A stretch of DNA of 64,000 nt from a virus. The stretch is from positions 1 to 64,000 of IMG/VR virus record IMGVR_UViG_3300036806_000217; one strand, written 5' to 3'. Shown here one piece after another: positions 1 through 64,000 of this stretch. Both the position numbers and the translations under genes were made by a program. Position 1 is the first letter of the stretch; every line of letters starts with the position of its first letter. A model generated the notes under the pieces. That model had not been told where the DNA came from. It did not search any database and saw only the letters and a list, made by a program, of their open reading frames with translations.

Positions 1-2
1 TG

Positions 3-362
3 TGGCAGTTCACGGATGCCCGGTCGTTCCCCGGCATCTCGGGGAAGACGGACGCGTCGGTGTTCCACGGCACGACGGCGGAGCTGCTGGCGCACGTCAA
101 TCCGCCCACTCCTGCCCCGAAGCCCAAGCCTGCCCCGACTCCTGTTCCGCTGCCCGTGGAGGACACAGACATGATCATCGTTGCTGTTGACGAGAAGCCG
201 TACCCCAACCTCAAGGGCTGGCCGGGCGAGTTCCTGCTCTCTGAGGGCAAGCTCTCCCATATCGTCCACCCGGTCGACCTCGCTGCGTTCCAGGCGGCGG
301 GGATCAAGGGGCCGGTGACGATCAGCGTGGACCAGTACAACTCGCTGCTCGCAGGGAAGTAG
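3..362 (+). CDS. Endolysin, GH25 muramidase-like (5' truncated by window edge)
   Basis: Frame is open from base 3: WQFTDARSFPGISGKTDASVFHG matches the C-terminal GH25 pattern WQ[FY]T..PGI.G..D...F.G. It is followed by a Pro/Lys linker and a C-terminal domain. Confidence 0.7.
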   Translation, partial: WQFTDARSFPGISGKTDASVFHGTTAELLAHVNPPTPAPKPKPAPTPVPLPVEDTDMIIVAVDEKPYPNLKGWPGEFLLSEGKLSHIVHPVDLAAFQAAGIKGPVTISVDQYNSLLAGK

Positions 363-738
363 GGGCCGCCGCCCGTATCCTGTTCCCGGGTGAGCTAGCC
401 CACCGCGTGGACGCAGCGCCTTGGCCGGGCATGCTGCGGGTGCAGCCTCCAAACGATCGGCCCGGGGTCCGCGCACCGGGTCGGTCATTCGCGTCCGAGG
501 AGGTCCGATGCCCCGCATGCTCGGCACCTGCCAGCGGCCGTTCTGCCCGGGTCTGCCATCATGGCCGTACCAAGGGCTGTAGCCCACGGTAGTGGGCCTG
601 GCAGCCATCCGGACGGTTGGTGAGCCGGGTTTCGCGTGTCCGGCCCCTGCTCCACCGGGGGCCGTTCTGCGTAGGATGGCGCTGGCTCTCCTCACTGAGT
701 TGCCACGCCGCGGTTCGCCTGTTGGCGCAGGCCCGCGT

Positions 739-768
739 CGGCCCGCCCCTGATCGTGGGGGCGGGCCG
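739..768 (+). terminator. GC-rich hairpin, likely terminator
   Basis: CGGCCCGCCCCT-gatcgt-GGGGGCGGGCCG followed by TTCTG. Confidence 0.55.
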
Positions 769-881
769 TTCTGCTGTTCAGGTCCCCGCCCGTTCGCCTG
801 AATAGCCGCCGCTGTGTTCAGGTCGAGATCAGTGACCGTTTCCCCTTGGGCGGGCCACTGCGCGTAGTCCACGCTGGTCGT

Positions 882-1094
882 ATGACGATCAGTGACTTGA
901 ATGAGCGCCGCCGTGCTGCGGCGGGCGGCGGCTACGAGGGCATCGTGTGCCGGTGTGGCGAGGCGTGGTTCGAGCTGCGGCCCGGCCCGACTGCCCCGAC
1001 GGCTGCGGTCTGCCTCGGCGAGGACGGGGCGGTGACCGGCTATGCCGGGGTGCCGCACTGCGTGTCCTGCGGGATGGCGGTGACCGTAGCCTGA
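882..1094 (+). CDS. Small Cys-rich (CxC...CxxC) hypothetical protein
   Basis: ORF with CRCG and CVSC motifs. Confidence 0.6.
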   Translation: MTISDLNERRRAAAGGGYEGIVCRCGEAWFELRPGPTAPTAAVCLGEDGAVTGYAGVPHCVSCGMAVTVA

Positions 1095-1098
1095 CCTC

Positions 1099-1575
1099 AT
1101 GGGCCTCAGCATCATCCTCGGCGGCGGTCCGGCTGACGGTCGCCGGGTCGAGATCCCGAACGAGCAGCCTCCGCCGTTGTTCCTGATCCCGATCGTCGCG
1201 CCGCTCAGCTTCTCGCTGCTCATGGACCCGTTCGAGGCGTCGCCGACCCGCGTCGCCGAGTACGAGCCGGTGTATGGCGTGGGCGGCTGGCCAAGTCGCT
1301 GCGATGACGGGGCGGTCCGCTACCGGCATCGGGGTACTCCGGAGCCGCTGCACCCGGGCCAGCGTCGTCCGTCGCCGACGCTGGACGAGTTGGCCGCGCT
1401 GCGTACCGATCCGCCGGTGACGTCGTACCCGTCCAATGAGGCGCATCTGCTGGCCTGCCGGACGCGGCACTCACTGTGGCGCGATGCGCGGCTGAACCCG
1501 GAGGAGTGGGCGGCTGCCCGCGAGGTGATCCTGGCCGACGTCATGGCCGCTCTGCGGGAGCGCCATATGCCGTAG
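1099..1575 (+). CDS. Hypothetical protein
   Basis: 158-aa ORF with GC3-biased codons and a GGPADG motif near the N-terminus. Confidence 0.65.
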   Translation: MGLSIILGGGPADGRRVEIPNEQPPPLFLIPIVAPLSFSLLMDPFEASPTRVAEYEPVYGVGGWPSRCDDGAVRYRHRGTPEPLHPGQRRPSPTLDELAALRTDPPVTSYPSNEAHLLACRTRHSLWRDARLNPEEWAAAREVILADVMAALRERHMP

Positions 1576-1582
1576 TTCTACT

Positions 1583-1626
1583 GAAGCCCCCGTCTGGTCC
1601 TTCATGGACCGGGCGGGGGCTTCTTT
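1583..1626 (+). terminator. Rho-independent terminator
   Basis: GAAGCCCCCGTCTGGTCC-ttcat-GGACCGGGCGGGGGCTTC-TTT directly after a stop codon. Confidence 0.8.
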
Positions 1627-1704
1627 GCGTTCCCGGGCGGGTCGCCGCCAACTACTAATCTGGGAGAAAGTGGGAGCAGATTAGTAGTTGGGAGGGCGGA
1701 CCCT

Positions 1705-2052
1705 GTGGTGAACTACTGGCCCCGCTGGCGGGTTGCGCGTCTGGAGCGTCGTCTCGCCGCCGCGTTCGCCCAGTGGGTGCGGGATGGTCGTCCGCTGGTC
1801 GTCCTGCCGCCGGATCCGCCGTGCCCGACCGGGCATCTGGAGACCGTGACCATCCCCGACCTGCTCGGCGGCGACGGCATGATGACGGCGTGCGCGCACT
1901 GCAAGCTCATCCTCGACCAGCCGCCGCCCGTACCCGACTGCACGAACCCGACGGGCGGCCACCGGTTCCCGGCGTACAACATGCCCGGGGAGACCGCGCG
2001 CGGCGGACCGTGCATCCACTGCGACATGCCGTTCCCCAAGGAGACCCCTTGA
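1705..2052 (+). CDS. Cys/His-rich hypothetical protein
   Basis: CAHC and CIHC motifs; GGAGG upstream. Confidence 0.6.
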   Translation: MVNYWPRWRVARLERRLAAAFAQWVRDGRPLVVLPPDPPCPTGHLETVTIPDLLGGDGMMTACAHCKLILDQPPPVPDCTNPTGGHRFPAYNMPGETARGGPCIHCDMPFPKETP

Positions 2053-2282
2053 CCGCGAGCGGCGAGTGGGACGTGGACGAGTTGCGGTCCCTGGTCGAGG
2101 GCAGCCGTGAACTCGGCGCGGAGCACCTGTCGGAGGCCCTCGGGGGCATCGGCGTGCCGGACGAGATTCTGCGCGAGCTGCTGCCGGAGCTGGGCCCGGA
2201 CTGGACGTTGTGCCCACGGCAGGCGGAGTGCGACCGGCTGGCACCCTCGCGGCGTCCGCGCGACTGCCACCTGCGCGGGTAG
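2049..2282 (+). CDS. Hypothetical protein
   Basis: TTGA overlap with the previous stop; protein-like composition. Confidence 0.5.
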   Translation: MTASGEWDVDELRSLVEGSRELGAEHLSEALGGIGVPDEILRELLPELGPDWTLCPRQAECDRLAPSRRPRDCHLRG

Positions 2283-2296
2283 CGGCGAGTCGCCGT

Positions 2297-2497
2297 TCAC
2301 GCCGCGACGGCCTCCCCATCCTCGGCAGCCTCCCTCTCCCGCGCCGCATGCCACCGCCGGTACAGCGCGTCCAGCTCCTCCCGGGCGTCCTGCGTCCACT
2401 CCCCCACACGCGCAGCCTCCGCCGCCAGGGACCGGATGGCCTCGTTGAGGGCATCGGGCGACGACAGGTCCGGGGCAGGAGTGGGAGTGTGGTGCAT
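2297..2497 (-). CDS. Small hypothetical protein
   Basis: 66-aa ORF downstream of the NUDIX gene. Confidence 0.6.
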   Translation of the reverse strand: MHHTPTPAPDLSSPDALNEAIRSLAAEAARVGEWTQDAREELDALYRRWHAAREREAAEDGEAVAA

Positions 2498-2527
2498 TGA
2501 TCCATTGTCCCAGGCGGAAGGGCCCGT

Positions 2528-3070
2528 TCACGCACCCGGGCGGCACCGCATCTGGTGCAGCATCAGCAACCCCGCCACAGCGTTCGCCGACCGCACCGAG
2601 CCCTTCGCGACCAGCTCCGGCACCAGCGACAGCGGCACCCACTCCCGCCGCTCCGACTCGAAGTCGTCCTCCGGATGCCCCACATACTCCGCCGACTCCG
2701 ACCAGTACACGTGATGCAGAGCATCCGACAGGCCGTTCGACGGCTCCACCGTCAACAGGTGCTTCAGCGGGCCGGGCCGCCAGCCGGTCTCCTCCAGCAT
2801 CTCCCGCGCCGCCGCGGCCTCCAGCGACTCGCCGTCCTCGACGACACCGGCAGCGAGCTCCCAGCCCCAGGTGTCGGTGATGAACCGGTGCCGCCACAGC
2901 AGCAGCACCTCGTTGTCGTCGTTCACCGCGGTACACAGGGCCACGGGCCTCAGCCGCATCAGGTAGTGGTCCAGGTGGCGGCCGTCGGGCAGCTCGACGT
3001 CGGCGAGGTTGATCCGCAGCCACGGATTCGAGTAGACCTCGTGCTCGCCGAGGTTCTTCCATACCGACAT
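2528..3070 (-). CDS. NUDIX hydrolase (ADP-ribose pyrophosphatase-like)
   Basis: Nudix box GVVEDGESLEAAAAREMLEETG. Confidence 0.92.
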   Translation of the reverse strand: MSVWKNLGEHEVYSNPWLRINLADVELPDGRHLDHYLMRLRPVALCTAVNDDNEVLLLWRHRFITDTWGWELAAGVVEDGESLEAAAAREMLEETGWRPGPLKHLLTVEPSNGLSDALHHVYWSESAEYVGHPEDDFESERREWVPLSLVPELVAKGSVRSANAVAGLLMLHQMRCRPGA

Positions 3071-3129
3071 TGCGCGCCCCATCTGTCGCCCCTGACTGGT
3101 GGGGTGACGCTATCGCAGCCGGCCCGCGA

Positions 3130-4464
3130 CTACAGGGGCACGGTCAGGGACTCGTCGATGCGCTCCACGGCATCCCGGGCGACGGTCGAACCGTGGCCGG
3201 CGAGTTTGAGGCGCAGGCTCACGAAGCGGTCGCGGAGCCGCTGGGACTCCATGCCGGCAGCGAGGTCGAGGGCGGCCATGGCGTTCGCGGCGGCCTGCTC
3301 CGGTTCGCCGCGCCCCAGGTCCACGGTGGTCAGCGTGGCCAGGCGGTGGACCCGGCCGCGGGCGTGGGCCTGGGTGCGGACGGCCTCCTCGGCGAACTCC
3401 CGGGCCGGGCTCCAGTCCTCCAGGCTGATGAGGGCCTCTGCGAGCTGGGCCTCGACGAGGCCGGGCTGCACGTAGCCGGTCTCCGGCGGCTCCTCGCCGC
3501 GCCGGATGCGCCCGGCCGCGTGCTCGGCGTGCCCCATGGCCTTGTGGGCGGCGGCGATGTCGCCCAGGCGGGCGAACGCCTTGGCCTGCATGGCGTGCAG
3601 GTCCGTGGCCAGCGCGGGGCTGATCTGGTCCCCGGCGGCGCGCAGCCCCGCTTCGGCGAACGCCACAGCCTGCCGGTAGTCCTTGAGGAACACGGCCTGG
3701 TTGACGAGGAGCGCGATGACGTAGCCGCCGAACGCCTTGTCGCCGGACGCCTTTGCCAGGCGCAGGGCGTGGTGGAAGTAGCGCTGCGCGAGGCCCTGGG
3801 CGTCGGAGTCGTAGGCGCAGATCCCGGCCACGGCGACCAGGCCCCCGGATGCGCGGTAGAGCTGCCGTCCGGTGGCGTCGTTGTAGGAGCCGCGCAGCAG
3901 CGGGGCGGTGTAGCCGGTGAGGAACCCGACGATCCTGCCGCGGGTGGCGACACCGCCGGACGCCCGGTACATCTGCTCGTAGCGGGTGCGGGCGGCGCGC
4001 AGCATGTCGACGTCGCCTGCGCCGACCCGGGGTGTGCCGGGGCGGGAGACGTCCTTGTCCTCGGGCGGGTTCTCCCAGTCCCACACGGGCATGACGGCCG
4101 CGGTGCCGACGACAGCTGGGGCGGCCTGGACGTCGGGGCGCTGCTGCTGGTCGGAGCGCCATAGGGCTGTGGCGCGTTCGACGAACCCGGCGAGTTCCGC
4201 GGGTTGTGTGACTGCCCCGGGTTTGCCCATGCCGATGTCGTCGAGGCTGAGCGGCCGGTGGAGGGCCGTGCTGAGGATGTCGCAGATCATGCCGGGGACG
4301 GCGCCGCGGGGGCGTTCGCCGCGGATCCAGCGGGTGACGGCGGTGTGGTCGTAGCGCAGTGGCTTGGGCAGGTTCGCCCCGGCGGTGTTGAGGCGGGCGA
4401 CGAGCCCGGCGTAGGACATGCCTGCTTCGTCGAGGAGCGCGTCGAGCAGGGTGTTGGGCTCCAT
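3130..4464 (-). CDS. NsdA-like TPR-containing transcriptional regulator
   Basis: N-terminal HTH (PNTLLDALLDEAGMSYAGL...YDHTAVTRWIRGERPRG) and a helical TPR region (AQRYFHHALRLAKASGD), typical of the Streptomyces NsdA family. Confidence 0.85.
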   Translation of the reverse strand: MEPNTLLDALLDEAGMSYAGLVARLNTAGANLPKPLRYDHTAVTRWIRGERPRGAVPGMICDILSTALHRPLSLDDIGMGKPGAVTQPAELAGFVERATALWRSDQQQRPDVQAAPAVVGTAAVMPVWDWENPPEDKDVSRPGTPRVGAGDVDMLRAARTRYEQMYRASGGVATRGRIVGFLTGYTAPLLRGSYNDATGRQLYRASGGLVAVAGICAYDSDAQGLAQRYFHHALRLAKASGDKAFGGYVIALLVNQAVFLKDYRQAVAFAEAGLRAAGDQISPALATDLHAMQAKAFARLGDIAAAHKAMGHAEHAAGRIRRGEEPPETGYVQPGLVEAQLAEALISLEDWSPAREFAEEAVRTQAHARGRVHRLATLTTVDLGRGEPEQAAANAMAALDLAAGMESQRLRDRFVSLRLKLAGHGSTVARDAVERIDESLTVPL

Positions 4465-4516
4465 GACTGCCGTCCCGTCAGTTCACTGTCTGTGCAATGA
4501 CGGTAGCGGAGCTCAA

Positions 4517-4533
4517 TTCGCACGGGGTGTGAA
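4517..4533. promoter_or_regulatory. Palindromic operator candidate in divergent promoter region
   Basis: TTCGCAC-GGG-GTGTGAA, with an extra half-site TTCACAC at 4556. Confidence 0.4.
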
Positions 4534-4624
4534 TCGAGCGCAGCGGTCGGTGTGTTTCACACGCTGTTGCTGGTGGCTGAAAGTGTCGACGCTTGATCCA
4601 TCGGTACTTTCGGGGAGTTGACCA

Positions 4625-4813
4625 GTGGAAACCACGGCACCGGAGCGCGAGCAGACCTCGCCCACCCGCGCTCAGAAGGACTGCAGGGCGTGCATCGACT
4701 GCGGCGGGACGGCCGGGCCGTTCGCCCCGGCAGGGCTCGTCTACACCCGCTGCGAGGGCGGCGGACGGCTGCCGTGGCCGGTTGTCGCCTGCGCGCTCGG
4801 ATGCCCGAAGTGA
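4625..4813 (+). CDS. Small Cys-rich protein
   Basis: CRACIDC motif; divergent from the regulator. Confidence 0.55.
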   Translation: METTAPEREQTSPTRAQKDCRACIDCGGTAGPFAPAGLVYTRCEGGGRLPWPVVACALGCPK

Positions 4814-5412
4814 CCGCCGCGTGGCCGCCGTGGCTCGGCCCGAAGCCGCCGGTGACGCCGGGTACGTCGACGGCGCTTCTGCCGATCGGCCCGGACCGGC
4901 CGGTGCTGCGGGTCCCGGACGTGCTGGGCATTCCCGTCGCGGGACGGCTGCTCGGCGACTGCGTTGACCGGCTGCTCGTCGGGGCGATCCTGCACCACCG
5001 GCTCGGCGGGGTCACGTACTGGTTCATCGCCCGCGGCGCCACCGACGAGTACCCGCCCGGATGCCGCCTCCTCACCGGCCGCGCCTATGTGGCTGTGCCC
5101 GCACCGGATACCGCGTACTGCACGGTCGCCCGCTGGCTGCACCTGCCCGCCGTCGGCCGCCTGACGTCGCCGCCGTGGCTCGCCCACGCCCTCAACGCCC
5201 AACACGCCACCACCCTTCGACCCGGAGCAGCAGCCATGACCCAGCCCATAGCGCCCGCGCGCTGCGAGATGTGCACCGAGCCCCCGAGTCGCAGCGGCCC
5301 CGTCATGGCCATCGGGCCGGACGGCAGGAACGTGGACATGGGCCACCCCATCTGCTTCGCCCGGGCCCGCCTCATGGCCACCGCCCCGGACCGGACGAGA
5401 GTGCGGGCATGA
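4810..5412 (+). CDS. Conserved-type Streptomyces hypothetical protein, often divergent from XRE/NsdA regulators
   Basis: GTGA overlap; pattern YWFIARGA...GCRLL...YVAVPAP...WLHLP; C-terminal CxxC. Confidence 0.6.
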   Translation: MTAAWPPWLGPKPPVTPGTSTALLPIGPDRPVLRVPDVLGIPVAGRLLGDCVDRLLVGAILHHRLGGVTYWFIARGATDEYPPGCRLLTGRAYVAVPAPDTAYCTVARWLHLPAVGRLTSPPWLAHALNAQHATTLRPGAAAMTQPIAPARCEMCTEPPSRSGPVMAIGPDGRNVDMGHPICFARARLMATAPDRTRVRA

Positions 5413-5606
5413 GCGAGCAGACAGAGCCGCAGCGGGGCCGGGCTCCGGGCGTGTGCACCTACTGCGACGAGTGGGTGCCCGACGGTGTGATCGTGGGCGA
5501 GATCGAGCGTGATGCCGGGGCCGCCTACACGCTGGTGCGGCACCTGGAGCACGTCGGACTACCGAAGCCCGCGTCTGCGAACCGGCCGCGAACGTGGACG
5601 GGGTGA
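5409..5606 (+). CDS. Small hypothetical protein
   Basis: ATGA overlap; CTYC motif. Confidence 0.6.
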   Translation: MSEQTEPQRGRAPGVCTYCDEWVPDGVIVGEIERDAGAAYTLVRHLEHVGLPKPASANRPRTWTG

Positions 5607-5713
5607 CGCTCCACCAGGGGGCGCACGGGGGCGCACTTGCCCGGCGTGTACCGCAACAAACAGGTCGTGAATTTGTCGGATGTTTGGCGAGTGCAACGGT
5701 TTTTTTGCTGCTC

Positions 5714-6052
5714 TTACCGTGCGTTCCCACGGTGTTCCATGGCGGGCGGCAGGGGCGGTTCGCCACCCCCCGCGCCACCCGGATTGCGCCACCCCGGACT
5801 GTGCCATTCGTCAGTGAGAAGCCAGGTCACCGGGACACGCAGAGCGTCGGCGAGGTCGAGGATGGCGTCGAGGGTGACGGTGCCGGCGTTGTTCTCCAGG
5901 TCGCTGATGCTGCGTCGGTCGAGGCCTTTGGCGGAGCACATCTCGCCGAGGCGCTGTTGCGAGAGGCCCTGGGCACGGCGCAAACTTCGGAGCCGATCAC
6001 CCACTTCGCCTCGGCGGCGGATGGTCGTCGGGCGGTCGGACACATAGGGCAT
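5714..6052 (-). CDS. XRE-family HTH regulator
   Basis: GDRLRSLRRAQGLSQQRLG...DRRSISDLENN...ILDLADALRVPVTWLL. Confidence 0.85.
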   Translation of the reverse strand: MPYVSDRPTTIRRRGEVGDRLRSLRRAQGLSQQRLGEMCSAKGLDRRSISDLENNAGTVTLDAILDLADALRVPVTWLLTDEWHSPGWRNPGGAGGGEPPLPPAMEHRGNAR

Positions 6053-6160
6053 CCCAACAACGCTGGAGTGAGCAAGATCAAATGTCTGTACAGTTAAGTT
6101 CCCATTTGGGGACTGGAGTGACTGGCGCGGTCTTGAGCGAAGCTCCCTTCGACGATAAGT

Positions 6161-6176
6161 TCGCACGCATGTTCGA
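6161..6176. promoter_or_regulatory. LexA (SOS) box candidate
   Basis: TCGCAC-GCAT-GTTCGA, one mismatch to the actinobacterial consensus TCGAAC-N4-GTTCGA. Confidence 0.6.
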
Positions 6177-6427
6177 GTTATAGACCACATCGAGACCCGC
6201 CCACGGCCAAGGCGGGGGCGCTAGAGGCCCAGACCCCGCCTCGCGCCTGCCCCCAGAACGCCCCACGGGAGCGCTCCAGACACACCCGCCACACACCGCC
6301 GCGTTTCCTGACACCACAGTGGTCAAACGTTCTACCGTCATATGCCGCAGTCACATCCCCCCGACCCCGGGATGCACCAGGCGCCCGCCGGCGCCAGTCA
6401 ACGCACCGTCCACCCCGGAGCACCAAC

Positions 6428-6658
6428 GTGAACAGCAGTCAGCGCGACGAACGATCCACCGCCCGGCACAGAGGAGAGGCACGCCCCAGGTACTCTCACG
6501 CCGACCGTCTCGCCACCGCCCAAGCAGACCTCGCCGCAGCCGAAGAGGTCGACCTCGCCAGAGCCACCAGAGCAGAGATGGCACTCGCCTTCGAACGCCT
6601 CCGCGGCGGCCTCGCCGACGTCATCCGCATGGAACTGGAGCACCACCCCGAGCCCTGA
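6428..6658 (+). CDS. Small helical hypothetical protein upstream of the integrase
   Basis: GGAG RBS and GTG start; 76 aa. Confidence 0.65.
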   Translation: MNSSQRDERSTARHRGEARPRYSHADRLATAQADLAAAEEVDLARATRAEMALAFERLRGGLADVIRMELEHHPEP

Positions 6659-6661
6659 GGC

Positions 6662-6716
6662 TTCCTGAGCAGCGGTGATTACGATCCCAATGGACCCTCT
6701 AATGGCAAGTCAGGAA
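6662..6716. other. Candidate attP site
   Basis: Imperfect 55-bp inverted repeat (TTCCTGA...TCAGGAA) with inner symmetry TCC-C-AA-T-GGA, immediately 5' of the serine recombinase catalytic domain. Confidence 0.3.
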
Positions 6717-8288
6717 CCTGTTCTGCGCCAAAAGGGTCCCCCGCTCCGACCTTTGCTACTAGCCTCAGCAGGCATGGCGGCACTCCCGGAAGGCACCCCC
6801 GCACCAGCATTGCGCGCCGGCCTCTACGGGCGCGCCTCCCACGATCCCAAGAAGCGCGGCCGGTCCGTAGCCGACCAGATGACCGACAATCGGCGTACCT
6901 GCGCGGAGCGCGGATACCTCATCGTCAACGAGTACGTGGACCTCGACCGCTCGGCCTCGCGCCATGCGCGCAGGGGGCGGGAGGACTACGAGCGGCTCGT
7001 CGCCGACATCACTGCCGGGCAACTCGACATCCTGGTGTCCTGGGAGTCATCACGCGTTAACCGCGACCTGGAGGCATACGTCAAGCTCCGCAACCTGTGC
7101 ATGGAGAGCAAAGTCCTGTGGTGCTACAACGGCACCGTCTACGACATGCGCAAGGGCTCCGACCGGACCGTTACCGGCTTCATGGCGATGATGGCCGAGG
7201 CCGAGGCCGACGGCATCCAAGAGCGGAACGCTCGCACTACACGGCTCGCCGCGGGCCGGGGAAGCCCGCACGGCAAGACGCCCTTCGGCTACACACGCAG
7301 ATACGACCCCACCGATGGCAGCCTCATCGGCCAGTTCCCCCATGACGAAAACGCAGATGTCGTCGCAGACCTCTTCGTCCGAGCCGCCGCACTCGAATCC
7401 CTGAGCAGCCTCGCCCGCCGCCTGTCGGACCACGTCCCCAAAACGACTGAAGCCGGCGTGCGCTACCTCCTCAAGAACCGGGCCTACATCGGCCTGCGCA
7501 GCCACTACGGCCAGGACGTCAAAGCGCTCTGGGACGGCATCGTCGACGAGGGTCTTTTCTGGCGGGTGCAGGAAGTCCTGGCGGATCCTGCCCGCCGAAC
7601 GAGTCGTGACGGCCGGGCAGTGCACCTCTTGTCTGGAATCGCCGACTGCGGCCTGTGCGACGAAAGCGAGCGGGCACGCTGGCTGCGGAGGATGAAGCCC
7701 ACCTACGGAGATCTCGAGCGCTATGGCTGCGGGCCCGCGGGGCACGTCTCGGTGGGCATGGAAAAGCTCAACGCCTATGTAGAGGCCGGATTGATGCACT
7801 GGCTCGCGTCCCCCGCTGCGGCGGCGGCTTTCGTGCCAGTCGCTCCGGGCGAGCTCGCTTCTGCCCGGTCTCGACTGGCTGCCCTGCGTGGGCAGTTGCA
7901 GGAGGCGCGCGAACTGGCCTCGAAGTTCGACCCGGTGACCTACATCCCGAAGCTGAGCGCGCTTTCGCTGGCGGACATGGAATCGAGGGTGCTCCCTCTC
8001 ATGGAGCAGGCGGAGGCGGATGTTCGCCGGCTGGCCTCGATCGGCGACCCCGTCGTGGATCGACTGCTCGGCGCCGACCCGGAACTGCGCGAGGGCGTGT
8101 GGGATGACCTGGAGATCGAGCAGCAGCGGCACGCCCTCAGGCGTCTTGTGCGGGTCACTCTGTTTCGGGCAGCCCGCATGGGCGACAGTCGGCTCGACTC
8201 GAAGCGCGTCCGGTTGCTGTTCGTGGGCCAGGCGGGCTTCGAACCTGCGGGTCGCCGCACTCGCGGGCTGTCGGCAGTCTCGGACTAG
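6675..8288 (+). CDS. int: Large serine recombinase (integrase); true start may be ATG 6774
   Basis: Catalytic YGRAS motif, D..RSAS...REDYERL, WESSRVNRD, PFGY recombinase domain, LLSGIADCGLC Zn ribbon and a coiled coil. Confidence 0.93.
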   Translation: MITIPMDPLMASQEPVLRQKGPPLRPLLLASAGMAALPEGTPAPALRAGLYGRASHDPKKRGRSVADQMTDNRRTCAERGYLIVNEYVDLDRSASRHARRGREDYERLVADITAGQLDILVSWESSRVNRDLEAYVKLRNLCMESKVLWCYNGTVYDMRKGSDRTVTGFMAMMAEAEADGIQERNARTTRLAAGRGSPHGKTPFGYTRRYDPTDGSLIGQFPHDENADVVADLFVRAAALESLSSLARRLSDHVPKTTEAGVRYLLKNRAYIGLRSHYGQDVKALWDGIVDEGLFWRVQEVLADPARRTSRDGRAVHLLSGIADCGLCDESERARWLRRMKPTYGDLERYGCGPAGHVSVGMEKLNAYVEAGLMHWLASPAAAAAFVPVAPGELASARSRLAALRGQLQEARELASKFDPVTYIPKLSALSLADMESRVLPLMEQAEADVRRLASIGDPVVDRLLGADPELREGVWDDLEIEQQRHALRRLVRVTLFRAARMGDSRLDSKRVRLLFVGQAGFEPAGRRTRGLSAVSD

Positions 8289-8941
8289 TTCCCGCTCTCG
8301 GCGGCTTTTCCCTCGGCCGCCTGTCGCCGGTGGTCGTCGAGGCGGATGAGCTTGGGGTCTTCCGCGGCAGCGAGCATGTCGTCAACTTCGCCGTTGCGTT
8401 CGGCGAGGACCCCGTCCATGAACTGGTTGATCATGAGCGTGGCGCGCTCGTCTTCGAGTTCCTTGCGCACGTCGGCAATCTCGGCACTGGCCCGCATCTC
8501 TGCGGATGCCACTCCGTCGGCGAGCCTGCGCTCGTAGCGCTCCTCGCACTGCTGCTCGAAGGCGTGGGCGCGCATGGCCGCATTGACCTCCGCCTGGTCT
8601 GCGCGTTCGCGTTCGGCCTGGACCTTCCGGTCGGCGTCGATGCGCACTTCCTCGGCCAGTCGCCGGTCACGCTCACGCTCCGCGAGTTGGAGTGCGCGGC
8701 CGACCTGGGCCTGCGTTGACGCCTCCTCCGTATTGAGGGTGGCGTGCCGCAGGCGTTCCTTCTCGAAGCTGGTGTCAGTGATCCACTTTTTGACGAGGGA
8801 CAGGGCGTAGGCCGAGATGCCTGCGGCGAACAGGGCCTCGCCGAGGGTGCGCGCGTCGTCGGTGATGATGAGGATCACGAGGCCGGCGACGAGTCCGATG
8901 AGCGCGGGGACCGCCGTATACAACCAACGCTTCGCCTTCAT
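8285..8941 (-). CDS. Membrane protein (2 TM + coiled coil) in the repressor transcript
   Basis: GGAG RBS; two hydrophobic N-terminal segments, then an E/R/A-rich coiled coil. Confidence 0.75.
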   Translation of the reverse strand: MKAKRWLYTAVPALIGLVAGLVILIITDDARTLGEALFAAGISAYALSLVKKWITDTSFEKERLRHATLNTEEASTQAQVGRALQLAERERDRRLAEEVRIDADRKVQAERERADQAEVNAAMRAHAFEQQCEERYERRLADGVASAEMRASAEIADVRKELEDERATLMINQFMDGVLAERNGEVDDMLAAAEDPKLIRLDDHRRQAAEGKAAESGN

Positions 8942-8955
8942 CGCTCCCCCATCGG

Positions 8956-9426
8956 TCAGCCGTGCGCTTCCTCTCTCCCTTCGTGGCCATCCTCGGTGGT
9001 CGGCTTGGGCTTCTTTCGAAGAATTTCGAGCATTGCCCGCACATCGGCCACGTCGACCTGCCACGAGTCTGCCGCCTCGTCAGGAGTGAGTGGACGTGAG
9101 CGTACTGACTCTTGCGCCCCTTGGGGTGCGGTTTGCGGTGGGTTGCTTTCGGATTCGGCAAGAAGCTTCTCGACCGTGGTCTCCAGGGCCTTCGCGAGTC
9201 GGGCGAACGGGCGCACATCGGGCATGCGTTCGCCCTTCAGGAGGCGGGTGAGCTGCCCGATGTCCATGCCGGAATCCTCTGCGAGGCGCTTGCGTCCGCC
9301 GGTGCGCCTGCCCGGGGTGATGTCGTACTTCAGGTTCCCACTGGCGTCCTTGACGAGCATTGCCTTGGCCGCGACCACGGCGGCCAACCGCTGAAGTTCT
9401 GACGTGCTCACGTCGTCACCATCCAT
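8956..9426 (-). CDS. Immunity repressor-like HTH protein
   Basis: GGRKRLAEDSGMDIGQLTRLLKGERMPD XRE-type HTH; divergent from the Cro-like gene. Confidence 0.8.
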   Translation of the reverse strand: MDGDDVSTSELQRLAAVVAAKAMLVKDASGNLKYDITPGRRTGGRKRLAEDSGMDIGQLTRLLKGERMPDVRPFARLAKALETTVEKLLAESESNPPQTAPQGAQESVRSRPLTPDEAADSWQVDVADVRAMLEILRKKPKPTTEDGHEGREEAHG

Positions 9427-9468
9427 GTTTCTGATGCTAGCGATCTGACACGCCAGAACAGGCGGACT

Positions 9469-9644
9469 TTGTCAGCTGACAAGCATACAGGTCAAGCCAA
9501 TGTTGGCGCGGGGCACCCCGCAGTCCACACAACACCCCCCACCTTGAGCTTTTCCCTCGTCGCGCACAATGCCGCCCACTTACTTGTCAGATGACATTTA
9601 GCGGTGTAGCTTCATTGTCAGTCGACAAGTTGTCGACTGACAAT
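9469..9644. promoter_or_regulatory. Operator array of switch 1 (four 14-bp palindromic sites)
   Basis: TTGTCAGCTGACAA (9469), TTGTCAGATGACAT (9584), TTGTCAGTCGACAA (9615), TTGTCGACTGACAA (9630). Confidence 0.85.
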
Positions 9645-9661
9645 CATGAAGGAGGTGACCC

Positions 9662-9913
9662 ATGCCCATCACCTTTGACGTCGACCTTTTCCGCAGCGAG
9701 ACCATCGCCGCCGGCCACCAGACCATCGAGCAGATCAGCGAAGCAACCGGCCTCGACATCGCCGTACTCTCGCGACTCCTCAAGAAGCTGCGCCAGCCCA
9801 CCTTCGCCACCGCAGCCCGCTGCGCCAGGCCGTACACCAAGCCACTCGGCGACTACGTGCACTGGAGCGCGGACTCCGAGGCAGAGCTTGAGGTCGAAGA
9901 GGTGGCCGCGTGA
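9662..9913 (+). CDS. Cro-like HTH protein
   Basis: Strong RBS AAGGAGGTGA; TIEQISEATGLDIAVLSRLLKKLRQPTFATA HTH. Confidence 0.8.
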   Translation: MPITFDVDLFRSETIAAGHQTIEQISEATGLDIAVLSRLLKKLRQPTFATAARCARPYTKPLGDYVHWSADSEAELEVEEVAA

Positions 9914-10095
9914 GCCCCGAACGGCGCCTGCAGATCCTCGGCGCGGAATGCGTGGCCGAAATCCACCGCATCGTTGACCAGGCCCCACCGCCGAGCCCCG
10001 AGGTCGTCGAGGAAATCCGGCAGATCTTCGCGCCGGCCGTCGAGCGCTACTACCGCCGCCACGGCACCAAGCAGAAGCAGGTCGCCGCCGCCTGA
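9910..10095 (+). CDS. Small hypothetical protein
   Basis: GTGA overlap. Confidence 0.7.
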   Translation: MSPERRLQILGAECVAEIHRIVDQAPPPSPEVVEEIRQIFAPAVERYYRRHGTKQKQVAAA

Positions 10096-10184
10096 AGCAA
10101 GTTCGGCCGCCGCCCGGGATGCACCCCAGGCAACGGCCAGCGAGACAACCCACCGCTACACAGATCAGAGAGGAGTGGGCGCTC

Positions 10185-10607
10185 ATGCTCATTCTGACAT
10201 CACCACCCGAGACCCTGACCCTCGCGGACGTCTTCCGCCGCGCCGCGCAGGTCATCACCCTGAACGGTCTGGCGAAGGGCGCGTTCGTTGCCCCGCCGGT
10301 CGTCCCGGACGCGCAGGACCGGGTGCACTGGCACGACGAGTCGCTGCGCCCGGTCGACATGGTCGGCGCGATCCGGATCGCGTGCGGCGAACTGCCGACG
10401 ACGTCCGGCGGCCGGCTGGCGATGGCCGCGGTCGAGTTCGCGTCGCTGCGGGTGCCGGGTCAGGCGCCGTGGACGGACGACCGGCCGGACCACATCGAGC
10501 ATTTGGCGGACTGGACGGATCTGACCGCGGTGGATGCGGCGGATGTCGCGAACAAGTTCGTCGACCTGGCCATGGACGCTGCGGCCGTGGGGCGGGTGTC
10601 GGCATGA
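10185..10607 (+). CDS. Hypothetical phage protein (DUF6197-like)
   Basis: GAGGAG RBS; pattern RAAQVITLNGLAKG...DMVGAIRIA...WTD. Confidence 0.6.
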   Translation: MLILTSPPETLTLADVFRRAAQVITLNGLAKGAFVAPPVVPDAQDRVHWHDESLRPVDMVGAIRIACGELPTTSGGRLAMAAVEFASLRVPGQAPWTDDRPDHIEHLADWTDLTAVDAADVANKFVDLAMDAAAVGRVSA

Positions 10608-10849
10608 GCCTCCCCGAGATCGTTCGTTCCCGCGCCGCAGAGTTCGGCAAGGCGCACAAGTACGTGACCTCCGCCGAGGAGCGGGCCCGCGTCGGGGCCG
10701 CGGTGGAGCAGCTGCCTGAGGGCAGCCCGTACCGCGCGTACCTGGCGGATCTGCTGCCTGAGGACCCGGGCCCGTATGTGCCGACCGCGGTGAAGTTGGC
10801 CGCGCGGGTTGCCGAGCTGGAGCAGCAGTTGGCCGGGGTGTCGCGATGA
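10604..10849 (+). CDS. Hypothetical protein
   Basis: ATGA overlap. Confidence 0.65.
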   Translation: MSLPEIVRSRAAEFGKAHKYVTSAEERARVGAAVEQLPEGSPYRAYLADLLPEDPGPYVPTAVKLAARVAELEQQLAGVSR

Positions 10850-11232
10850 GCCTGGACCTCTGGAGCCCCGCCGCGGGCTTGGACGAGCTGACGTACTACC
10901 GCACCGAGGACGACACCGTCTCCTGCCCCTCCGTGTTCTACGGCCACGCGACCGCGGGTGTCCTGTCGTGCATGTCCAGTCAGCCGGGTCACGTCGACCT
11001 GCCGGGCGGCGGCGACTGCGGCGCGCTGGTCGAGGGCTGGCACCTGTTCCGGTGGACGCCCGCGATGGCCGCGGAGTCACGGGCCGTGCTGCTGGAGGCG
11101 TTCGGCGGCTGGGAGTGCCCGTCCTGTGGCCGTCCGTGTTACCGGCAGGGCCGTCGGGGCTGCTGTTCGGCGGCGTGCGAGCTGGCCGAGTACCCGGTGG
11201 ACGACCGCGAGGACGCGGGGGTCGAGGCATGA
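10846..11232 (+). CDS. Cys-rich hypothetical protein
   Basis: ATGA overlap; CPSCGRPC...CCSAAC. Confidence 0.65.
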   Translation: MSLDLWSPAAGLDELTYYRTEDDTVSCPSVFYGHATAGVLSCMSSQPGHVDLPGGGDCGALVEGWHLFRWTPAMAAESRAVLLEAFGGWECPSCGRPCYRQGRRGCCSAACELAEYPVDDREDAGVEA

Positions 11233-11858
11233 CCCACGACCGTTACGGCGAGTGGCCGATCCTGCTGGAGTCGTGCGAGACGCGGCTGGTGTGGGTCGAG
11301 GCCGAGAGTCACGACGAGGCTCTCAAGTACGCCTCCCGCGACTGCTACGACATCTTCAGGAGCGGGGAGCCGACCGAGATAGGCGGCATCAACGCCGCCC
11401 TGCCCGACGAGTTCGACGACGACATGATCCGCGACTCCATTGGCAGGCAGGGCCCAGCGCCGCTGTGCCTGGTGTGCCGGGCGTACATCTGGAATGGCCC
11501 GGACGAGCACCACGACTTCGAGTGCCCGGTATACCGCGCCGGCGTCAAGAGGTACCCGACCAACCCGATCCCGAGGGTGGTTGAGGTGGTGGACCTGCTG
11601 CGGAGCCTCCTGGCGGGCCGTGACGCCGGGGTGGAGAACGACGGCACTCGGATCCGGGTGCAGGTTCGCCCGGAGTCGGTGGCGCAGTGGCAGGCGTGGT
11701 TGAAGCTCATGGCGGTGGACCCGAAGAAGGTCCGGACGCTGGCGACCTACGCGCACGGGATGGGCCGCCTGGGTGGCGACGCAATGTCGTCGGTCGACGT
11801 GATCCTCGTCGGCCTGGGCGTCCCGCAGCTCGACGTGGCCACCGGCGGTGCCTCGTGA
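11229..11858 (+). CDS. Hypothetical protein
   Basis: ATGA overlap; CxxC...H...C motif. Confidence 0.65.
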   Translation: MTHDRYGEWPILLESCETRLVWVEAESHDEALKYASRDCYDIFRSGEPTEIGGINAALPDEFDDDMIRDSIGRQGPAPLCLVCRAYIWNGPDEHHDFECPVYRAGVKRYPTNPIPRVVEVVDLLRSLLAGRDAGVENDGTRIRVQVRPESVAQWQAWLKLMAVDPKKVRTLATYAHGMGRLGGDAMSSVDVILVGLGVPQLDVATGGAS

Positions 11859-12733
11859 CGCTCACTGTCGAGTCCCCGCTGCCGCTGGCCGCCGACCGCG
11901 AGCCCGGCGTGTACCCGGACATCCCCATCGAGGAGTACCACCGGGACCGCATGTCGCTGTCGGTGTCCGGCGCGAAGGAACTCCTCGCGTCCTGCCCGGC
12001 GAAGTTCCGCTACCTGCAGGACCACCCGCAGGCCCCAAGCCCCGCCATGGAGTTCGGCACGGCTCTGCACGCTCTCGTCCTCGGCAACGGGCCCGACATC
12101 GAGGTCTGCGACTACGCCAGCTGGAAGGGCGGCAAGGCCCAGGAGGAGAAGCTCATCGCCCTCGCGGACGGGAAAATCCCGGTGCTGGCGAAGGAGAAGG
12201 CCCAACTCGACGGCATGGCCGCCGCGGTCCGCAACCACCACACGGCCGGCCCCAGGTTCGCGCCCGGGTCCGGCGTGTCGGAGCAGTCGCTGTACCTGCG
12301 GCACCGCGACACCGGCGTGATGCGGCGGGCCCGCCCGGACTGGCTGCCGCACTTCACCGGCGAACGCCTCCTGGTCCCGGACCTGAAGTCCTGCGTCAAG
12401 GCGGACCTGGACTCGATCCAGAAGGACATCGCGAACTACCGCTACTTCATGCAGGGCCCCTGGTACCTGGACCTCATCAAGGGCCTCGGGCTGTGCGGCG
12501 ACGAGGAGCCGAAGTTCCTGTTCGTGTTCGTCGAGAAGTCCGCGCCGTACCTGGTCACCGTCGTCGAGCAGGACCAGACGTCGCTGGACGCGGGCCGCCG
12601 CGAGAACGCCACCGCGCTGCACACCTACGCCGACTGCCTGGCGTCGGGCACTTGGCCCGACTACATGGCGCCGTTCGCCCCCTACATCCCTCAGGTCGCT
12701 CTGCCCACGTGGCTTGAGCGCCAGTTCGTCTAG
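11855..12733 (+). CDS. recE: RecE/ExoVIII-like PD-(D/E)XK exonuclease
   Basis: EEYH...LSVSGAK, AMEFGTALH, RARPDW...DLKS, Y.MQ..WY, FLFVFVEK.APY. Confidence 0.88.
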   Translation: MTLTVESPLPLAADREPGVYPDIPIEEYHRDRMSLSVSGAKELLASCPAKFRYLQDHPQAPSPAMEFGTALHALVLGNGPDIEVCDYASWKGGKAQEEKLIALADGKIPVLAKEKAQLDGMAAAVRNHHTAGPRFAPGSGVSEQSLYLRHRDTGVMRRARPDWLPHFTGERLLVPDLKSCVKADLDSIQKDIANYRYFMQGPWYLDLIKGLGLCGDEEPKFLFVFVEKSAPYLVTVVEQDQTSLDAGRRENATALHTYADCLASGTWPDYMAPFAPYIPQVALPTWLERQFV

Positions 12734-12741
12734 GAGTTTCG

Positions 12742-13845
12742 ATGGATCAGTCCCTTCAGATGCGCCCCGCGGTGCCGGCGACGAGCCAGGCGACGCGCAT
12801 CGAGCAGTCCCGGGCGGAGGCCGAGGTCCTGGCCGCGGTCATGGCCGCCCGCCAGTTCCCCCGCGATGTCGAGTCGGCGCGGGCGGAGATGCAGCGCGCC
12901 TGCCGGTCGATGAGCGTGGCGGAGACGGCGTTTTTCGACTTCAACCGCGGCGACGGCACGGTCCGCGGCGAGACCATTCATCTCGCGAAGGAGCTCGCGC
13001 TGATCTGGGGAAACCTGGACTTCGGCGTGATGGAGCTGTCGCGTGACGACGTGGCCAGGCGCTCGGAGGTCCTGGCGTTCGCGAAGGACCTGGAGCGCAA
13101 CACCCGCTCCTCGGCGATCTTCATCTCGCCGCATAAGCGGGACGTCAAGACCGGGGCGAAGGACCTGGCGAGCCTGCGGGACGTGTACGAGAACAACGCC
13201 AACATGGGCGCCCGGCGGCTGCGGGAGGCGATCTGGGCGGTGCTGCCGAACTGGTTCCGCGCCGAGGCGTCGGAGATCTGCCGTCAGACCCTGAGCCAGA
13301 CCAAGCCGGGCCAGACGTGGGAGCAGCGCGTCGAGTCGACGGTGGCGATGTACCTGGCGGTGGGTGTGCCGTTGGCGCTGCTGGAGGAGAAGGTCAAGCG
13401 GCCGCTCAAGAACTGGGGTGAGACCGAGGTCGTCGACCTGGAGATCACCTACCGGTCGGTGGCGCGCGGCGACATCAAGCGCGACGACGCGTTCCCGCCG
13501 CCGCGGGTCACGATCGAGGAGGCCGCGAAACCAGCGGTTACGCCGGAGCCGGGGGCGACCACTGCCGACGCTCCGGCCTCGGAGGAGCCTTCGGCGGCCA
13601 CCGTCCAGGCCGGGCCGCCCCTGGCTGCCGACGAGGGCGAGCCCGCAGCGCCGATCATGGCGGGCTGGCAGACGGCCTGGCGTGAGGTCGGCGGCATCGC
13701 CAGCGAACTGGGCTGGGACGAGGCGCGGGCCAAGGCGGAGTTCGCGGAGAAGAACCCGACGGTGCCGTTCGACAAGTCCAGCGTCGACGACCTGCGGTTC
13801 TTCGCTGACCACCTCCGGACGCTCACGCCGGCAGGTGTGGCATGA
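12742..13845 (+). CDS. RecT-like ssDNA annealing protein
   Basis: Directly follows recE; SQATRIEQSRA.AEV.AAV..ARQFPRD and DVYENNANMGARRLREAI patterns seen in actinophage recombinase partners. Confidence 0.7.
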   Translation: MDQSLQMRPAVPATSQATRIEQSRAEAEVLAAVMAARQFPRDVESARAEMQRACRSMSVAETAFFDFNRGDGTVRGETIHLAKELALIWGNLDFGVMELSRDDVARRSEVLAFAKDLERNTRSSAIFISPHKRDVKTGAKDLASLRDVYENNANMGARRLREAIWAVLPNWFRAEASEICRQTLSQTKPGQTWEQRVESTVAMYLAVGVPLALLEEKVKRPLKNWGETEVVDLEITYRSVARGDIKRDDAFPPPRVTIEEAAKPAVTPEPGATTADAPASEEPSAATVQAGPPLAADEGEPAAPIMAGWQTAWREVGGIASELGWDEARAKAEFAEKNPTVPFDKSSVDDLRFFADHLRTLTPAGVA

Positions 13846-14363
13846 GTGGCAACTCGGTGACGACCGACCAGTACATGGCCATGTCTCCGGCCGAGCAGTT
13901 CGCCTACCAGCGCAAGCGTTTCGGGGCGATGCGGCGCCTGGTCGCCGAGCACATCGCGCAGGAGATGCGTTCCGGCCAGCACGCCCGCCAGCAGGCGACG
14001 TGGGTGCTGGCCGAGGACCTGGACGACGCGGGCCTCGAACTGGACTACCTGATCCGCAGGTGCATCGAGGCAGCCGGCGCGAACTTCGAGCAGGTGTGGG
14101 TGCGCCCGCCGCAGCAGGACCCGTGGGCCACCGAGACGGCCGCTCGAACCGTGGACCACCTGCAGGCCGAACTCGCCCGCCACATCGCCGGAGCCTACGT
14201 GTCCGGCGGCGATGACCAGGTGGCGCGGGCCCGGGAGTTGGAGACGGCTCTCGACGCGCTCGGGATCAACGTCGACAAGCGGGTCGACGCCCTCGTCCTG
14301 GAGCAGATGCGCATCCCGCCGTCCTACCGCGGCACCAACGGCCGCGCCGACGTGCCGTTCTGA
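13842..14363 (+). CDS. Hypothetical protein
   Basis: ATGA overlap; internal duplicated motif (LVAEHIA / LARHIA...LD..G...D). Confidence 0.7.
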   Translation: MSGNSVTTDQYMAMSPAEQFAYQRKRFGAMRRLVAEHIAQEMRSGQHARQQATWVLAEDLDDAGLELDYLIRRCIEAAGANFEQVWVRPPQQDPWATETAARTVDHLQAELARHIAGAYVSGGDDQVARARELETALDALGINVDKRVDALVLEQMRIPPSYRGTNGRADVPF

Positions 14364-14370
14364 CGCGCCG

Positions 14371-14399
14371 GTGGCCCGCTCCGGCGAGGAGCGGGCCAC
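14371..14399 (+). terminator. Hairpin
   Basis: GTGGCCCGCTCC-ggcga-GGAGCGGGCCAC. Confidence 0.5.
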
Positions 14400-14441
14400 C
14401 CCGACCTACTGATCCACCTACCGCTCATGGAGGCGAACCGC

Positions 14442-15206
14442 ATGACCATCATCCCATCCCGCGACCAGTCGCCGTTCGACGCGATCCGCGAGATCGACGA
14501 CTGGGGCCTCGAAGTATGGCGCGCCCGGAGCCTGCAGCCGCTCATGGCCTACCCGCGCTGGCAGCACTTCGAGCCGGTCGTGAAGCGCGCCATGGCAGCT
14601 GCGGCCAACGTCCACGACGCCGAGGCAGTTTTCACGGTCGAGCGTAAAAACCCCGACGGCGGCGGTCGCCCGCTGCGGGACTACCGGCTCAGCCGCGCCG
14701 CCGCCTACTACGTAGCCATGAACGGCGACCCCGTCAAGCCCGAGGTTGCTGCGGCGCAGGCGTACTTCGTGCGGCAGACCCGCAAGGCCGAGATCGCCGA
14801 AGCCGAACGTCCCGCCCCGGAGCCGGCCACGACGATCTCGTGGGATCAGGCCGCGGCGATCGCCCGCCTTCAGTACGGCTTCGACATCGACACTGCGGGG
14901 CTGCGGGACTTGCTGTCGAAGGGCGGGATCCTCACGAAGGACCTGCGCCCGCACCGCAAGTGGGAGCACCTGTTCTGGCCGCTGGCGAACCGGTGGGAGA
15001 TCCACGCCTACGTCCTGCCGCAGCTGATCCGCTACGCGGTGACGGTGCGACGGCAGTTGGCGGCGGCGGAGGAGGACTTGCAGTTGTCGCTGCCGCTGCC
15101 CATGTCGGGGCTGCTGGTGGAGGCCCCGGCGCCGGTGCAGCGTCCGGCGCTGCTGGCCGACGTGCTTGACCTGCCGCGGCAGACCCGGGGTGGTGACGCT
15201 TCGTGA
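14442..15206 (+). CDS. Phage antirepressor-like protein (DinD/BRO-like N-terminus)
   Basis: SPFDAIR...WRARSLQPLMAY.RWQ.F...DYRLSR.AAYYVAMNGDP.KPEVAAAQAYF. Confidence 0.8.
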   Translation: MTIIPSRDQSPFDAIREIDDWGLEVWRARSLQPLMAYPRWQHFEPVVKRAMAAAANVHDAEAVFTVERKNPDGGGRPLRDYRLSRAAAYYVAMNGDPVKPEVAAAQAYFVRQTRKAEIAEAERPAPEPATTISWDQAAAIARLQYGFDIDTAGLRDLLSKGGILTKDLRPHRKWEHLFWPLANRWEIHAYVLPQLIRYAVTVRRQLAAAEEDLQLSLPLPMSGLLVEAPAPVQRPALLADVLDLPRQTRGGDAS

Positions 15207-15415
15207 GCTCCAACGACTTGTTCATCACCGGCTGCCTGGCCCTGTACGTGGCCGCGCTGGCGTTGTTCACCTACTACTCCTGCCAGAACTCGCAGCCGGC
15301 CCGCGCGGTCGCGGACCTGGTCGAGTCCCCCGCTGTCACTGCCGGCTGGCGCGAGTTGGCGGATGCGGTGTGCGGTCCGCGCCCGGAGGAGGTGTCCGAT
15401 GTCCGCGAAGGCTGA
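15203..15415 (+). CDS. Small membrane protein
   Basis: GTGA overlap; N-terminal hydrophobic segment. Confidence 0.6.
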   Translation: MSSNDLFITGCLALYVAALALFTYYSCQNSQPARAVADLVESPAVTAGWRELADAVCGPRPEEVSDVREG

Positions 15416-15842
15416 CAACGAGCGCCTCGCCAAGGAGAACGAGGAGCTGCGCGCCAAGCTCGCCGAGGCTGAGGCCGACGCTGCGTCGCACCTGGCCAAC
15501 GTGGTGCGGCTGTCCCCGGAGGCCGCGCGCACGAAGGAGGCCGAGGCTGCCCTGGGTCGGGTCCATCAGGATCGTGAGGACGCCTGGGCGCAGGTCGTGG
15601 CCCGGGACACCGAGAACACGAAGCTCGCCAAGGAGCTGGAGGCCGCGATCGCCGCGCAGGGCTCCATGCCCGCCGATCTGATCGCCCTGAAGCGCATCGT
15701 CACGGATCACATCGTCGAGGCGATGACGGGTCCGACGTGGGGCATCGTGCTCGGTCGGCGCCTGCGGACGGAGATGGTCGAGGCGGGGTTCCCGGTGGCG
15801 ACCGAGGTCGAGATCCGCGCCCAGCTTGGCGGCTCCTCATGA
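15399..15842 (+). CDS. Coiled-coil hypothetical protein
   Basis: GGAGG RBS; heptad-rich. Confidence 0.7.
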   Translation: MSAKADNERLAKENEELRAKLAEAEADAASHLANVVRLSPEAARTKEAEAALGRVHQDREDAWAQVVARDTENTKLAKELEAAIAAQGSMPADLIALKRIVTDHIVEAMTGPTWGIVLGRRLRTEMVEAGFPVATEVEIRAQLGGSS

Positions 15843-15985
15843 TCGCCGCTCTCCGCGCCTTCCTGCGCCCCACTCCCCCGCCTCCGCCGCAGCAGCCTTC
15901 GCCCCGCGGCCTGGTGCAGGCGCAGTGGCGGCGGCCGACCCACTCCCCGCCAGCCCGTACCGACCGCCTTGGAGGCGCGTCATGA
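15839..15985 (+). CDS. Small hypothetical protein
   Basis: ATGA overlaps at both ends. Confidence 0.5.
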   Translation: MIAALRAFLRPTPPPPPQQPSPRGLVQAQWRRPTHSPPARTDRLGGAS

Positions 15986-16794
15986 CCACTCTCCGGAGCT
16001 TCTCCTTTGGCGGCGGCGTCCAGTCAACTGCGGCTCTCGTCCTGGCCGCCCAGGGCCGCATCGACTTCCGCACGTTCCTGTTCTCCAACGTCGGCGACGA
16101 CTCGGAGGACCCGAAGACCCTGGTGTACGTCGAGGAGTACGCCCGCCCATTCGCTGCCGAGCACGGCATCGAGCTGACGACGCTTCACCGGATCATGCAG
16201 CGCACCGGGGAGAGCCGGACGCTGTTCGAGGATCTGACGCGCGACGGCTCGAAGTCGCTGAAGATCCCGGTGCGGATGTCGAACGGGGCCCCAGGCACGC
16301 GCTCCTGCACCGCCGACTACAAGATCGGCGTGATCGGCCGGGAGCTGAAGCGGCGCGGCGCGACGGCCCTGCATCCGGCGACGGTCGGGATCGGCATCAG
16401 TGTCGACGAGATCCACCGGGCCAACAACCGGCACTGCGAGCCGCACGAGCGCATCGAGTACCCGCTGCTGGACCTGGGGCTACGCCGCACGGACTGCATG
16501 CGCGTGATCCGCGACGCCGGGCTGCCGGTTCCGCCGAAGTCGAGCTGCTACTTCTGCCCGTTCAAGCGACCGGAGTCGTGGCACGAGCAGCGGCGATCCG
16601 AGCCGGAGCTGTTCGAGAAGGCGTGCCAGCTCGAAGAGCTGCTGAACCGCCGCCGGGACGAGCTGGGCAAGGACCACGTCTGGCTGACGCGCTTCAACAA
16701 GCCGCTGCGGGAGGCGATCCCCGACGGCGTCGACCTGCTCCCGATGTTCGACGAGTCCGACGGCAACTGCGACTCCGGCTGGTGCATGACCTGA
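15982..16794 (+). CDS. PAPS reductase-like (adenine nucleotide alpha-hydrolase) protein
   Basis: PP-loop SFGGGVQSTA, CTADYK, YPLLD, KSSCYFCPF and C-terminal CDSGWC. Confidence 0.85.
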   Translation: MTTLRSFSFGGGVQSTAALVLAAQGRIDFRTFLFSNVGDDSEDPKTLVYVEEYARPFAAEHGIELTTLHRIMQRTGESRTLFEDLTRDGSKSLKIPVRMSNGAPGTRSCTADYKIGVIGRELKRRGATALHPATVGIGISVDEIHRANNRHCEPHERIEYPLLDLGLRRTDCMRVIRDAGLPVPPKSSCYFCPFKRPESWHEQRRSEPELFEKACQLEELLNRRRDELGKDHVWLTRFNKPLREAIPDGVDLLPMFDESDGNCDSGWCMT

Positions 16795-16892
16795 TGCCGC
16801 CGCTCGCCCCCTGACCACTCCCCCGCCCGCCTCCGACCCCGTCACGCCCCGAGCCGGGTCACACCGGCCGCACCCTCACCGAGGAGCACGCC

Positions 16893-17093
16893 ATGCCCAT
16901 CGCTCTCACGCCCCGCCGATCGTGTCGCCCCGTCCTGGACCTGCACCGCGCGGCACCGCACCCGCCGCAGCGCGACTGCCAGATGTGCCACGCCACCGTC
17001 GCCGGGACCTGGCACGGCGACACGTTCGTGTGCGACCGCGCCGGGCACGTCACCGAGCCACTCAGCACCGGACCCATCCGCACCTACGCCTAG
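16893..17093 (+). CDS. Small Cys-containing protein
   Basis: GAGGAG RBS; CQMC...C motif. Confidence 0.6.
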   Translation: MPIALTPRRSCRPVLDLHRAAPHPPQRDCQMCHATVAGTWHGDTFVCDRAGHVTEPLSTGPIRTYA

Positions 17094-17117
17094 CCACCCG
17101 CACCCCTGGAGATCACC

Positions 17118-17750
17118 GTGATCCGCAACACCAGTGCCGACATGAACGACCCGATCAACGCCATGCTGCTCCTCGCCGAAGCCATGGGCCCCGGTGGCAC
17201 TGAGGGGGCCATCGTCGCCCAGGAGAGGCAGGGCCAGCGGGAGCTGGTCCACTCGGACCGGCTGCCGACCGACACCCGCAGCACTGACGCCGAGTTCGCC
17301 GCCCTCGGGTTCACGTTCGGCGAGCCTGACCAGCGCGACCCGATGTTCCGCCCGGCGACGCTGCCCGAGGGCTGGGTCAAGCAGGCCAGCGACCACGACA
17401 TGTGGTCCTACGTCGTGGACGTCCAGGGCCGCCGCCGCGTCAGCTGCTTCTACAAGGCGGCGTTCTACGATCGGTCGGCGTTCATGCGCCTGACCTCGGT
17501 CTACGAGTACGTGGGCCAGTGCGCCTGGGACGGCATCGACCCGATCAGCGACGGCCAGTGGGCCACCCCGGAGGCGCTCACCCGGGAGGCGCAGGCCGCG
17601 ATCGTGCGCTGCGACGAGGCCATCGAGATGTACAGCGGCGAGCGGTACAGCACGGACGACTTCGGCAAGCGGCACGCGGCCGAGCAGCGGGTCCACCGGG
17701 AGCGGTACGCGGCCATCGTCGCCCGCTTCGAGGCCGAGGCGGGTGCCTGA
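17118..17750 (+). CDS. Phage hypothetical protein
   Basis: DPMFRPATLPEGW...DHDMWS...FYKAAFYDRSA pattern. Confidence 0.75.
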   Translation: MIRNTSADMNDPINAMLLLAEAMGPGGTEGAIVAQERQGQRELVHSDRLPTDTRSTDAEFAALGFTFGEPDQRDPMFRPATLPEGWVKQASDHDMWSYVVDVQGRRRVSCFYKAAFYDRSAFMRLTSVYEYVGQCAWDGIDPISDGQWATPEALTREAQAAIVRCDEAIEMYSGERYSTDDFGKRHAAEQRVHRERYAAIVARFEAEAGA

Positions 17751-18184
17751 TGAACAAGCAGCAGTTGACCGAAGCCGTCGCGAAGACCCTCGGCGAGAAG
17801 GCCGCCCCCGCCGCGGTCGAGGCCGTGTTCGACGCCATCACCCGGGAGCTCGCCGACGGCGGCGAGGTCCTGGTGGTCGGCTTCGGAACGTTCCTCAGCA
17901 CGAGGACCGCGCCGCGTCCGGCCCGCAATCCGCGAAACGGCGACCTGGTCCACATCCCGGCCCGGACCCGGCCGAAGTTCCGCCCGGGCCAGAACCTGCT
18001 CGACCTCGTCAACGGCGACCGGCCGGTGCCGAAGGACGGGTCGGCGATCAGGAAGGCATCGAAGGGCACGCGCACCGTGGCGCCGCCCGTCGACGCCAGG
18101 GCGGCGCGTCTCGAGGCCGACCGCAAGGCCGCCGCTGCGGTCATCGCCGGGCGCCGCGTCGCGGGACAGGCCGGTGCCCGGTGA
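17750..18184 (+). CDS. hup: HU-family histone-like DNA-binding protein with C-terminal extension
   Basis: MNKQQL..AVA...GFGTF....R.ARNPRNG....IPA...PKFRPG. Confidence 0.9.
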   Translation: MNKQQLTEAVAKTLGEKAAPAAVEAVFDAITRELADGGEVLVVGFGTFLSTRTAPRPARNPRNGDLVHIPARTRPKFRPGQNLLDLVNGDRPVPKDGSAIRKASKGTRTVAPPVDARAARLEADRKAAAAVIAGRRVAGQAGAR

Positions 18185-18435
18185 GCGCCGAGACCGAGCA
18201 GCCGACCACGCCCGCCGAGGGCAAGTGCACCGCCTGCCAGCAGACCCGTCCCTTGTTCTGGTTCTCGTGGGTCCCGGCCGGCTGGCACGAGTTCAAGGAG
18301 GCGCAGTTGTGCGCCCGCTGCCACTCGGACGCCACCATCGCGGACGAGAACGAGCAGCCGATGCCGTGGATGGACCTGTTCCTGAACGGCACCGACGAGC
18401 AGCTGGCCGCCCTGGTGTCGAAGGGCGGTGCCTGA
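18181..18435 (+). CDS. Small Zn-finger-like protein
   Basis: GTGA overlap; CTAC...CARC. Confidence 0.65.
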   Translation: MSAETEQPTTPAEGKCTACQQTRPLFWFSWVPAGWHEFKEAQLCARCHSDATIADENEQPMPWMDLFLNGTDEQLAALVSKGGA

Positions 18436-19223
18436 TGACCCGCACGAAGACCCGCCAGCGCCCCGCCCCGCGCCGCGCCCGCACGAGTCCGCGCGAGGTC
18501 CGCATGCCGGTCCCGGGCCATGCCCGCGGCAAGGACGCCTACCTGGTGATCCGCCGCCGGGGCAGCCGGTGGGCCGTCCTGGACAGCTTCCGGGGCGCCC
18601 CGGCCTACGTGGGCGCCGCCGAGTTGTGGCAGGAACTGGCCAAGGCCGAGTCGGACGGCGAGGTGTACCGCTGGTCCGAGGCGGACGCGCGCCGGCTGAT
18701 GGCGCGGTTCGTGGAACAGGCGGTGGAGATCCACCTCAACATGCTTGGCCGACTCCGCCGCATCGAATCCCTGGCGGCCGACATGGCGCCGCCGGAGGTC
18801 ATGCCGCAGGTGCTGACGCCGGAGCAGGTCCGGGAGCGGCTGCGTCAGGCGGAGGCTGAGGTCGCCGCCGCCAGGACCAAGCGGGCGGAGCCGGTCGAGG
18901 AGCGCGTCTTCAACGTCCCGGCCGCCCTGGACCGGCCCGACTGGCAGCCGCCGCGCCCCGACCCCGCGCCCGACCCGCGCCTGCTCTCGCTGAAGGCCAT
19001 GGGCATCCCGGCGAACTGCGAGGACGCCACCGTGGGCCTGCCGCTGCTGCGCGTCCACGGGCCCGACGTCACGGCCGTGCTGCCGGTTGTGGCGCAGTGG
19101 CCGCCGCTGCCTGACAAGCCGCCCACGGTGCACCTCAAGCACCTCACCGAGTCGGCCCCGTCGGCTGGCGAAGACGCCCGCGCCTCGGTCGCTGACGCCC
19201 TCGCACCCGACCTCGTCCACTAG
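18435..19223 (+). CDS. Hypothetical protein
   Basis: TGATG overlap; 262 aa. Confidence 0.65.
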   Translation: MTRTKTRQRPAPRRARTSPREVRMPVPGHARGKDAYLVIRRRGSRWAVLDSFRGAPAYVGAAELWQELAKAESDGEVYRWSEADARRLMARFVEQAVEIHLNMLGRLRRIESLAADMAPPEVMPQVLTPEQVRERLRQAEAEVAAARTKRAEPVEERVFNVPAALDRPDWQPPRPDPAPDPRLLSLKAMGIPANCEDATVGLPLLRVHGPDVTAVLPVVAQWPPLPDKPPTVHLKHLTESAPSAGEDARASVADALAPDLVH

Positions 19224-19277
19224 CCACCGGGCGCCACCTCCCGGCGCCCGGCACCAACCACCCTTGAAAGGCCCGAC

Positions 19278-19895
19278 ATGACCAACCCCGACCGCCGCCT
19301 CATCGCGATCGTCCTGGACCGCTCCGGCAGCATGATCAACGTCAAGACCGACACCGAAGGCGGACTGCGCGCGTTCCTCGCCGAGCAGGCCAAGGCGCCC
19401 GGCGAGACCACCGTGTCGCTGTACCAGTTCGACGACCAGTACGAAGCCGTCCACGAGAACACGCCGCTCGCCGACGTCCCCGACTTCGTTCTGCACCCGC
19501 GCGGCATGACCGCGCTCCTGGACGCCGTCGGCCGCACCGTCAACGCGGTCGGCTCCCAGCTCGCCGCGATGTACGAGCCGGAGCGCCCGGGTGAGGTCGT
19601 CGTCGTGATCCTCACCGACGGCTGCGAGAACGCCTCCCACGAGTTCACGCTGCCCATGGTCAAGGATCTGATCACCCGCCAGCAGGACGACTACGGCTGG
19701 AAGTTCGTGTTCCTCGGCGCGGACCAGGATGCGTTCGAGGCCGCCGGGGGGATGGGCATCGCCCGCGGCACGACTCTCTCCTACGCCTCCGCGAACACCA
19801 CCGACTCGATGACCAAGGCCGGTCACATGGTCGCCCGGGGTACCGCGTCGGGGCTCTACGCCTTCACCGACGACGAGCGCGACCAGACCAGCTGA
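19278..19895 (+). CDS. Stand-alone vWA domain protein
   Basis: MIDAS motif LDRSGSM, GMTALLDA, ILTDGCEN. Confidence 0.9.
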   Translation: MTNPDRRLIAIVLDRSGSMINVKTDTEGGLRAFLAEQAKAPGETTVSLYQFDDQYEAVHENTPLADVPDFVLHPRGMTALLDAVGRTVNAVGSQLAAMYEPERPGEVVVVILTDGCENASHEFTLPMVKDLITRQQDDYGWKFVFLGADQDAFEAAGGMGIARGTTLSYASANTTDSMTKAGHMVARGTASGLYAFTDDERDQTS

Positions 19896-19970
19896 CCCGA
19901 CCGCTTCGACCGCGCGGCTCCAGCGTCGCCGCGCGGTCGGCCACCCGCCAACCAACCCCGGGGGAACCCC

Positions 19971-20090
19971 ATGCTGCTCTACCTCTTCACCACCCTGCAC
20001 CACCTCCCGCGACTCCTCGCCGGGCCGTTCACGGTCGCTGTCGCCCTGCTCCTCACCTACGGGCTCAGCGCCACCCGGGAGGAGTCGTGA
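19971..20090 (+). CDS. 39-aa hydrophobic peptide
   Basis: ATG...TGA; stop overlaps the next GTG. Confidence 0.5.
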   Translation: MLLYLFTTLHHLPRLLAGPFTVAVALLLTYGLSATREES

Positions 20091-20191
20091 ACCACCTCAT
20101 CACCCGCGCTGTCGGCATGCTCCTGGCCCTGCCGCTCGTCTGCGCCGAGATCGGACGCGGACTGCGGAAGCGGATCGGGGGTCAGCCGTGA
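20087..20191 (+). CDS. 34-aa hydrophobic peptide
   Basis: GGAGGAG RBS; GTGA overlaps at both ends. Confidence 0.55.
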   Translation: MNHLITRAVGMLLALPLVCAEIGRGLRKRIGGQP

Positions 20192-20439
20192 TCGCCCTCG
20201 CCGCCGTGGTCGCACTCGCCGCAACCGTCGCCATCTGGCGTGCCCTGCGCCGCGCCAGCAGGCACGTCGACGCGCTCCGGTGGGAGGAGTCGACGCGCAG
20301 CACCCGCGCCGACTACACCGCCACCGGCTGGCTGGCCATCGACCACGCCGAAGCCGCCATCCGCGCCGCCTACCGGACCCTCGCCGCCAGCCCTGCACTC
20401 TGCGAACTCCTCGACCAGGCACAGGACGGAGACCAGTGA
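20188..20439 (+). CDS. Small membrane-anchored protein
   Basis: N-terminal TM; GTGA overlaps. Confidence 0.65.
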   Translation: MIALAAVVALAATVAIWRALRRASRHVDALRWEESTRSTRADYTATGWLAIDHAEAAIRAAYRTLAASPALCELLDQAQDGDQ

Positions 20440-20543
20440 ACCTCCCCGAGAAACTCCTGCTCATCGCCGTCGTCTGGACCGCCCTGTCCGTCCCCGTCGG
20501 CCTGCTCATCGGCCGAGTCATCCGCCTCTGCGGGCGGCCGTGA
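20436..20543 (+). CDS. 35-aa membrane peptide
   Basis: GGAG RBS, GTGA overlap; LLLIAVVWTALSVPVGLLIG. Confidence 0.6.
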   Translation: MNLPEKLLLIAVVWTALSVPVGLLIGRVIRLCGRP

Positions 20544-20650
20544 TGACCCACCTCTCGTGGCCCGCGGTCTGCGCAGGCCTGGCGCTGCTCGAAGGGCTCC
20601 TCGGGCTGCTGCTCGCACCCATCTACCGTGACGAAAGGCAGGAACGATGA
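20543..20650 (+). CDS. 35-aa membrane peptide
   Basis: TGATG overlap; hydrophobic core. Confidence 0.55.
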   Translation: MTHLSWPAVCAGLALLEGLLGLLLAPIYRDERQER

Positions 20651-20928
20651 CCACCGCCTGGAGAGCCCGCGCCGCCTGCCAAGGCATGGACGGCGACATC
20701 TGGTTCCCCGTCAGCTACGACAACCCGGCCGACGCCATGCAGGTCCAGGCCGCCGTCTCGATCTGCCACCAGTGCCCCGTCCGCGAGCAGTGCCTCACCG
20801 AGGCCCTCGCCGACGAAGCCGGCCGCAAGCTCTACGCCCGCTACGGCATCCGCGGCGGCTACACCCCCCAGGGCCGCTACAACCACTACCGCCGGTCCGT
20901 CCACAACCGTCCCCGGGTTGCGGCATGA
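20647..20928 (+). CDS. whiB: WhiB-like Fe-S transcription factor
   Basis: WRARAAC...WFP...[10 protein letters not shown]...YGIRGG; four Cys conserved. Confidence 0.88.
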
Positions 20929-21527
20929 CCGGGCCCGTCGTGATCGGCCTCGACACCGCCATCGGCTCTGCCAGTTCCAGCGGCACCGGCATCGCCTCCT
21001 CCCTCGGCTGGTGCGAAAGCGTCGGCTACCCCGACCGCAAGAAGAAGGACCGGGCCTTCAGCGCACTCCCCCACCCCGAGCGCCTCGGCGAACTCACCCG
21101 CCTCGCCGCCCGGATCACCGAGACCATCGGCCGCCCCGACCTGGTCGTCATGGAACTCCCCGCACCCTCCCGCGCCGGCGGCGGCAGCCACGAACGGGCC
21201 TGGCTGTGGTGGGAGCTGTACCGGTGGCTGCACCGCCACGACATCCCCGTCGGCCTGCTGACGCCGAACCAGCGCGCCAAGTACGCCACCGGCCGCGGCA
21301 ACGCAGGCAAGCCGGCCGTCGTCGACGCCCAAGCCCGCCGCTGGCCCGCCTGGGAGACCGGCGGCGACGACAACCTCTGCGACGCGGTCGTGCTGATGGC
21401 CGCCGGCCGCGACTGGGCCGGCTGCCCGCTGGCCGCCGTCCCCAAGGCCCATCGGACCGCGGTCGACAACGCCCAGTGGCCCGAGGGCTTCACCTACACC
21501 CGCACTACTCACCTGAGGAGCGCCTAA
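20925..21527 (+). CDS. RuvC-like Holliday junction resolvase
   Basis: VIGLD...TGIA, LVVME, K.ATG.GNA.K, DDNLCDA. Confidence 0.82.
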
Positions 21528-21529
21528 CC

Positions 21530-22060
21530 ATGGCTGGAGAAACGCAGATCACCCTGGTCGGCAACGTCATCGCTGATCCCGAGTTGAGGTTCACCCCGTC
21601 GGGCGCGGCGGTCGCCAACTTCCGCATGGCGTCGACGCCGCGGACCTTCGACAAGCAGACGAACGAGTGGAAGGACGGCGAGGCGCTGTTCCTGACCGTG
21701 AACGTGTGGCGGCAGCAGGCCGAGCAGGTTGCCGAGTCGGTGACCAAGGGCGTGCGGGTGGTCGTCGTGGGCGCGCTGAAGTCCCGGACCTACGACACGA
21801 AGGAGGGCGAGAAGCGCACGGTCTTCGAGGTTGAGGCGGAGGACGTGGCGGTGTCGCTGAAGTTCGCGACCGCCAAGGTCACCCGGGCGCAGGGCGGTGG
21901 GGGCGGTGGCCAGCGCCAGCAGTCCGGCGGCCAGCAGCAGGGCGGCGGGTGGGGCTCGGCTCCGCCGCAGCAGCAGCGCCAGCCGCAGGGTGCGGGCGGC
22001 GGATGGGGTGCGCCGCAGGGGCAGCAGTCCGGCGGGTTCTCTGACGAGCCGCCGTTCTGA
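21530..22060 (+). CDS. ssb: Single-stranded DNA-binding protein
   Basis: [26 protein letters not shown]...; Gly/Gln-rich tail ending DEPPF. Confidence 0.97.
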
Positions 22061-22250
22061 CCCAGGTCTCCCGCCTGGACGGCCCGTGCACGTGGGGCTG
22101 TCCGGGCGGCCCGTGCGGGCGCGAGGACACGCGCCCGTATCCGGAGGGTCCGCGGTGCGGGGATCACGCGCCGTGGGCCCGCGCCGGCCGGCAAGAGCCA
22201 GGACGTGTCAGGGACCGAAAGGAGGATGCGCAGTGATGGGGATGCGGAAG

Positions 22251-22433
22251 TCAGGAGTCGCTGGACGCCTCGGTGCGCTGCTTGCGCTGGAAGGCCGCGA
22301 CCTCGCGCTTGATGTACAGCCGCAGGTCGTCCGACCGCGAGATGCCCTTCGCCGCGCACACGTCGGCATACGCGTCCCACGTCTCGCTGTCGAGACGGAA
22401 GACGCGGTTCGGCATGGGGTCGCGGGTGGCCAT
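22251..22433 (-). CDS. Ribbon-helix-helix DNA-binding protein
   Basis: PNRVFRLDSETWDAY...GISRSDDLRLYI. Confidence 0.7.
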   Translation of the reverse strand: MATRDPMPNRVFRLDSETWDAYADVCAAKGISRSDDLRLYIKREVAAFQRKQRTEASSDS

Positions 22434-22505
22434 GGCAAAAGGCTAGCCGATGTACACGCATGTAGTCGACAGGGCGACATGCCCCAACGGCCAGTTCTGC
22501 ACCCC

Positions 22506-22565
22506 TTTTGCATAGGCGTTTGTCGGCTCCAGCTGATAGCGTTTTGCATATGCGATTCGGCTCCA
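22506..22565 (+). repeat. Imperfect direct repeat, 36-bp period
   Basis: TTTTGCATAGGCGTTTGTCGGCTCCA and TTTTGCATATGCGATTCGGCTCCA. Confidence 0.7.
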
Positions 22566-22669
22566 CTTGAGCCCGAGTCAGCCACCGCGCTGCCTAGGCG
22601 CAGCAGGGATCCGCCCCAGGTACGGGACTCACGCCGCCCTGCATAGCCCAACACCCCGAAAGGACCCCC

Positions 22670-23041
22670 GTGCTCAACAAGGCAACCGGCGAGATCGACG
22701 ACGTCATGGAAATCTCCGCCCTCCTCCTGGACCACCTCAACGGCCGCTCCCACGAAGAGATCAGCCACGAGTTCCACCAGCTCGTCGAAGCCGTCCAGGC
22801 CCACGGCAAAAAGGGCGCCCTGAACATCTCGTTCACCGTCGAGCCCCCCGCCTCCGGCATGGACGGCTCCCCGATCTCCATCTCCATCGAGTCCACCGTC
22901 AAGGCCCCCAAGGCCACCCCGCCCAAGGCCATCTACTTCGTCGACGGCGACGGCAACCCCTCCCGGCAGGACCCCCGCCAGATGTCGTTCGACCTGCGCG
23001 ACAACACCCCCGCCCCCACCAAGCTCAGGAACGAGAACTGA
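22670..23041 (+). CDS. YfdP-like partner of DUF2303
   Basis: LVEAV..HGKKGAL...K.PK......FVD.DGNPSR.DPRQ pattern; adjacent to DUF2303. Confidence 0.7.
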   Translation: MLNKATGEIDDVMEISALLLDHLNGRSHEEISHEFHQLVEAVQAHGKKGALNISFTVEPPASGMDGSPISISIESTVKAPKATPPKAIYFVDGDGNPSRQDPRQMSFDLRDNTPAPTKLRNEN

Positions 23042-23865
23042 TGACCGACATCGACAACGTCCAGGCCGTCATCGACACCGCCAAGCAGGCCAGCACCGCC
23101 CAGGAACTCCAGGTCGGGAAGATCTACACCGTCGCCCTCGGCGCCGGCTGCAGCAAGACCATCGACCTGACCGGCGACGAGTGGAAGGCCACGCCCAGCC
23201 GCAAGACCGGCAGCACCACCGTCCGCGACGTGCCCTCGTTCCTCGCCTACTACGGCAAGCACGCCGACGACAGCACCGAGGTGTACGCCGACGTCGACCG
23301 CCACACCGTCACCGCGGTCCTCGACGCCCACGCCGCCGACGCCGACGGCGCCCGCTGGGGCAGCCACCGCGTCGCCCTGGCCCTGCGCACCACCCAGTCG
23401 TGGAGGGACTGGACCGGCCACTCCGGAAAGCTCATGAGCCAGGACGAGTTCGCGGAGTTCCTCGAAGACCACGTCTCGGAGCTGGTGGCGCCCGCCGCCG
23501 CCGAGATGCTGGAGATCGCCCAGTCCCTCCAGGCAGCCACGAAGGTCGAGTTCAAGTCCGCGTCCCGGCTCGCCGACGGGCAGCGGCAGTTCGAGTTCGT
23601 GGAGACCGTCCAGGCCAAGGCCGGAACGAAGGGCCAGCTCACCATCCCGGAGAGCTTCAAGATCGGCGTGAAGGTCTTCGAGGGCGCCGAGGTCGGAGAC
23701 ACCGTCACCGCCCTGCTCCGGTACCGCATCAACGGCGACAAGCTGACCATCGGCTACAAGCTCCAGCAGCCCCAGGACGTCCTGACCATCGCGTTCCAGG
23801 ACGTCGTCACCGCGGTCGGCGAAGGCATCAACGGCGGCACCGTCCTGAACGGCACCCCGGCTTGA
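23041..23865 (+). CDS. DUF2303 (YfdQ-like) protein
   Basis: TAVLDAH...WGSHR, MSQDEFAEFLEDH, LTIPESF.I...VFEG, LRYR. Confidence 0.85.
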   Translation: MTDIDNVQAVIDTAKQASTAQELQVGKIYTVALGAGCSKTIDLTGDEWKATPSRKTGSTTVRDVPSFLAYYGKHADDSTEVYADVDRHTVTAVLDAHAADADGARWGSHRVALALRTTQSWRDWTGHSGKLMSQDEFAEFLEDHVSELVAPAAAEMLEIAQSLQAATKVEFKSASRLADGQRQFEFVETVQAKAGTKGQLTIPESFKIGVKVFEGAEVGDTVTALLRYRINGDKLTIGYKLQQPQDVLTIAFQDVVTAVGEGINGGTVLNGTPA

Positions 23866-24119
23866 TCCCCACGGGCAGCAACCGCAGCGCGGGCAGCAAC
23901 ATCCTCTGCCCGCGCTGCGGCGCGCCCGTGATCACCACCCCCGACGGCGAGCTCCTCAACCCCGAGACCGACCCCCTGGGCCTCCACCTGCCCGACGGCG
24001 GACGCCTCGACGCCACCCAGGCCCTGCCGATCCTCGCCGGACGCGCCCCGCCCCGCGGCCACCACCGACATGCCCCCGGTCCCTACGGCTGCAACCCAGC
24101 ACCTCTCACATTGTTCTGA
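23862..24119 (+). CDS. Small hypothetical protein
   Basis: TTGA overlap; CPRC...H...C. Confidence 0.55.
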   Translation: MIPTGSNRSAGSNILCPRCGAPVITTPDGELLNPETDPLGLHLPDGGRLDATQALPILAGRAPPRGHHRHAPGPYGCNPAPLTLF

Positions 24120-24138
24120 GCACGAGGAGCACCACGAC

Positions 24139-25893
24139 GTGGACAACGTCCGCCACATCGACGACCCCCGCACCGGGGACGACGGCACCGGGCGGCCCCC
24201 CAGCCTCGACGACGACGCCGAGCAGTACCTCATGGCCGCCATCCTCGACAGCCCCCGCGGCTACCAGGAAGCCGCCGAGGTCGTGGACCGCGTCGACATC
24301 GAGAAGCCCGGCTACCGGCTGATCTGGGACGTCACCGGCCAGCTCGTCCAGGCCGGGCAGCCGTCCCACTTCATCGCCGTGCGCGCCGAGATCGAACGCC
24401 TCGGCCGGATGCGGGACATCGGGCACGGCAAGCTCATCGACGACCTGTCCGCGGTCAACATGCCCGCCGGGTCGGCCGGCTACTTCGCCGAGAAGATCGC
24501 CAAGAACGGGCGGGCCCACCGCGCCCGCACCGTAGCCCTGCGGCTGCGGAATGCCGCCGACGACCCGAACGCGGACGTCGACGTCTTCGACAAGATCCTC
24601 ACCGAGTACTGGACCTACGAGGCCCAGCGCGCGATGGGCACCAGCGGCCCAGCCAGCCGCGTCGACGCCCTCATCGCCGAGATGCTCGACACCAAGGCCC
24701 TGGACGACATGCCCGCCCTGGAGCCGCTCCTCGGGGACCTGCTGCACCTGGACACCCTCGCCCGCGTCATCGGCCCCTCCGGCCACATGAAGAGCTTCGC
24801 GGTCATCGACTTCGCCGGCCACATCGGCACCGGCCGCCGCTGGCACGGCCGCTACGTGCGCCAAGGCCTGGTGGTGTACCTCGTCGCCGAAGGCTCCGGC
24901 GGCATCCGCAAGCGCGTCCGCGCCTGGGAGCGGCACCACGGCGTCGCCATGGAGCACGTCCTGTTCCTGCCCCGCCCCGTCCAGGCCATGGACTCCGAGT
25001 GGCTCACCCTCATTGAGGCCTGCCGGCGCCTGGGCCCGGCGCTGGTCATCGTCGACACCCAGGCCCGCGTCTCGGTCGGGGTGGAGGAGAACTCGGCGAA
25101 GGAACTCGGCCTGGTCATCGACCGCATGGAGCAGCTGCGCGCCGCAACCCGCGCCTGCATCCTGCTGATCCACCACACCGGCCACGTCGGCGACCACGGC
25201 CGCGGCTCCACCTCCGCCAAGGGCGCCCTGCAGTCCGAGCTCCACGTCTCCAAGAAGGGCGACCGGGCCGCGAACACCATCGTCACGATCAAGACCGGCA
25301 AGCAGAAGGACGACGAGCAGGACGGCGACATCCAGTTCGGGCTGAAGGTCGTGAACCTGCCCGGCGAGGCGAAGCCCGACGGTCGGCCCGTCACCTCCGT
25401 GGTCCTGGTACCGCTCGGGGAGGCGTCACAGGCCTCCGGATTCGAGGCCCCAGAGGGCACCGTCGACTGGCTCGTGCAGAAACTCGACGCCGCGAAGGTC
25501 CCCGCGGACTGGGGCAATCGGCTCGTCAAAAAGTGGTTCATCGATCAAGGAGTCCCGGCCGGCAGCACGAAGGTCGAGGAGGTCGTGAGGCTGCGGAAGT
25601 CGCGTGTTTCAGACGTTCCCCCGCATGTTCCCTACCAGCCAGTAACAGAAATGTTCCCCCAAGCCGGGGAACACGAAGACGTTTCCGCAGGTCAGACGTT
25701 CCCCGGGAACGTCGGGGGAACACCGGGGACCCCCGTTCCCCCGCAGACGTTCCCCCGCCCTCCTTCTAGGGAGGGGGAACGCAAGGACGGCGACCCGATA
25801 TGCGCCTCCTGCGACAAGCCCATGGACCCCGCCTGGAAAGCCCGCGGATACGACACCCACGTCATCTGCGACACCACCGGAGAACCCGCATGA
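24139..25893 (+). CDS. Replicative helicase: DnaB-N-like domain + RepA/AAA_25 ATPase + C-terminal Zn motif
   Basis: PPSLDDDAEQYLMAAIL N-domain; Walker A variant GPSGHMKS; YLVAEG; Walker B LVIVDT; IHHTG...RGSTS. Confidence 0.85.
   Translation: MDNVRHIDDPRTGDDGTGRPPSLDDDAEQYLMAAILDSPRGYQEAAEVVDRVDIEKPGYRLIWDVTGQLVQAGQPSHFIAVRAEIERLGRMRDIGHGKLIDDLSAVNMPAGSAGYFAEKIAKNGRAHRARTVALRLRNAADDPNADVDVFDKILTEYWTYEAQRAMGTSGPASRVDALIAEMLDTKALDDMPALEPLLGDLLHLDTLARVIGPSGHMKSFAVIDFAGHIGTGRRWHGRYVRQGLVVYLVAEGSGGIRKRVRAWERHHGVAMEHVLFLPRPVQAMDSEWLTLIEACRRLGPALVIVDTQARVSVGVEENSAKELGLVIDRMEQLRAATRACILLIHHTGHVGDHGRGSTSAKGALQSELHVSKKGDRAANTIVTIKTGKQKDDEQDGDIQFGLKVVNLPGEAKPDGRPVTSVVLVPLGEASQASGFEAPEGTVDWLVQKLDAAKVPADWGNRLVKKWFIDQGVPAGSTKVEEVVRLRKSRVSDVPPHVPYQPVTEMFPQAGEHEDVSAGQTFPGNVGGTPGTPVPPQTFPRPPSREGERKDGDPICASCDKPMDPAWKARGYDTHVICDTTGEPA
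25615..25780. repeat. Iteron-like GTTCCC(C)/GGGAAC cluster, candidate replication origin
   Basis: About 10 copies in both orientations within 165 bp of the helicase 3' region. Confidence 0.7.
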
Positions 25894-26111
25894 ACCACAC
25901 CCGCACCAACCGATCCGACCTCGCCGTCGGCCACCTCGACCCAGTCGCCATTGCTGCCGCCTACCAGTGCGGCCACTGCGACAGCGACCCGCCCACCCTC
26001 GACCTTGACCGCAACGGCGTCTGGCACATCCACATCGGCCACGACGACAGCTGTCCGGTCCTCGCCGGCACCCTCACCGGCGCACCCGACCTCGCCCGAA
26101 GTCTGCGCTGA
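25890..26111 (+). CDS. Small Zn-binding-like protein
   Basis: ATGA overlap; CGHC...HDDSCP. Confidence 0.7.
   Translation: MNHTRTNRSDLAVGHLDPVAIAAAYQCGHCDSDPPTLDLDRNGVWHIHIGHDDSCPVLAGTLTGAPDLARSLR
26068..26092 (+). repeat. 25-bp perfect direct repeat, copy 1
   Basis: GCACCCTCACCGGCGCACCCGACCT, identical at 28515-28539. Confidence 0.85.
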
Positions 26112-26193
26112 CCCGCCGTCAAGGACACATGCCGCCAGACAGCCGTTCCTGAGGCCCCAATGCCGTCCCACAAACGGCGCCGCATCCGAGGAG

Positions 26194-26508
26194 ATGACCA
26201 TGCCAGCCCCCGTCTCGAAGGCCAGGATCGACCGCCTCGCCGAGAAGATCACCACACGATTGAAGCGCGGCTGCGGCGAGTACCAGCTGCGCTACGACGT
26301 CGAGGAGCTGCAGCACTTCGCCCGCTGGGCGGCCGAGGTTGCATTGCAGGATGCGCAGCGCGGCCAGCCCCAGGACGTCGCAGTATCGCCCGCGCCCGTC
26401 GTGGCCGCGCCTGGGGCCTGCGACCCCCCTGGGGCGGGCGCAGCGCCTCCGATCGTCTCCCAGGCCGTCACAGGGCCCTCTGAGGCCGTCGGGCAGGTGC
26501 AGCCGTGA
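26194..26508 (+). CDS. Hypothetical protein
   Basis: GAGGAG RBS; stop overlaps the next start. Confidence 0.55.
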   Translation: MTMPAPVSKARIDRLAEKITTRLKRGCGEYQLRYDVEELQHFARWAAEVALQDAQRGQPQDVAVSPAPVVAAPGACDPPGAGAAPPIVSQAVTGPSEAVGQVQP

Positions 26509-26927
26509 CCGCGCCGTTCTCCCCCGCCGATCTCGCCCTGGTCGCGCTCATCGCCGAAGGCCACGGCAACCGCGACATCGCCGCGAAGCTGGACCTGACC
26601 CTGGGCACACTCAAGTACCGCATCGAATGCCTGATCCGCAGCCGGCGCACCTGCAGCCGGGCAGCCCTCGTCGCCCAGGCCTGCCACGCCGGACAGCTCG
26701 GACCAGCGGCCAGCGAGCCGCTCGTGCTGCCGTGCCGGCTGCGGGAGATCCTGCCGGGCCTCGCCGCCGGATGGAGCAACCCACGGATCGGGAAGAGCCT
26801 GTTCCTGTCGGCGGACACCGTGAAGGGGCGCGAGGTGCAGCTGTTCGCGCTGCTCGGGGCCAACGGGCGGGCCAACGCGATCCTGCTGGCGTATCGGGCT
26901 GGACTGCTGCAGGAGGCGGGACGGTGA
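26505..26927 (+). CDS. Tandem LuxR-type HTH protein
   Basis: Two LuxR HTHs: IAEGHGNRDIAAKLDLTLGTLK and LAAGWSNPRIGKSLFLSADTVK. Confidence 0.85.
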   Translation: MTAPFSPADLALVALIAEGHGNRDIAAKLDLTLGTLKYRIECLIRSRRTCSRAALVAQACHAGQLGPAASEPLVLPCRLREILPGLAAGWSNPRIGKSLFLSADTVKGREVQLFALLGANGRANAILLAYRAGLLQEAGR

Positions 26928-27382
26928 CCGCCCTCCTGATCCTCGGCACCGGCTCCCGCCACCTGGGCCTGCACCAGTGGGCCAAGCCCGACCGCGCGCT
27001 GGTCGACGTGACGCTGATGGACTGCTGGCACGACGCCGTTCAGGACGGCTACGACGGCATCCGGCTGCTCCAGGGCGAGGCTGACGGCGCGGACACGCTC
27101 ATGCGGGAGTGGGCCGTGGGCTGCGGCGTGCCCGTGGAGGGCATGGCGGCCCGCTGGCAGGAGTGCGGGACGACGTGCCCCGAGGGGCATCTGATCACGC
27201 GTCGGGGCCGCACGTGGTGTCCGACGGCCGGGTTCCGCCGCAACCAGGCCATGGTCGACCGGCAGCCCGGATGGGTCGTCGCGTTCCTGATTGCGGGCAT
27301 GCCGTGCAAGGGCACCCGGGACTGCGCGACGCGGGCCGTGCGGGCCGGGATTCCGGTGCTGACCGTGGAGGCCGCACGGTGA
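26924..27382 (+). CDS. SLOG-superfamily (DUF2493-like) nucleotide-binding protein
   Basis: ILGTGSR, QGEADGAD, AGFRRNQAMVD, GTRDC...A.RAGIPV. Confidence 0.8.
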   Translation: MTALLILGTGSRHLGLHQWAKPDRALVDVTLMDCWHDAVQDGYDGIRLLQGEADGADTLMREWAVGCGVPVEGMAARWQECGTTCPEGHLITRRGRTWCPTAGFRRNQAMVDRQPGWVVAFLIAGMPCKGTRDCATRAVRAGIPVLTVEAAR

Positions 27383-27444
27383 CCGCCCCCACGCAGCACG
27401 ACGGCCCGGTCGGCGACGCGGACCGGGCGGAGGAGACGGCGGGG

Positions 27445-27687
27445 CTACTCGGCGGCGGGGTCGGTGGGCTCGGCGGCTCGCTTGGCGTCGACCTCGTCGG
27501 CGAGCTTGCGCGCCCACTCGCGGCTGTAGGGCACGTGCTTCTCGATGGTGGTCAGCGGGACTCCGGCGTTGCGGGCGTCGGCGATGAGTTCGGAGAGGGC
27601 GTCCTTGGCGGCCTTGTGCTTGCCGCTGGCGGCTTCGAGTCTCCGCAGCCAGGCGGCCATTTCCTTGGGCGGGGGCTTGGGCGTCAT
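27445..27687 (-). CDS. Small HTH regulator (opposite strand)
   Basis: IADARNAGVPLTTIEKHVPYSREWARKL. Confidence 0.7.
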   Translation of the reverse strand: MTPKPPPKEMAAWLRRLEAASGKHKAAKDALSELIADARNAGVPLTTIEKHVPYSREWARKLADEVDAKRAAEPTDPAAE

Positions 27688-27709
27688 GACTCGCATGGTC
27701 TCACGGGCG

Positions 27710-27812
27710 AGTGCCAACTGACTAGGCAATCCCGCTCCATGATTTATTGCCAACTATGTTGCGATCATGGGCGGCGTCACCCCATACTGAAAGTGCAAAG
27801 AAAGTTGGCACT
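27710..27812. promoter_or_regulatory. Three imperfect palindromic operator-like sites
   Basis: AGTGCCAACTGACTAGGCAAT, ATTGCCAACTATGTTGCGAT, AGTGCAAAGAAAGTTGGCACT in an AT-rich divergent gap. Confidence 0.6.
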
Positions 27813-27834
27813 AAGTCAGCAGGGGGAAACCACC

Positions 27835-28245
27835 GTGAACGCCACCGCCCGCCGCTCCGTCACCCGCCGGATCGCCACCACCCTCACCGCCGTCCTCGCC
27901 CTCCCGAAGACGGCGCTCTTCCGCCTCCTCAACGGCGCCGAGATCCAGCGCATGCTCGACCAGGGCGACCTGATCACGGTGAACACGGTCCTGGACGGTC
28001 TCGGCGTCGGCGTCGACTTCAAGGACGGCTACCGCTCCTGGACCGGACGCCACATCGCCCAGGCGTACCGGGTCGCCAACCAGCGCCAGCCCCTCAAGGC
28101 GTGGGTGCAGCACCGCACCACCGGCCGGTGGATCTTCGTCTACTGCTACACCCCCGGCGACGAATCGATCACCGCCGGACTGCGGATGTACTCGCGGACC
28201 GCGCACCTCGTACCGGTCAGCGCCACCTTCTCGGAGGCCGCCTAG
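27835..28245 (+). CDS. Hypothetical protein
   Basis: Purine-rich RBS, GTG start, GC3 bias. Confidence 0.65.
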   Translation: MNATARRSVTRRIATTLTAVLALPKTALFRLLNGAEIQRMLDQGDLITVNTVLDGLGVGVDFKDGYRSWTGRHIAQAYRVANQRQPLKAWVQHRTTGRWIFVYCYTPGDESITAGLRMYSRTAHLVPVSATFSEAA

Positions 28246-28273
28246 GACCGACTTCGCCGCCACCACCGCCACC

Positions 28274-28558
28274 GTGATCCTCGACGCCGCACCCCTGGTC
28301 GCCTCCGCAGTCGCGGACCTGCCCCACCCGGCCCTGGCCCGCTTCACCTACGCCCCCGACGGGGTCCGCCTGACCGTCGCCGACACCACCGCCCCCGAAC
28401 GCGACCTGATCTTCACGCGGGTGTGCTGCGCGTTCGACGCCGCCGACTGGGACATCAGCGCCCGCCTCGCCGACGGCATCCGCGTCGGCGTCACCTTCCA
28501 CCCGCCGTGGACCCGCACCCTCACCGGCGCACCCGACCTGCCGTTCCCGCCCCGCTGA
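28274..28558 (+). CDS. Hypothetical protein
   Basis: 94-aa ORF ending TLTGAPDLPFPPR. Confidence 0.6.
   Translation: MILDAAPLVASAVADLPHPALARFTYAPDGVRLTVADTTAPERDLIFTRVCCAFDAADWDISARLADGIRVGVTFHPPWTRTLTGAPDLPFPPR
28515..28539 (+). repeat. 25-bp perfect direct repeat, copy 2
   Basis: Identical to 26068-26092. Confidence 0.85.
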
Positions 28559-28574
28559 CCAAGGAGTCACCGCC

Positions 28575-29141
28575 ATGGACAAGATGACCCGCCGCACCCT
28601 CGCCCTGTGGCCCGACGCCCCGACCACACCCCTCGACGCCCTGCGCCACACGATCGCGATCGGCCACGACATCGCCGACGCCGACATGGCCGTCATGGTC
28701 ACCAGCGGCGTGTACGGCCCCGGCGTCCGGACCGGCCTCACGTGGGGCGACCTGCGGGCACTCGCCAGCCTGATCGACACCGAGGAACAGCCCCACAGCC
28801 CGGAGCCCGAACCGCCCGCCACCCCCGCCACCCCCGCCACGGTCCGGTTCCACAACGGCACCACCGCCGTCCTCGACGGCTGGTCCCTCACCGAGTTCGG
28901 CGCCACCTACTACGGCGACGTCTACACCCAGTTCTCCGGCTGGATCGACCGGAAGGACCCGGAGACCCCGGTGGTCGGCGCCGCGCAGATCCTGCACGCC
29001 GACCTCCCGGGCCGTGACCCGATCGTCGAGCAGGACGTGAACGTGGAGGTCACCGGCTACGGCGGGCCGCGCAAGTACATGAAGCTGCGCTGGCGTTCGG
29101 GCTACGACCGTGCCGCCGACCAGCGCATCAACCCCGCCTAG
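28575..29141 (+). CDS. Hypothetical protein
   Basis: AAGGAG RBS; two domains joined by a PAT linker. Confidence 0.7.
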   Translation: MDKMTRRTLALWPDAPTTPLDALRHTIAIGHDIADADMAVMVTSGVYGPGVRTGLTWGDLRALASLIDTEEQPHSPEPEPPATPATPATVRFHNGTTAVLDGWSLTEFGATYYGDVYTQFSGWIDRKDPETPVVGAAQILHADLPGRDPIVEQDVNVEVTGYGGPRKYMKLRWRSGYDRAADQRINPA

Positions 29142-29181
29142 CCCCCGCCGTCACCCGCCCCACCACCGCCAGGAGCCCGCC

Positions 29182-29592
29182 ATGCCGAAGCCCGAACTCG
29201 GACCCGTCGCCGTAGGTGACCACCTGCTCGTCCTGCCCCGCAGCTACGGACGCGGGACGCGCCCCGCACCGATCGACGCCGTAGTCACCACGGTCGGCCG
29301 GGTCTGGATCGACCTGGAGAGCACCGCAGCCCGGCCCGTCAATGCGTGCCCCCAAACCTGGCGGATGCGCCTCGACACCCAGTCCGACGCCGGGCCCAAG
29401 GCGCAGCAGCAGTACGCCACCACCTATGTGACCGCCGAGCAGTACGCCTGGAGACAGCGCAACGCGGCGGTTGAGGAGTACCTGCGGGAGGTCAAGGTGC
29501 GCCTGGACTACGAGTCGCCCTGGAACGAGCCGGAGCGCCGCATCGTCCTCGCCAACCTCCTTCGCGCCCACGACGGGCTCGACCCGCTCTGA
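29182..29592 (+). CDS. Hypothetical beta-barrel-like phage protein
   Basis: AGGAG RBS; VAVGD...VTTVGRVW pattern. Confidence 0.7.
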   Translation: MPKPELGPVAVGDHLLVLPRSYGRGTRPAPIDAVVTTVGRVWIDLESTAARPVNACPQTWRMRLDTQSDAGPKAQQQYATTYVTAEQYAWRQRNAAVEEYLREVKVRLDYESPWNEPERRIVLANLLRAHDGLDPL

Positions 29593-29638
29593 CCCGCTCC
29601 TCCCCCACGCCCCGCCCCGCGACCGAAAGGCCAACACG

Positions 29639-30148
29639 ATGACCGCGCCCCTGACCGACCAGCAACTCGCCGAGATCACGGCCCGGCACGAGTACGGCGA
29701 TGAGGAGTTCATCCGCCACTGCGAAACCGACATGGCCGCAGTGCTCGCCGAAGTCGCCCGCCTCCGCGCCGACCTGACCCAAGCCCGCGCGGCAGCCCCG
29801 CTGCTGGTCGACCGCGAGGACCTGACCGAGCTGGCCGCGATCCTCGACGCCGAGCGCTACCGCCTAGACAAGGGCGACGGGAGTCCCGTGCCGCAGCCGC
29901 GCTGGGGTGCGAATGTCCGCGTCTCGCAGGCCGTCCAGGCGGCGCTTGCGGGCGAGGACCCGCCGCGCCCGAGCCCGGAGCACTCCGCGGTGTACATGGA
30001 CGGCGACCGGCAGGTGTGGTCCGAGTACAAGACCGTGCCCGAGAGCGATGCCGTGCTGTCGCTGGTGTGGGCCGCCGAGAAGACCAGCTCCCGCGCTGCC
30101 CTCGCCGATGAGGGCGTCGACCTGCGCGTCGTCGGGTGGATCCGCTAA
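29639..30148 (+). CDS. Hypothetical protein
   Basis: LTDQQLAEITAR...DMAAVLAEVARLR N-terminus common in actinophage early genes. Confidence 0.7.
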   Translation: MTAPLTDQQLAEITARHEYGDEEFIRHCETDMAAVLAEVARLRADLTQARAAAPLLVDREDLTELAAILDAERYRLDKGDGSPVPQPRWGANVRVSQAVQAALAGEDPPRPSPEHSAVYMDGDRQVWSEYKTVPESDAVLSLVWAAEKTSSRAALADEGVDLRVVGWIR

Positions 30149-30203
30149 CCCCGCCTGCCCGTCGCTGTGGCACCCGCGGCGGCAACCAACGAAAGGACTG
30201 GTC

Positions 30204-30404
30204 GTGACCGCCGAGAAGCTCCACCGCCTCCGCTGCGACGCCAAGCGCGACGGGCGCAACAACCCGCCCTGCGGAACACCGTCCGAGACCTCCGGCGGCT
30301 TCATCTTTCTGCCCGACTTCCGCGCCCACCTCAAGACGCAGGGCTGGCACCGCAGCGGCAGCAAGGACATCTGCCCCGACTGCTGGACCGACGGCTACCG
30401 CTAA
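30204..30404 (+). CDS. Small Zn-finger protein
   Basis: CD...CG...GW....DICPDC. Confidence 0.65.
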   Translation: MTAEKLHRLRCDAKRDGRNNPPCGTPSETSGGFIFLPDFRAHLKTQGWHRSGSKDICPDCWTDGYR

Positions 30405-30457
30405 CCCCCCGCCCCGTCTTCGCGTCTTCGGGCGCACCCCAACCCAGGAGCAGCACG

Positions 30458-32209
30458 ATGAGCAAGTCCGCGACCCGCAGCCGCACCGCCACGCACAGGC
30501 CGGCCACCAAGCGCCGCCGGTTCCGCCACGACGAGCTCGTCGCAGTCGACCTCTTCAGCGGCTTCGGCGGACTGACCAAGGGCATCGAGATCGCCGGATT
30601 CAACACGATCATGGCCGCGAACCACAACGCCTACAAAGTCGAGGTCCACGAGGCCAACCACCCCAACGCCGAGCACTGGATCGCAGACCTGGTCGACCCC
30701 GAAGCTGCCGACTACCACTCGGCGCGCGACCTTCCCGCAGCCGATCTCCTCGTCGCCGGGGTGTCCTGCGTCAACCACTCGAAAGCGAACACGCTCAAGG
30801 CCTACGCGCAGGGCCTGACGCTGTTCGAGCTTGAGGACCCCGAGTTCGACGCGCGGGTCACCCGGTCCGAACGGGACCGGGCAACCGCGAACTGCGTCCT
30901 GCACTACGCCGCCCAGCACCACCCGCGGCTGATCCTCATCGAGTGCACCACCGAGCTCACCTCATGGGGGCCCGCACTGCCGTCACGCCCGAAGGTCGGC
31001 GACGGCAGCACGTACCGGTGGTGGCTCAAGCAGTTCGACGTGATCGGCTACGACCACAAGGTGCTCTACCTGAACTCGATGTTCTTCGGCGTGCCGCAGT
31101 CGAGGAACCGCGCCTACTGGGCGTTCTGGGACAGGACCCTGGGCGCCCCCGACCTCGACCACAGGCCGGCGACGCACTGCCCCAGTTGCGACATGGACGT
31201 GGAGGCGGTGTGGTCCTGGCGGACCGGCGTCCCGCCGACTGGAACGGTGAGCTACGGCCTGCAGTACGACTACCGCTGCCCACGCTGCCGCCGCGAGGTC
31301 GTGCCGCCGATGACGCCGTCGCTGGTCGCTCTCGACCTGGCCAACCTGGGCACCCGCATCGGCGACAAGCCCGTCAAGACGTTCAAGGACGGATGGGTCG
31401 GACCGCTCGCCCGCACGACGATGGCACGCGCCGAACGGTGCCGGCAGAAGTTCGCCGACTTCCCGGCCGTGCTGATGCCGGCCAAGGCCGTGCACGGCTC
31501 GGAGCGGCACCCGTGGCAGCCTCTGTCGACGCAGACCAGCCAGCAGGAGACCGCCCTGATCTCTACTGGCTCGGTCGTTGCCGCGCACCGGCACAACGGC
31601 GACGGGCAGCACTTCACCCTGCCGATGGACACCGTCACGACAACGCAGGAGAAGGCCCTGCTGCTCGCCGTCGACAACTTCCAGGGCGCACCGCGGGGCG
31701 TCCATGACCCGCTGCCGACGCAGGTCGGTTCCGAGACGATGGCGATGCTGTCCACCGGCGTACTGCCGTTCCGCAAGCACACCACGCCGACGACGCACGG
31801 CGAGGCGATGCCGACGGTCACATCGGACCAGATCCCCGGGGTGCTGACCGCGGCCGGCGCAGTACACGCCGGCTGGTACAAGCAGAACGGCTCGGTCGGC
31901 AACGAGACCGCGCCGCACCCCATGACCGACCCGTTCGGCACCATCACTGCCCACGACACGACCGGGCTGCTCATGGCCGAGTGGCGTGCGCAGTTGTCCG
32001 ACCTGCCGTTGGAGGACTGCTACTTCCGCATGATGCGCGAGTACGAGATCGGTCGTGGCTGCGGCTTCGACGTCGACTTCCCCGACCACAAGGGCACCTT
32101 CATCGTCTGGGGGAGCGCTCGCGACCAGGTCGACGGCTACGGGAACGCCGTGTCCCCGCCGGTCGGCGCGTGGATCGGGGCTCGGCTGCGCGCCGTCCTT
32201 CATGCCTGA
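30458..32209 (+). CDS. DNA (cytosine-5) methyltransferase with variant motifs
   Basis: Motif I DLFSGFGG, IV GVSCVNHS, VI IECT, VIII GVPQSRNR, X GNAVSPP; internal CxxC pairs. Confidence 0.88.
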   Translation: MSKSATRSRTATHRPATKRRRFRHDELVAVDLFSGFGGLTKGIEIAGFNTIMAANHNAYKVEVHEANHPNAEHWIADLVDPEAADYHSARDLPAADLLVAGVSCVNHSKANTLKAYAQGLTLFELEDPEFDARVTRSERDRATANCVLHYAAQHHPRLILIECTTELTSWGPALPSRPKVGDGSTYRWWLKQFDVIGYDHKVLYLNSMFFGVPQSRNRAYWAFWDRTLGAPDLDHRPATHCPSCDMDVEAVWSWRTGVPPTGTVSYGLQYDYRCPRCRREVVPPMTPSLVALDLANLGTRIGDKPVKTFKDGWVGPLARTTMARAERCRQKFADFPAVLMPAKAVHGSERHPWQPLSTQTSQQETALISTGSVVAAHRHNGDGQHFTLPMDTVTTTQEKALLLAVDNFQGAPRGVHDPLPTQVGSETMAMLSTGVLPFRKHTTPTTHGEAMPTVTSDQIPGVLTAAGAVHAGWYKQNGSVGNETAPHPMTDPFGTITAHDTTGLLMAEWRAQLSDLPLEDCYFRMMREYEIGRGCGFDVDFPDHKGTFIVWGSARDQVDGYGNAVSPPVGAWIGARLRAVLHA

Positions 32210-32263
32210 CCTCCGCCCCAACCCCGGTCGTGCCCGGCCGGGAGCAGCCCACCAAGGAGACCC

Positions 32264-32527
32264 ATGTCTGCTCGAAGTGATGTCGCCCGGATGATGACCA
32301 ACGGCCTCGGTGTCATGAGTGACGCCGAGGAGGCCACGCTGCTCGACGCGTTCGCCGCCGAGGTGCGTGCCGCCGCGCTCACTGGGGCCGCCGAGGAGGT
32401 TCGCCGCCGGGCGTCGGCATTGCAGGGCACCACGGCGCAGGTCACCGCCGAGGCCATCGCGTGCCTTCTCGCCGACATGGCCACCGAGGCCGCACCGATC
32501 ACCGCCGCCGCACCCTCCGCCCTGTGA
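32264..32527 (+). CDS. Hypothetical protein
   Basis: AAGGAG RBS. Confidence 0.65.
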   Translation: MSARSDVARMMTNGLGVMSDAEEATLLDAFAAEVRAAALTGAAEEVRRRASALQGTTAQVTAEAIACLLADMATEAAPITAAAPSAL

Positions 32528-32574
32528 CCTCCGCCTGCCGGGGCCGATCGGCCCCAACCCACCGAAGGAGCCTG

Positions 32575-32757
32575 ATGCACGTCCGCGTGAACACCTACCC
32601 GAAGAAGTCGATCACGTTCACCAGTACTCAGGGCGTCGTCGTCACCATGCCGGTCGACGTGGAATGCACGGACCCGACGGAGGTCGAGTTCGACCTCCCC
32701 GCGCTGGCGTCGATCAGCATCGTCGGCGAGATCACCAGCGTCACCGGAGGCGAGTGA
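32575..32757 (+). CDS. Hypothetical protein
   Basis: AAGGAG RBS. Confidence 0.65.
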   Translation: MHVRVNTYPKKSITFTSTQGVVVTMPVDVECTDPTEVEFDLPALASISIVGEITSVTGGE

Positions 32758-33206
32758 TGACCAGCCCTGTCCGCACCAGCACCCCCGACCGGATCAACCC
32801 GGACGGCTCGACCACGATCGTCATGAAGCGGGCCTGCAACGGCTGCGGCGAGCGCCTCGGCGACGTCACCGAAGCCGAGATGTTCGCCGGGATGAACGGC
32901 ATCCCGCTGCCCGACGTGCGCCCCGAATGCCCCAACTGCCGTGCCGAGCACCCCGTTGCCGCATGCCGTCCGATGCGGATCTTCGCTGGCCCCGCCGAGT
33001 GCCTCAACGAGGAGTGCGAGGAGTACGCCACCGAAGAAGGCGACGACTCGGGCATCGACAGCTGCTCCCACATCCGCGAGGAGATCTGCTGCGCCGAGCA
33101 CTCGACGATCCACGAGGACGACGTGGACCCGGCCGAACCGTGGCCCTGCCAGTACGACACCGGCCGCGCCGCCGCTGCCCCGGTGGCGGAGGGCGGCCAG
33201 CGGTGA
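32757..33206 (+). CDS. Cys-rich hypothetical protein
   Basis: TGATG overlap; CNGC, CPNC, WPC motifs. Confidence 0.65.
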   Translation: MTSPVRTSTPDRINPDGSTTIVMKRACNGCGERLGDVTEAEMFAGMNGIPLPDVRPECPNCRAEHPVAACRPMRIFAGPAECLNEECEEYATEEGDDSGIDSCSHIREEICCAEHSTIHEDDVDPAEPWPCQYDTGRAAAAPVAEGGQR

Positions 33207-33295
33207 GCGCCCCAGCATCCCGCATTTTTGCGGGTTACTCGGGCCGCCCCACAGTTCGGCCCCACCCTGCTGCCAACCCACCTTGGAGGATCCCG

Positions 33296-33763
33296 ATGAT
33301 CAGCCCCGCCGCACGATTCGCTGCCGCCTACGCCGCCCTGACCGCCAGCCACGAGGTCGCCGATCATTGGGTCCAGGTCGACTCCTGTGCCGTCGCCAAG
33401 GGCACGCCGGGCCCGACCGGGGCGAAGGCCTGCGCGACCCACGTCGCGACCTACACCGCCACCCAGGCCGTCGCGCTGCTCGTCGCTGACCGGCTGCTCG
33501 GCCTCGGCCTGACCCCGCGCCGTACCGCCGCAGCCCTGGCGATCTCCGCCGTGACGCACTACGTCGCCGACCGTCAGGCTGGGCACTGGCGCGACGACCA
33601 CCCGCGCGGTGTCGCGTGGCTCGCCGCCGTGACCGGACATCGGGGCTGGCTGGAGCGCGACCCCGGCTCCCCGTACCTGATGGATCAGGCTTGGCACAAG
33701 GGCTGGATCGCCGTGGCCGCCCTTGCTGCTGCTGTGCCGGTGCCCGGGGACGGCGCGAGGTGA
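33296..33763 (+). CDS. DUF3307-like membrane protein
   Basis: SHEVADHWVQ, THVATY, THYVADR, DQAWH His/Asp motifs. Confidence 0.75.
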   Translation: MISPAARFAAAYAALTASHEVADHWVQVDSCAVAKGTPGPTGAKACATHVATYTATQAVALLVADRLLGLGLTPRRTAAALAISAVTHYVADRQAGHWRDDHPRGVAWLAAVTGHRGWLERDPGSPYLMDQAWHKGWIAVAALAAAVPVPGDGAR

Positions 33764-33975
33764 GCGCCCGGATCTGTCGGCATCCGCTGCGGATCGTCCC
33801 GCACCTGCCGCAGTGGCTCACCTGCGACCTCTGCTGCGCCGACTTCCTGCACCGGGAGGACTGCCCCGGCATCGGTAGTCCGGTGTGCGCGCAGCGGTGC
33901 ATGGGCGGGGCGACCGTCGACCCGCTGCTCCTGATGTGGATCCAGCCCGCCTGCGAGAGGACCGACCATGCCTGA
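33760..33975 (+). CDS. Small Cys-rich protein
   Basis: GTGA overlap. Confidence 0.5.
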   Translation: MSARICRHPLRIVPHLPQWLTCDLCCADFLHREDCPGIGSPVCAQRCMGGATVDPLLLMWIQPACERTDHA

Positions 33976-34171
33976 CCTTCCCCCCACCGACGAGCAGGTC
34001 CTCACCGCCGCCGCCAGCGGATACAACGCGCACACCATCGCCCGACTCCTCGGCGTCGAGGACACGGCCGTTCGCCGCACCATCGCCCGGATCCGGCGCC
34101 GCCTCGGGGCGACCAGCCTCGACCACGCCGTACAGATTCACCAGACCAGCAAGGAGCAGCCCGATGCCTGA
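33968..34171 (+). CDS. LuxR-type HTH protein
   Basis: VLTAAASGYNAHTIARLLGVEDTAVR...IRRRLGA. Confidence 0.75.
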   Translation: MPDLPPTDEQVLTAAASGYNAHTIARLLGVEDTAVRRTIARIRRRLGATSLDHAVQIHQTSKEQPDA

Positions 34172-34505
34172 CCTCACGCCCGCCGACGAACTGAGGGCCG
34201 CAGCCGAGCGCTTGCGCCGCCTCGGGAACGCCGCCCTGATGGACGTCCTCACCAACAGCTTCTGGCACTCCGAGATCGTCCCCGCCGAGGACTCTGACGG
34301 CCGCTACGCCCACGGGATGCGCAGCGGGATGGGCGGTGAGGCCGGAGACCTGGGCGCGGTGTTTACGCCGGGCATGGTGACGCTGCTCGCGGAGTGGCTG
34401 GACACGGCCGCCGACTACGCCGAGCCGGGCGTCCACTTCCCCACGCACATCGGCCGCGCCTACGCCGTTGCGCGGGCCGTCAACACCCCGACCGAGGAGA
34501 CCTGA
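34164..34505 (+). CDS. Hypothetical protein
   Basis: AAGGAG RBS; TPADELRAAAERLR...LAEWLD. Confidence 0.7.
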   Translation: MPDLTPADELRAAAERLRRLGNAALMDVLTNSFWHSEIVPAEDSDGRYAHGMRSGMGGEAGDLGAVFTPGMVTLLAEWLDTAADYAEPGVHFPTHIGRAYAVARAVNTPTEET

Positions 34506-34906
34506 TGGCCACCACCCTGCGCGACGAGATCAAGGCCGCCCTGTCCGAGGCGGGCGCGTTCTGCGGCGAGTGCGGATTCGAGCCCGGCGACACTGGCTGC
34601 CCCGACTGCCAGCGCTGCCACGACATGTACGCCACCGCCGTGCTCGCCGTGGTGCACCCGCTGCTCGACGCCCAGCGGGCCGAGGTCGACGCGGCCCACG
34701 CCCGCTGCGCCGACTGGGAGCAGGCCCACCGCAAGCTCGTGGCCCGCTGCGGGCAGCTGCGGTTCGCCATCCGGGTGGCCTCGGCCGCGCTGCGCGCCAC
34801 CGCCGACCGGCTCGACGACGGGGCCGTCGAACCCATCCAGGCCGAGACGCTGCGTCGCACCGCAGTGGACCTCGACGCCATGGCTGACACGAAGGAGCCA
34901 TCATGA
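34505..34906 (+). CDS. Hypothetical protein with Cys cluster
   Basis: TGATG overlap; CGEC...CPDCQRC. Confidence 0.7.
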   Translation: MATTLRDEIKAALSEAGAFCGECGFEPGDTGCPDCQRCHDMYATAVLAVVHPLLDAQRAEVDAAHARCADWEQAHRKLVARCGQLRFAIRVASAALRATADRLDDGAVEPIQAETLRRTAVDLDAMADTKEPS

Positions 34907-35091
34907 TCGTCGCGACGTACACCGTGATCTGCACCGGCTGCGGGGCCCAAGGCCCGTCGAGCAGCACCTCGCCCGGCCGCGCCCGCGACGAGGCGAAGCG
35001 CGACGGCTGGACGCTGACACCCAACCCCGAACCGGGCCAGCGCGAACCTGTCGACCTGTGCTCGAACTGCGCCACCACGAAGGAGACCTGA
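34903..35091 (+). CDS. Small Zn-finger protein
   Basis: CTGC...GW...DLCSNC, similar to 30204-30404. Confidence 0.65.
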   Translation: MIVATYTVICTGCGAQGPSSSTSPGRARDEAKRDGWTLTPNPEPGQREPVDLCSNCATTKET

Positions 35092-35092
35092 G

Positions 35093-35359
35093 ATGCCCGG
35101 CGACCCGGCGTCCGACCTGCGCGACGCCCTACTGGCCAACAGTGAGGCTGCTACTGAGCGGGCCCGGATGGTGCGGGCCCACCTCGCCGACCGGGAACGC
35201 ATGGTGTTCGCGCACCGGCGCCTGGCCGCCGTCATCACTGCCGCCCGCCGGCTGGCGCTCGCCTCGGACGGTGAGCCGTGGGCTGCGGACCTGCTGCGGG
35301 TCCTTGGGGACGCGGGGGTGTGCACGATCAGCGCGGAGGACAAGCGGGAGCAGCGGTGA
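35093..35359 (+). CDS. Hypothetical protein, last gene of the rightward operon
   Basis: AAGGAG RBS. Confidence 0.6.
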   Translation: MPGDPASDLRDALLANSEAATERARMVRAHLADRERMVFAHRRLAAVITAARRLALASDGEPWAADLLRVLGDAGVCTISAEDKREQR

Positions 35360-35364
35360 ACCGT

Positions 35365-35404
35365 CGAAGGCGGCCAGCCCCATTCCTCGGGCTGGCCGCC
35401 TTCG
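35365..35404. terminator. Hairpin between convergent operons
   Basis: CGAAGGCGGCCAGCCC-cattcctc-GGGCTGGCCGCCTTCG. Confidence 0.75.
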
Positions 35405-35475
35405 TCGCGCCGTGTTCCCGGTCGCCCGCGAGCGGCCTGGTGCGCTGACACCGACGCTACGGCGAGGCACTGACA

Positions 35476-35865
35476 TCACAGGCGCCGGATGCCCTGCGCC
35501 CCCATCGCGGTCAGCGCGGACTCGACCTCGGTCAACTGCTCGCGCAGGTCCATCAGCCGCTGCGCCTCCACGGCGTGGGCGTCCAGGAGGGGCCGCAGGT
35601 CGTCGCCGAGGATGCCCGCGAAATGCCGGTTGGCCTCGCGGTGGCTCTCCCGCAGGCTCTCGACGAGCCGGTCGACGGCGAACATCGACTGGGTGACCAG
35701 TTCCCACGGCCGCCGGCGCAGGGCCTCGACACGCCACTCCTCGGACGGGAGGATCTCGCGGATCCAGGCGATGACACGGACGGGCAGGTCGGGATCATGT
35801 GGTGGCGGGAGTTGCCGGGGCCAGGTGTGCGGGGGTATCCCAGGGCGAGGGCGACGTTCGGGGAT
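35476..35865 (-). CDS. Hypothetical protein lacking a canonical start (ATC start or pseudogene)
   Basis: Protein-like frame (WPRQLPPPHDPDL..RVIAWIREILP) extends 60 codons upstream of the first ATG at 35685. Confidence 0.5.
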   Translation of the reverse strand: MPERRPRPGIPPHTWPRQLPPPHDPDLPVRVIAWIREILPSEEWRVEALRRRPWELVTQSMFAVDRLVESLRESHREANRHFAGILGDDLRPLLDAHAVEAQRLMDLREQLTEVESALTAMGAQGIRRL

Positions 35866-35916
35866 GCGTTCGATTGTGCATGCGCGGGGGCAGGCGGGCC
35901 AGTGGTGCGAGGCAGG

Positions 35917-36111
35917 TCACAGCCCCGGCAGGGCGTCCTGCTCGACGTCGTGCCGCCGCTCCCGGAAGTCCACATCACGGCAGCACGGGCCCATCCGCAG
36001 CATGCGCGACAGGCCGTCCGTGAGCAGCCGGCCACCGCAGCGGCCCTCGCAGTGCACAGCAGGACGCCCCCCGGATGGCGGTGCACCGGGGAGTGTCGCG
36101 GGCGCGGTCAT
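35917..36111 (-). CDS. Small Cys protein (DUF6011-like)
   Basis: C...C..RLLTD..SR....GPCC. Confidence 0.6.
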   Translation of the reverse strand: MTAPATLPGAPPSGGRPAVHCEGRCGGRLLTDGLSRMLRMGPCCRDVDFRERRHDVEQDALPGL

Positions 36112-36455
36112 GCATCTTCCGGTTCCGGGCGGCCGTGCCCGTCGATCTCCCCGCCGGGTGGCGGAAGCTCAGGTGGTGCAGTCGCCTGCGCGGCGATTCG
36201 CTCGGCCTCCAGGACGGCCCATGAGCGGCCGTGCTCGTCCCAGAGTGCATCCCAGGCCCGCCCGGCATGGCCGAGCAGACGGCTGCAGACGAGGATTGCC
36301 GCGGCGGCGAGGGCGAGGAACACGCCCAGGTAGATCGCCGTGGCGTGGCTGGGGTTGATCCAGGTGGCGAACCCGGCTGTGATCATGGCCACGCTCGTTG
36401 CGACGCCCGCAGAGAGCACGTTGATCATCCACATCGCATGGGACCGGGACGTCAC
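36108..36455 (-). CDS. Membrane protein (2 TM)
   Basis: Two hydrophobic segments; stop/start overlaps. Confidence 0.6.
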   Translation of the reverse strand: MTSRSHAMWMINVLSAGVATSVAMITAGFATWINPSHATAIYLGVFLALAAAAILVCSRLLGHAGRAWDALWDEHGRSWAVLEAERIAAQATAPPELPPPGGEIDGHGRPEPEDA

Positions 36456-37012
36456 GGCTCCCCCGCAATGTCCGCCGCCCCGCCGCTGGTCACGGCTTTG
36501 TCCGGCGTTGTCCGGGACGCCGTTGCCTGGGCAGGCAATGGCGTGGCCTTGTCCAGCACGGGAGGCTCGTGCCGACAGACCGGGCAGGCGCAGACCTCGT
36601 CCGGCCCGTACTTACACGTCACGCGGCACTGGCCGTGCAGGCCATGCTGACAGGCTGTACTCAGGTAGAAGTGCGCCCCGTCGGCCGCTTCCCGGTATGC
36701 GTCGATGGCCGCTCCCAACTGCTCGGCCGCGTCGTGCACCCCGGCCTGTGACAGCTGGCTGGCGATGGCCTGTACAGCCTCAACGAGGACATCGGTGCGG
36801 CAGTAGTCGGCGTAGGAGCGCGTCAGCAGACTGGAGCAATTCAGGCAGCTTGTTTCCCACGTGATCGCCTGGTTCAGCTCGGCGAGTTGTCGGCGCAGTT
36901 GGTCGCGCTCGCGGAGCAGCCCGTCCACGGCGGTCACCGCGTCGGCGAGCGGGACGGTGTTGTACTCCGGGTGCAGGTTGCGGCGCAGCACCTCGCGCAG
37001 GTCCTCGGTCAC
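36452..37012 (-). CDS. Hypothetical protein with Cys/His-rich C-terminus
   Basis: YLSTACQHGLH..C...CKY....CAC..C.H. Confidence 0.65.
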   Translation of the reverse strand: MTEDLREVLRRNLHPEYNTVPLADAVTAVDGLLRERDQLRRQLAELNQAITWETSCLNCSSLLTRSYADYCRTDVLVEAVQAIASQLSQAGVHDAAEQLGAAIDAYREAADGAHFYLSTACQHGLHGQCRVTCKYGPDEVCACPVCRHEPPVLDKATPLPAQATASRTTPDKAVTSGGAADIAGEP

Positions 37013-37014
37013 CG

Positions 37015-37176
37015 TCAGCTCCCGCTCGATCCGGCGAGCTGCGACGAGGGCCGCGCCACCCGGTCGAGCATCTCGCCGGCTGCCTCGCCCGGCTCCCAGT
37101 CGCGCAGGTCGGTCAGGCTGGTGCCGGTCAGGTCCGGCAGCCACGTGGTCAGGTCGGCGGGCGCGGGGTTGTTCAC
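37015..37176 (-). CDS. 53-aa peptide resembling an FxsA-type RiPP precursor leader
   Basis: GGAG RBS, GTGA overlap; MNNPAPADLTTWLPDLTGTSLTDLRDWEPGEAAGEMLDRVARPSSQLAGSSGS. Confidence 0.55.
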   Translation of the reverse strand: MNNPAPADLTTWLPDLTGTSLTDLRDWEPGEAAGEMLDRVARPSSQLAGSSGS

Positions 37177-37406
37177 GGTGTCTCCAGGGGGTTGAGGCGG
37201 CCGACGGCGGCACGGATGCGGGTCGCGGCCATGCGAAAAGACGGCTGGTGGGTGATCGCGTCCAGGTTGGCGCACTCGGTGCGGATGGCGTCGAGGACCG
37301 CGTCGAGGAGGTCCTCGGCGGCGCGTGCCTGCTGCTCGGCGGCGAGGGCGCGCTGCTGCCAGTCCACGGCGGGGGCGAGGAGCGGGCGGGTGTCGACGGC
37401 GGTCAC
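37173..37406 (-). CDS. Hypothetical protein
   Basis: GTGA overlaps. Confidence 0.6.
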   Translation of the reverse strand: MTAVDTRPLLAPAVDWQQRALAAEQQARAAEDLLDAVLDAIRTECANLDAITHQPSFRMAATRIRAAVGRLNPLETP

Positions 37407-37690
37407 CACGACCCACCGTGCCGCTCGGGGTGGCAGCAGGTGCTGCCGTCGCAGGTGCAGGCCTCGGTGTGGCTGCCGAAGGTGCAGCACAGGCAGGTGT
37501 CCTCGGGCGCTGCCTGCGGGCAGTCGGCGCGGCGCATGGCCGTCAGTTGGGCAATCCGGATGGTGAGGGCGTCGCGCTCGTCGAGGAGCTCCTCCACGTC
37601 GGCCCGGGGCCAGCCCTCATCCCGGTCAGCGGGGACAGCGGCCAGGTAGGCGCGGACCCGGGTGGCCGCCAGGGCGTCGATGCCGCTCAC
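37403..37690 (-). CDS. Cys-rich hypothetical protein
   Basis: GAGGAGG RBS; C-terminal Cys cluster. Confidence 0.6.
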   Translation of the reverse strand: MSGIDALAATRVRAYLAAVPADRDEGWPRADVEELLDERDALTIRIAQLTAMRRADCPQAAPEDTCLCCTFGSHTEACTCDGSTCCHPERHGGSW

Positions 37691-38040
37691 CGGTTCCTCC
37701 TCACCGCGGCGGGTTCCTGCGCCCACCACCAGCCCGCACGTGTCCTGTGCCGATCCAGGTGCCCCGGGGCCAGGTTGCACGCTTCGGGCGGGTACGACGA
37801 CGGCACGAGGTGCGCGGGGCCGCCCATGTGCCCGCACTCTGGCTCGCCGTAGGCCGGGAACGGCATGAACCAGTCCGCATGGCCCAGGATGTTCTGCTCG
37901 TCGCGGTAGCACAGGTGTGTGAGGCAGCCGCCGCACATCTCGCACTCCACGCAGCGGTCCAGGTCCCACGGGTCGACCTGCAGGCCGAAGCGGGCCATGT
38001 AGCGGGCGTTGCCGCACGGCGTCGTCCAGGTGTAGGTCAT
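37687..38040 (-). CDS. Cys/His-rich hypothetical protein
   Basis: CVECEMCGGC; C.LAPGH...H. Confidence 0.6.
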   Translation of the reverse strand: MTYTWTTPCGNARYMARFGLQVDPWDLDRCVECEMCGGCLTHLCYRDEQNILGHADWFMPFPAYGEPECGHMGGPAHLVPSSYPPEACNLAPGHLDRHRTRAGWWWAQEPAAVRRNR

Positions 38041-38351
38041 CCCCATTCCTCCCCGCGCGGTTCGCCGCAGCCGCGCAGCGTGATCTGGTCGGGGCGGACC
38101 CCGAACTCGGCGGCGACCCGGGCGCGTTCGGCTTCGTGCTGCTCGGCCTGTGCGTGTGCCTCTGCGAGCCGCTCCTCGACCTCGGCGTCGGTGAGTTGCG
38201 TCGCGTCGAGTCCGGCGCGGAGTGCGCCACCGTTGGCGACCAGCCACTGGCGGAAGGCGGCCAGGTCCAGGGTGGGCAGCGCGGCGATCTCGGCGTCCGT
38301 CGTCGGGCGGGGCGGGATGTCGAAGTCGTAGCGGTCCTCGGGCGCGGTCAC
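38037..38351 (-). CDS. Hypothetical protein
   Basis: GTGA/ATGA overlaps. Confidence 0.6.
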   Translation of the reverse strand: MTAPEDRYDFDIPPRPTTDAEIAALPTLDLAAFRQWLVANGGALRAGLDATQLTDAEVEERLAEAHAQAEQHEAERARVAAEFGVRPDQITLRGCGEPRGEEWG

Positions 38352-38875
38352 GGGGTTGCCACCTTGTCCAGGCTCGCGGCCCACTCGGTCAGCTGCTCAA
38401 AGTCGCCCGGCAGCAGCCCGAGTCGCGGGCTGACGGTCAGCAGCAGCGCCGGGCCGGGGTGGATGTCGGCGACGTACTCGCGGTCCGGGTCGCCGATCTC
38501 GTCGTCGATCCACGCGAACGGGCGGCCCTGGGCCCAGCGGACGACTTCCCACGTCTTGAAGTACGTGCCGTCCTTGCGGCTCGGCAGGCGGACTTCCTCG
38601 AACGGGACGTGGTCCAGGGTGGGCAGGCCGAGGTGCGGGCCGATCCAGTCGTTGGCCTCCGTCTGCCAGGTGGTGCACCAGACCAGTTCGAACGGCAGCG
38701 CCATCAGGGCCGGGCCGTGCTCGGGGTTGAGCCACACCCGCAGCGGTTTGACGTGCGGGCCGGTCCAGCCGGATGGGCGCATGCGGTGCGTCTCGTAGCC
38801 CTCGGGGCGGCGGGACGCCTTGGCGGCGTAGGGGTTGAGTGGGCCGTCGACGTCGATGAGGAGCAGCGGCTTCAT
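38348..38875 (-). CDS. HAD-superfamily phosphatase (Swiss-Army-knife RNA-repair-like HAD)
   Basis: LLIDVDGPLN (DxD), WCTTW, K, FAWIDDE. Confidence 0.85.
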   Translation of the reverse strand: MKPLLLIDVDGPLNPYAAKASRRPEGYETHRMRPSGWTGPHVKPLRVWLNPEHGPALMALPFELVWCTTWQTEANDWIGPHLGLPTLDHVPFEEVRLPSRKDGTYFKTWEVVRWAQGRPFAWIDDEIGDPDREYVADIHPGPALLLTVSPRLGLLPGDFEQLTEWAASLDKVATP

Positions 38876-39150
38876 GATCCCGCCTCGACGGGCAGCCACT
38901 GGGTGACGGTGACCTCCCGCTGCTCCACGGCGGTCGCGGTCACTGGGTCGTCGTCGAAGTAGATGCCCTCCATGTCGTGGTGGCGGTAGTAGACCTCCCA
39001 CGTCTGGCCGTCGAGGTTGAAGACGAGGCGGTGCAGGGTCTTGCCCTCGTCGGCTTCGAGGATCTCGTCCAGGATGAGGTTCTCGCGGCGGTAGTTCACG
39101 CCTGAGTCGATCAGCTCGGCGGCGGTGAAGGTGCGGGTAATCGGGGCCAT
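38872..39150 (-). CDS. Acidic hypothetical protein
   Basis: AAGGA RBS; ATGA overlap. Confidence 0.7.
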   Translation of the reverse strand: MAPITRTFTAAELIDSGVNYRRENLILDEILEADEGKTLHRLVFNLDGQTWEVYYRHHDMEGIYFDDDPVTATAVEQREVTVTQWLPVEAGS

Positions 39151-39251
39151 GAGGGTGATCCTTTTGTGATGGTTTGTGGCACTTCATTGTCTCAGGTCTG
39201 ACGCCCGCTCACATCGCCTTTCGCAGACCCGTTGCGCGGGCTTTGTGCAGG

Positions 39252-39644
39252 TCAGCCCGCATCCGTGGGCCGGACAGGCGGGTCGTGCTCCGCGTCGTAT
39301 GCGCAGCCGTGGCAGAAGACCGGCACGCCGTGGTCCGGGATGCACGGCGGTCCGGCTGAGAAGAACGCGCGGTGGAGCGCCTCGGCGTTGGCGGTGATCG
39401 TCGCAAGCAGCGCCGGATCCAGCGGGCCGCGTACCGCCAGCCGCTGCTCACGCCTGGCCTTCATGCGGGCCAGCATCTGCTCCCGCGTCGGCCGCTCCCA
39501 CTGGTGCGCACCGAGGCCGTGATGACCCTCCGGATGGCCGCAGCGCCTGCACCCGAACGGCGTCGGCACCGTGCCGTGAGGCCAGCGGATCGGGCCACGG
39601 CGCAGGCCCGTTGCTAGGTCGGAGGTTACGAGGGTTGGGCGCAT
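39252..39644 (-). CDS. Hypothetical protein with CxxC...H...H domain
   Basis: PFGCRRCGHPEGHH...HQWERPTREQMLARMKARR. Confidence 0.65.
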   Translation of the reverse strand: MRPTLVTSDLATGLRRGPIRWPHGTVPTPFGCRRCGHPEGHHGLGAHQWERPTREQMLARMKARREQRLAVRGPLDPALLATITANAEALHRAFFSAGPPCIPDHGVPVFCHGCAYDAEHDPPVRPTDAG

Positions 39645-39649
39645 GCGGG

Positions 39650-39898
39650 TCAGTCCTCGTCGGGCCACGCGTCGGCCAGCCCCTGCTCGGGCGTGACCTT
39701 CCCGGTGGCGATCTCGTGGATGGCGTTCGCCGCAGCCCAGTTGTCGCCGGGCAGCGAATCACCGAGCGCGTTGGCGATCGTGGCGATGGCGGCCAGGGCT
39801 TCGGCGATCACCGCGTCGATGAGCGGGTCGAGGCCGTCGGCGGTGACGGTGCGGGTGGAGGCGGCGTAGGCGATCAGGTTCTCGCGGGCAGTGGTCAT
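39650..39898 (-). CDS. Hypothetical protein
   Basis: AAGGAG RBS. Confidence 0.65.
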   Translation of the reverse strand: MTTARENLIAYAASTRTVTADGLDPLIDAVIAEALAAIATIANALGDSLPGDNWAAANAIHEIATGKVTPEQGLADAWPDED

Positions 39899-39946
39899 CA
39901 CGGTCTCCTTGCTGGGCCCGGCCAACGGCAGGACAGGCGGGGCGGG

Positions 39947-40423
39947 TCAGGGCTGGCGGGTGCAGCAGGCGTGCTCGGGGTCGCACGGCTTCGGGCTGGG
40001 CTGGCGGTCGAGGTGCTCACGCCACTCCGGGGTCAGCTCCGCGTCAGGGACGTCGGCCATATCCCGGACGCGCGGGACGGGCCGCTCCGGCGTGAATGGG
40101 TGCTTCCAGGACCGCTCCTCGTCGCCCGGGCAGGCGTTGCACGACTGCGGCGCCCACGACCCGTCGCGCTCGTCGCCGTGCTGGTCCTTGCGATGGCCGC
40201 AGCGGCACGGTGCCTCGGGCTGCGCGCTGGCAGCACGCTCGGCCTCACTGACCTGCCGGATCACGCCAGCGAGATCCGCGTGCCCGTACGGGTCGTCGTC
40301 CTGCATGAACCCGGCGTCGCACAGGGCCCGGCGGATGTCGTCGAGCTGGTGCTCCTTTGCGCGGCGGGCCTGGTGGGCGAGACGGAGACGATGCTCCAGG
40401 GCGGCGACGGTCGGATCGGTCAC
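39947..40423 (-). CDS. Hypothetical protein
   Basis: AAGGAG RBS; CRCGH...H...CNAC...H. Confidence 0.65.
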   Translation of the reverse strand: MTDPTVAALEHRLRLAHQARRAKEHQLDDIRRALCDAGFMQDDDPYGHADLAGVIRQVSEAERAASAQPEAPCRCGHRKDQHGDERDGSWAPQSCNACPGDEERSWKHPFTPERPVPRVRDMADVPDAELTPEWREHLDRQPSPKPCDPEHACCTRQP

Positions 40424-40580
40424 AGCGGTTCTCCTTCGGGTTGGCTGCCCGGCCGGACAGCAGGGGTGGGGATGGGTCAGTACTGATTCCAGGCCTTGTT
40501 GCACCATCCGGCCGCGAGGGCGAACCAGTGCAGCGGTGAGAACCGCAGTCGCAGACAGCGGGGACACACGAGCTTCTCGA

Positions 40581-40805
40581 TCATTCGCCCGTCTCCTTGC
40601 CGCCGAAGTGGGTCTTGAGCTTGGCGGCGATGTCGGCTTCGGTTCGGCCGCCGACGATCGCGATCCGCTGCGCCGGAAGGCCGACCTCCGCGAGGTCGAG
40701 GATGATCGGCTCGTCGGCCATGAGGCGGGTCATGTTCTCGCCCGACAGGCCGAGAATCACGATGGGCTGCGGGCTCTTGCCGTCGTAGGCAGTGGCCTTG
40801 ATCAC
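40581..40805 (-). CDS. Small hypothetical protein
   Basis: GGAG RBS; ILGLSGENMTRLMADEPI. Confidence 0.7.
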   Translation of the reverse strand: MIKATAYDGKSPQPIVILGLSGENMTRLMADEPIILDLAEVGLPAQRIAIVGGRTEADIAAKLKTHFGGKETGE

Positions 40806-40822
40806 GCGGGTCTCCGATCGGG

Positions 40823-42232
40823 TCAGTGGGTGGTGAGCAGGTCGTCCAGGCGCACGACGTCCGAGACGGGCGGGCCGGCGGGACCGCCGAGGGCGACCTC
40901 GACGCCGTCGCCGCGGGTGCCCCAGTTGCCGATCTTGGCGAACGTGAACAGGGCGAAGAAGTACATGGGCTTGACCACGAACATGCGCCACACCCCGGCG
41001 ATCGGGGCGCAGGCCACCAGCAGGATGTGGAACCAGACGGACTCGTCCGAGCGCTTGACCATGAAGAAGCGCAGGGAGATCATCCAGTTCACGCCCGTAC
41101 CCACCAGCAGCGTCGACACCGCCAGCGAACCGGCGTGCGCCCGCGCCGACGGCTGCATCAGCAGCGCGACCGGGATGGCCACCGACAGGATCAGCTGGAT
41201 CAGCTCCAGCAGCGGCATCCAGAACACCGGCGACTGCACCTGGGCGTAGCGGAACCACCAGAACGTGCGCACGAACGTCCCACGCATCCATCTGAGCTGC
41301 TGGCGCCTGTAGTTCGACCAGGACTCCGGCACGAGGGTGTAGGCCACGCATGTGGGCTGGTGGACCGCGTCACCGTGCAGCAGCCCGTACAGGGTCAGCA
41401 TGCTGTCGTCGTTCATCTGCATCGGCCGGCCCCAGAACGTCTCATGGGCGTACACCCCGGCGTACTGCCGGATGACCTCACCGCGGTACAGGGCGAGGGT
41501 TCCCGAGTTGACCGTGACGCGCTTCAGCACCGACTGGGCGGAGCGGAACCCGCGGGTGAACGGCGTGTACAGCATCGCGGTGAGGAACGTCAGCCAGTTG
41601 CTCTTGGTGTTGAGCACCGCCACCAGGCCGGCGACGGAGGTGACCTTCGGGTCGGCGAACGGCTTCAGGCCCTCGGCGACCGCGGCGGCGTCCAGGATGC
41701 TGTCCGAGTCCAGGGTGACGATGATGTCGGAGTCGTCGTCGGCGAGGGCTTCCATCTGGGCGTGGCGCTTGCCCTGGTTCTCGGTGCGCTGCCACGTCGC
41801 GTCGATGCCCACCGCGGCGGCTGCGGCCACGAACCAGTCCCGGACGTGGGCCTGAGGGTCGGCGGAGCCGTCGTCGACGCACCGCACCCGGTCCGGCAGG
41901 CGGGTCTGGTCGAGGACGGACTGCAGGCAGGCCCGGAGCGCGGCCTCGTCCTCGTTGTAGATCGGGATCTGCACGACCACGACCAGGTCGTCCAGCTGCC
42001 GCTGCTGACGGTTGGTGACCTTGCGGGGCTTCTCGAACCACGACAGGGGCACCCACCACAGCAGCAGGAACGAGAACGCCCACGCGAGGGCGAGCCGGTT
42101 GCCGTGGCCGGCGAACGCCGCAGTGACCGTGACGGCGTGCCACACGGCCCAGGCGGTGAACCCGGCTATCGGGAGGGTGGCGAGCAGGACGGTGCGTCTG
42201 CGGTTGGCGTAGGTCGCCACCGGGGCGCGCAT
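40823..42232 (-). CDS. Processive GT2 glycosyltransferase, NodC/hyaluronan-synthase-like
   Basis: 2 N-terminal TMs; IPIYNED, VDDGS, NQGKRHAQ, TLDSDS, SGTLALYR, NDDSMLT, QQLRW; C-terminal TMs. Confidence 0.92.
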   Translation of the reverse strand: MRAPVATYANRRRTVLLATLPIAGFTAWAVWHAVTVTAAFAGHGNRLALAWAFSFLLLWWVPLSWFEKPRKVTNRQQRQLDDLVVVVQIPIYNEDEAALRACLQSVLDQTRLPDRVRCVDDGSADPQAHVRDWFVAAAAAVGIDATWQRTENQGKRHAQMEALADDDSDIIVTLDSDSILDAAAVAEGLKPFADPKVTSVAGLVAVLNTKSNWLTFLTAMLYTPFTRGFRSAQSVLKRVTVNSGTLALYRGEVIRQYAGVYAHETFWGRPMQMNDDSMLTLYGLLHGDAVHQPTCVAYTLVPESWSNYRRQQLRWMRGTFVRTFWWFRYAQVQSPVFWMPLLELIQLILSVAIPVALLMQPSARAHAGSLAVSTLLVGTGVNWMISLRFFMVKRSDESVWFHILLVACAPIAGVWRMFVVKPMYFFALFTFAKIGNWGTRGDGVEVALGGPAGPPVSDVVRLDDLLTTH

Positions 42233-42396
42233 CAGTGGTCCTGCGGGGTGCGTCCGCGGCGGAACCGGGCCCGGATGACGAGCGCGCCGACGCCGACGAT
42301 GGTGACGATTCCGGCGACGAGCCAGATCTGGCCGAACGCGATCCCGGCGAGGGAGAGCGTCGCGCCGGTGCCAGCGAGAGATCCATACGAGTGCAC
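42232..42396 (-). CDS. 54-aa peptide consisting of an LAXTG motif + TM + basic tail
   Basis: AAGGA RBS; MHSYGSLAGTG-hydrophobic-RARFRRGR; stop overlaps the GT2 ATG (TGATG). Confidence 0.75.
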   Translation of the reverse strand: MHSYGSLAGTGATLSLAGIAFGQIWLVAGIVTIVGVGALVIRARFRRGRTPQDH

Positions 42397-42489
42397 GAGG
42401 GTTCCTTGATCGGGTAGGTGAGTTGATGGTGCGGTACGTGCGGTGGCCCGATCCTTCCGCATGATCGCGATCGGGCCACGCGGGGCAGG

Positions 42490-42972
42490 TCAGACGTCGC
42501 GCAGGACCAGCGGACGCAGCCGGTACTCGGTCACGTCCCGCCGCCCGTCGACCTCGACATACAGCTGCTGCTCGTCGGGGTCGTCGTCGGCCCAGCCGCA
42601 CGCGATGCTCTTCGCGGCCGGGTAGCGCGCCGTGGCGAGGTCCTCGCACTGCTTCCGGGCGGCGGCCTCCGTCAGCCAGCGCCCGTCGGGCAGCGGCACG
42701 AAGTCTCGTTCGGCCTGGTAGAACACGACCTCGCCGGGCTCGTTGAGCAGGCCGAGGGCGTGGGCGTGGTTGTCGTGGCGTTCGGCGAGGGTGGCGACGA
42801 GCAGGGCGGTCTCGGCCATCTGTCGGGCGTAGCGGCCCTTGCGGTCGCCGGAGGGGATCTGCGCGGCGAACTTCGCGGCCTCGCCGACGAGCTGGCGGGC
42901 GTACTCGGTGAGCTCTTCGAGGGTGGCGTCCTGGTGGACCTGGAGGGTCTGGCGGGCGATCAGATCAGACAT
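42490..42972 (-). CDS. Hypothetical protein
   Basis: AAGGAG RBS. Confidence 0.7.
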   Translation of the reverse strand: MSDLIARQTLQVHQDATLEELTEYARQLVGEAAKFAAQIPSGDRKGRYARQMAETALLVATLAERHDNHAHALGLLNEPGEVVFYQAERDFVPLPDGRWLTEAAARKQCEDLATARYPAAKSIACGWADDDPDEQQLYVEVDGRRDVTEYRLRPLVLRDV

Positions 42973-43014
42973 GCGGTGTTGCTCCTTCGGGGTTGGCCGG
43001 GCGGGCGAGGACAA

Positions 43015-43212
43015 TCAGGCGGTGGTGCGGGCGCGCTGCTCCGCGAGTTGAGCGAGCAGTCCCGGCGACGGGATCAGCTCCGAGTACCAGCAGCGCGGGC
43101 CGGTGCACGTGTACCAGACGCCGCAGAACGCATGCTCCGGCGTCCCCGGCGGCTTCGGGGACATCGGGCCGTGCTGCGGGCAGGACGGGCGCACGGCCAG
43201 CTCGGTGCTCAC
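43015..43212 (-). CDS. Small Cys/His protein
   Basis: CPQHGPM...CGVWYTC...C. Confidence 0.65.
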   Translation of the reverse strand: MSTELAVRPSCPQHGPMSPKPPGTPEHAFCGVWYTCTGPRCWYSELIPSPGLLAQLAEQRARTTA

Positions 43213-43922
43213 CACGCCACCCCTTCCGGCTCGACCTTCACCGCAGCGTCGTCGCGGGCGGCCCATCGGGCGGTGTCGGGCCAGCGGTCGCGCCACTTCG
43301 GCGGCACGGTCTTGGCCTCCCACAGGTTGGTGGTGGTCACCGTCCGGCCGTCGAGGAACTCGATGTCGAAGCGCCGGCCGCAGAACCCACGGAACCCGCT
43401 GCCACTCCGACCGTGCTCGGGGCCGATCTTGTAGACGGTGTGGTCGATGACGACCAACTCGTCCGGGCCGTCCATGGTGAAGCTGCCGCCCGGACCCCAC
43501 ACCCCGTCGAAGCTGTCCTCGGTGCGCTGCACGTCGACGGCGATCACGCCCGCCTGGAATGTCGCGGCGATGGCGTACTCGGTCGTCGTGCCGTCCTGGT
43601 TCCACAGGCCGTAGGTGCACGAGGCACTGGCGCCGTCGTCGGTGGGCGCGTAGTCGACGGCGGACCGAACGTTGCCCCGGTGGCCCTTGCCGAGGTCGTC
43701 GTGGATGACCTGCTGCATGCGCGCCCAGAGCCGGTCCTCGATGCGCTTGACCGCGGCCTGCTGGCGCACTGCGCGGCGGGCGAGCATCCGTTCCTTGATC
43801 TGCTCCTGGGTGGGCTCGGCGTGTGGATGCCACTTGGCCTCGGCGCTCCAGCGGCGGAAGTGCTCGCGCTTCGGCACACCGCAGTGACGGCACGCCGACG
43901 GCTCCGGGGTTCGGGTGGTCAT
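43209..43922 (-). CDS. Multidomain hypothetical protein
   Basis: AAGGAG RBS; N-terminal CRHC domain; C-terminal GF.GRRF.I.F.DGR.VTT.NLW motif. Confidence 0.75.
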   Translation of the reverse strand: MTTRTPEPSACRHCGVPKREHFRRWSAEAKWHPHAEPTQEQIKERMLARRAVRQQAAVKRIEDRLWARMQQVIHDDLGKGHRGNVRSAVDYAPTDDGASASCTYGLWNQDGTTTEYAIAATFQAGVIAVDVQRTEDSFDGVWGPGGSFTMDGPDELVVIDHTVYKIGPEHGRSGSGFRGFCGRRFDIEFLDGRTVTTTNLWEAKTVPPKWRDRWPDTARWAARDDAAVKVEPEGVAW

Positions 43923-43964
43923 GCTGTCGGTCTCCTTAAGACGCTGACTGGGACGGAGCGGGGG

Positions 43965-44678
43965 CTAGGCGGCATCGTGCTCGAAGGGCGGTGGTTCGCC
44001 CATCACGTCGAGCAGCCGCTCGGGAAGCGAATTGGGGCCAAGCAGCGGGTTGACGCAGGCCACGTTGCCGTCCAGCCAGTTGAACGGCACCGCGCCGCCG
44101 ACCTCCAGCCACAGGGCGGTGTGCGACAGGTCGATAGCGACCGGGTCGATGTCCATGCCGTACACGCACTCGAACGTCACCATCGGCAGGACCAGCGCGA
44201 CCAACTCCGGCGGCGTGCTGCCGTCGACAGTCAGCCGCGACACATACGCCTCGGCGATCATGCGGGAGGCCTCGATCAGGAACACCCCGGCGCCACACGC
44301 CGGATCGACCGCCCGGATCCTCAGGATCTGCTCCGGATCGTCCGCCTTGAGCAACTGCTCGGTCTCGCGGATCTCGCGGAGGATCTGCTTGACGCGGGCC
44401 TTGAGCGCCTTCGCTTCGGGCTTGCGGGAGAGGAAGATCAGCTCCCAGATGCCGTCCTCGTAGATGACGTTGAGTTCCTGCAGGCCGCCGGGGGTACCCA
44501 CAATCTGGGTACCCTTCTCGTCCTCGCCGAGCAGGCGCGTCGCCTTCTCGGCGTCCCGGTGGCCCATGGCCTTCGCGAAGTCCGTGGCGGCCACCCACGG
44601 CGTTCCGTCCTCGGCCAGACCGAAGCGCATGCTCTCGCCGCCGAGGTCGAACGGCATGATTTCGCGCGGGTCGTTCAC
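43965..44678 (-). CDS. BRO-N antirepressor domain fused to a truncated N6-methyltransferase SAM-binding segment
   Basis: BRO-N: DGTPWVAATD...DEKG.....TPGG.Q....I.E.G.WELIF.SRKPEAK. MTase: VDPACGAGVFL, VYGMDIDPVAIDL..TALWL; no NPPY-type motif. Confidence 0.82.
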   Translation of the reverse strand: MNDPREIMPFDLGGESMRFGLAEDGTPWVAATDFAKAMGHRDAEKATRLLGEDEKGTQIVGTPGGLQELNVIYEDGIWELIFLSRKPEAKALKARVKQILREIRETEQLLKADDPEQILRIRAVDPACGAGVFLIEASRMIAEAYVSRLTVDGSTPPELVALVLPMVTFECVYGMDIDPVAIDLSHTALWLEVGGAVPFNWLDGNVACVNPLLGPNSLPERLLDVMGEPPPFEHDAA

Positions 44679-44911
44679 GATGCCTCCGAGAGTTCGCTGT
44701 CGTCGATCTCCTGGAGGAGTTCTTCGATGGTGAGGTCGTAGAAGGTCATGAACCGCTTGAGGGTGGTGACGGTCGGTTCGACCAACTGGTTGGCGAGGCG
44801 GGACAGGGCTGAGGTGGAGATGCCCGTCCGCTTCATGATCTTGTAGTTGCTGGTGTCACCCCTTCTGGCTGCGGCTTCGCGCAGCCGGGCGACGTTCAGT
44901 CGGTAGGGCAT
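44675..44911 (-). CDS. Cro-like HTH protein (switch 2)
   Basis: RLREAAARRGDTSNYKIMKRTGISTSALSRL....EPTVTTL. Confidence 0.8.
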   Translation of the reverse strand: MPYRLNVARLREAAARRGDTSNYKIMKRTGISTSALSRLANQLVEPTVTTLKRFMTFYDLTIEELLQEIDDSELSEAS

Positions 44912-44940
44912 GACTCACCCGTTGATTCGAAGGAGGGGAC

Positions 44941-45070
44941 TAGTTGCCTAGCAAGAACTACTGTACTCGGACGCCCGAACCACGTCCACTCTCGACAACT
45001 AATTTCATTCGTGAAACGCAGCGAAATGGGGGACCCGCCTTCAAACCCCCTAGTCCCCCATATGCAACTA
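44941..45070. promoter_or_regulatory. Operator-like 20-bp sites of switch 2
   Basis: TAGTT-N10-AACTA (44941), ACGTC-N10-AACTA (44982), TAGTC-N10-AACTA (45051). Confidence 0.55.
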
Positions 45071-45125
45071 TTCCCATCGACCGACCAACCGCCGATACGC
45101 TGCCAACATGGGGAGCCCAGCAAGC

Positions 45126-45677
45126 ATGAGCCGCCACCCACGCTTCGCCCAGTGGCTGGCCACCGCCATGCGCACAGCCGGCCTCGACATCGACAAGCAA
45201 CGCGGCGGCGGCCGAGCCGAACTCGCAGAACGCCTCAACGTCTCCCGCAGCACCATCACCCGCTGGCTCGAAGGCGGCAGCCTCCCCGGCCCCGAATACA
45301 TCGAGCCCCTCGCCGAAGCCCTCAACGTCTACGTCGACGACATGCTCATCAGCGGCGGCATCGTGTCGCCCGGCCGCATGACCCCGGCCGGCGCTGAACA
45401 GGCCGCCCGCAATGGCGGGATCTACGACTCCGGCGTCGAGCTCCCCGCGGACCTCGACCTGACCAAGCTCGCGGAACTCCTCGGCTACCTACCCGAAGAG
45501 CAAGAGATCTTCGTGGCCGTCGTCGAGACCACCATGGCCGCGCTCCGCGAACGCCGGATCAGAGCCATCGCGCCGCCCTTCGAGGTCACCGTCGCCGAGA
45601 GCGACAGCTTCCGCCAGTCCGGGGCGTCCCCGACGATGCAGATCGACGAGCCCACCACCGAGGACTACCCGCACTAG
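45126..45677 (+). CDS. XRE-family repressor (switch 2)
   Basis: GGGRAELAERLNVSRSTITRWLEGGSLPGPEYIEPLAEAL. Confidence 0.85.
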   Translation: MSRHPRFAQWLATAMRTAGLDIDKQRGGGRAELAERLNVSRSTITRWLEGGSLPGPEYIEPLAEALNVYVDDMLISGGIVSPGRMTPAGAEQAARNGGIYDSGVELPADLDLTKLAELLGYLPEEQEIFVAVVETTMAALRERRIRAIAPPFEVTVAESDSFRQSGASPTMQIDEPTTEDYPH

Positions 45678-45761
45678 CCGCCCCGCTAGCCTGCTCGTGG
45701 CGCGCGCCCAGCCGGCGAAGGGGGCAGGCGCGCGGCGGGCGGGATCGGGCATCCTGGGGCG

Positions 45762-46175
45762 ATGAGCGACACCACCGCAGCGGACCGCGCATACATCCAG
45801 CACGCCACCAGCGCAGCCCACGCCGCCGGACGCGCCGCAGCTCTACGCGGCATCACCCTCCCCCGCGACGTAGCCCAGCAGATCGCCGACGCCGTCCTCG
45901 GCCACGCCGACAACAAGTACAGCGTCCGCGTCAGCCTCGACCGGCGCGCCTGGCAGCACCCCGACGCCCATGAGCACGCGCTTCAGCAGCTGCGCCGCCA
46001 ACTCCTGGACGAGATCACCAGCCGAGAGCTACTGCCCGTCGCACTGCCCGCCCAGACGCTCACCTACGTGTCGTGGCGGTACGGATCCAACGAGCCCCTC
46101 GCCGCTTCCACTGCCGAGCCGGCCGACTGGGACTCGGTCGAGATCACCCTCACCGTGCCCGTGAGGACGCCATGA
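45762..46175 (+). CDS. Hypothetical protein
   Basis: 137-aa ORF with GC3 bias. Confidence 0.65.
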   Translation: MSDTTAADRAYIQHATSAAHAAGRAAALRGITLPRDVAQQIADAVLGHADNKYSVRVSLDRRAWQHPDAHEHALQQLRRQLLDEITSRELLPVALPAQTLTYVSWRYGSNEPLAASTAEPADWDSVEITLTVPVRTP

Positions 46176-46477
46176 CCCTGTACGACCGTGTCGCCGCCAC
46201 CCCCGACGGTGCCCGCGCCCTCGCCCAGGCCCGACTGCGGCACGAGACCCTGCACCTCCTCTGGGACGCCCAGGCCGCATCCGGGATGAGCGTCGAGCAG
46301 CTGGCGAAGGCGCTGGGCGTGCGGCGTAGGACCGTGCGCCGGGCCTTCGACGGCGACGGGAACCTGCCCGTCGGCACGCTTGCCCGCTACCTGCACGCCA
46401 TGGGGTACGAGGTCGAGCTGCGGGTGGTCGCGGCCGGGGAACCACGGCGGAAGATGATCGACGGGAAGGCATCGTGA
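46172..46477 (+). CDS. XRE HTH protein, HigA-antitoxin-like
   Basis: SGMSVEQLAKALGV....V...FDGDGNL.VGTLARYLHAMGYEV. Confidence 0.75.
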   Translation: MTLYDRVAATPDGARALAQARLRHETLHLLWDAQAASGMSVEQLAKALGVRRRTVRRAFDGDGNLPVGTLARYLHAMGYEVELRVVAAGEPRRKMIDGKAS

Positions 46478-46896
46478 CCGAGCAGTTCGACCCCCACATC
46501 CTGGCCTCCGTGGAGCAGTGGCGTGCCGAGCGCGCAGCAGACACCGCCTGGACCCGCCACCTCCCGCCCGAGGCCCGCGCCGAGATGGACACCGAGCTCG
46601 CCGCGCTGGACGGCGATGCGCGAGCCGTGGCCCTGATCGCCTGGCGCAACACCGCCGCCGTGTACGCCGACCCCGAGCTGCACGCCGCGCTCAGCCGGGA
46701 CGCGGACCGGCAGGCCACGCCCGACCGCGACGGCTACACGTTCGGCGTGTACCTGCCGCCCGGGGTCAGCGAGGAAGTCCGCGACCGGCTCGGGGACCGG
46801 ATCATGGACCTCGTTGCCGACGCCGTCCCCGACGCTGAGGTTGTCGGGCAGGCCGGGGATCCGCTCGGGGCTGTGGACGGGATCGCCCGGCCGTAG
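46474..46896 (+). CDS. Hypothetical protein with antitoxin-like N-terminal region
   Basis: AWTRHLP...E...IAWRNTAAVYADPELHAALSR. Confidence 0.6.
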   Translation: MTEQFDPHILASVEQWRAERAADTAWTRHLPPEARAEMDTELAALDGDARAVALIAWRNTAAVYADPELHAALSRDADRQATPDRDGYTFGVYLPPGVSEEVRDRLGDRIMDLVADAVPDAEVVGQAGDPLGAVDGIARP

Positions 46897-47029
46897 CCGC
46901 TACGCTCGGGGCGCGGTCGCTGACACCCGCAGTTCGGTAGTCCGGACGAGAACGACCCTGGCCGCTGCAAACGAGCCAGGACAACAGGGCGCCCCCGGCC
47001 GATGGTCGGGGGCGCGGCTGCGTGGTGGG

Positions 47030-47863
47030 CTACTCGGACGGCGGGGTGATGACGAACAGAGTGTGCGGCAGGCCCCGGCCGGACGCACCCGGACGCTTGC
47101 CGACCTCCGCAATCAGGCCCTGCTCAAGCAGTGCCCGGACGTTGAGCGCGATTCCAGGCGCGGAGAGCGGGCTGATCTCCGCAAGGTCCGCCCGTGAGAA
47201 GAACTCCGAGCCGAAGCGCTCCCGTGCGACGGCCAGCAGCTTGTGTCCACGCGTATCCGGCGCGTCCCGCCTGGCCAGGTCCGACCGCTGCCCCTGGCGG
47301 ACGTCCCGGCCCGCAAAGAAGGGTTCGATGAGCGGCCACGGGAAGAGCCACATGTTCGCGATGAAGCGCCACTGCTCGCGAGGAACGGGCCAATCCGGGT
47401 CGGACTGCGCGATCTGCATCACGCGGGCCCGGCTCAGGCCAACACGACGGCTGATCTCCGCCACGTTGACCCACTGCCCCTCGTAGGCGTGCCAGTCGAC
47501 GGTCGAGATCCCGACGGCGCCGCTGGCCGAGACGAGCATCGGCGACGGCGTTCGGGAGAGATTGTGCAGCGGTCCTTCCGTCGTGATCGCTTCGACCTCG
47601 GCCACCGCCGCATCCTCGCGGGCGTCGAACCACTCAACGCTGCGCTCGAACCTGAGCGGCCACCACGTCGCCGCCGTGGTTGCGTGCTGGCTCCAGCGCA
47701 GCTTGAGATTGTTCGTGATCCCGACGTACAGGAGCTGGCCAAAGACGTCGTAGAACCGGTACAGCGCGGTCGTTCCGGGCTTGTGCTCCGGGGCGGGTAA
47801 GCCGGTGGACTCCCGCTCGGTCTCGCTAGTCCTCGGGGCTTCCTGGGGCGTGCCCTGTTTCAT
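47030..47863 (-). CDS. GIY-YIG nuclease fused to AlpA-like HTH and winged helix
   Basis: ALYRFYD..GQLLYVGIT.N...RW.QH; VAEISRRVGLSRARV; C-terminal wHTH. Confidence 0.8.
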   Translation of the reverse strand: MKQGTPQEAPRTSETERESTGLPAPEHKPGTTALYRFYDVFGQLLYVGITNNLKLRWSQHATTAATWWPLRFERSVEWFDAREDAAVAEVEAITTEGPLHNLSRTPSPMLVSASGAVGISTVDWHAYEGQWVNVAEISRRVGLSRARVMQIAQSDPDWPVPREQWRFIANMWLFPWPLIEPFFAGRDVRQGQRSDLARRDAPDTRGHKLLAVARERFGSEFFSRADLAEISPLSAPGIALNVRALLEQGLIAEVGKRPGASGRGLPHTLFVITPPSE

Positions 47864-48122
47864 CTGCGGTCTCTTCCTTACGCTCTTCCAGATCGGTCCG
47901 TCGCCCCTGCTTGAGCCCGGCCAAGCGCTGTTCCCAGTACGCCTCCAGGGAGGCGAGGGGGTAGCGAGGCACGGTGCTGCCCGGTGCCATGACTGCTTTC
48001 GGGAACGCCTGATCGGTGGCGGCCAGCCGATGGATGAGCTGTCGGCTGCGCTGTACGTGTGCGGCGAACTCGGTGACGGTCATCGGATCGGGTGGCCCCT
48101 CCTGGCCCGGGGTGGGCGACAT
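47826..48122 (-). CDS. AlpA/excisionase-like HTH protein
   Basis: MTVTEFAAHVQRSRQLIHRLAATDQAFP...QGRRTDL. Confidence 0.7.
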   Translation of the reverse strand: MSPTPGQEGPPDPMTVTEFAAHVQRSRQLIHRLAATDQAFPKAVMAPGSTVPRYPLASLEAYWEQRLAGLKQGRRTDLEERKEETADETGHAPGSPED

Positions 48123-48196
48123 ACGGACATCCTCTCAAGAAGGTGTTGCTGATGTAAAGGAAGTCGCGTAGCTTGGGACTCGCGACAACACGCAAA

Positions 48197-48305
48197 GGCC
48201 CCGACCGCTCGTGACAGATCGGCCGGGGCTGACAACGGGTCGTCCGGGCGGTGACACGCCCGGACGACCCTCAACCCCGACTCGGAGGTGACACTCCGGG
48301 TCGGG
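48197..48305 (+). promoter_or_regulatory. Leader with three hairpins sharing the loop GTGACA
   Basis: Stems 48197-48230, 48237-48270, 48276-48305; loops at 48211, 48251, 48288. Confidence 0.7.
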
Positions 48306-48336
48306 CATCCGCCACCTGATCTCACCAGGAGCGAAC

Positions 48337-48579
48337 ATGCTTGATCGTAGCCAGGAAGTTCCTGGTTCCGGCAGTCCCGCACCGGCCTCCACCCTCGGCG
48401 GCCCGGACACCATCACCGCCGCAGCCGCACGCACCCGACACCTGCGCACCCCCGGCGACCGGAACCAGACCGGGTACGACTTCGACGGCGACGGGCAGCT
48501 CGTGCTCCGCGACGGCTGGGACTCGCACCACGCTGACCGCGCCTTCGGGCAGGGACCGGACGGCGGTAGCGCGGCATGA
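48337..48579 (+). CDS. Hypothetical protein
   Basis: AGGAG RBS; ATGA overlap. Confidence 0.6.
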   Translation: MLDRSQEVPGSGSPAPASTLGGPDTITAAAARTRHLRTPGDRNQTGYDFDGDGQLVLRDGWDSHHADRAFGQGPDGGSAA

Positions 48580-48989
48580 GCGCCGCCGACCCGGACGCCA
48601 ACCCCCGCCTCAAAGCGATCATCGCCCGCCACACCAACGACATCGCATTCCTCGTCCCCGGATGCCCGACCGACGGCAACACCAGCATCGACGGCGTCAC
48701 CCTCGGCGAACTCCTCGCCGACGCCCGCGACCACCTGGAGGCCATCGACGCCGACAACGCCAGCATCCTCAACGCCGCCCTCATCTACCTCGCCGACGCC
48801 CTCGACGCCGACAACGACACCGCCCAAGACGTGCTCCTCAGCTACGTCGACCACTACCTCACCGGCAGCGAAGATTCGGACGGCTTCATGGACGGCGTCG
48901 AAGACATGGCCCGCAAACTCGCCGCCGAGTACGGCCTCAGCTACCCCGACGGCGCCGTGCTCCACGACCAGGCGGCAGGTGCACGATGA
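48576..48989 (+). CDS. Acidic hypothetical protein
   Basis: ATGA overlaps. Confidence 0.7.
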   Translation: MSAADPDANPRLKAIIARHTNDIAFLVPGCPTDGNTSIDGVTLGELLADARDHLEAIDADNASILNAALIYLADALDADNDTAQDVLLSYVDHYLTGSEDSDGFMDGVEDMARKLAAEYGLSYPDGAVLHDQAAGAR

Positions 48990-49309
48990 CCCGCCCCACG
49001 ATCCACGGCGACGGACCCGCCCGCCCCGCCACCGACGCCGAGATCAAAGCCGTCCTCGACCAATACACCGCCGCGGACGGCGCCGTCGACTTCCACGCGC
49101 TCTGGCTCGACGCGCAAGCCAAGGACCGGCAGGACGCGATCGACTACGCCGTCCTCCGCGTCAACCAACTCCTCCAGGCCCTCGCCGACGACACCGGCGA
49201 CTACGCCCAGCGCAACGCCACCGTCGACGACTTCCGCACCGCCGTCCGCCACCTCCGCACGCTCAACAGCGGACACCTGCCCCAGCTCACCGCACGCCAG
49301 GAGGCCTGA
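48986..49309 (+). CDS. Hypothetical protein
   Basis: ATGA overlap. Confidence 0.7.
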   Translation: MTRPTIHGDGPARPATDAEIKAVLDQYTAADGAVDFHALWLDAQAKDRQDAIDYAVLRVNQLLQALADDTGDYAQRNATVDDFRTAVRHLRTLNSGHLPQLTARQEA

Positions 49310-49310
49310 C

Positions 49311-49514
49311 ATGGCCACCGCCGCACCCGACGTCGCCACCGAACTCGACCTCGTCCGTGCCGACGGCATCCGCCACTACTGGCGGGCCGTGGCACTCCTC
49401 GCCGAAGCCGAAGGGCTCCGCGACAGCGACTACAAACACGACCTCATGGAGCGCTGCCAGCGCCACACCGAACTCGCCAAAACCGCAGCACTGCTCACCG
49501 GCAGCAGCAGCTGA
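49311..49514 (+). CDS. Hypothetical protein
   Basis: GGAGG RBS. Confidence 0.65.
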   Translation: MATAAPDVATELDLVRADGIRHYWRAVALLAEAEGLRDSDYKHDLMERCQRHTELAKTAALLTGSSS

Positions 49515-49552
49515 CCCACCCCCCGGGCAACGACACCACGGAGGACCGACCC

Positions 49553-49777
49553 ATGCCATGGAACCCGTTCGCACCCAAGGCGCCCGCCGTCGACACCCGC
49601 TACCACGACGCCGAGCAGCGCCGCCAGGAAGACGCCGCCCACAAACGCCAGGTCGCCGCCGACGCAGCCGCCCGCCAGGAGGCATCCGACGCCTACTACG
49701 CCGAGATCATGCCCCAGCGCCGGGCCCGCCGCGCCGCCTGCACCATGTCCAACCACGACCGCTGCCTCAGCCACTGA
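49553..49777 (+). CDS. Hypothetical protein
   Basis: GGAGG RBS. Confidence 0.6.
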   Translation: MPWNPFAPKAPAVDTRYHDAEQRRQEDAAHKRQVAADAAARQEASDAYYAEIMPQRRARRAACTMSNHDRCLSH

Positions 49778-49909
49778 GCAGCCCCCGAGCGCGGCCGACC
49801 CGACCCCCCGCGCGGGTCGGCCGCACAGCCGGCGCCCGCCCCGCACCCCCGGGCGGGACGGGCGCCACCACCGACCGAGCACGACGACCTGAATGGAAGC
49901 CGACCAGCC

Positions 49910-50806
49910 GTGGCCAAGACCGACGATCACCCGATCCACCCCTACGAGCGCGAGCTCAACATCGCGCTCGCGGTGATGTGCTGGGCCTCGGTAGCGATGG
50001 CCATCGGCTTCGAGGCAACTACGGCACTCCCCCTCGTCGCCAGTGAGCGAGTCCCGGCCGACGTGAGGATCAGCGATCTGATCGCCACGGGTGCCGTGGT
50101 GGCCATGGCCGCCTACGCCCTCCTGCTGGAGTGGGTCAACCGTCACCACCCGTCCCGCCGCCGGGCCTGGCGCCGGTCAGGCTGGTCCTGCCAGGGAGTG
50201 CTACTGGCGATGTGTACCGCCGGCGCCATAGAGAAGCACCACTACCTGGCGCTCCCTTGGATTGCCACGACGGCCGTCATGGGCCTGGGCAGTTGGAACC
50301 TCTGGATGCGTGGCCAACTACTGCCAGCCGAGGACCAGAAGGTCATCAACGAGCTGATCGCAGACAAGGAGCGCCGCGAAAGAGACGCAATCCGCGCCGC
50401 CGAACACCGCCGCCGCGAGACCCGCTTTCAGAAAGTCGCCGCCTCCTACCAGCCGGCCGGAGCCGCACCCCTGAGCGTTCCTGCCCTGAAGCCCGAAGTC
50501 GATCCGAAGCCCTGGCTCATCCCGGATGGAAAGCACAGCCCGGTCGTGTACTTCATCCAGAACGGCGACCGCGTCAAGATCGGCACGACGACGAACCTGC
50601 GCTCCCGGATCAGCGCCCTTTCGTTGCGGCCCACCGACATCGTGCTGCTCGTCAACGGCGGACGACCGTTCGAGCAGGCACTCCACAAGCGCTTCGCCAG
50701 CGTGCGAGTCGGCAACACCGAGTGGTTCGCCAATTCCGGGCCGGTCGCCGAGTACATCGTCATCGAGGCTGCGCGGGCCCGAGCTATCGCCAAGTCGAAG
50801 GGATGA
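49910..50806 (+). CDS. Membrane protein with C-terminal GIY-YIG (T5orf172-like) nuclease
   Basis: About 4 TMs, a coiled coil, then VVYFI..GDRVKIGTT.NL..R....E.ALHKRFA..RV..TEWF. Confidence 0.85.
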   Translation: MAKTDDHPIHPYERELNIALAVMCWASVAMAIGFEATTALPLVASERVPADVRISDLIATGAVVAMAAYALLLEWVNRHHPSRRRAWRRSGWSCQGVLLAMCTAGAIEKHHYLALPWIATTAVMGLGSWNLWMRGQLLPAEDQKVINELIADKERRERDAIRAAEHRRRETRFQKVAASYQPAGAAPLSVPALKPEVDPKPWLIPDGKHSPVVYFIQNGDRVKIGTTTNLRSRISALSLRPTDIVLLVNGGRPFEQALHKRFASVRVGNTEWFANSGPVAEYIVIEAARARAIAKSKG

Positions 50807-51720
50807 CCATGGACGAGATCGACGACGCCCCCGTCGCCTCGCCGGAGACCATCCGGCGCCTCATGCTGTTCGCGGTCATCCTGTCCATCGCCTCGACCGC
50901 CACAGCGTTCTGGCTCTCCTACGAGCACCTCCACGACGTCGCCAGCGGCCATGGCCTCAGCGCAGCCCGCGCCTGGGCATGGCCCGGCACGGTCGACACC
51001 TTCATCATCATCGGCGAGGTGATGATCCTCGTCGCCAACCTTCTCCGCAGGACCGACGGGTGGGCCATCTGCGTAACCGTCATCGGCTCCGTGGGCTCCG
51101 TCGCCCTGAACGTCGCTGGCGTCGGAGCGCACGCGGCGATCATGACGTATATCGTCGCGGCGGTGCCGCCCTGCGGCGCGCTCATGTCCTTCGCGATTCT
51201 CATGCGGCAGATCAAGAAGGTCCTCACTCCACGACGGGACGAGGCGGAGCCGTCGGCGGATGCAACGACGGATCAGCCCATCGCCGACGACGGAGCAGCC
51301 GACGGAAGCCGGCCACCCGTCGTCGGGAAGACCGTCGACCCGACGCCTCCCGACGCGACGGAAGCGGCTCGATCCGTCGTCGAGTCGACGCCTTCCGTCG
51401 ACCTTCCCGACGCTTCCCCCGTCGCTGCATCCGTCGTCGAGAGGCCAGCCCAGCCGCCGACGACTCGTCGGCCGAAGGCGACCCGATCCGCCACCGGGAA
51501 GCGTCCGCCCCGTCGGTCTCTCGACGAGTGGGTGGAGATCGCCGGGCCGATCTTCCACGCCGAGTTCCAGCGCCTCCGCAGGAAGCCGACCGCCAATGAG
51601 TTTGCTCAGGCGATCGACCGGGCCGGCTTCGGCCTGCCCTCGGACACGGTGGCGAAGACGATCCGTTCGGAGATTCTCGACCGCGCGGACGTCCCGGCTC
51701 TGAGTGAGGAGGGGCAATGA
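50803..51720 (+). CDS. DUF2637 (Spd-like) membrane protein with C-terminal DNA-binding helix region
   Basis: AFWLSYEHLHDVA..HG....AWAWP..VD..I..GE; 4 TMs; low-complexity linker. Confidence 0.82.
   Translation: MTMDEIDDAPVASPETIRRLMLFAVILSIASTATAFWLSYEHLHDVASGHGLSAARAWAWPGTVDTFIIIGEVMILVANLLRRTDGWAICVTVIGSVGSVALNVAGVGAHAAIMTYIVAAVPPCGALMSFAILMRQIKKVLTPRRDEAEPSADATTDQPIADDGAADGSRPPVVGKTVDPTPPDATEAARSVVESTPSVDLPDASPVAASVVERPAQPPTTRRPKATRSATGKRPPRRSLDEWVEIAGPIFHAEFQRLRRKPTANEFAQAIDRAGFGLPSDTVAKTIRSEILDRADVPALSEEGQ
51232..51436. repeat. Intragenic CGACGG(A)/(T)CCGTCG repeat cluster
   Basis: About 12 copies in both orientations in the DUF2637 linker. Confidence 0.6.
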
Positions 51721-51741
51721 CGCCTGGCTAGGTGATCTACG

Positions 51742-51825
51742 ACGACGACAGCGACGACGTACCCCTGGGGTACCCCCCGTAGGCCCCTGACCTGACCCTA
51801 TCCCCTCACGACGACAGCGACGACG
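51742..51825 (+). repeat. 18-bp direct repeat pair, candidate cis-acting transfer locus
   Basis: ACGACGACAGCGACGACG at 51742 and 51808, flanking the palindrome GTACCCC-T-GGGGTAC. Confidence 0.65.
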
Positions 51826-51846
51826 ACGCACCTCGAAGGAGACCCC

Positions 51847-53325
51847 GTGGCGGACACTCAGGCGCCGCCCGCGCCCGCACCGCAGACCGTGTACGTTCCC
51901 GTGCCCCAGCCGCCAGCCGTAACGGCGGGCTGGGCGGTTCCGGCTGGGCAGGCCCCGGCGAAGGAGCCGTCCGAGCGGAAGGGTCGCGGCCGCGGGATCC
52001 CGGCAGCGCCGGCATTGGCGGCCGCGGGCAACGCGACGGCGCTCGGCGTCACCTCGGCCTACGCCGCGGGCGGCTGGCCCGGCATGGCCGCAGCGGGCGG
52101 CGCTGCCGTGCTCGCCGCGGGCGGGGCGGTGGTGCACCGGCGCCGAGCGGTGAAGCGCAGCGCGGACATTCGCAAGGCACTGCGGGCCGCGGGCCTCGGC
52201 GGCGGCTCGCTCGGTTCCGGTGGCGGCCGCGGATTCGGCCTCGGTGGCGGGTCGTCTTCGCGCCGTGGCGGGTTGTTCGGTGGCGGGTCGGGTGGCGGCC
52301 GGAAGTCGGCGGCCGCGGGCTCGTCTCGTGGCGCCTCGGGTTCGCGTTCTGGTGGCGGGTCGACGGCTCCGTCCCGTGGCGGCCGCGCGGGTGGGTCGAA
52401 CTCGCCGCGTGCCGGCAAGTCCGGGGCGGGCGCCAGCACCGGTTCGTCCGGTCGCCTGGGTCGGGCCCTGGACCGGATGCTCGGCGGCAGTGGCCAGAAG
52501 GCCGGCGTCGACAAGGCGGCCCGGAAGTCCGCGAGCGAGACCGCTGCGGCGGCGAAGAGCGTCAAGGCGGCGCGGAAGGCGGCGAAGGCCGCGGCGAAGC
52601 AGGCCCGCAAGGATCTCGGCCTGCCGTCCCGCAGCAGCCGGCTCGCCGCGGCGTCCAAGCGCGGCGCCGGCCGTGCCTGGTCCAAGACGGCCAGTCCGCG
52701 GGCGGCTGCCCGTCGCCTCGCCGCCCGGAGCGTGCGGAAGGCCCGCGGCCTCACCGCCGACGGGCTTCGCTCGCTGCGCGCCGGGGTGTGGGGCCTGCTC
52801 AAGCACATGTCCTGGAAGAAGGGCGGCAAGCGGGCCCTGGCCGCGTGGAAGGCGCACCGCGCCAAGCGCAAGACCACCACGCCCGCCGCGCCGCCCACCC
52901 CGCCGATCGCGTCCACCGTCCGCCGACCCGCCAGTACGACCCCCATCCGATCCTCTGGAGGACCCGGCATGTCCGGCTACCACTTCGTCGCACCCGCCAC
53001 GGAAGGCGTCCGCGCCGCCGCGAACTACAACCCCACCGGCATGCTGCAGGTCATCGAGGACTTCGCCGGGCTCTCCGAAGCCCTGGAGCTCCACGCCCAG
53101 GCCATGCGCGTGACCGTCGAGAACGCCGACGCGAAGTTCCCGCTGGCCCCGCAGGTCATCGACGTCATGCGGCAGGTCCACAACCTGCAGCTGAAGGCCG
53201 CCGAGCTCGCCAAGGAGCTCCAGCCCGCATCCCGCAAGCTCCACGAGGCCGACCTCGCCCGCCACTCCAGCCCCCGCAAGGGCCCGCAGGGCGAGCGCAT
53301 GTGGGACATCGCCTCCAACAGCTAG
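51847..53325 (+). CDS. TraA-like transfer-associated protein (TM, Gly/Ser and basic regions, helical C-domain)
   Basis: AAGGAG RBS; position immediately upstream of the FtsK-like gene; C-domain ends ERMWDI. Confidence 0.65.
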   Translation: MADTQAPPAPAPQTVYVPVPQPPAVTAGWAVPAGQAPAKEPSERKGRGRGIPAAPALAAAGNATALGVTSAYAAGGWPGMAAAGGAAVLAAGGAVVHRRRAVKRSADIRKALRAAGLGGGSLGSGGGRGFGLGGGSSSRRGGLFGGGSGGGRKSAAAGSSRGASGSRSGGGSTAPSRGGRAGGSNSPRAGKSGAGASTGSSGRLGRALDRMLGGSGQKAGVDKAARKSASETAAAAKSVKAARKAAKAAAKQARKDLGLPSRSSRLAAASKRGAGRAWSKTASPRAAARRLAARSVRKARGLTADGLRSLRAGVWGLLKHMSWKKGGKRALAAWKAHRAKRKTTTPAAPPTPPIASTVRRPASTTPIRSSGGPGMSGYHFVAPATEGVRAAANYNPTGMLQVIEDFAGLSEALELHAQAMRVTVENADAKFPLAPQVIDVMRQVHNLQLKAAELAKELQPASRKLHEADLARHSSPRKGPQGERMWDIASNS

Positions 53326-53354
53326 TCCGCCGTCGCGCGGAGAAAGGCACGATC

Positions 53355-55475
53355 GTGGATCTCGACTGGGACGCCAAGCACGGAGCCGTCACCGGCTCCC
53401 TCAACACAGCCGGTGCCGCACTGGCCTTGGCGTCGATCGAACACGTCGCCCACCTGCCGCTGTGGTCCGCCACCGCGGTAGCCGGCGCCGGACTGGTGGG
53501 CACCCACCTGGCCGGGGTCCGCAAGAAGGTCACCGGTGCGACCCTCGCGCTGCGCGCGGCGTCCTGGATGGCCGTTGGCGGCTGGTGCTCCTGGGCCGCG
53601 GTCGAAGGTCCGTGGACGCGTGACGTCCTCGTGGCCCTCGCCGCCGGCGCCGTCGGACTGGGCGGCGCCATGGCCGGTGCGCACCACGTCGAGGAGAAGA
53701 AGGCGGAGGAGCAGGCCAAGGCCGAGGCCGCAGCGAACCTCGCCAGTCTGGACGGCAAGCGGCGGAAGGTCGCCGAGGAGTGGCAGGAGCGCATCGCGAA
53801 GGTGTGCACCGGTTCCACCGTCCAGATCACCGGCGTGGAGGAGTGGCCGTCCGGCGGCGGCTTCACCCTGGATGGCAACTGCCTGCACGGCACCAAGTGG
53901 CGCGACCTCAAGACCCACGAGGACGCGCTGGCCGCCGAGGCCCAGCTCCCGGAGGGCTGCGGCGTCGAGGTCAAGAAGGGCGCTCACCGCGGCGCTGTCC
54001 TCATGGACGTGGCCACCGTCAACGCCCTCATCGACGACTGCCCCTATCCGTCGGACTACTCGCCGCTGTCCATCAACGACCCGGTGTCTCAGGGCGTGTT
54101 CCGCGACGGCTCCAAGGCCGAGGTCCTCCTCCGCGAACTTACCGGCCTGATCGCGGCCCGCCGCGGCGCCGGCAAGACCAACCTGATGAACGTGGGCATC
54201 GCCAACGGCGTGCGGATGGTCGACAACCTGGACTGGGTCATCGACCTCAACGGCGGCGGCCTGGCCCTGCCGTGGCTGCACGCCTGGGAGGCGGCGGGCC
54301 GTCCGGGTCGGCCGCCGATCGACTGGGTTGCCGACACCCCGGCGAAGGCCCTGGCCATGGCGCAGGCCGCACTGCGGATCGCGAAGGCCCGCAAGCCCGG
54401 CTACAAGAAGCGGGAGATCGCGGCGAACGACGACAAGCTGCCCGTCGGCTCGGACGTCCCGGCGGTGACGATCAGGTGCGACGAGATCGCGGAGATCTTC
54501 TCGCCGCGCGCCCGCAAGAACGAGGTACTGAAGAGGACCGGGGACATCCTCATCCAGATCGTCGAGATCGCCCGCGCTGTCGCCATCAACGAGATCCTGG
54601 CGGCGCTGCGCGTCACCCAGGACGTGCTCGCCGAGCCGCAGGTCCTCAAGCAGTCCGGCCTGAAGATCGGCATGCAGTCCGACGAGGCCGAACTCGCCTA
54701 CCTCTGCGGCTGGGGCGACAAGGTCTCCCCGGAGGACATCCCCTATCCGGGCTGCGGCGTCATGAAGATCGGCGAGGAGCCCGCACGCCCGTTCAAGGCG
54801 TACCGGCTCAAGCCCGCACAGATCGCCGACATCGTCGTCGCTACCAGCGGCCTGCGCCCCGAGCTCGACGAACTGTCCCGCCGCGCAGCCGGCCCGGCCT
54901 ACGAAACCCGGTGGGACGGCATGGACCACATATTCGGCATCGGCGACCTGCCCGAACGCGCAGGCGATGAGGACGGCGACGAAGACGGGGACGGCGAGGG
55001 CACCGAGGACTTCGCTGCGCCCCGCGGCTCCGGCGTCACCGCGAACTGGGGCACCGAGCCGCCGCGCGTCGACACCCAGGCCGCCCTCGACCAGGCCGAC
55101 GCCGCCCGCGACGCCATCCGCAAGGCAGCCGACGAGGCAACCAGCCGCGACGACGACCTCGACGCACAGTTCCAGGCCGTCCTCGAAAGCGGCGGCGCCC
55201 TGTGGAAGCCGCCAGCCGACGTGCCGACCCGCACGGGCCAGCCCATGCCCACCCCGGGCATCAGTGACGACGCCCGCTGGGCCGCCGTGTTCTCCATCGT
55301 CGCGAAGGCCGGTCCGGCCGGGATCAGCCCCACGGCGATCCGCGAGTTCTTCACCCAGATCAGCCCCGGCCTCGAGGCACCGCACCGGGCGACGATCACG
55401 ACATGGGTCCAGGCCGAGCCGCAGATTCACCAGCCCGTCAAGGGCAAGTACGCCCTGCGCCCCGAGGAGAAGTGA
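53355..55475 (+). CDS. traB: TraB-like FtsK/SpoIIIE-family DNA translocase
   Basis: N-terminal TMs, Walker A ARRGAGKT, IDLNGG, Walker B IRCDE, acidic linker, C-terminal winged-helix-like segment. Confidence 0.8.
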   Translation: MDLDWDAKHGAVTGSLNTAGAALALASIEHVAHLPLWSATAVAGAGLVGTHLAGVRKKVTGATLALRAASWMAVGGWCSWAAVEGPWTRDVLVALAAGAVGLGGAMAGAHHVEEKKAEEQAKAEAAANLASLDGKRRKVAEEWQERIAKVCTGSTVQITGVEEWPSGGGFTLDGNCLHGTKWRDLKTHEDALAAEAQLPEGCGVEVKKGAHRGAVLMDVATVNALIDDCPYPSDYSPLSINDPVSQGVFRDGSKAEVLLRELTGLIAARRGAGKTNLMNVGIANGVRMVDNLDWVIDLNGGGLALPWLHAWEAAGRPGRPPIDWVADTPAKALAMAQAALRIAKARKPGYKKREIAANDDKLPVGSDVPAVTIRCDEIAEIFSPRARKNEVLKRTGDILIQIVEIARAVAINEILAALRVTQDVLAEPQVLKQSGLKIGMQSDEAELAYLCGWGDKVSPEDIPYPGCGVMKIGEEPARPFKAYRLKPAQIADIVVATSGLRPELDELSRRAAGPAYETRWDGMDHIFGIGDLPERAGDEDGDEDGDGEGTEDFAAPRGSGVTANWGTEPPRVDTQAALDQADAARDAIRKAADEATSRDDDLDAQFQAVLESGGALWKPPADVPTRTGQPMPTPGISDDARWAAVFSIVAKAGPAGISPTAIREFFTQISPGLEAPHRATITTWVQAEPQIHQPVKGKYALRPEEK

Positions 55476-55476
55476 G

Positions 55477-55941
55477 ATGTCCGAACGTCCGTGGTACCGC
55501 GAGCCGTCGGCGTTCTTCGCCGAGGCCGCGTTCGAGGAGCAGCCGGTCGCCCACGCCGAGGTGGCCGTCCGGCCGACCATCCACCCGCCGAACTACATGC
55601 CCGGTGCCGTACTCCCCGAGGTGCGCATGGGCCGCGACGGCGTCCCGCAGTACGCCTACATGCCCACTCCGGTTCCGCAGGGCCTGGACGTGAGGTCGCA
55701 GCGGATGGTCGGCTGCGGCGTGATGGCGTTCGGCGTCGGCGCGGGCACCGCCCTGGTCGAGGTCGGCTCCTACGTGATGTTCGCGGGGATGGCTTTGGCC
55801 ACGCACGCGATCATCGGGGTGGCGGCGATGTTCGCGTTCGCGGCGATCAGCGTCGTCGTGCTCCGGACTTCCGGGGGCGTGCGGATCGGCCACTTCCACC
55901 AGGGCGACAACTCCAGCTTCAGCGCCGGGAATCAGCGATGA
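55477..55941 (+). CDS. Membrane protein (2 TM), SpdD-like position
   Basis: GAGGAG RBS; Pro-rich N-terminus and two hydrophobic helices. Confidence 0.7.
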   Translation: MSERPWYREPSAFFAEAAFEEQPVAHAEVAVRPTIHPPNYMPGAVLPEVRMGRDGVPQYAYMPTPVPQGLDVRSQRMVGCGVMAFGVGAGTALVEVGSYVMFAGMALATHAIIGVAAMFAFAAISVVVLRTSGGVRIGHFHQGDNSSFSAGNQR

Positions 55942-56633
55942 CCCGCCCGCGGCGCCGACCCGCCCCTACGATGCGCAGACCACGACCTGGGGGGAACCGG
56001 AAGATGGCCACGAAGAGACGCACCAAGAAGCAGCGCGAGCAGGAACAGGTAGCGAAGCTGCTGCTCGGCGTCGTCGGGATCGGCGTCGTGCTCATCCTGG
56101 TGGTGGCCGCGGTCCAGGAGTTCGAACTCCACCCCGTCGCCGGGGCCCTGCTGCTGTTCACCGCGGTCGCGGCCACGGTCCTCGCCGTCGCGGACCGGCG
56201 CCGCAAGGCCCAGGAGCGGCGCAGGCTCGCGGACCTCAGGTCGCGGGAGATCGGCCGCTACCACGTCATGAACCCCAAGGAGTTCGAGCACGCGCTGGCG
56301 TTCCTGTGCACCCGGGACGGCTGCACCAGCGTCACGGTCGTCGGCGGCGCCGGTGACCTCGCCGCGGATGTGCTGGCGACCGCCCCGGACGGCAGGCGGA
56401 TCCTGATCCAGGCCAAGCGCTACCAGCGCGGCAACAACGTCGGCTCCCCCGACGTGCAGAAAGTCGGCGGGACGTACCAGGTCGTGCACCGGGCGCAGCT
56501 CGCCGCGGTCGTCACCACCGCCGGGTACACCGCGCAGGCCCGCGCCTATGCGGCAACCGCCGGGATCCGCCTGTTCGACGAGCACGCCCTGGCCGGCTGG
56601 GCGTCGCGCACCGGCCCCGCACCGTGGCACTGA
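55938..56633 (+). CDS. Membrane-anchored Mrr-like restriction endonuclease (alternative start 56004)
   Basis: 2 TMs, then EFE..LA.L...G......GGAGDLAADV...IQAKRY...VG.PDVQ...VVTT.GYT. Confidence 0.88.
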   Translation: MTRPRRRPAPTMRRPRPGGNRKMATKRRTKKQREQEQVAKLLLGVVGIGVVLILVVAAVQEFELHPVAGALLLFTAVAATVLAVADRRRKAQERRRLADLRSREIGRYHVMNPKEFEHALAFLCTRDGCTSVTVVGGAGDLAADVLATAPDGRRILIQAKRYQRGNNVGSPDVQKVGGTYQVVHRAQLAAVVTTAGYTAQARAYAATAGIRLFDEHALAGWASRTGPAPWH

Positions 56634-56681
56634 CGCCGCGTCCGCCGGACAGTGGCACCCCGAACGCGAGAGGATGACGGC

Positions 56682-56975
56682 ATGACCCGTATCACCGTGT
56701 CCCAGCAGGCCAAGTTCGGCGAGGTCTTCGCGCCGGGCTGCTTCGATTCCTCCGTCGGCAAGCACGTCCCGTTCAAGGTCGACGGCCAGTCGGTGACGAC
56801 CTGCGAGCTGCTCGCGGCCGAGGTCGCCGAGGACGGCCTGTCCGTGCAGTTGACGCTGGAGACGCCGGACGATGAGCCGTCGATCGTGGCTGACCTCGTG
56901 GTGGAGCATCCGAACAGCGCCTCGTTCGGCTTCGCCAGCGACCGGCCGCCGTACTCGATCGGAGGCCAGCCGTGA
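56682..56975 (+). CDS. Hypothetical protein
   Basis: GAGGA RBS; EVFAPGCFDSSVGK.VP. Confidence 0.65.
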   Translation: MTRITVSQQAKFGEVFAPGCFDSSVGKHVPFKVDGQSVTTCELLAAEVAEDGLSVQLTLETPDDEPSIVADLVVEHPNSASFGFASDRPPYSIGGQP

Positions 56976-57196
56976 CCCTCATTGCCCGCGCGGCCGTCGC
57001 CTACTGGCGGTGGAACGAGCGCGTCTGGCTCCAGCTCCGGCGCTTCGACAACGCCCTGATGGCCCTCGCCGTCGGCGGCGCCATCGCGGCGTGGATCGTC
57101 GGCGTCAGCATCGGCAACATGCCGCTGATGTGGGCCCCGGCTATCCTCGGCGCGATCTACTGGGGTGCGGTCGCCCTGGACGAGAGGCGATCGTGA
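56972..57196 (+). CDS. Small membrane protein
   Basis: GTGA overlap; 2 TMs. Confidence 0.65.
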   Translation: MTLIARAAVAYWRWNERVWLQLRRFDNALMALAVGGAIAAWIVGVSIGNMPLMWAPAILGAIYWGAVALDERRS

Positions 57197-57528
57197 GCGC
57201 CCCCGGCTACATCCACCCCGCCTCCGGCCGCGAGTACCGCGAGGACGATCCCGCAGCCCGCCTCGCAAGCCTCACCCAGGCTTTCGCCAGGCAGTGCGAG
57301 CAGTACCTGGTCCACTACGAGCGGCAGCTACAGGGCACCGACTACATGGACCAGTACCGCACCTGGCCCGGCGACCCCGACCGGATCACCCGCACGATGG
57401 TCCGCACCGCCGAAGCGATCGACAAGGCGTATACCGACGTCACCGCCGACCGGACGCTGCACGAGTACGGCCTGGGCAAGCGGGACGCGGAGTGGGAGCG
57501 GAAGTACGGGAAGGTCGAGAAGCCGTGA
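57193..57528 (+). CDS. Hypothetical protein
   Basis: GTGA overlaps. Confidence 0.65.
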   Translation: MSAPGYIHPASGREYREDDPAARLASLTQAFARQCEQYLVHYERQLQGTDYMDQYRTWPGDPDRITRTMVRTAEAIDKAYTDVTADRTLHEYGLGKRDAEWERKYGKVEKP

Positions 57529-57728
57529 CCCGCCGCCCGAACGTGGCCCGTGCCTGTCACCAGTTGGAGCGGCACGGAAGCGGGACGCCCAACGACGTGG
57601 CGCAGCCGCTGACATGGGCCGAGAACCTGGCCAACTTCAAGGCCGCGACGAGCATCACCATGGCCGAGGCTGGCCGGAGCATCGTGGCGTGGCAGGAATA
57701 CCTGCGCGGCAAGCGGGAGGCGGCGTGA
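57525..57728 (+). CDS. Hypothetical protein
   Basis: GTGA overlaps. Confidence 0.6.
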   Translation: MTRRPNVARACHQLERHGSGTPNDVAQPLTWAENLANFKAATSITMAEAGRSIVAWQEYLRGKREAA

Positions 57729-57955
57729 CCGCCTCCGGCTTCACTGCGCCCGTCTCCGGCTACTACCTGTTCCTGCCGGGCCAGCCGCCGCGCCTGCTCA
57801 CCGAGGAGGAGGCCGCGATGCCGTTCGCCGAGGTGGCCGACCGGTACGGCAGACCGCTGCATCTCTGGGAGGGCGACCGGCTGATGAACTCCGGCGGGAG
57901 CATCGCGGACGAGTCGACGGGGCCAGTGCTGACGATGGATTGGAAGTACGGGTGA
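57725..57955 (+). CDS. Hypothetical protein
   Basis: GGAGG RBS, GTGA overlaps. Confidence 0.6.
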   Translation: MTASGFTAPVSGYYLFLPGQPPRLLTEEEAAMPFAEVADRYGRPLHLWEGDRLMNSGGSIADESTGPVLTMDWKYG

Positions 57956-58260
57956 CCGGGCAGCAGCGCGGCCAGCAGTCGCCCCAGGGTGCGGTCAAAC
58001 CGCCGATCCTGGCCGGTGTTCCGGCGACGCCACCGCAACCGTCAGGCGCGCCCCGGCTGCCGCTCAGCGTTCGCGAAGGCTCCGTCTGGTGCTGGGAGCC
58101 ACTGAAGCCCCACGCCGCCGAATGCACCGTCACCGCGACCCGGTGGAACGGCGAGGAGTGGTGGATCGAGTTGGAGACGGGACGGGACCGGGCGCGCCAC
58201 TGGAACGAGCTGGACCGGTTCGTTGAGGCGGCCGTCCTCGTCAGGCCCGGACCGCAGTAG
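57952..58260 (+). CDS. Trp-rich hypothetical protein
   Basis: GTGA overlap. Confidence 0.6.
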   Translation: MTGQQRGQQSPQGAVKPPILAGVPATPPQPSGAPRLPLSVREGSVWCWEPLKPHAAECTVTATRWNGEEWWIELETGRDRARHWNELDRFVEAAVLVRPGPQ

Positions 58261-58359
58261 CGACGGAGGTTCCCCCGATCCGCCTGCGCCCGTGCCGCCC
58301 CGGGTGCACACTCGAAGGACCGGCCCCGTCGCATCCCCCGTCGACGGGGCCGCTGCATG

Positions 58360-58557
58360 TCAGCCCTCCGGCCGCTCGCCCCACACCTCGGGCGGCTTCT
58401 CGGCCCGCGCCATCCACCGGTTGCGCCCCGGCAACGCCATCGCCCGGCCCGCCGCCAACGGCAGCAGCCCCTCGGCAGCACACAGACGCGCGAGCTCGGC
58501 CTCAGCCTCAGCCTGCGAATCCGCCTGCACCGTCACCGTCGTGGCCATGAACATCAT
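58360..58557 (-). CDS. Small hypothetical protein
   Basis: VTVQADSQAEAEAELARLC...RWMARA. Confidence 0.55.
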   Translation of the reverse strand: MMFMATTVTVQADSQAEAEAELARLCAAEGLLPLAAGRAMALPGRNRWMARAEKPPEVWGERPEG

Positions 58558-58687
58558 GGTGACGCCGCGTCACGGCGAGCGCACCCGAAACAGCACGATC
58601 CGCCACAAGCAGATGACCACGTCAGGGAAGCCACTGGCGCATACTCAAGGCAGCCCCTGCCACTCCTGACCCTTCGGGAGCTGTGAC

Positions 58688-59389
58688 GTGCCCACCATCT
58701 GTCCTGGTCGATGCAACTCCGCTTGGCGCCGCGCCGAAGAACTCGGCCGGCAACACACCCTCGAACCCGTCCCCGGCGAACCCGTGCACTGCTGGGCCTG
58801 CTACGCCGGAGCCCACACTCAACTCCACCAGCTCCCCGCCCTGTTCGACGCGATCTACCTCGAAGGCGAGGAAGGCACCCTCGCGAAGTTGGTCGGCACC
58901 ATCGGCCGTGTCGGACTCCAGGCACCGCCGTGGCCCGGGCAGCACGCCCGCCTGTTCGCCGACGGCCTCGGGGAGGGCATCCTCATCCTCGCCAACGACG
59001 TCCGCGAGCACATGGACGAACCCTGGATGAACCCCGGCACCGGTACCGCCACCATCAACCGCGCCATCGGCACCCTCATCCGGCACCTGCGCTGGCTGCT
59101 GGCCGAACACCCCTGCGCCACCGACTCCCACGGCGGACGCTCCGGCAACCCCGCCTGGCAGATCTACAGTTGGCACCGCTCCGCTGAAGTGTTCTGCAAG
59201 CAGGACGAACAGCGGCCGGTCGATCGGATCGCCGCCTGTCCGCGCTGCCGGGACCCGTGGATGCGATCGCGGAACGGCGTCGTCGAGTGCACCAACATGG
59301 ACTGCCAAAATGTCATGTCCAACGACGAGTACGCCGTCCACGTCCAGCGGCTCCACGACGCGGCGAAGTTCGCGGGCATCGCCGCTTGA
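58688..59389 (+). CDS. Zn-ribbon protein, putative late-gene regulator
   Basis: N-terminal CPGRC...CWAC and C-terminal CPRC...C...C; sits at the early/late boundary. Confidence 0.6.
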   Translation: MPTICPGRCNSAWRRAEELGRQHTLEPVPGEPVHCWACYAGAHTQLHQLPALFDAIYLEGEEGTLAKLVGTIGRVGLQAPPWPGQHARLFADGLGEGILILANDVREHMDEPWMNPGTGTATINRAIGTLIRHLRWLLAEHPCATDSHGGRSGNPAWQIYSWHRSAEVFCKQDEQRPVDRIAACPRCRDPWMRSRNGVVECTNMDCQNVMSNDEYAVHVQRLHDAAKFAGIAA

Positions 59390-59480
59390 CGAAAATTGCC
59401 ATCATGCATGATCCTGATCGCACGAGCGGCATGTCCGCTTGTTGATCTCGGGCCCCGACGCTTCCCAGCGCGGGGCCTTT
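59386..59480 (+). promoter_or_regulatory. Candidate late promoter followed by a terminator-like hairpin
   Basis: TTGACG at 59386, AT-rich spacer, CATGAT/GATCCT near 59407-59415; hairpin GGCCCCG...CGGGGCC-TTT at 59451-59480. Confidence 0.5.
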
Positions 59481-59502
59481 CTGCATGTCCAGGAGGTGCC
59501 CT

Positions 59503-59730
59503 GTGGTGGATCTGAGTGTTGATCTGACCGCCACTCTGTGGACCGTCGAGCAGGCCGCCGAAGCAGCACAGGTCAAGCCGAACACGGTCCGCAACTGGAA
59601 GTACCGGGGCCGACTGGAGCAGGCCGGCACGGACTGGCGGGGTCGCCCCGTGTTCCGCGCGGTCGATGTGATTCGCGCCGAGCGGGCGACCCGCGAGAAG
59701 GCCCGCAGGGTGTACCCGGTCGCTGCCTGA
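59503..59730 (+). CDS. MerR-like HTH DNA-binding protein
   Basis: WTVEQAAEAAQVKPNTVRNWKYRGRL...GRPVFRAVDVIRAE. Confidence 0.8.
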   Translation: MVDLSVDLTATLWTVEQAAEAAQVKPNTVRNWKYRGRLEQAGTDWRGRPVFRAVDVIRAERATREKARRVYPVAA

Positions 59731-59873
59731 CTCCCGCCGCCTTCCCCCCACGGCGGGGTCCCGCGCCCGCGCCCCGTTTCGAGGGTGACGTGACGCGGGT
59801 TAGTCGCGCGTCTCGGCGCCCCCCGAGGCGCGCGACGCCAACCAGCACAACCAACACCACCAAGAGGATCACC

Positions 59874-60251
59874 ATGAGCATCCCCCTGAACGGGTACATC
59901 GTCATCACCGAGACGGGCGAGAGCGTCGACACCGGCCAGCGGGTCCCCGTCAGCCACCGCATCGACGCCGCCTACTACAAGGCCGAGGGCAGTTTCACCA
60001 CCTTCAAGGACGCCGACCACAAGGACGTCTTCACCGTCCGCAACGATCTCCTCGCGTCGGTCAGCCGCGTCGCTGTCGAAATCGACGCGCTCACGCTCAC
60101 CGTGCAGGGTCTCCTCGACGCCGCCGACAAGCACGACAGGGCGGTCGGCTCGCACAGTCGCCGCGAGGAACTGCCTGACGGTCGGGCGACCGTGACGGAC
60201 TACGAGATCACGGTCAAGGCCGTCGGTGCGTCCGCCGACTCGCCTGAGTGA
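59874..60251 (+). CDS. Hypothetical protein
   Basis: GAGGA RBS. Confidence 0.7.
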   Translation: MSIPLNGYIVITETGESVDTGQRVPVSHRIDAAYYKAEGSFTTFKDADHKDVFTVRNDLLASVSRVAVEIDALTLTVQGLLDAADKHDRAVGSHSRREELPDGRATVTDYEITVKAVGASADSPE

Positions 60252-60375
60252 TCGTCCGCTTCTGGTGCCACCTGGATTCCTGGTGGCACCGCCTGCGCCT
60301 CCCGGGCGGCTGGGTGTGCGACCGCTACGACCTGGCGCTCGGGCTGACGCGTGCCGAGCTGACGAGGCGGTGACG

Positions 60376-60522
60376 ATGCCCGCCTCCGACGCTCTGCGCT
60401 GGTGTTCCTGCGCCCACGTGTACGACAAGCACGCCGATGGCGGCACCTGCCGGGACCGGTCGCTGGACGGCTGGCCGTGTGAGTGCGAGCAGTTCGACGG
60501 CGACGACGAAGGCGAGGCGTGA
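60376..60522 (+). CDS. Small Cys/His peptide
   Basis: CSCAH...H...C...CECEQF. Confidence 0.55.
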   Translation: MPASDALRWCSCAHVYDKHADGGTCRDRSLDGWPCECEQFDGDDEGEA

Positions 60523-60701
60523 TGGCCAGCCTCGACCCGATCACCGTGATCTGCCCGGAGTGCGACGTCCCCATCGTCATCCCAGTGAGTGCAACGCCGG
60601 GCGACTGGGTCGGGCTGCGCACCGTTGAGGTCCACGTCGGCATCGATCGCGAGCCGATCACCGCACACATCGCCAAGCACCAGACGGAGCCCACGGCTTG
60701 A
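60522..60701 (+). CDS. Small Zn-finger-like protein
   Basis: CPEC...HIAKH; TGATG overlap. Confidence 0.6.
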   Translation: MASLDPITVICPECDVPIVIPVSATPGDWVGLRTVEVHVGIDREPITAHIAKHQTEPTA

Positions 60702-60889
60702 CCGAGGACGATCCTGCCCGCGCCCGCCTCGCCCCGTTCACCCACCCGTCCGACGTCGACGCCCGCTTCGGCAGCTGCTCGCGCTGCGGCGCTGACGCCA
60801 TCGAGATCAACGGCCGCTGGTCGCACGACGCGATCTCCTGCACGCCCCGGTACGGGGTGGCCGCCGAGTTCGTGCCCGACGACGACTGA
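60698..60889 (+). CDS. Small Cys protein
   Basis: TTGA overlap; CSRC...WSH...C. Confidence 0.6.
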   Translation: MTEDDPARARLAPFTHPSDVDARFGSCSRCGADAIEINGRWSHDAISCTPRYGVAAEFVPDDD

Positions 60890-61013
60890 CCCACCCTCAG
60901 CTACCCGGAGCGCCAGCCGCTGCCGGGTGTTTCGCGTGCGCGCGGTCCCCGGTTGGGGAACTGCGGCGACCGCGCGCACCAGTTCCCCCGCAGTTCCCCG
61001 AAGGAGATCACCC

Positions 61014-61493
61014 ATGCTCGCCACCCTCACCCGCTCCGAGCGCCGCGCCGCTTCACGCGACGACGCCCGCGCCCACCCGGTCCCGGCCCGCGAGCCGTCG
61101 CACGGCCTCGTCGGCGAAATCGTCCACCAGCGGCACGGCGGACGCGTCCCGTACCAGGGCACCTGCTCCGGCCAGCGCCGCGTCAACGCCAAGCGCAACG
61201 CCCGCGCCGAGCTGTGGCGCACCGTCACGGTCCGCGTCAGCGACGAGATCGAGCCGTACTTCCGCCGGAGCATTCACCTGCTCGGCGACGGAGCCCGCGT
61301 CCAGGGCCGATCCATTCCCCTGGACTGGTTCGGCGTCGACCTCGCCGTGCACATCCCCGGCGCGCCCGCGACGGCAGTCCGAGCCATGCCCGCCTACCGC
61401 AGCGTCTGGCGCGGCGACCGCTACGAGCCTGAGCTCGACAGCGTGACGTGGATCGACGCCGACGGGCGGCACTTCGAAGCCGAGGCCAACTGA
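61014..61493 (+). CDS. Hypothetical protein
   Basis: AAGGAG RBS. Confidence 0.65.
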   Translation: MLATLTRSERRAASRDDARAHPVPAREPSHGLVGEIVHQRHGGRVPYQGTCSGQRRVNAKRNARAELWRTVTVRVSDEIEPYFRRSIHLLGDGARVQGRSIPLDWFGVDLAVHIPGAPATAVRAMPAYRSVWRGDRYEPELDSVTWIDADGRHFEAEAN

Positions 61494-61807
61494 TGGCCAT
61501 CCCGCCCTCGGAGACCTTCGCAGGCCGTCTGATCATCGTCTGGCCCAAGCCAGGCGGACCCGCTGTCCACGGCAACCTCGTCGCCTTCATCGACGCCGAC
61601 AGCGGCGACCCGATCGTGACGATCACAGACCTCACCGTCCACGTCGACCTCTACGCACCCGCCGTCGCCGAGGTCGCGATGTACGCCGACGCCGACGGCA
61701 AGCCACTGCTCGGCGCGCACGCCATGCCAGTTCGCGCCGCCGACGGCAAGGCCTACCGCACCGGCACGTTCCGGTGGCTCGTCGCCGAGATGCGAGTCGC
61801 GACATGA
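61493..61807 (+). CDS. Hypothetical protein
   Basis: TGATG overlap. Confidence 0.7.
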   Translation: MAIPPSETFAGRLIIVWPKPGGPAVHGNLVAFIDADSGDPIVTITDLTVHVDLYAPAVAEVAMYADADGKPLLGAHAMPVRAADGKAYRTGTFRWLVAEMRVAT

Positions 61808-62088
61808 GCGGCGGCTCCTACGACTATCTGTGCTTCAAGGCCGACGACCTCTCCGGTCGTCGCGGCACGGTCGAGGAGATGGCGCAGCGCCTGGAAGGAC
61901 TCCCCTACGCCTCCCCGGCAGCCGCCGACACCCGACGCGTCCTCGCCCTGCTCGACGAAGCGCGCGCCCTCGCTGAACGGCTGTCCGACGTGTGGCACGC
62001 CGTCGAGTGGTGGGACTCCGGCGACTACGGCGAGGACGACGCCCGAGAGGCCATCGCCAAGTACCGCGACATCAGCACCACAACCTGA
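61804..62088 (+). CDS. Phage hypothetical protein
   Basis: MSGGSYDYL...LSDVWHAVEWWDSGDYGED. Confidence 0.75.
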   Translation: MSGGSYDYLCFKADDLSGRRGTVEEMAQRLEGLPYASPAAADTRRVLALLDEARALAERLSDVWHAVEWWDSGDYGEDDAREAIAKYRDISTTT

Positions 62089-62113
62089 CCCACCCTCACC
62101 CCTGGAGTCCCGC

Positions 62114-62413
62114 ATGTCTGCTCTCACCGACGAGTTCCACGCCCTGGTCACCGCGCTGGAGAACGAGGGCCACGCCCTCGCCGCCCGCTTCCGCGCCCTG
62201 CTCGGCCACGCCCCCGCCCTGGAGGCCGAGGCGGTCGCCGACGCCAAGCAGGTCGAAGCCGACGCCGTCGCTGCGGCCGAGCCCGTCATCGCCGAAGCCG
62301 AGGGCGACGTCAAGCAGCTCGCCGCCGAGGCCGTCGCCGACGTCGAAGGTGCCACCGCCCCGCAGACCGCCCCCGACGTCGCACCCGCCGGGCCCGCAGC
62401 ACCCACCGTCTGA
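62114..62413 (+). CDS. Ala/Glu-rich hypothetical protein
   Basis: GGAG RBS. Confidence 0.65.
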   Translation: MSALTDEFHALVTALENEGHALAARFRALLGHAPALEAEAVADAKQVEADAVAAAEPVIAEAEGDVKQLAAEAVADVEGATAPQTAPDVAPAGPAAPTV

Positions 62414-62439
62414 CCCGCCCGCCACCCGAGGGAGGCCGC

Positions 62440-62553
62440 ATGCCTCAGCAGCACACCGTCGTGATGACCGTCGAGGCATCCGGCACAGTCACCCCCGCCC
62501 CGCAGCCCGACGCCGCCGAGGCCACCGACGTGAAGGAGCCCACCGATGGCTGA
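62440..62553 (+). CDS. 37-aa peptide
   Basis: GGAGG RBS; MPQQHTVVMTVEASGTVTPAP; stop overlaps the next gene. Confidence 0.55.
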   Translation: MPQQHTVVMTVEASGTVTPAPQPDAAEATDVKEPTDG

Positions 62554-62944
62554 AGGCCTGTCCACCACCACGGTCTCCGGCCTGCTGAACGCCCTCAGGT
62601 CTACGGGTGCCGCATACGGGCCGCCCGCCGGGAACTACATCCAGCTGCACACCGCCAACCCCGGTGCGGCGGGCACCACGGCGATCAGCGTCGGCTCCAC
62701 GACCCGGCTCGCCGCCACACTCAACGCCTCCTCCGGCGGATCCGCACTGGCCCTGTCCAGCTCCGTCGGCCCGTGGACCAACGGCGGCACCACGGAGACC
62801 ATCACCGACATCTCCGTGTGGACCGCCAGCAGCGCCGGAACATTCCTGTGGTCGGTGGCGCTGACGGTCAGTCAGCCTTGGATCTCCGGCAACTCGTTCA
62901 CGCTGAATTCGCTTTCGGTGGCCCTAACCCCGCAGGCGGCGTGA
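62546..62944 (+). CDS. Virion structural protein (tail-fiber/minor-tail-like)
   Basis: YIQLHTANPGAAGT...ETITDISVWTASSAGTFLWS pattern of actinophage minor structural proteins. Confidence 0.75.
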   Translation: MAEGLSTTTVSGLLNALRSTGAAYGPPAGNYIQLHTANPGAAGTTAISVGSTTRLAATLNASSGGSALALSSSVGPWTNGGTTETITDISVWTASSAGTFLWSVALTVSQPWISGNSFTLNSLSVALTPQAA

Positions 62945-62960
62945 CCCCGCAGGCAGCGTG
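62927..62960 (+). repeat. 17-bp tandem duplication of the gene end
   Basis: ACCCCGCAGGCGGCGTG-ACCCCGCAGGCAGCGTG. Confidence 0.8.
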
Positions 62961-62981
62961 ACGCCCTGACGGGGAGGGCCC

Positions 62982-64000
62982 ATGGCGACCTTCACCGACA
63001 ACTTCAACAGGGCCGACGGCGCAGTCGGAGCCAACTGGGTCCAGGTCTCCGGCACCTGGACCGTCTCCTCCAACCAGCTCAGCTCGGGCACGACCGGCAC
63101 CGGCCTCGTTCTGCGCTGCGCCACCGCCATGTCCACCAACGACAACTCGGCGCAGATCACCATCGCGACGACGGCGGTCGCCAGCCACGGCGTCTGGTGC
63201 AGGGGCAATGCGGGCATCACGCAGGGCTACCTGTGGCGCAACGACGGCACATCGTGGGTGCTTTTCAGCGTCGTCGGCGGCTCGTTCACCAGTATCGGCA
63301 CCTACGCCGCAGCAGCCGCAAACGGCGACATTGCACTGATCACCGCCGTCGGCACCACGATCAAGGGCTACGTCAACGGCGTCGCCAGGGTCACCGTCAC
63401 CAGCACCACCGTCACGACCGGCCTCAACGTCGGCGTCCGCTCCGACGGCGTGTCCGCACTCCGCTTCGACGACTTCACCGGCGCCGACGTCACCTCCGGC
63501 ATCACCGGCGACGCGGCACAGGCCAGCACAGCAGCACTGACCGCCGCAGGTCTGCGGGCCGCAACCGGGAACACCGCACTGGCCGCCACCGCAGGGCTCA
63601 CCGCCGGCGCAGTCCTGGCCGGCAACGGCGCCGCAGCCCTGGCCCCTACTGCCGCACTGACGGCTGGTGGAATCCGGGCCGCGGCCGGGGACGCCAGCAT
63701 CGCCCCCACGGCCGGTCTCACAGCCAGCGGGGTGCTGGGTACCGCGGGCGACACCGCCCTGTCCTCCGCGGCGAGCCTGACCGCAGCCGGGGTACGGGCC
63801 GCAACGGGCGACGCGGCCGTGGCTGCTTCTGCGAGCCTGACTGCGGACGGCGTCCGGGCCGCGGCCGGAGCGGCCAGCCTCGCCGCATCGGCCACCGTGA
63901 CCGCCACCGGCACGCTCGGCGCCAACGCTTCTGCCAGCTCGGCAGTCACCGCCGGGCTGCCCGCTACCGGCCTGGTCGACCACCCCGGACAGGCGGCACT
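62982..64000 (+). CDS. Minor tail/fiber protein (3' truncated): beta-rich N-domain + 20-aa Ala/Thr repeats
   Basis: GGAGG RBS; MATFTDNFNRADG...FDDFTGAD, then repeats like TGDAAVAASASLTADGVRAA; frame open to the window end. Confidence 0.75.
   Translation, partial: MATFTDNFNRADGAVGANWVQVSGTWTVSSNQLSSGTTGTGLVLRCATAMSTNDNSAQITIATTAVASHGVWCRGNAGITQGYLWRNDGTSWVLFSVVGGSFTSIGTYAAAAANGDIALITAVGTTIKGYVNGVARVTVTSTTVTTGLNVGVRSDGVSALRFDDFTGADVTSGITGDAAQASTAALTAAGLRAATGNTALAATAGLTAGAVLAGNGAAALAPTAALTAGGIRAAAGDASIAPTAGLTASGVLGTAGDTALSSAASLTAAGVRAATGDAAVAASASLTADGVRAAAGAASLAASATVTATGTLGANASASSAVTAGLPATGLVDHPGQAA

Follow-up and report, generated by a model that had tools for sequence, protein, structure and literature searches.

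Class I hyaluronan synthases (HAS) are, in sequence and predicted fold, the nearest described relatives of the processive membrane glycosyltransferase (GT2) considered here. The Chlorella virus enzyme (CvHAS, structures 7SP6-7SPA), Xenopus HAS1 (8SMM-8SMP) and bacterial HasA have in common with it a GT-A domain, the D, DxD, xDDx, QxxRW and WGTRG motifs, and N- and C-terminal membrane helices; identity to class I HAS is, however, just 17-20%, and the GT2 has NDDS in place of GDDR. A pXO1-type hasA, 32% identical by tblastn, is among the matches listed. Unlike HAS systems, the GT2 has no UDP-glucose dehydrogenase partner, none being present in the cassette or its flanks. To our knowledge no HAS has a sorting-signal micro-protein as partner, and a literature search found none. 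Processive GT2 genes coupled to a small membrane protein required for full activity are known in the pairs IcaA-IcaD and PgaC-PgaD. The peptide described here differs from IcaD and PgaD in its upstream gene position, its single predicted helix instead of two and its L[AP]xTG motif, and bears no sequence relation to them, while the cassette, in contrast with the Ica and Pga systems, has no deacetylase or export genes. How polymers made by synthases (hyaluronan, chitin-like chains, PNAG) are retained at the Gram-positive wall is poorly understood.

Virus-carried processive GT2s are likewise found in chloroviruses, whose enzymes coat the infected cell: has and chs are described as expressed early, with fibres forming over the cell and the attachment of other viruses being inhibited (PMC5408694). 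Chloroviruses differ in having a eukaryotic host, no sortase and sugar-nucleotide genes of their own. The account of has and chs drawn on here mentions no small partner gene (PMC5408694). On the side of wall anchoring, class E sortases are reported to recognise LAXTG within a sorting signal made of this motif, a hydrophobic stretch and a basic tail (PMC5148588), the architecture of their substrates, the chaplins ChpA-C, and also of the present peptide. In Actinomyces oris, LcpA is described as attaching a glycan to GspA, a LAXTG-type surface protein (PMC6381275), which is by analogy an actinobacterial precedent for a glycan-protein-sortase link. Chaplins and GspA are secreted, have a signal peptide and are proteins of ordinary size, whereas the peptide consists of 6-13 residues plus the signal, and unlike the GspA system the cassette includes no LCP gene. 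Loci of mini-exosortases of the XrtP/XrtR type place a similar small LAxTG peptide directly upstream of a membrane GT2 (NF053846), but they add an exosortase-family protein (and, in locus L104, also a PVV-CTERM protein) that the phage lacks.

The cassette and its carrier phage

The cassette (40823..42396, minus strand, peptide gene followed by GT2 gene; Table 1) lies in a window of 64,000 nucleotides, the whole stretch of DNA analysed, taken from the virus record IMGVR_UViG_3300036806_000217. The carrier, of 87 kb with direct terminal repeats and rated 100% complete, encodes a serine integrase, repressors and replication genes together with terminase, portal, protease, capsid and tape-measure, and is a temperate tailed phage of soil actinomycetes. 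Neither a sortase nor an exosortase was detected in the 87-kb genome (no TIGR04178 match for the latter); sortases occur in all five host-type genomes (1-8 each). A preliminary description of the locus had reported a 54-aa, nearly bare sorting signal (LAGTG, hydrophobic stretch, RARFRRGR), the overlap of its stop with the ATG of a complete processive GT2 bearing DDGS, DSD, QQLRW and NDDS, and the absence of adjacent sugar-nucleotide, deacetylase or export genes. Peptide and overlap are present, all four motifs were located in the 469-aa ORF, and none of these three kinds of families was matched, in Pfam or PHROG, by the flanking ORFs between 38.3 and 44.9 kb. In PHROGs no match was obtained for the peptide or the GT2, and megablast of the cassette region against cultured phages gave none. 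A scan for a promoter or terminator of the cassette's own returned nothing convincing; the inverted repeat upstream has an ordinary folding energy (z 0.08) and no T-tract after it.

Table 1. Positions of cassette features in the window
Feature	Position	Strand	Remarks
54-aa micro-protein gene	42232..42396	(-)	GTG start; stop 42232-42234
Shine-Dalgarno-like AAGGAA	42402..42407	(-)	5 nt 5' of peptide GTG
LAGTG pentapeptide, residues 7-11	42364..42378	(-)	Ancestral 'site 1' of peptide family
GQIW hinge, start of predicted membrane helix	42322..42333	(-)	G22 nearly invariant, W25 invariant (peptide alignment)
Hydrophobic, predicted membrane-spanning stretch, residues ~26-41	42274..42321	(-)	Sequence; AF2 helix 24-46
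Basic tail RARFRRGR, residues 42-49	42250..42273	(-)	R42, F45, R46 invariant; net charge +4
TGATG overlap, peptide stop / GT2 ATG	42230..42234	(-)	Sequence
Predicted HAS-like processive membrane GT2, 469 aa	40823..42232	(-)	Pfam GT2 families, CvHAS match, AF2/Foldseek
DDGS, residues 120-123, UDP-binding Asp	41864..41875	(-)	D121, G122 invariant
DSD, residues 175-177, DxD metal site	41702..41710	(-)	D175, D177 invariant
NDDS, residues 274-277, catalytic-base motif	41402..41413	(-)	Invariant in family; aligned with GDDR of HAS
QQLRW, residues 311-315 (QxxRW of processive GT2)	41288..41302	(-)	Q311, R314, W315 invariant
WGTRG, residues 437-441	40910..40924	(-)	Aligned with Chlorella virus HAS WGTRG; WGTR invariant
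11-bp perfect inverted repeat GTGGCCCGATC / GATCGGGCCAC, 15-nt loop	42443..42479	.	Between upstream ORF and cassette

The peptide family and its sortase-like motif

Sequence comparison indicates that the peptide is a true gene under selection. GC3 is 0.87 over the 54 peptide codons (0.96 in the GT2) but 0.50 in the 22 codons that precede them in frame; all 79 loci aligned have the start codon in one alignment column, and most of them have a GGAGG/AGGAG-like site at the equivalent place; and pN/pS is 0.23 pooled over 17 close pairs and 0.22 between the window copy and that of locus L081. A chance ORF is ruled out by the GC3 step, the shared start column and pN/pS. The product has six residues before LAGTG, no charge in residues 12-41, and then RARFRRGR; an N-terminal signal peptide with a passenger domain is thus absent. 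Conservation is highest at G22, W25, R42, F45 and R46, together with an invariant G11, and the N-terminal M-x-Y-G is also conserved. The AF2 monomer consists of two helices, 4-22 (which includes LAGTG) and 24-46, with a break at residue 23; for a membrane peptide, such a monomer model carries low weight.

The peptide stands alone throughout its family: the 130 representatives recovered by an exhaustive profile search are 31-125 aa long, most of them 50-60, and include no large protein. They amount to a family of at least 130 clusters, with proteins of 50-60 aa mostly left 'hypothetical' by annotation pipelines. Several members are named 'LPXTG cell wall anchor domain-containing protein' by PGAP and others 'hypothetical protein'. 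With TIGR01167 (LPXTG_anchor), 43 of 80 peptides match at E<=1 and one homologue (L013), at 17.7 bits, exceeds the cut-off of 15.9, the window peptide giving no match at E<=10. With NF058583 ('LAXTG motif-containing small protein') 69 of 80 match at E<=1 (best E 7.4e-9), the window peptide reaching 11.9 bits against a 65-bit cut-off; no member above cut-off was found in 301 class genomes plus 5 further genomes. NF058583 was rejected as the family of these peptides, as scores lie far under its cut-off and sister-subfamily peptides give no match at E<=0.001. The earlier designation of the system as undescribed holds for the pairing itself, on which a literature search found no paper, and fails for the peptides, some of which are already annotated as LPXTG anchors and have a related model in NF058583.

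The features of a sorting signal, a pentapeptide L-P/A-x-T-G followed by a hydrophobic stretch and then a basic C-terminal cluster, are all found in the peptide. Of the 83 peptides, 72 carry LAxTG, where 2000 shuffles gave 0.99 on average and never more than 5; its place is one of two, depending on the clade. L[AP]xTG is found in 154 of 210 distinct family members. The 159 cases of L..TG have A (130) or P (26) at P3 with three exceptions, whereas 15 different residues occupy P2 across the family; this near restriction of P3 beside a freely varying P2 is the pattern of a sortase site. A link of LPxTG versus LAxTG with host taxonomy was considered and discarded, since members with LPMTG and LPFTG also come from Thermomonosporaceae actinomycetes. 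The 11 peptides without LAxTG comprise eight from Nonomuraea, L070, L001 (LATAG) and L072 (IAATG), and the two Nonomuraea genomes examined carry 5-6 sortases, which suggests that the motif is dispensable in some lineages that retain the rest of the peptide. The R..FRRG tail, predicted to be cytoplasmic, is strongly conserved in the alignment. Generic sorting signals demand far less conservation in the tail, which points to a role in protein contact independent of sorting.

Pairing with the glycosyltransferase across actinomycetes

Immediately before the GT2, 82 of 83 related loci have a homologous ORF of 51-54 aa, and across these loci no other neighbour of the pair is conserved; in L002, L003, L018, L081 and L082 this ORF closes on the base where the GT2 match begins. 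Distances among the peptides correlate with those among the GT2s (r 0.77, with none of 999 Mantel permutations as high; 79 rows), and seven of the nine peptide matches in a 401-genome sample adjoin a GT2. Co-occurrence of the two genes with LAXTG conserved had been named as the check on the earlier proposal, and both are borne out by these counts and by that of the motif. Together with the sortase-like behaviour of P3 and P2 they leave in play all four roles initially suggested for the peptide (primer, anchor, accessory subunit or sortase decoy), the decoy being the least likely.

The pair is chromosomal in Streptomyces, Nocardiopsis, Actinomadura, Nonomuraea and others, and most copies are chromosomal and track family-level taxonomy. 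It is thus a sporadic two-gene module of actinomycetes and not phage-specific, and the initial view of a phage system as such had to be abandoned: phages acquired copies, and did so more than once, as seen in the 87-kb phage of the window, other viral contigs and the Streptomyces phage Kromp. The partnership of a peptide with a GT2 recurs in at least three GT2 lineages. In a sister GT2 subfamily, LA[RQ]TG peptides are present in three of three loci; in the divergent genomes L122-L125 a small peptide precedes a GT2; and in L095, L096 and L104 the gene immediately before a membrane GT2 encodes a Gly-rich peptide of ~52-60 aa that begins M-Y... and has LAxTG, one helix and a basic tail. In loci of this last type the small LAxTG peptides stand beside mini-exosortases and XrtP-associated GT2s, and the L104 enzyme is barely similar to that of the window.

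The synthase, the proposed surface glycan and rival readings

D121, D175/D177, N274-S277, Q311/R314/W315 and W437-R440 are invariant in 55 members of the GT2 family. The match to Chlorella virus HAS (E 5e-16) covers GT2 residues 164-450 and aligns NDDS with GDDR, and in a Foldseek search with the AF2 model (pLDDT 86.8) the best 13 matches were all HAS chains (TMq 0.52-0.64), with XlHAS1 and CvHAS at the top (TM about 0.6); the enzyme thus combines the catalytic signatures with a membrane-integrated predicted fold like that of solved HAS structures. Among NCBIfam models the best match is the chitooligosaccharide synthase NodC (TIGR04242), at 137.3 bits against an equivalog cut-off of 550 bits. 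Scores also fall short for the poly-beta-1,6-GlcNAc synthases PgaC/IcaA (TIGR03937, 73.4 bits against 422.3) and the exosortase-associated GT2s (TIGR03111, 41.6 bits against 364; no match to NF053846). Peptide-less Streptomyces relatives (33% identity) have a UDP-glucose dehydrogenase directly upstream.

The most likely reading of these sequence data is that the peptide is a dedicated membrane partner of the synthase, addressed by the host sortase. The GT2 would be active in the membrane, polymerising a UDP-sugar and extruding the chain via its own channel; the substrate would probably be UDP-GlcNAc, either by itself or together with one other housekeeping sugar, since the cassette has no sugar-nucleotide gene. 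The peptide would span the membrane once, with its short uncharged N-tail outside, one helix, and the R..FRRG tail inside, and helix and tail would keep it at the synthase. The exposed L-A-x-T-G could then be read by the housekeeping class E sortase of the host, which would cut between T and G and transfer the N-terminal stub, with anything joined to it, to a peptidoglycan precursor. The outcome would be a wall-tied glycan coat that alters the surface of the infected or lysogenic cell, and the cassette, self-contained and horizontally mobile among actinomycetes, would be carried by the phage as cargo. Receptor masking and altered hyphal contact, as initially suggested, are candidate effects. 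As a whole, this model of a mobile surface-glycan module, in which a HAS-like synthase and a sortase-addressed peptide partner form cargo of a temperate phage, is given about an even chance of being correct. Against it count the 11 peptides that lack LAxTG, the low profile scores of the window peptide, the conservation of the tail beyond the needs of sorting, and the lack of a signal peptide, the short tail being assumed to insert N-out. The cassette is located on that side of the immunity region where cro and the antirepressor lie, and its expression may be lytic or lysogenic. In addition, the helix 4-22 predicted by AF2, if it were a membrane hairpin, would hide LAGTG from the sortase. The apparently obligate, co-evolving pairing of a HAS-like synthase with a bare sorting signal is a testable candidate link between synthase-dependent glycan export and wall anchoring by sortases, could reveal a way in which sugar polymers are held at the wall of some bacteria, and would provide a prokaryotic parallel to the surface coats of chlorovirus has/chs.

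A rival with some claim, though on balance unlikely, is that the peptide serves only as a structural or regulatory subunit, in the manner of IcaD with IcaA or PgaD with PgaC, needed to complete the channel or to gate it. The LAxTG-like run would then be a small-residue (Gly/Ala/Thr) packing surface that is never processed by a sortase. This would agree with the concentration of conservation at G22, W25, R42, F45 and R46 and not on the full pentapeptide, with the retention of a peptide devoid of LAxTG in the Nonomuraea clade, with the helical state of residues 4-22 in the AF2 monomer and with weak matches of two of the 80 peptides to BcsF. The CvHAS alignment stops at GT2 residue 450 of 469. 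The GT2 ends shortly after WGTR, presumably as short bacterial HAS enzymes do, so that an extra helix could be useful. Packing leaves unexplained, however, why P3 is confined to A or P (156/159) with P2 free, why the motif arose anew elsewhere in the peptide, at a second position, and why the same pentapeptide precedes unrelated GT2 subfamilies. The same motif evidence (LAxTG in 72/83, P3 A/P in 156/159) would also serve the idea that sortase cleavage is a switch, whereby the N-tail plugs the synthase until removed, or the leftover membrane fragment is the active cofactor, synthesis being coupled to wall-assembly sites. The cargo of just 6-13 residues, tiny for a displayed protein, and the conserved M-x-Y-G N-terminus speak for it; yet it adds a regulatory step with no known precedent among synthases, and the motif-less Nonomuraea peptides would need a different release mechanism, which makes it decidedly improbable.

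Other readings concern what, if anything, is anchored. The peptide might be a covalent 'pilot', the chain being primed on or ligated to the stub M-x-Y-G-S... before the sortase transpeptidates the glycopeptide onto peptidoglycan. This is doubtful; if true, no earlier polysaccharide anchored by a sortase would precede it and bacteria would have a 'proteoglycan' in minimal form, the mini-exosortase variants would do likewise with a dedicated exosortase, and phages would lay a wall-bound coat that blocks further adsorption. The GT2 might instead make short NodC-like chito-oligosaccharides or another released product and no wall-bound polymer, as would suit its best NCBIfam match (137 bits) and the lack of export, deacetylase or sugar-nucleotide genes nearby. 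That score is nevertheless far below 550 bits, sequence and predicted fold are nearer to the channel-forming HAS, with which WGTRG is shared, and a sorting-signal partner would make little sense, so that a released product appears improbable. It has also been proposed that the peptide is a phage decoy or competitor for the sortase that blocks the anchoring of host surface proteins (e.g., chaplins), the GT2 being functionally independent. The sorting-signal-like architecture would allow it, and aerial development of Streptomyces is reported to need sortase (PMC5148588), but the peptide almost always comes with the GT2 (82/83 loci; 7/9 in the 401-genome sample) and co-varies with it, and the majority of copies sit in chromosomes and match the taxonomy at family level, which renders a decoy highly improbable.

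The proposed role as a dedicated, sortase-addressed partner is open to experiment in genetically tractable hosts and in the cultured phage Kromp (MH744420), which grows on S. lividans. Kromp gp78 and gp79 are annotated merely as 'hypothetical protein' and 'glycosyltransferase', and a literature search found no study of them. gp78 is a 56-aa ORF with LASTG, GWWLL and an FRRGK tail that overlaps the start of gp79 by 4 nt, and the GT2 encoded by gp79 is 44% identical to that of the window, the two genes belonging to the sister subfamily of the pair.

The cassette and its synthase

The peptide and GT2 genes of the cassette lie on the same strand and have one base in common between the TGA of the former and the ATG of the latter, and an AAGGAA site is found 5 nt upstream of the peptide start codon. 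In the peptide, six residues precede LAGTG (residues 7-11), and an uncharged run of about 30 residues, among them G22-Q-I-W25, leads from there to the tail RARFRRGRTPQDH. GC at third codon positions reaches 0.96 in the GT2 gene and 0.87 in the 54 peptide codons, and since it is just 0.50 over the 22 codons that continue the frame upstream, the 54-aa start is favoured. All that the preliminary description had observed, namely a 54-aa LAGTG peptide, the stop/start overlap, the GT2 motifs and neighbours lacking matches to sugar-nucleotide, deacetylase or export families, was borne out. An inverted repeat located between the stop of the upstream ORF and the peptide ribosome-binding site could be an operator or a terminator devoid of a T-tract; its folding energy is not unusual.

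Coordinates of the cassette, related arrangements and accessory features (positions without prefix belong to the window; L, fetched related loci; G427, a searched Streptomyces genome)
Feature	Location	Strand	Basis
Peptide ORF, 54 codons, GTG start	42232-42396	minus	ORF reading
GT2, 469 aa, with DDGS, DSD, NDDS, QQLRW, WGTRG	40823-42232	minus	motif reading
Perfect 11-bp inverted repeat, 15-nt loop	42443-42479		
Cassette-flanking gene, phrog_20506 (E 3e-12)	43209-43922	minus	
Cassette-flanking gene, phrog_20506 (E 2e-10)	39252-39668	minus	
Bro-N/MmeI-type fusion	43965-44678	minus	
FtsK/SpoIIIE-like protein, 876 aa, phrog_31069	52845-55472	plus	
PAPS-reductase-like protein, phrog_424	15925-16791	plus	
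Nudix hydrolase	2531-3082	minus	
Main-family GT2 copy with in-frame TGA	G427:C1:722765-724078		
Small LAxTG peptide, ~200-aa mini-exosortase (XrtR/P/S-like), GT2	L095:936-1647, L096:874-1662	minus	
PVV-CTERM choice-of-anchor G protein, peptide, XrtP-associated GT2	L104:46-3119	plus	
Third-tier pair	L112:1-1191 and 1200-2690		
phrog_1238 ORFs	L002:6931-7281, L081:6289-6765		

The GT2 protein (P0001) matches GT2 families of Pfam and, weakly, chitin synthase. Its assignment to NodC or PgaC/IcaA was rejected, as both NCBIfam scores lie below the cut-offs (137 bits vs 550 and 73 vs 422, respectively). The closest solved proteins by sequence are the hyaluronan synthase (HAS) of Chlorella virus (E 5e-16, residues 164-450) and Xenopus HAS1, with NDDS opposite their GDDR in the alignment and WGTRG opposite WGTRG. 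Foldseek searches with the AF2 model (pLDDT 86.8, pTM 0.88) ranked HAS chains in the first 13 places (TMq 0.52-0.64), ahead of cellulose and chitin synthases, and the catalytic signature residues are all invariant across 55 family members. From sequence and model we conclude that P0001 is a predicted active, HAS-like, membrane-integrated and processive synthase.

The peptide as conserved partner

GT2 homologues were collected at 80 genome loci and on 3 viral contigs. A homologous small ORF was detected directly upstream in 79 of the 83 loci in a first pass, and inspection of the four misses located it in L024, L028 and L057 as well, giving 82/83; the single locus without an intact copy, L010, has 297 nt of contig sequence ahead of GT2 residue 49. 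When all flanking ORFs were clustered, no other conserved neighbour emerged. In the 79 aligned loci the peptide measures 51-54 aa, ATG or GTG occupies the identical alignment column in every case, with a GGAGG-like site before most, and G11, W25, R42, F45 and R46 are invariant. Pairwise distances of peptide and GT2 co-vary (r 0.77, 0/999 permutations as high; 79 rows, leaving out L010, L043, L074, L076 and L077, where the GT2 translation was short or the peptide missing), and pooled pN/pS is 0.23 over 17 close peptide pairs and 0.22 between the window and viral contig L081. Together, co-occurrence, start column, co-varying distances and low pN/pS indicate that the ORF is predicted to be translated and under purifying selection, and that both genes travel as a unit.

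The main-family GT2 occurs in just 3 of 151 Streptomyces species genomes (700-784 bits). Across the 151 genomes, a sister subfamily is present at 3 places (about 404-423 bits) and a third tier at 6 (247-272 bits). An LA[RQ]TG peptide precedes the GT2 in each of the 3 fetched sister loci, and none was found upstream in the 5/5 third-tier loci examined. Streptomyces phage Kromp encodes a sister pair, gp78 (LASTG ... FRRGK) and gp79, with a 4-nt overlap, and a Streptomyces plasmid carries a 53-aa "hypothetical protein" with a GT2. A diverse peptide profile matched 9 genomes in a 401-genome class sample, 7 of them with a GT2 immediately downstream (4 of these divergent and Pfam-confirmed); the two weakest matches were those without. 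An independent NF058583 search retrieved small M-Y...LAxTG peptides encoded immediately ahead of mini-exosortases and GT2s (L095, L096) and ahead of an XrtP-associated GT2 adjoining a PVV-CTERM protein (L104), the GT2s of these loci being barely related to P0001. This recurrence argues that a bare sorting-type signal before a membrane GT2 is, judging from gene order, a repeated actinobacterial design, predicted to rely on the housekeeping sortase in some cases and on a dedicated exosortase in others.

Among these loci, the L095 operon contains an upstream ice-binding-like protein. The main-family copy of G427 may be a pseudogene; this genome also holds a sister-subfamily copy. In four of the five third-tier loci (L112-L115, Streptomyces chromosomes), whose GT2 is 33% identical to P0001 and scores 172 bits with NodC, an ORF with a common C-terminal sequence lies just upstream. 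In L112 this ORF is a UDP-glucose/GDP-mannose dehydrogenase by Pfam, a HasA/HasB-like layout, and the L112-L115 pair may represent a true hyaluronan-type locus in Streptomyces.

The sortase-type motif and the role of the peptide

LAxTG is present in 72/83 peptides (82 loci and the window), compared with a mean of 0.99 and a maximum of 5/83 when each N-tail was shuffled in 2000 trials. The motif occupies the position of the window LAGTG (site 1) in 15 peptides, including the window's clade and other viral-contig copies, and a site seven residues later, abutting the helix (site 2), in 56; both are occupied in one peptide, and the site-1 G stays invariant in peptides whose motif has shifted. When 1.84 billion representative proteins were searched with a profile, without length limit, 130 matched, L[AP]xTG being found in 84; all are of 31-125 aa, mostly 50-60 aa, so the family comprises stand-alone micro-proteins rather than fragments of larger sorted proteins. 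L[AP]xTG is present in 154 of 210 distinct members; among all occurrences of L..TG, the second residue (P3) is A (130), P (26) or other (3) and the third (P2) is any of 15 different residues, a pattern that agrees at the sequence level with the degeneracy known from LPXTG/LAXTG sorting signals. Sorting signals combine motif, hydrophobic segment and basic tail, and class E sortases of soil actinobacteria recognise LAXTG, as described in PMC5148588. TIGR01167 is matched by 43/80 peptides and NF058583 by 69/80 (E<=1), homologue L013 exceeds the TIGR01167 cut-off, and several members are already labelled "LPXTG cell wall anchor domain-containing protein" by PGAP. The motif is, on these comparisons, probably selected as a sortase motif.

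What is shown comprises the pairing of the genes, the selection acting on the peptide and on its motif, catalytic signatures that are intact, a fold of HAS type and carriage by a phage. As an inference, we propose that the peptide would insert N-out, with its uncharged tail outside and its +4 tail inside, dock on the synthase by its helix and FRRG tail, and present L-A-x-T-G to a host sortase; we give this an even chance. Against a sortase motif count the lack of a TIGR01167 match for the window's own peptide, the absence of a signal peptide, the missing motif in 11/83 peptides (8 of them from Nonomuraea, whose genomes do carry sortases) and the high conservation of the R..FRRG tail, predicted to be cytoplasmic. 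A generic sorting tail needs less conservation than this. The main rival, doubtful in our judgement, is that the peptide acts purely as an IcaD/PgaD-like subunit with an unprocessed motif, a role for which the selection on the motif would have to be explained otherwise.

Under the proposed presentation to sortase, the preferred elaboration, which is rather unlikely in itself, is that the stub is joined to the glycan and handed to peptidoglycan, resulting in a wall-bound polymer. It would echo GspA of Actinomyces oris, described as a glycosylated sortase substrate (PMC6381275), and the "pilot protein" question posed for chlorovirus hyaluronan (PMC5408694). That sortase cleavage serves as a switch seems improbable, and a function of the peptide as sortase decoy very improbable. 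In the account of PMC5408694, chlorovirus has/chs genes are switched on early, fibres come to cover the cell, and other viruses are hindered from attaching; by analogy, this precedent suggests that the phage may produce a surface coat altering adsorption or cell contact. No publication on the peptide and GT2 pairing was found in the literature searched, the coverage of which excludes subscription journals.

Carrier phage and capture of the module

The full virus record, of which the window is part, comprises 87,340 bp with direct terminal repeats and is rated complete. It encodes a serine integrase, RecE-like exonuclease, RuvC, SSB, primase/helicase, sigma factor, DNA methyltransferase, repressors and an FtsK-like protein, and its last 23 kb contain terminase, portal, protease, major capsid, tail and tape-measure proteins; these integration, repression, replication, packaging and structural genes mark the carrier, by gene content, as a temperate tailed actinophage. 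No sortase or exosortase was found in the phage genome. The cassette belongs to the sole extended block of leftward genes (about 38.3-44.9 kb). A Cro/CI-type HTH and a Bro-N antirepressor stand at the head of this block, which is divergent from a repressor-like gene at 45108; with this placement on the cro/antirepressor side, expression of the cassette may be lytic or lysogenic.

In this block, the protein with the Bro-N domain (residues 23-99) also contains, as a fusion, a short MmeI-type DNA methyltransferase-like fragment (116-191), and both cassette-flanking genes share a domain of unknown function. The FtsK/SpoIIIE-like protein is of a type that serves conjugative DNA transfer in Streptomyces, and its coexistence with terminase, portal and capsid genes on the same genome may denote a phage/conjugative-element hybrid. 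Further auxiliary phage genes encode the PAPS-reductase-like protein and the Nudix hydrolase.

In a quick maximum-likelihood tree, a large clade tracks family taxonomy (Nocardiopsidaceae, Nonomuraea, Actinomadura, Streptomycetaceae). Viral contigs L081 (93% identical) and L083 and a soil MAG cluster with the window, and a second basal clade unites two Streptomyces loci, flanked by phage families, with viral contig L082. The stop/start overlap also occurs in the basal copies L002, L003, L018, L081 and L082, and the site-1 motif in all basal copies except L001. Tree, phage-type flanks and features of the basal copies indicate a probably host-derived module captured by phages. At 1-2 kb downstream of the cassette, a Streptomyces prophage-like locus (L002) and the related viral contig L081 contain ORFs that match a phosphoheptose isomerase family of the moron category, and these may add a further surface-sugar function that accompanies the cassette.

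Follow-up and report, generated by a model that had tools for sequence, protein, structure and literature searches.

The window examined here, a stretch of 64,000 nucleotides (positions 1 to 64,000 of IMG/VR virus record IMGVR_UViG_3300036806_000217), comes from an 87,340-bp virus genome with direct terminal repeats. Positions 48123-48336 form a divergent intergenic region (about 214-218 bp) between a minus-strand HTH gene and a plus-strand operon (Table 1). ORF1, the first gene of the operon, encodes a protein for which no Pfam or PHROG match was found. The operon also encodes small proteins, a GIY-YIG membrane protein and a Spd-like DUF2637 membrane protein, the last with relatives in Streptomyces phages (tblastn). 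The TraB-like translocase encoded further along has a GAGKT Walker A motif and a C-terminal winged-helix-like tail, and its C-terminal domain comprises about residues 640-715 of P0011. It is 49.5% identical (over 98%) to a protein of a Streptomyces plasmid (L405); weaker matches carry the annotation DNA translocase FtsK, and the Pfam FtsK_SpoIIIE model does not reach it. On the other side of the intergenic region, a 277-aa GIY-YIG protein (47030-47863) holds a copy of the HTH type of its 98-aa neighbour, with which it clusters. Elsewhere in the window, direct repeats occur at 25610-25750 and 536-767 (CAGACGTTCC three times, one copy extending to CAGACGTTCCCCCGC, and GGCCGTTCTGC three times).

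Table 1. Genes, hairpins and candidate control elements around the array (window coordinates).
Feature	Position	Strand	Details	Basis
HTH protein gene	47826-48122	-	98 aa, excisionase/AlpA-like	phrog_66 excisionase and transcriptional regulator, E 1.7e-5
Putative sense promoter	48146-48174	+	TTGCTG (48146-48151), 17-nt spacer, TAGCTT (48169-48174)	by eye
Inverted repeat over the -10	48163-48186		GTCGCG-N12-CGCGAC; candidate operator for the HTH protein	sequence and fold
T-rich, terminator-like tail after hp1'	48187-48196	-	A-rich on the plus strand; 4 T in 8	
Hairpin hp1	48197/8-48229/30		arms 48197/8-48210 and 48217-48229/30; 13 nt, 85% complementary; loop GTGACA 48211-48216	
Hairpin hp2	48237-48270		arms 48237-48250 and 48257-48270; 14 nt, 100% complementary; loop GTGACA 48251-48256	
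Hairpin hp3	48276-48305		arms 48276-48287 and 48294-48305; 12 nt, 92% complementary, one G·U; loop GTGACA 48288-48293	
Ribosome-site helix	48315-48331	+	CCUG (48315-48318) / CAGG (48326-48329), 4 bp; overlaps ribosome site AGGAG	
ORF1 (P0002), first gene of the operon	48337-48579	+	80 aa	codon-position GC
-10-like hexamer of putative antisense promoter	48344-48349	-	TACGAT, at ORF1 codons 3-5	
DUF2637 (Spd-like) membrane protein gene	50803-51720	+	in the operon	PF10935, E 3.8e-14
TraB-like FtsK-type translocase gene	53328-55475	+	start not fixed; frame open from 52788	codon-position GC

Three consecutive hairpins lie within the intergenic region. Inspection of the sequence, an inverted-repeat finder and RNA folds of both strands bore out what the initial annotation had described here, namely three hairpins with identical GTGACA loops, a perfect 14-bp middle stem, loops 40 and 37 nt apart and an array that ends 31 nt before the ATG at 48337. 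Its hp1 is also a hairpin, but the quality of that stem had been slightly overstated, as it contains A·C and C·U mismatches besides an outer G·U. The inner stems differ (GCG, GAG and CTC) while all three loops stay identical. Across the whole 87,340-bp genome, GTGACA occurs five times on the plus strand, three of them in the array, and its complement TGTCAC three times, against about 12 per strand estimated from base composition; no other hairpin with a GTGACA loop was found in that genome. The fold of the intergenic region is more stable than that of shuffled sequences on either strand (z = −5.1 for the plus and −5.3 for the minus strand), and none of 200 shuffles was equally stable. A search of positions 46000-50000 with the Rfam 15 covariance models (both strands, E up to 10) returned no family match, in keeping with the earlier statement that no named family fits. 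Two sub-threshold matches overlapped the array, sX13 with 20.7 bits (gathering threshold 50) and ftsZ-DE with 19.1 bits (threshold 72.2); MIR4374, also weak, matched off the array at 48798-48906.

BLASTN of positions 47000-50000 against phages and plasmids gave no match, a search of viral contigs with P0001 gave no relatives, and P0003 had none by profile in genome and metagenome contigs or by tblastn in phages. A pattern on the conserved 3' flank hit only the L001/L002 contigs and four chance matches (L003, L004, L005 and L007). Two loop-only patterns hit at least 120 and at least 119 stretches, and after a hairpin filter the members among the matches listed were L034 and L001/L006; L017 and L122 also passed the filter and were rejected, being 15-nt tandem repeats. 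The first homologue, phage contig L001, has the same three hairpins with many compensatory changes in the stems, and all its loops read GTTGCA; its flanking gene stretches are 77-89% identical to those of the window, and its leader/HTH stretch 68%. The productive pattern asked for GTGGTNNCACAC twice, as the tips of adjacent hairpins whose middle bases were left open, and matched 27 viral and 117 genome stretches. Five of the viral stretches are false positives (L253, L255, L264, L271 and L272), and 30 of the genome stretches score above 60 bits with R1, a covariance model that we built on 25 of the pattern-found regions.

Building a covariance model from homologous leaders was a check that the initial annotation had proposed. 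R1 recovered 48 regions, 46 of them distinct, at 63-145 bits, compared with 22-36 bits on the reverse strand, and their stems covary. The members come from IMG/VR phage and provirus contigs and, by record title, from Streptomyces genomes, one Streptantibioticus genome and two actinomycete MAGs; the Streptomyces plasmid L405 also carries the region (66 bits), with CTGACA loops. Carriers that the genome records name as strains include S. albireticuli NRRL B-1670 (L273), S. natalensis ATCC 27448 (L315), S. mirabilis JCM 4551 (L310) and S. sulphureus DSM 40104 (L353), and L405 is a plasmid of Streptomyces sp. NBC_01177. Among Streptomyces species genomes, at least 3 of 151 have an R1 match at E ≤ 1e-6, as judged from 20 scored candidates in each genome out of more than 10,000. 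The seed alignments A3/A4 omit L344 and L372 for their extra hairpin, L256 and L261 for having two hairpins, L351 for a different hp1, L301 because it is cut, and duplicates. Alignment A5 holds four members with two hairpins and two with an inserted fourth, and L258 (cut at the contig end, 81.7 bits) falls outside it. In L344 and L372 the extra hairpin has an unrelated loop and sits between hp3 and the ribosome-site helix.

The members share a layout that starts with a small HTH gene in divergent orientation and a TTGNNN-17/18-TANNNT promoter, whose palindrome is specific to the element, and continues with CACAAAG, hp1-hp2-hp3, CCUG-N7-CAGGAGG and a start codon. The AAAG that precedes hp1 is nearly invariant. 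Homologues of the HTH protein (cluster 0) adjoin the leader in 32 of the 48 loci, and no other gene cluster does so in more than 16. Downstream of the leaders are Spd-like membrane proteins (DUF2637 in one of ten proteins scanned), a NERD protein and a DUF6197 protein. The array is the window's copy of a conserved control region that heads a transfer/spread operon in Streptomyces conjugative elements, proviruses and phage-plasmid hybrids. A literature search found no published description of this element.

The earlier suggestion that the array belongs to a leader fits its setting, since it lies in a transcribed-looking leader with a conserved promoter upstream and a ribosome site and ATG downstream. 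The window's own promoter was not called by a strict scan for consensus E. coli-type promoters; its two hexamers recur at the aligned place in L001 and in the other family loci inspected. The palindrome over this promoter is probably the operator of the divergent HTH protein, acting separately from the hairpin array. Each family promoter has a long palindrome of its own (e.g. in L350 and L279) that overlaps the -35 and -10 or lies between them. These palindromes vary among elements independently of loop class and are likewise likely operators of the divergent HTH protein. In one member, L309, the array is internal to an operon, where it follows a stop codon immediately and lacks a promoter, as fits an RNA-level element.

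Weaker R1 matches and similar repeats were seen outside the 48 regions. The Streptomyces albireticuli locus of one full member holds a second, weaker R1 match (L273, 711-865, minus strand, 36 bits). Two Pyrinomonadaceae MAGs, from another phylum, have orthologous loci (L298, 2392-2525; L332, 581-691) with two hairpins each and R1 scores of about 39 bits. The tips read GTG-GTCACA-CAC in L298 and GTG-GTCGCA-CAC in L332, so that the loops again switch in concert, and a T-run follows the hairpins on the same strand. An Acidobacteriota MAG (L336, 3524-3992) has tandem repeats of about 46 nt, with one gap of 57, each containing GTG-GTGACA-CAC.

That the stems vary while pairing and loop are kept, as noted earlier for the window, is borne out by covariation across the 46 distinct homologues. 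In the model-based alignment, which is fitted to the structure, 32 of 43 pairs changed on both sides (221 cells), and 90.4% of cells are paired. In a MAFFT alignment, which is independent of the structure, 26 of the 43 pairs did so. None of 500 shuffles matched the observed covariation on either alignment, and slid controls gave 36-63 double-change cells on the model-based alignment (20-63 over both). Compensatory changes occur in 11 of 14 pairs of hp2 and 10 of 12 pairs of hp3. The ribosome-site helix is paired in 100% of cells, with one single compensatory change; its other three pairs are invariant and so yield little covariation evidence. Selection maintains the three hairpins as base-paired structures.

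Among the 46 distinct members the loop consensus is G-U-N-R-C-A, with positions 1, 2, 5 and 6 nearly invariant and position 4 always a purine, though the search pattern left both middle positions free. The central dinucleotide (GA, UG, CG, AG or CA) defines five classes: GTTGCA in 16 members, GTGACA in 14, GTCGCA in 11, GTAGCA in 4 and GTCACA in 1. All three loops are identical in 39 of the 48 members, and three others have a one-base variant in hp1. L262 combines GTGACA in hp1 with GTAGCA in hp2 and hp3 and looks like an intermediate in a switch of loop class; the remaining non-identical members have two hairpins or a divergent hp1. Mutual information among the loop columns is 1.75-1.86 bits, compared with at most 0.8 for every other column. 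Close relatives can share their stems and differ in their loops (L262 versus L270 and L260; L265 versus L250 and L326), which indicates that the loops changed specifically. Recognition loops of cis-antisense systems typically contain a U-turn motif, YUNR. The UNR core is present in the great majority of sense loops of the family; the preceding base is G rather than a pyrimidine, except in plasmid L405, whose loops read CUGACA.

The encoded neighbours do not follow the loop classes. Identical recognition helices of the HTH protein occur with different classes, RPITRQGVRYIADHDP with GTAGCA in L262 and GTTGCA in L267, and RPITRQGVRHIADTDP with GTGACA in L270 and GTTGCA in L276. Moreover, each of three HTH subtypes is found with several classes, and we rejected this protein as the reader of the loops. 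ORF1 was rejected as well: family ORF1 proteins are largely unrelated in sequence, and the 44 readable ones are diverse, bear no relation to loop class and have no shared arginine-rich N-terminus. One ORF1 type of 48-58 aa, with a motif like GRTITxTVTExGGRGR, occurs in seven loci (L279, L351, L259, L367, L334, L320, where it is 300 aa as called, and L288) that span three loop classes. A partner in cis within the leader was rejected on the column statistics above, as no column exceeds 0.8 bits with loop class. The loops were also considered as -35 boxes of tandem promoters and rejected by eye, with no -10-like hexamer 17 nt downstream of any of them. That no adjacent protein covaries with the loops is expected if their partner is a complementary transcript.

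Which strand, then, is read? The initial annotation had taken a G·U pair as a sign of RNA structure, which would favour the plus strand, and the family does not support that argument. Among the non-Watson-Crick cells of the 46 distinct leaders, 119 are A·C or C·A and 36 are G·U or U·G, and in hp2 alone the ratio is 40 to 2. A·C exceeds G·U in 34 leaders, with the reverse in 4 and a tie in 8; the window itself has no A·C excess, with about one of each. An A·C on the sense strand is a G·U on the opposite strand, so the minus strand pairs better. Consistent with this, the minimum free energy is lower on the minus strand in 33 of 46 leaders, by 3.0 kcal/mol on average, and R1 was built on the plus strand, so that any bias from fitting works against this result. 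Part of the A·C excess could come from mutation pressure that differs between the strands, with C changing to T on the minus strand.

Two further features are found on the minus strand only. The tail after hp1' contains at least four T in eight positions in 41 of 46 leaders, and at least five in 21 of 46, whereas plus-strand tails with at least four T in eight are absent after hp1 (0/46), hp2 (0/46) and hp3 (0/45). No sense-strand intrinsic terminator (a GC-rich hairpin followed by a U-tract) was found in the family leaders. The short T-tail of the window was not called by a terminator scan. At ORF1 codons 2-5, a minus-strand TANNNT occurs in 36 of 45 loci, compared with 2 of 45 for either of two control windows; in the three corresponding windows the plus strand has 2, 0 and 1 of 45. 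The hexamer accounts for the DNA string GATCGTAC that unrelated ORF1 genes have in common. The -35 of this putative antisense promoter is weak or unclear beside the conserved -10-like hexamer. Family-wide, the evidence favours the minus strand.

These observations lead us to read the array most likely, with a probability of roughly 45%, as a sense/antisense RNA switch, in which a predicted countertranscript of about 150 nt kisses the operon leader through the hairpin loops. We infer both promoters (sense and antisense), the termination, the contact between the RNAs and the outcome. A search for RNA runs that contain the sequence found none, and contigs of X1 and X2 matched as short spurious pieces that leave 48111-48312 uncovered. 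The sense promoter upstream of hp1, judged from its conserved promoter-like hexamers, would place the hairpins in the 5' leader of the operon mRNA. The -10-like element in the first ORF1 codons and the T-rich tail after hp1' would delimit the countertranscript (about 48337 to 48188 in the window), which would be complementary to each of the three hairpins and to the ribosome site. Binding would begin by loop-loop kissing and extend over the ribosome site, and this pairing would shut off ORF1 and the downstream operon. The central N-R dinucleotide of the loops would serve as the specificity code. Its constancy over the three loops would allow every pairing of a sense with an antisense loop, and its divergence among related elements would keep co-resident relatives from regulating each other. 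The model alone does not require the three loops to be identical, because an antisense RNA encoded in cis matches its target with any loop sequence.

The sense/antisense switch and the alternatives that follow are not mutually exclusive. One of these is a DNA-level site of the TraB/clt kind, in which the loop class would co-evolve with the C-terminal DNA-binding domain of TraB. According to PMC3583192, the clt of pWTY27 comprises 16 bp of traA and the adjacent 159 bp, with four copies of TGACACC and inverted repeats, and was footprinted by its TraB homologue; the same text gives nine copies of CCGCACA[C/G][C/G] for pJV1 and three of G(C/A)AAC for pIJ101. The loop classes that these repeats resemble are GTGACAC, GTCGCACAC and GTTGC, the last as its reverse complement. 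Some TraB comparisons agree with such a reader. The TraB proteins of the window and phage L001 are only about 19% identical and the loops differ, while four flanking stretches are 77-89% identical. The L405 TraB, 49.5% identical to the window's, has a similar C-terminal helix and comes with CTGACA loops; and the TraB of G009 (GTAGCA) is 49-51% identical to those of G005/G008 (GTTGCA) in the ATPase part, with no match in the last 120 residues. Others disagree: G013 (GTAGCA) and G018 (GTTGCA) have similar TraB C-termini, and GTTGCA is found with two unrelated C-terminal types. Overall, among nine TraB proteins, three comparisons of loop class with C-terminus agree and two disagree. Set against L401 (G001:C1:52080-56972), the transfer ATPase at 53328-55475 of the window seems to have been replaced as a module.

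Several further results speak against a TraB site. A TraB-like gene was detected in only 8 of 21 leader-bearing virus records; of the 10 with a completeness of 90% or more, 3 have one and 7 have none. A reader of double-stranded DNA explains neither the 32 covarying stem pairs nor the strand asymmetry. In pIJ101, whose clt is genetically defined, the best R1 match has 16 bits (filters off) and lies at the kilB leader, not at clt; this weak match (L410, 2439-2561, minus strand) falls on a leader that also holds GC-rich hairpins. In the window's genome, GGTGACAC is not enriched elsewhere. Apart from these results, the pSVH1-type TRS GACCCGGA gave no signal, occurring once in hp3 (48295, reverse) and 11 times scattered over the genome without a cluster. 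The SpdA sps palindrome, in the form given in PMC4170104, is absent from that genome. We regard a TraB site as unlikely; recognition of the motif as single-stranded DNA or as a cruciform is a possible variant of it that we do not favour.

Another alternative keeps the sense strand and has the three loops bound by an RNA-binding protein that the element encodes, in N/boxB-like antitermination, in translational repression or as a sponge, along the lines that the initial annotation had put forward. The array does have a conserved promoter before it and a ribosome site after it, and a single reader acting in trans would be expected to go with identical loops whose class is specific to the element. 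In lambda, the N gene is placed directly after nutL; ORF1 of the window, low-complexity by eye, is positioned relative to the array as N is to nutL. Against such a protein stands the lack of a candidate, as neither neighbour, the HTH protein or ORF1, varies with loop class, ORF1 has no conserved arginine-rich motif, and beyond the HTH gene (32/48) no gene cluster is found in more than 16 loci. The wobble-pair and energy asymmetry favour the other strand, and without a plus-strand U-tract after any hairpin (0/46, 0/46 and 0/45) the leader offers no evident target for antitermination. A protein-bound leader is doubtful in our judgement. Finally, hairpins acting by structure alone, as 5' stabilisers, RNase III sites or pause hairpins with loop identity maintained by short-patch gene conversion, are quite improbable: in many members the hairpins agree over their inner 14 nt (GGTG-GTNRCA-CACC), which could support conversion, as could the GTAGCA shared by hp2 and hp3 of L262 beside a GTGACA retained in hp1, but the nearly invariant positions 1, 2, 5 and 6 and the constant purine at position 4 of the loop (46 distinct members) point to sequence-specific reading, and the window's loops are identical despite inner stems that differ (GCG, GAG, CTC).

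Control of conjugation in Streptomyces is known mainly through GntR-type repressors of the Kor/TraR kind. If the sense/antisense switch is real, it would add a new level of control, exerted by RNA where the tra/spd operon begins. About 50 natural variants, with a two-base code repeated in three identical loops, make questions of cross-regulation, incompatibility and immunity among co-resident conjugative elements and temperate phages directly testable, and R1 gives annotators a covariance model for a structured element that has so far gone unannotated. As the reported clt repeats resemble the loops of the array, published mapping of clt next to tra genes may need re-reading. A broader proposal, which we offer as a long shot, is that a so far undescribed class of RNA pair controls both double-stranded DNA (TraB/Spd-type) conjugation and spread in Streptomyces elements and phage-plasmid hybrids. 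Its three identical U-turn hexaloops would form a programmable two-base N-R code that defines cross-immunity groups of co-resident elements, and the motif might double as a DNA site read by TraB, tying the expression of transfer genes to DNA recognition.

The closest parallels are systems in which a countertranscript controls a leader through kissing loops, such as RNA I/RNA II of ColE1, CopA/CopT of R1, FinP/traJ of F-like plasmids and Anti-Q/prgQ of pCF10. In these systems a short and highly structured antisense RNA is made opposite the leader and has several stem-loops (three in RNA I), of which the loops make first contact. Specificity lies in the loop bases, which vary from one related element to the next, and FinP and the pCF10 system target a transfer operon. 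The array resembles RNA I, CopA, FinP and Anti-Q in that its loop bases differ between related elements (five classes), which by analogy may give them a role in specificity. It differs from them in that the three loops of an element match one another exactly and switch together, in its Streptomyces host and TraB/Spd-type transfer module, and in being predicted from sequence alone. FinP has a further partner in FinO, and no FinO-like partner is known for the array. A literature search found no published kissing-loop control in Streptomyces TraB/Spd-type elements.

Two other systems share parts of this design. The nut site of lambda consists of boxA and a boxB hairpin read by N. As there, the loop of the array rather than its stem carries identity, and the leader precedes a small, fast-evolving first gene; unlike nut, the array comprises three hairpins with hexaloops and goes with no conserved arginine-rich peptide, and the evidence points to the antisense strand. 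The clt loci of the Streptomyces plasmids pWTY27, pJV1, pIJ101 and pSVH1, as they appear in PMC3583192 and PMC4170104, likewise have an element-specific motif that is repeated and set in inverted repeats. According to these papers, clt motifs are short, repeated 3-9 times and located next to a tra gene, and their sequences resemble the loop classes of the array. Unlike clt, the array forms covarying hairpins with the motif in the loop and heads an operon 4-7 kb from traB; moreover, most members examined lack a detectable traB, and pIJ101 does not match R1. Cis-antisense kissing-loop control of the key operon of a mobile element is already well known; what is new is the set of three identical loops, their concerted switching between classes and their occurrence in TraB/Spd-type elements of Streptomyces and in phage hybrids.
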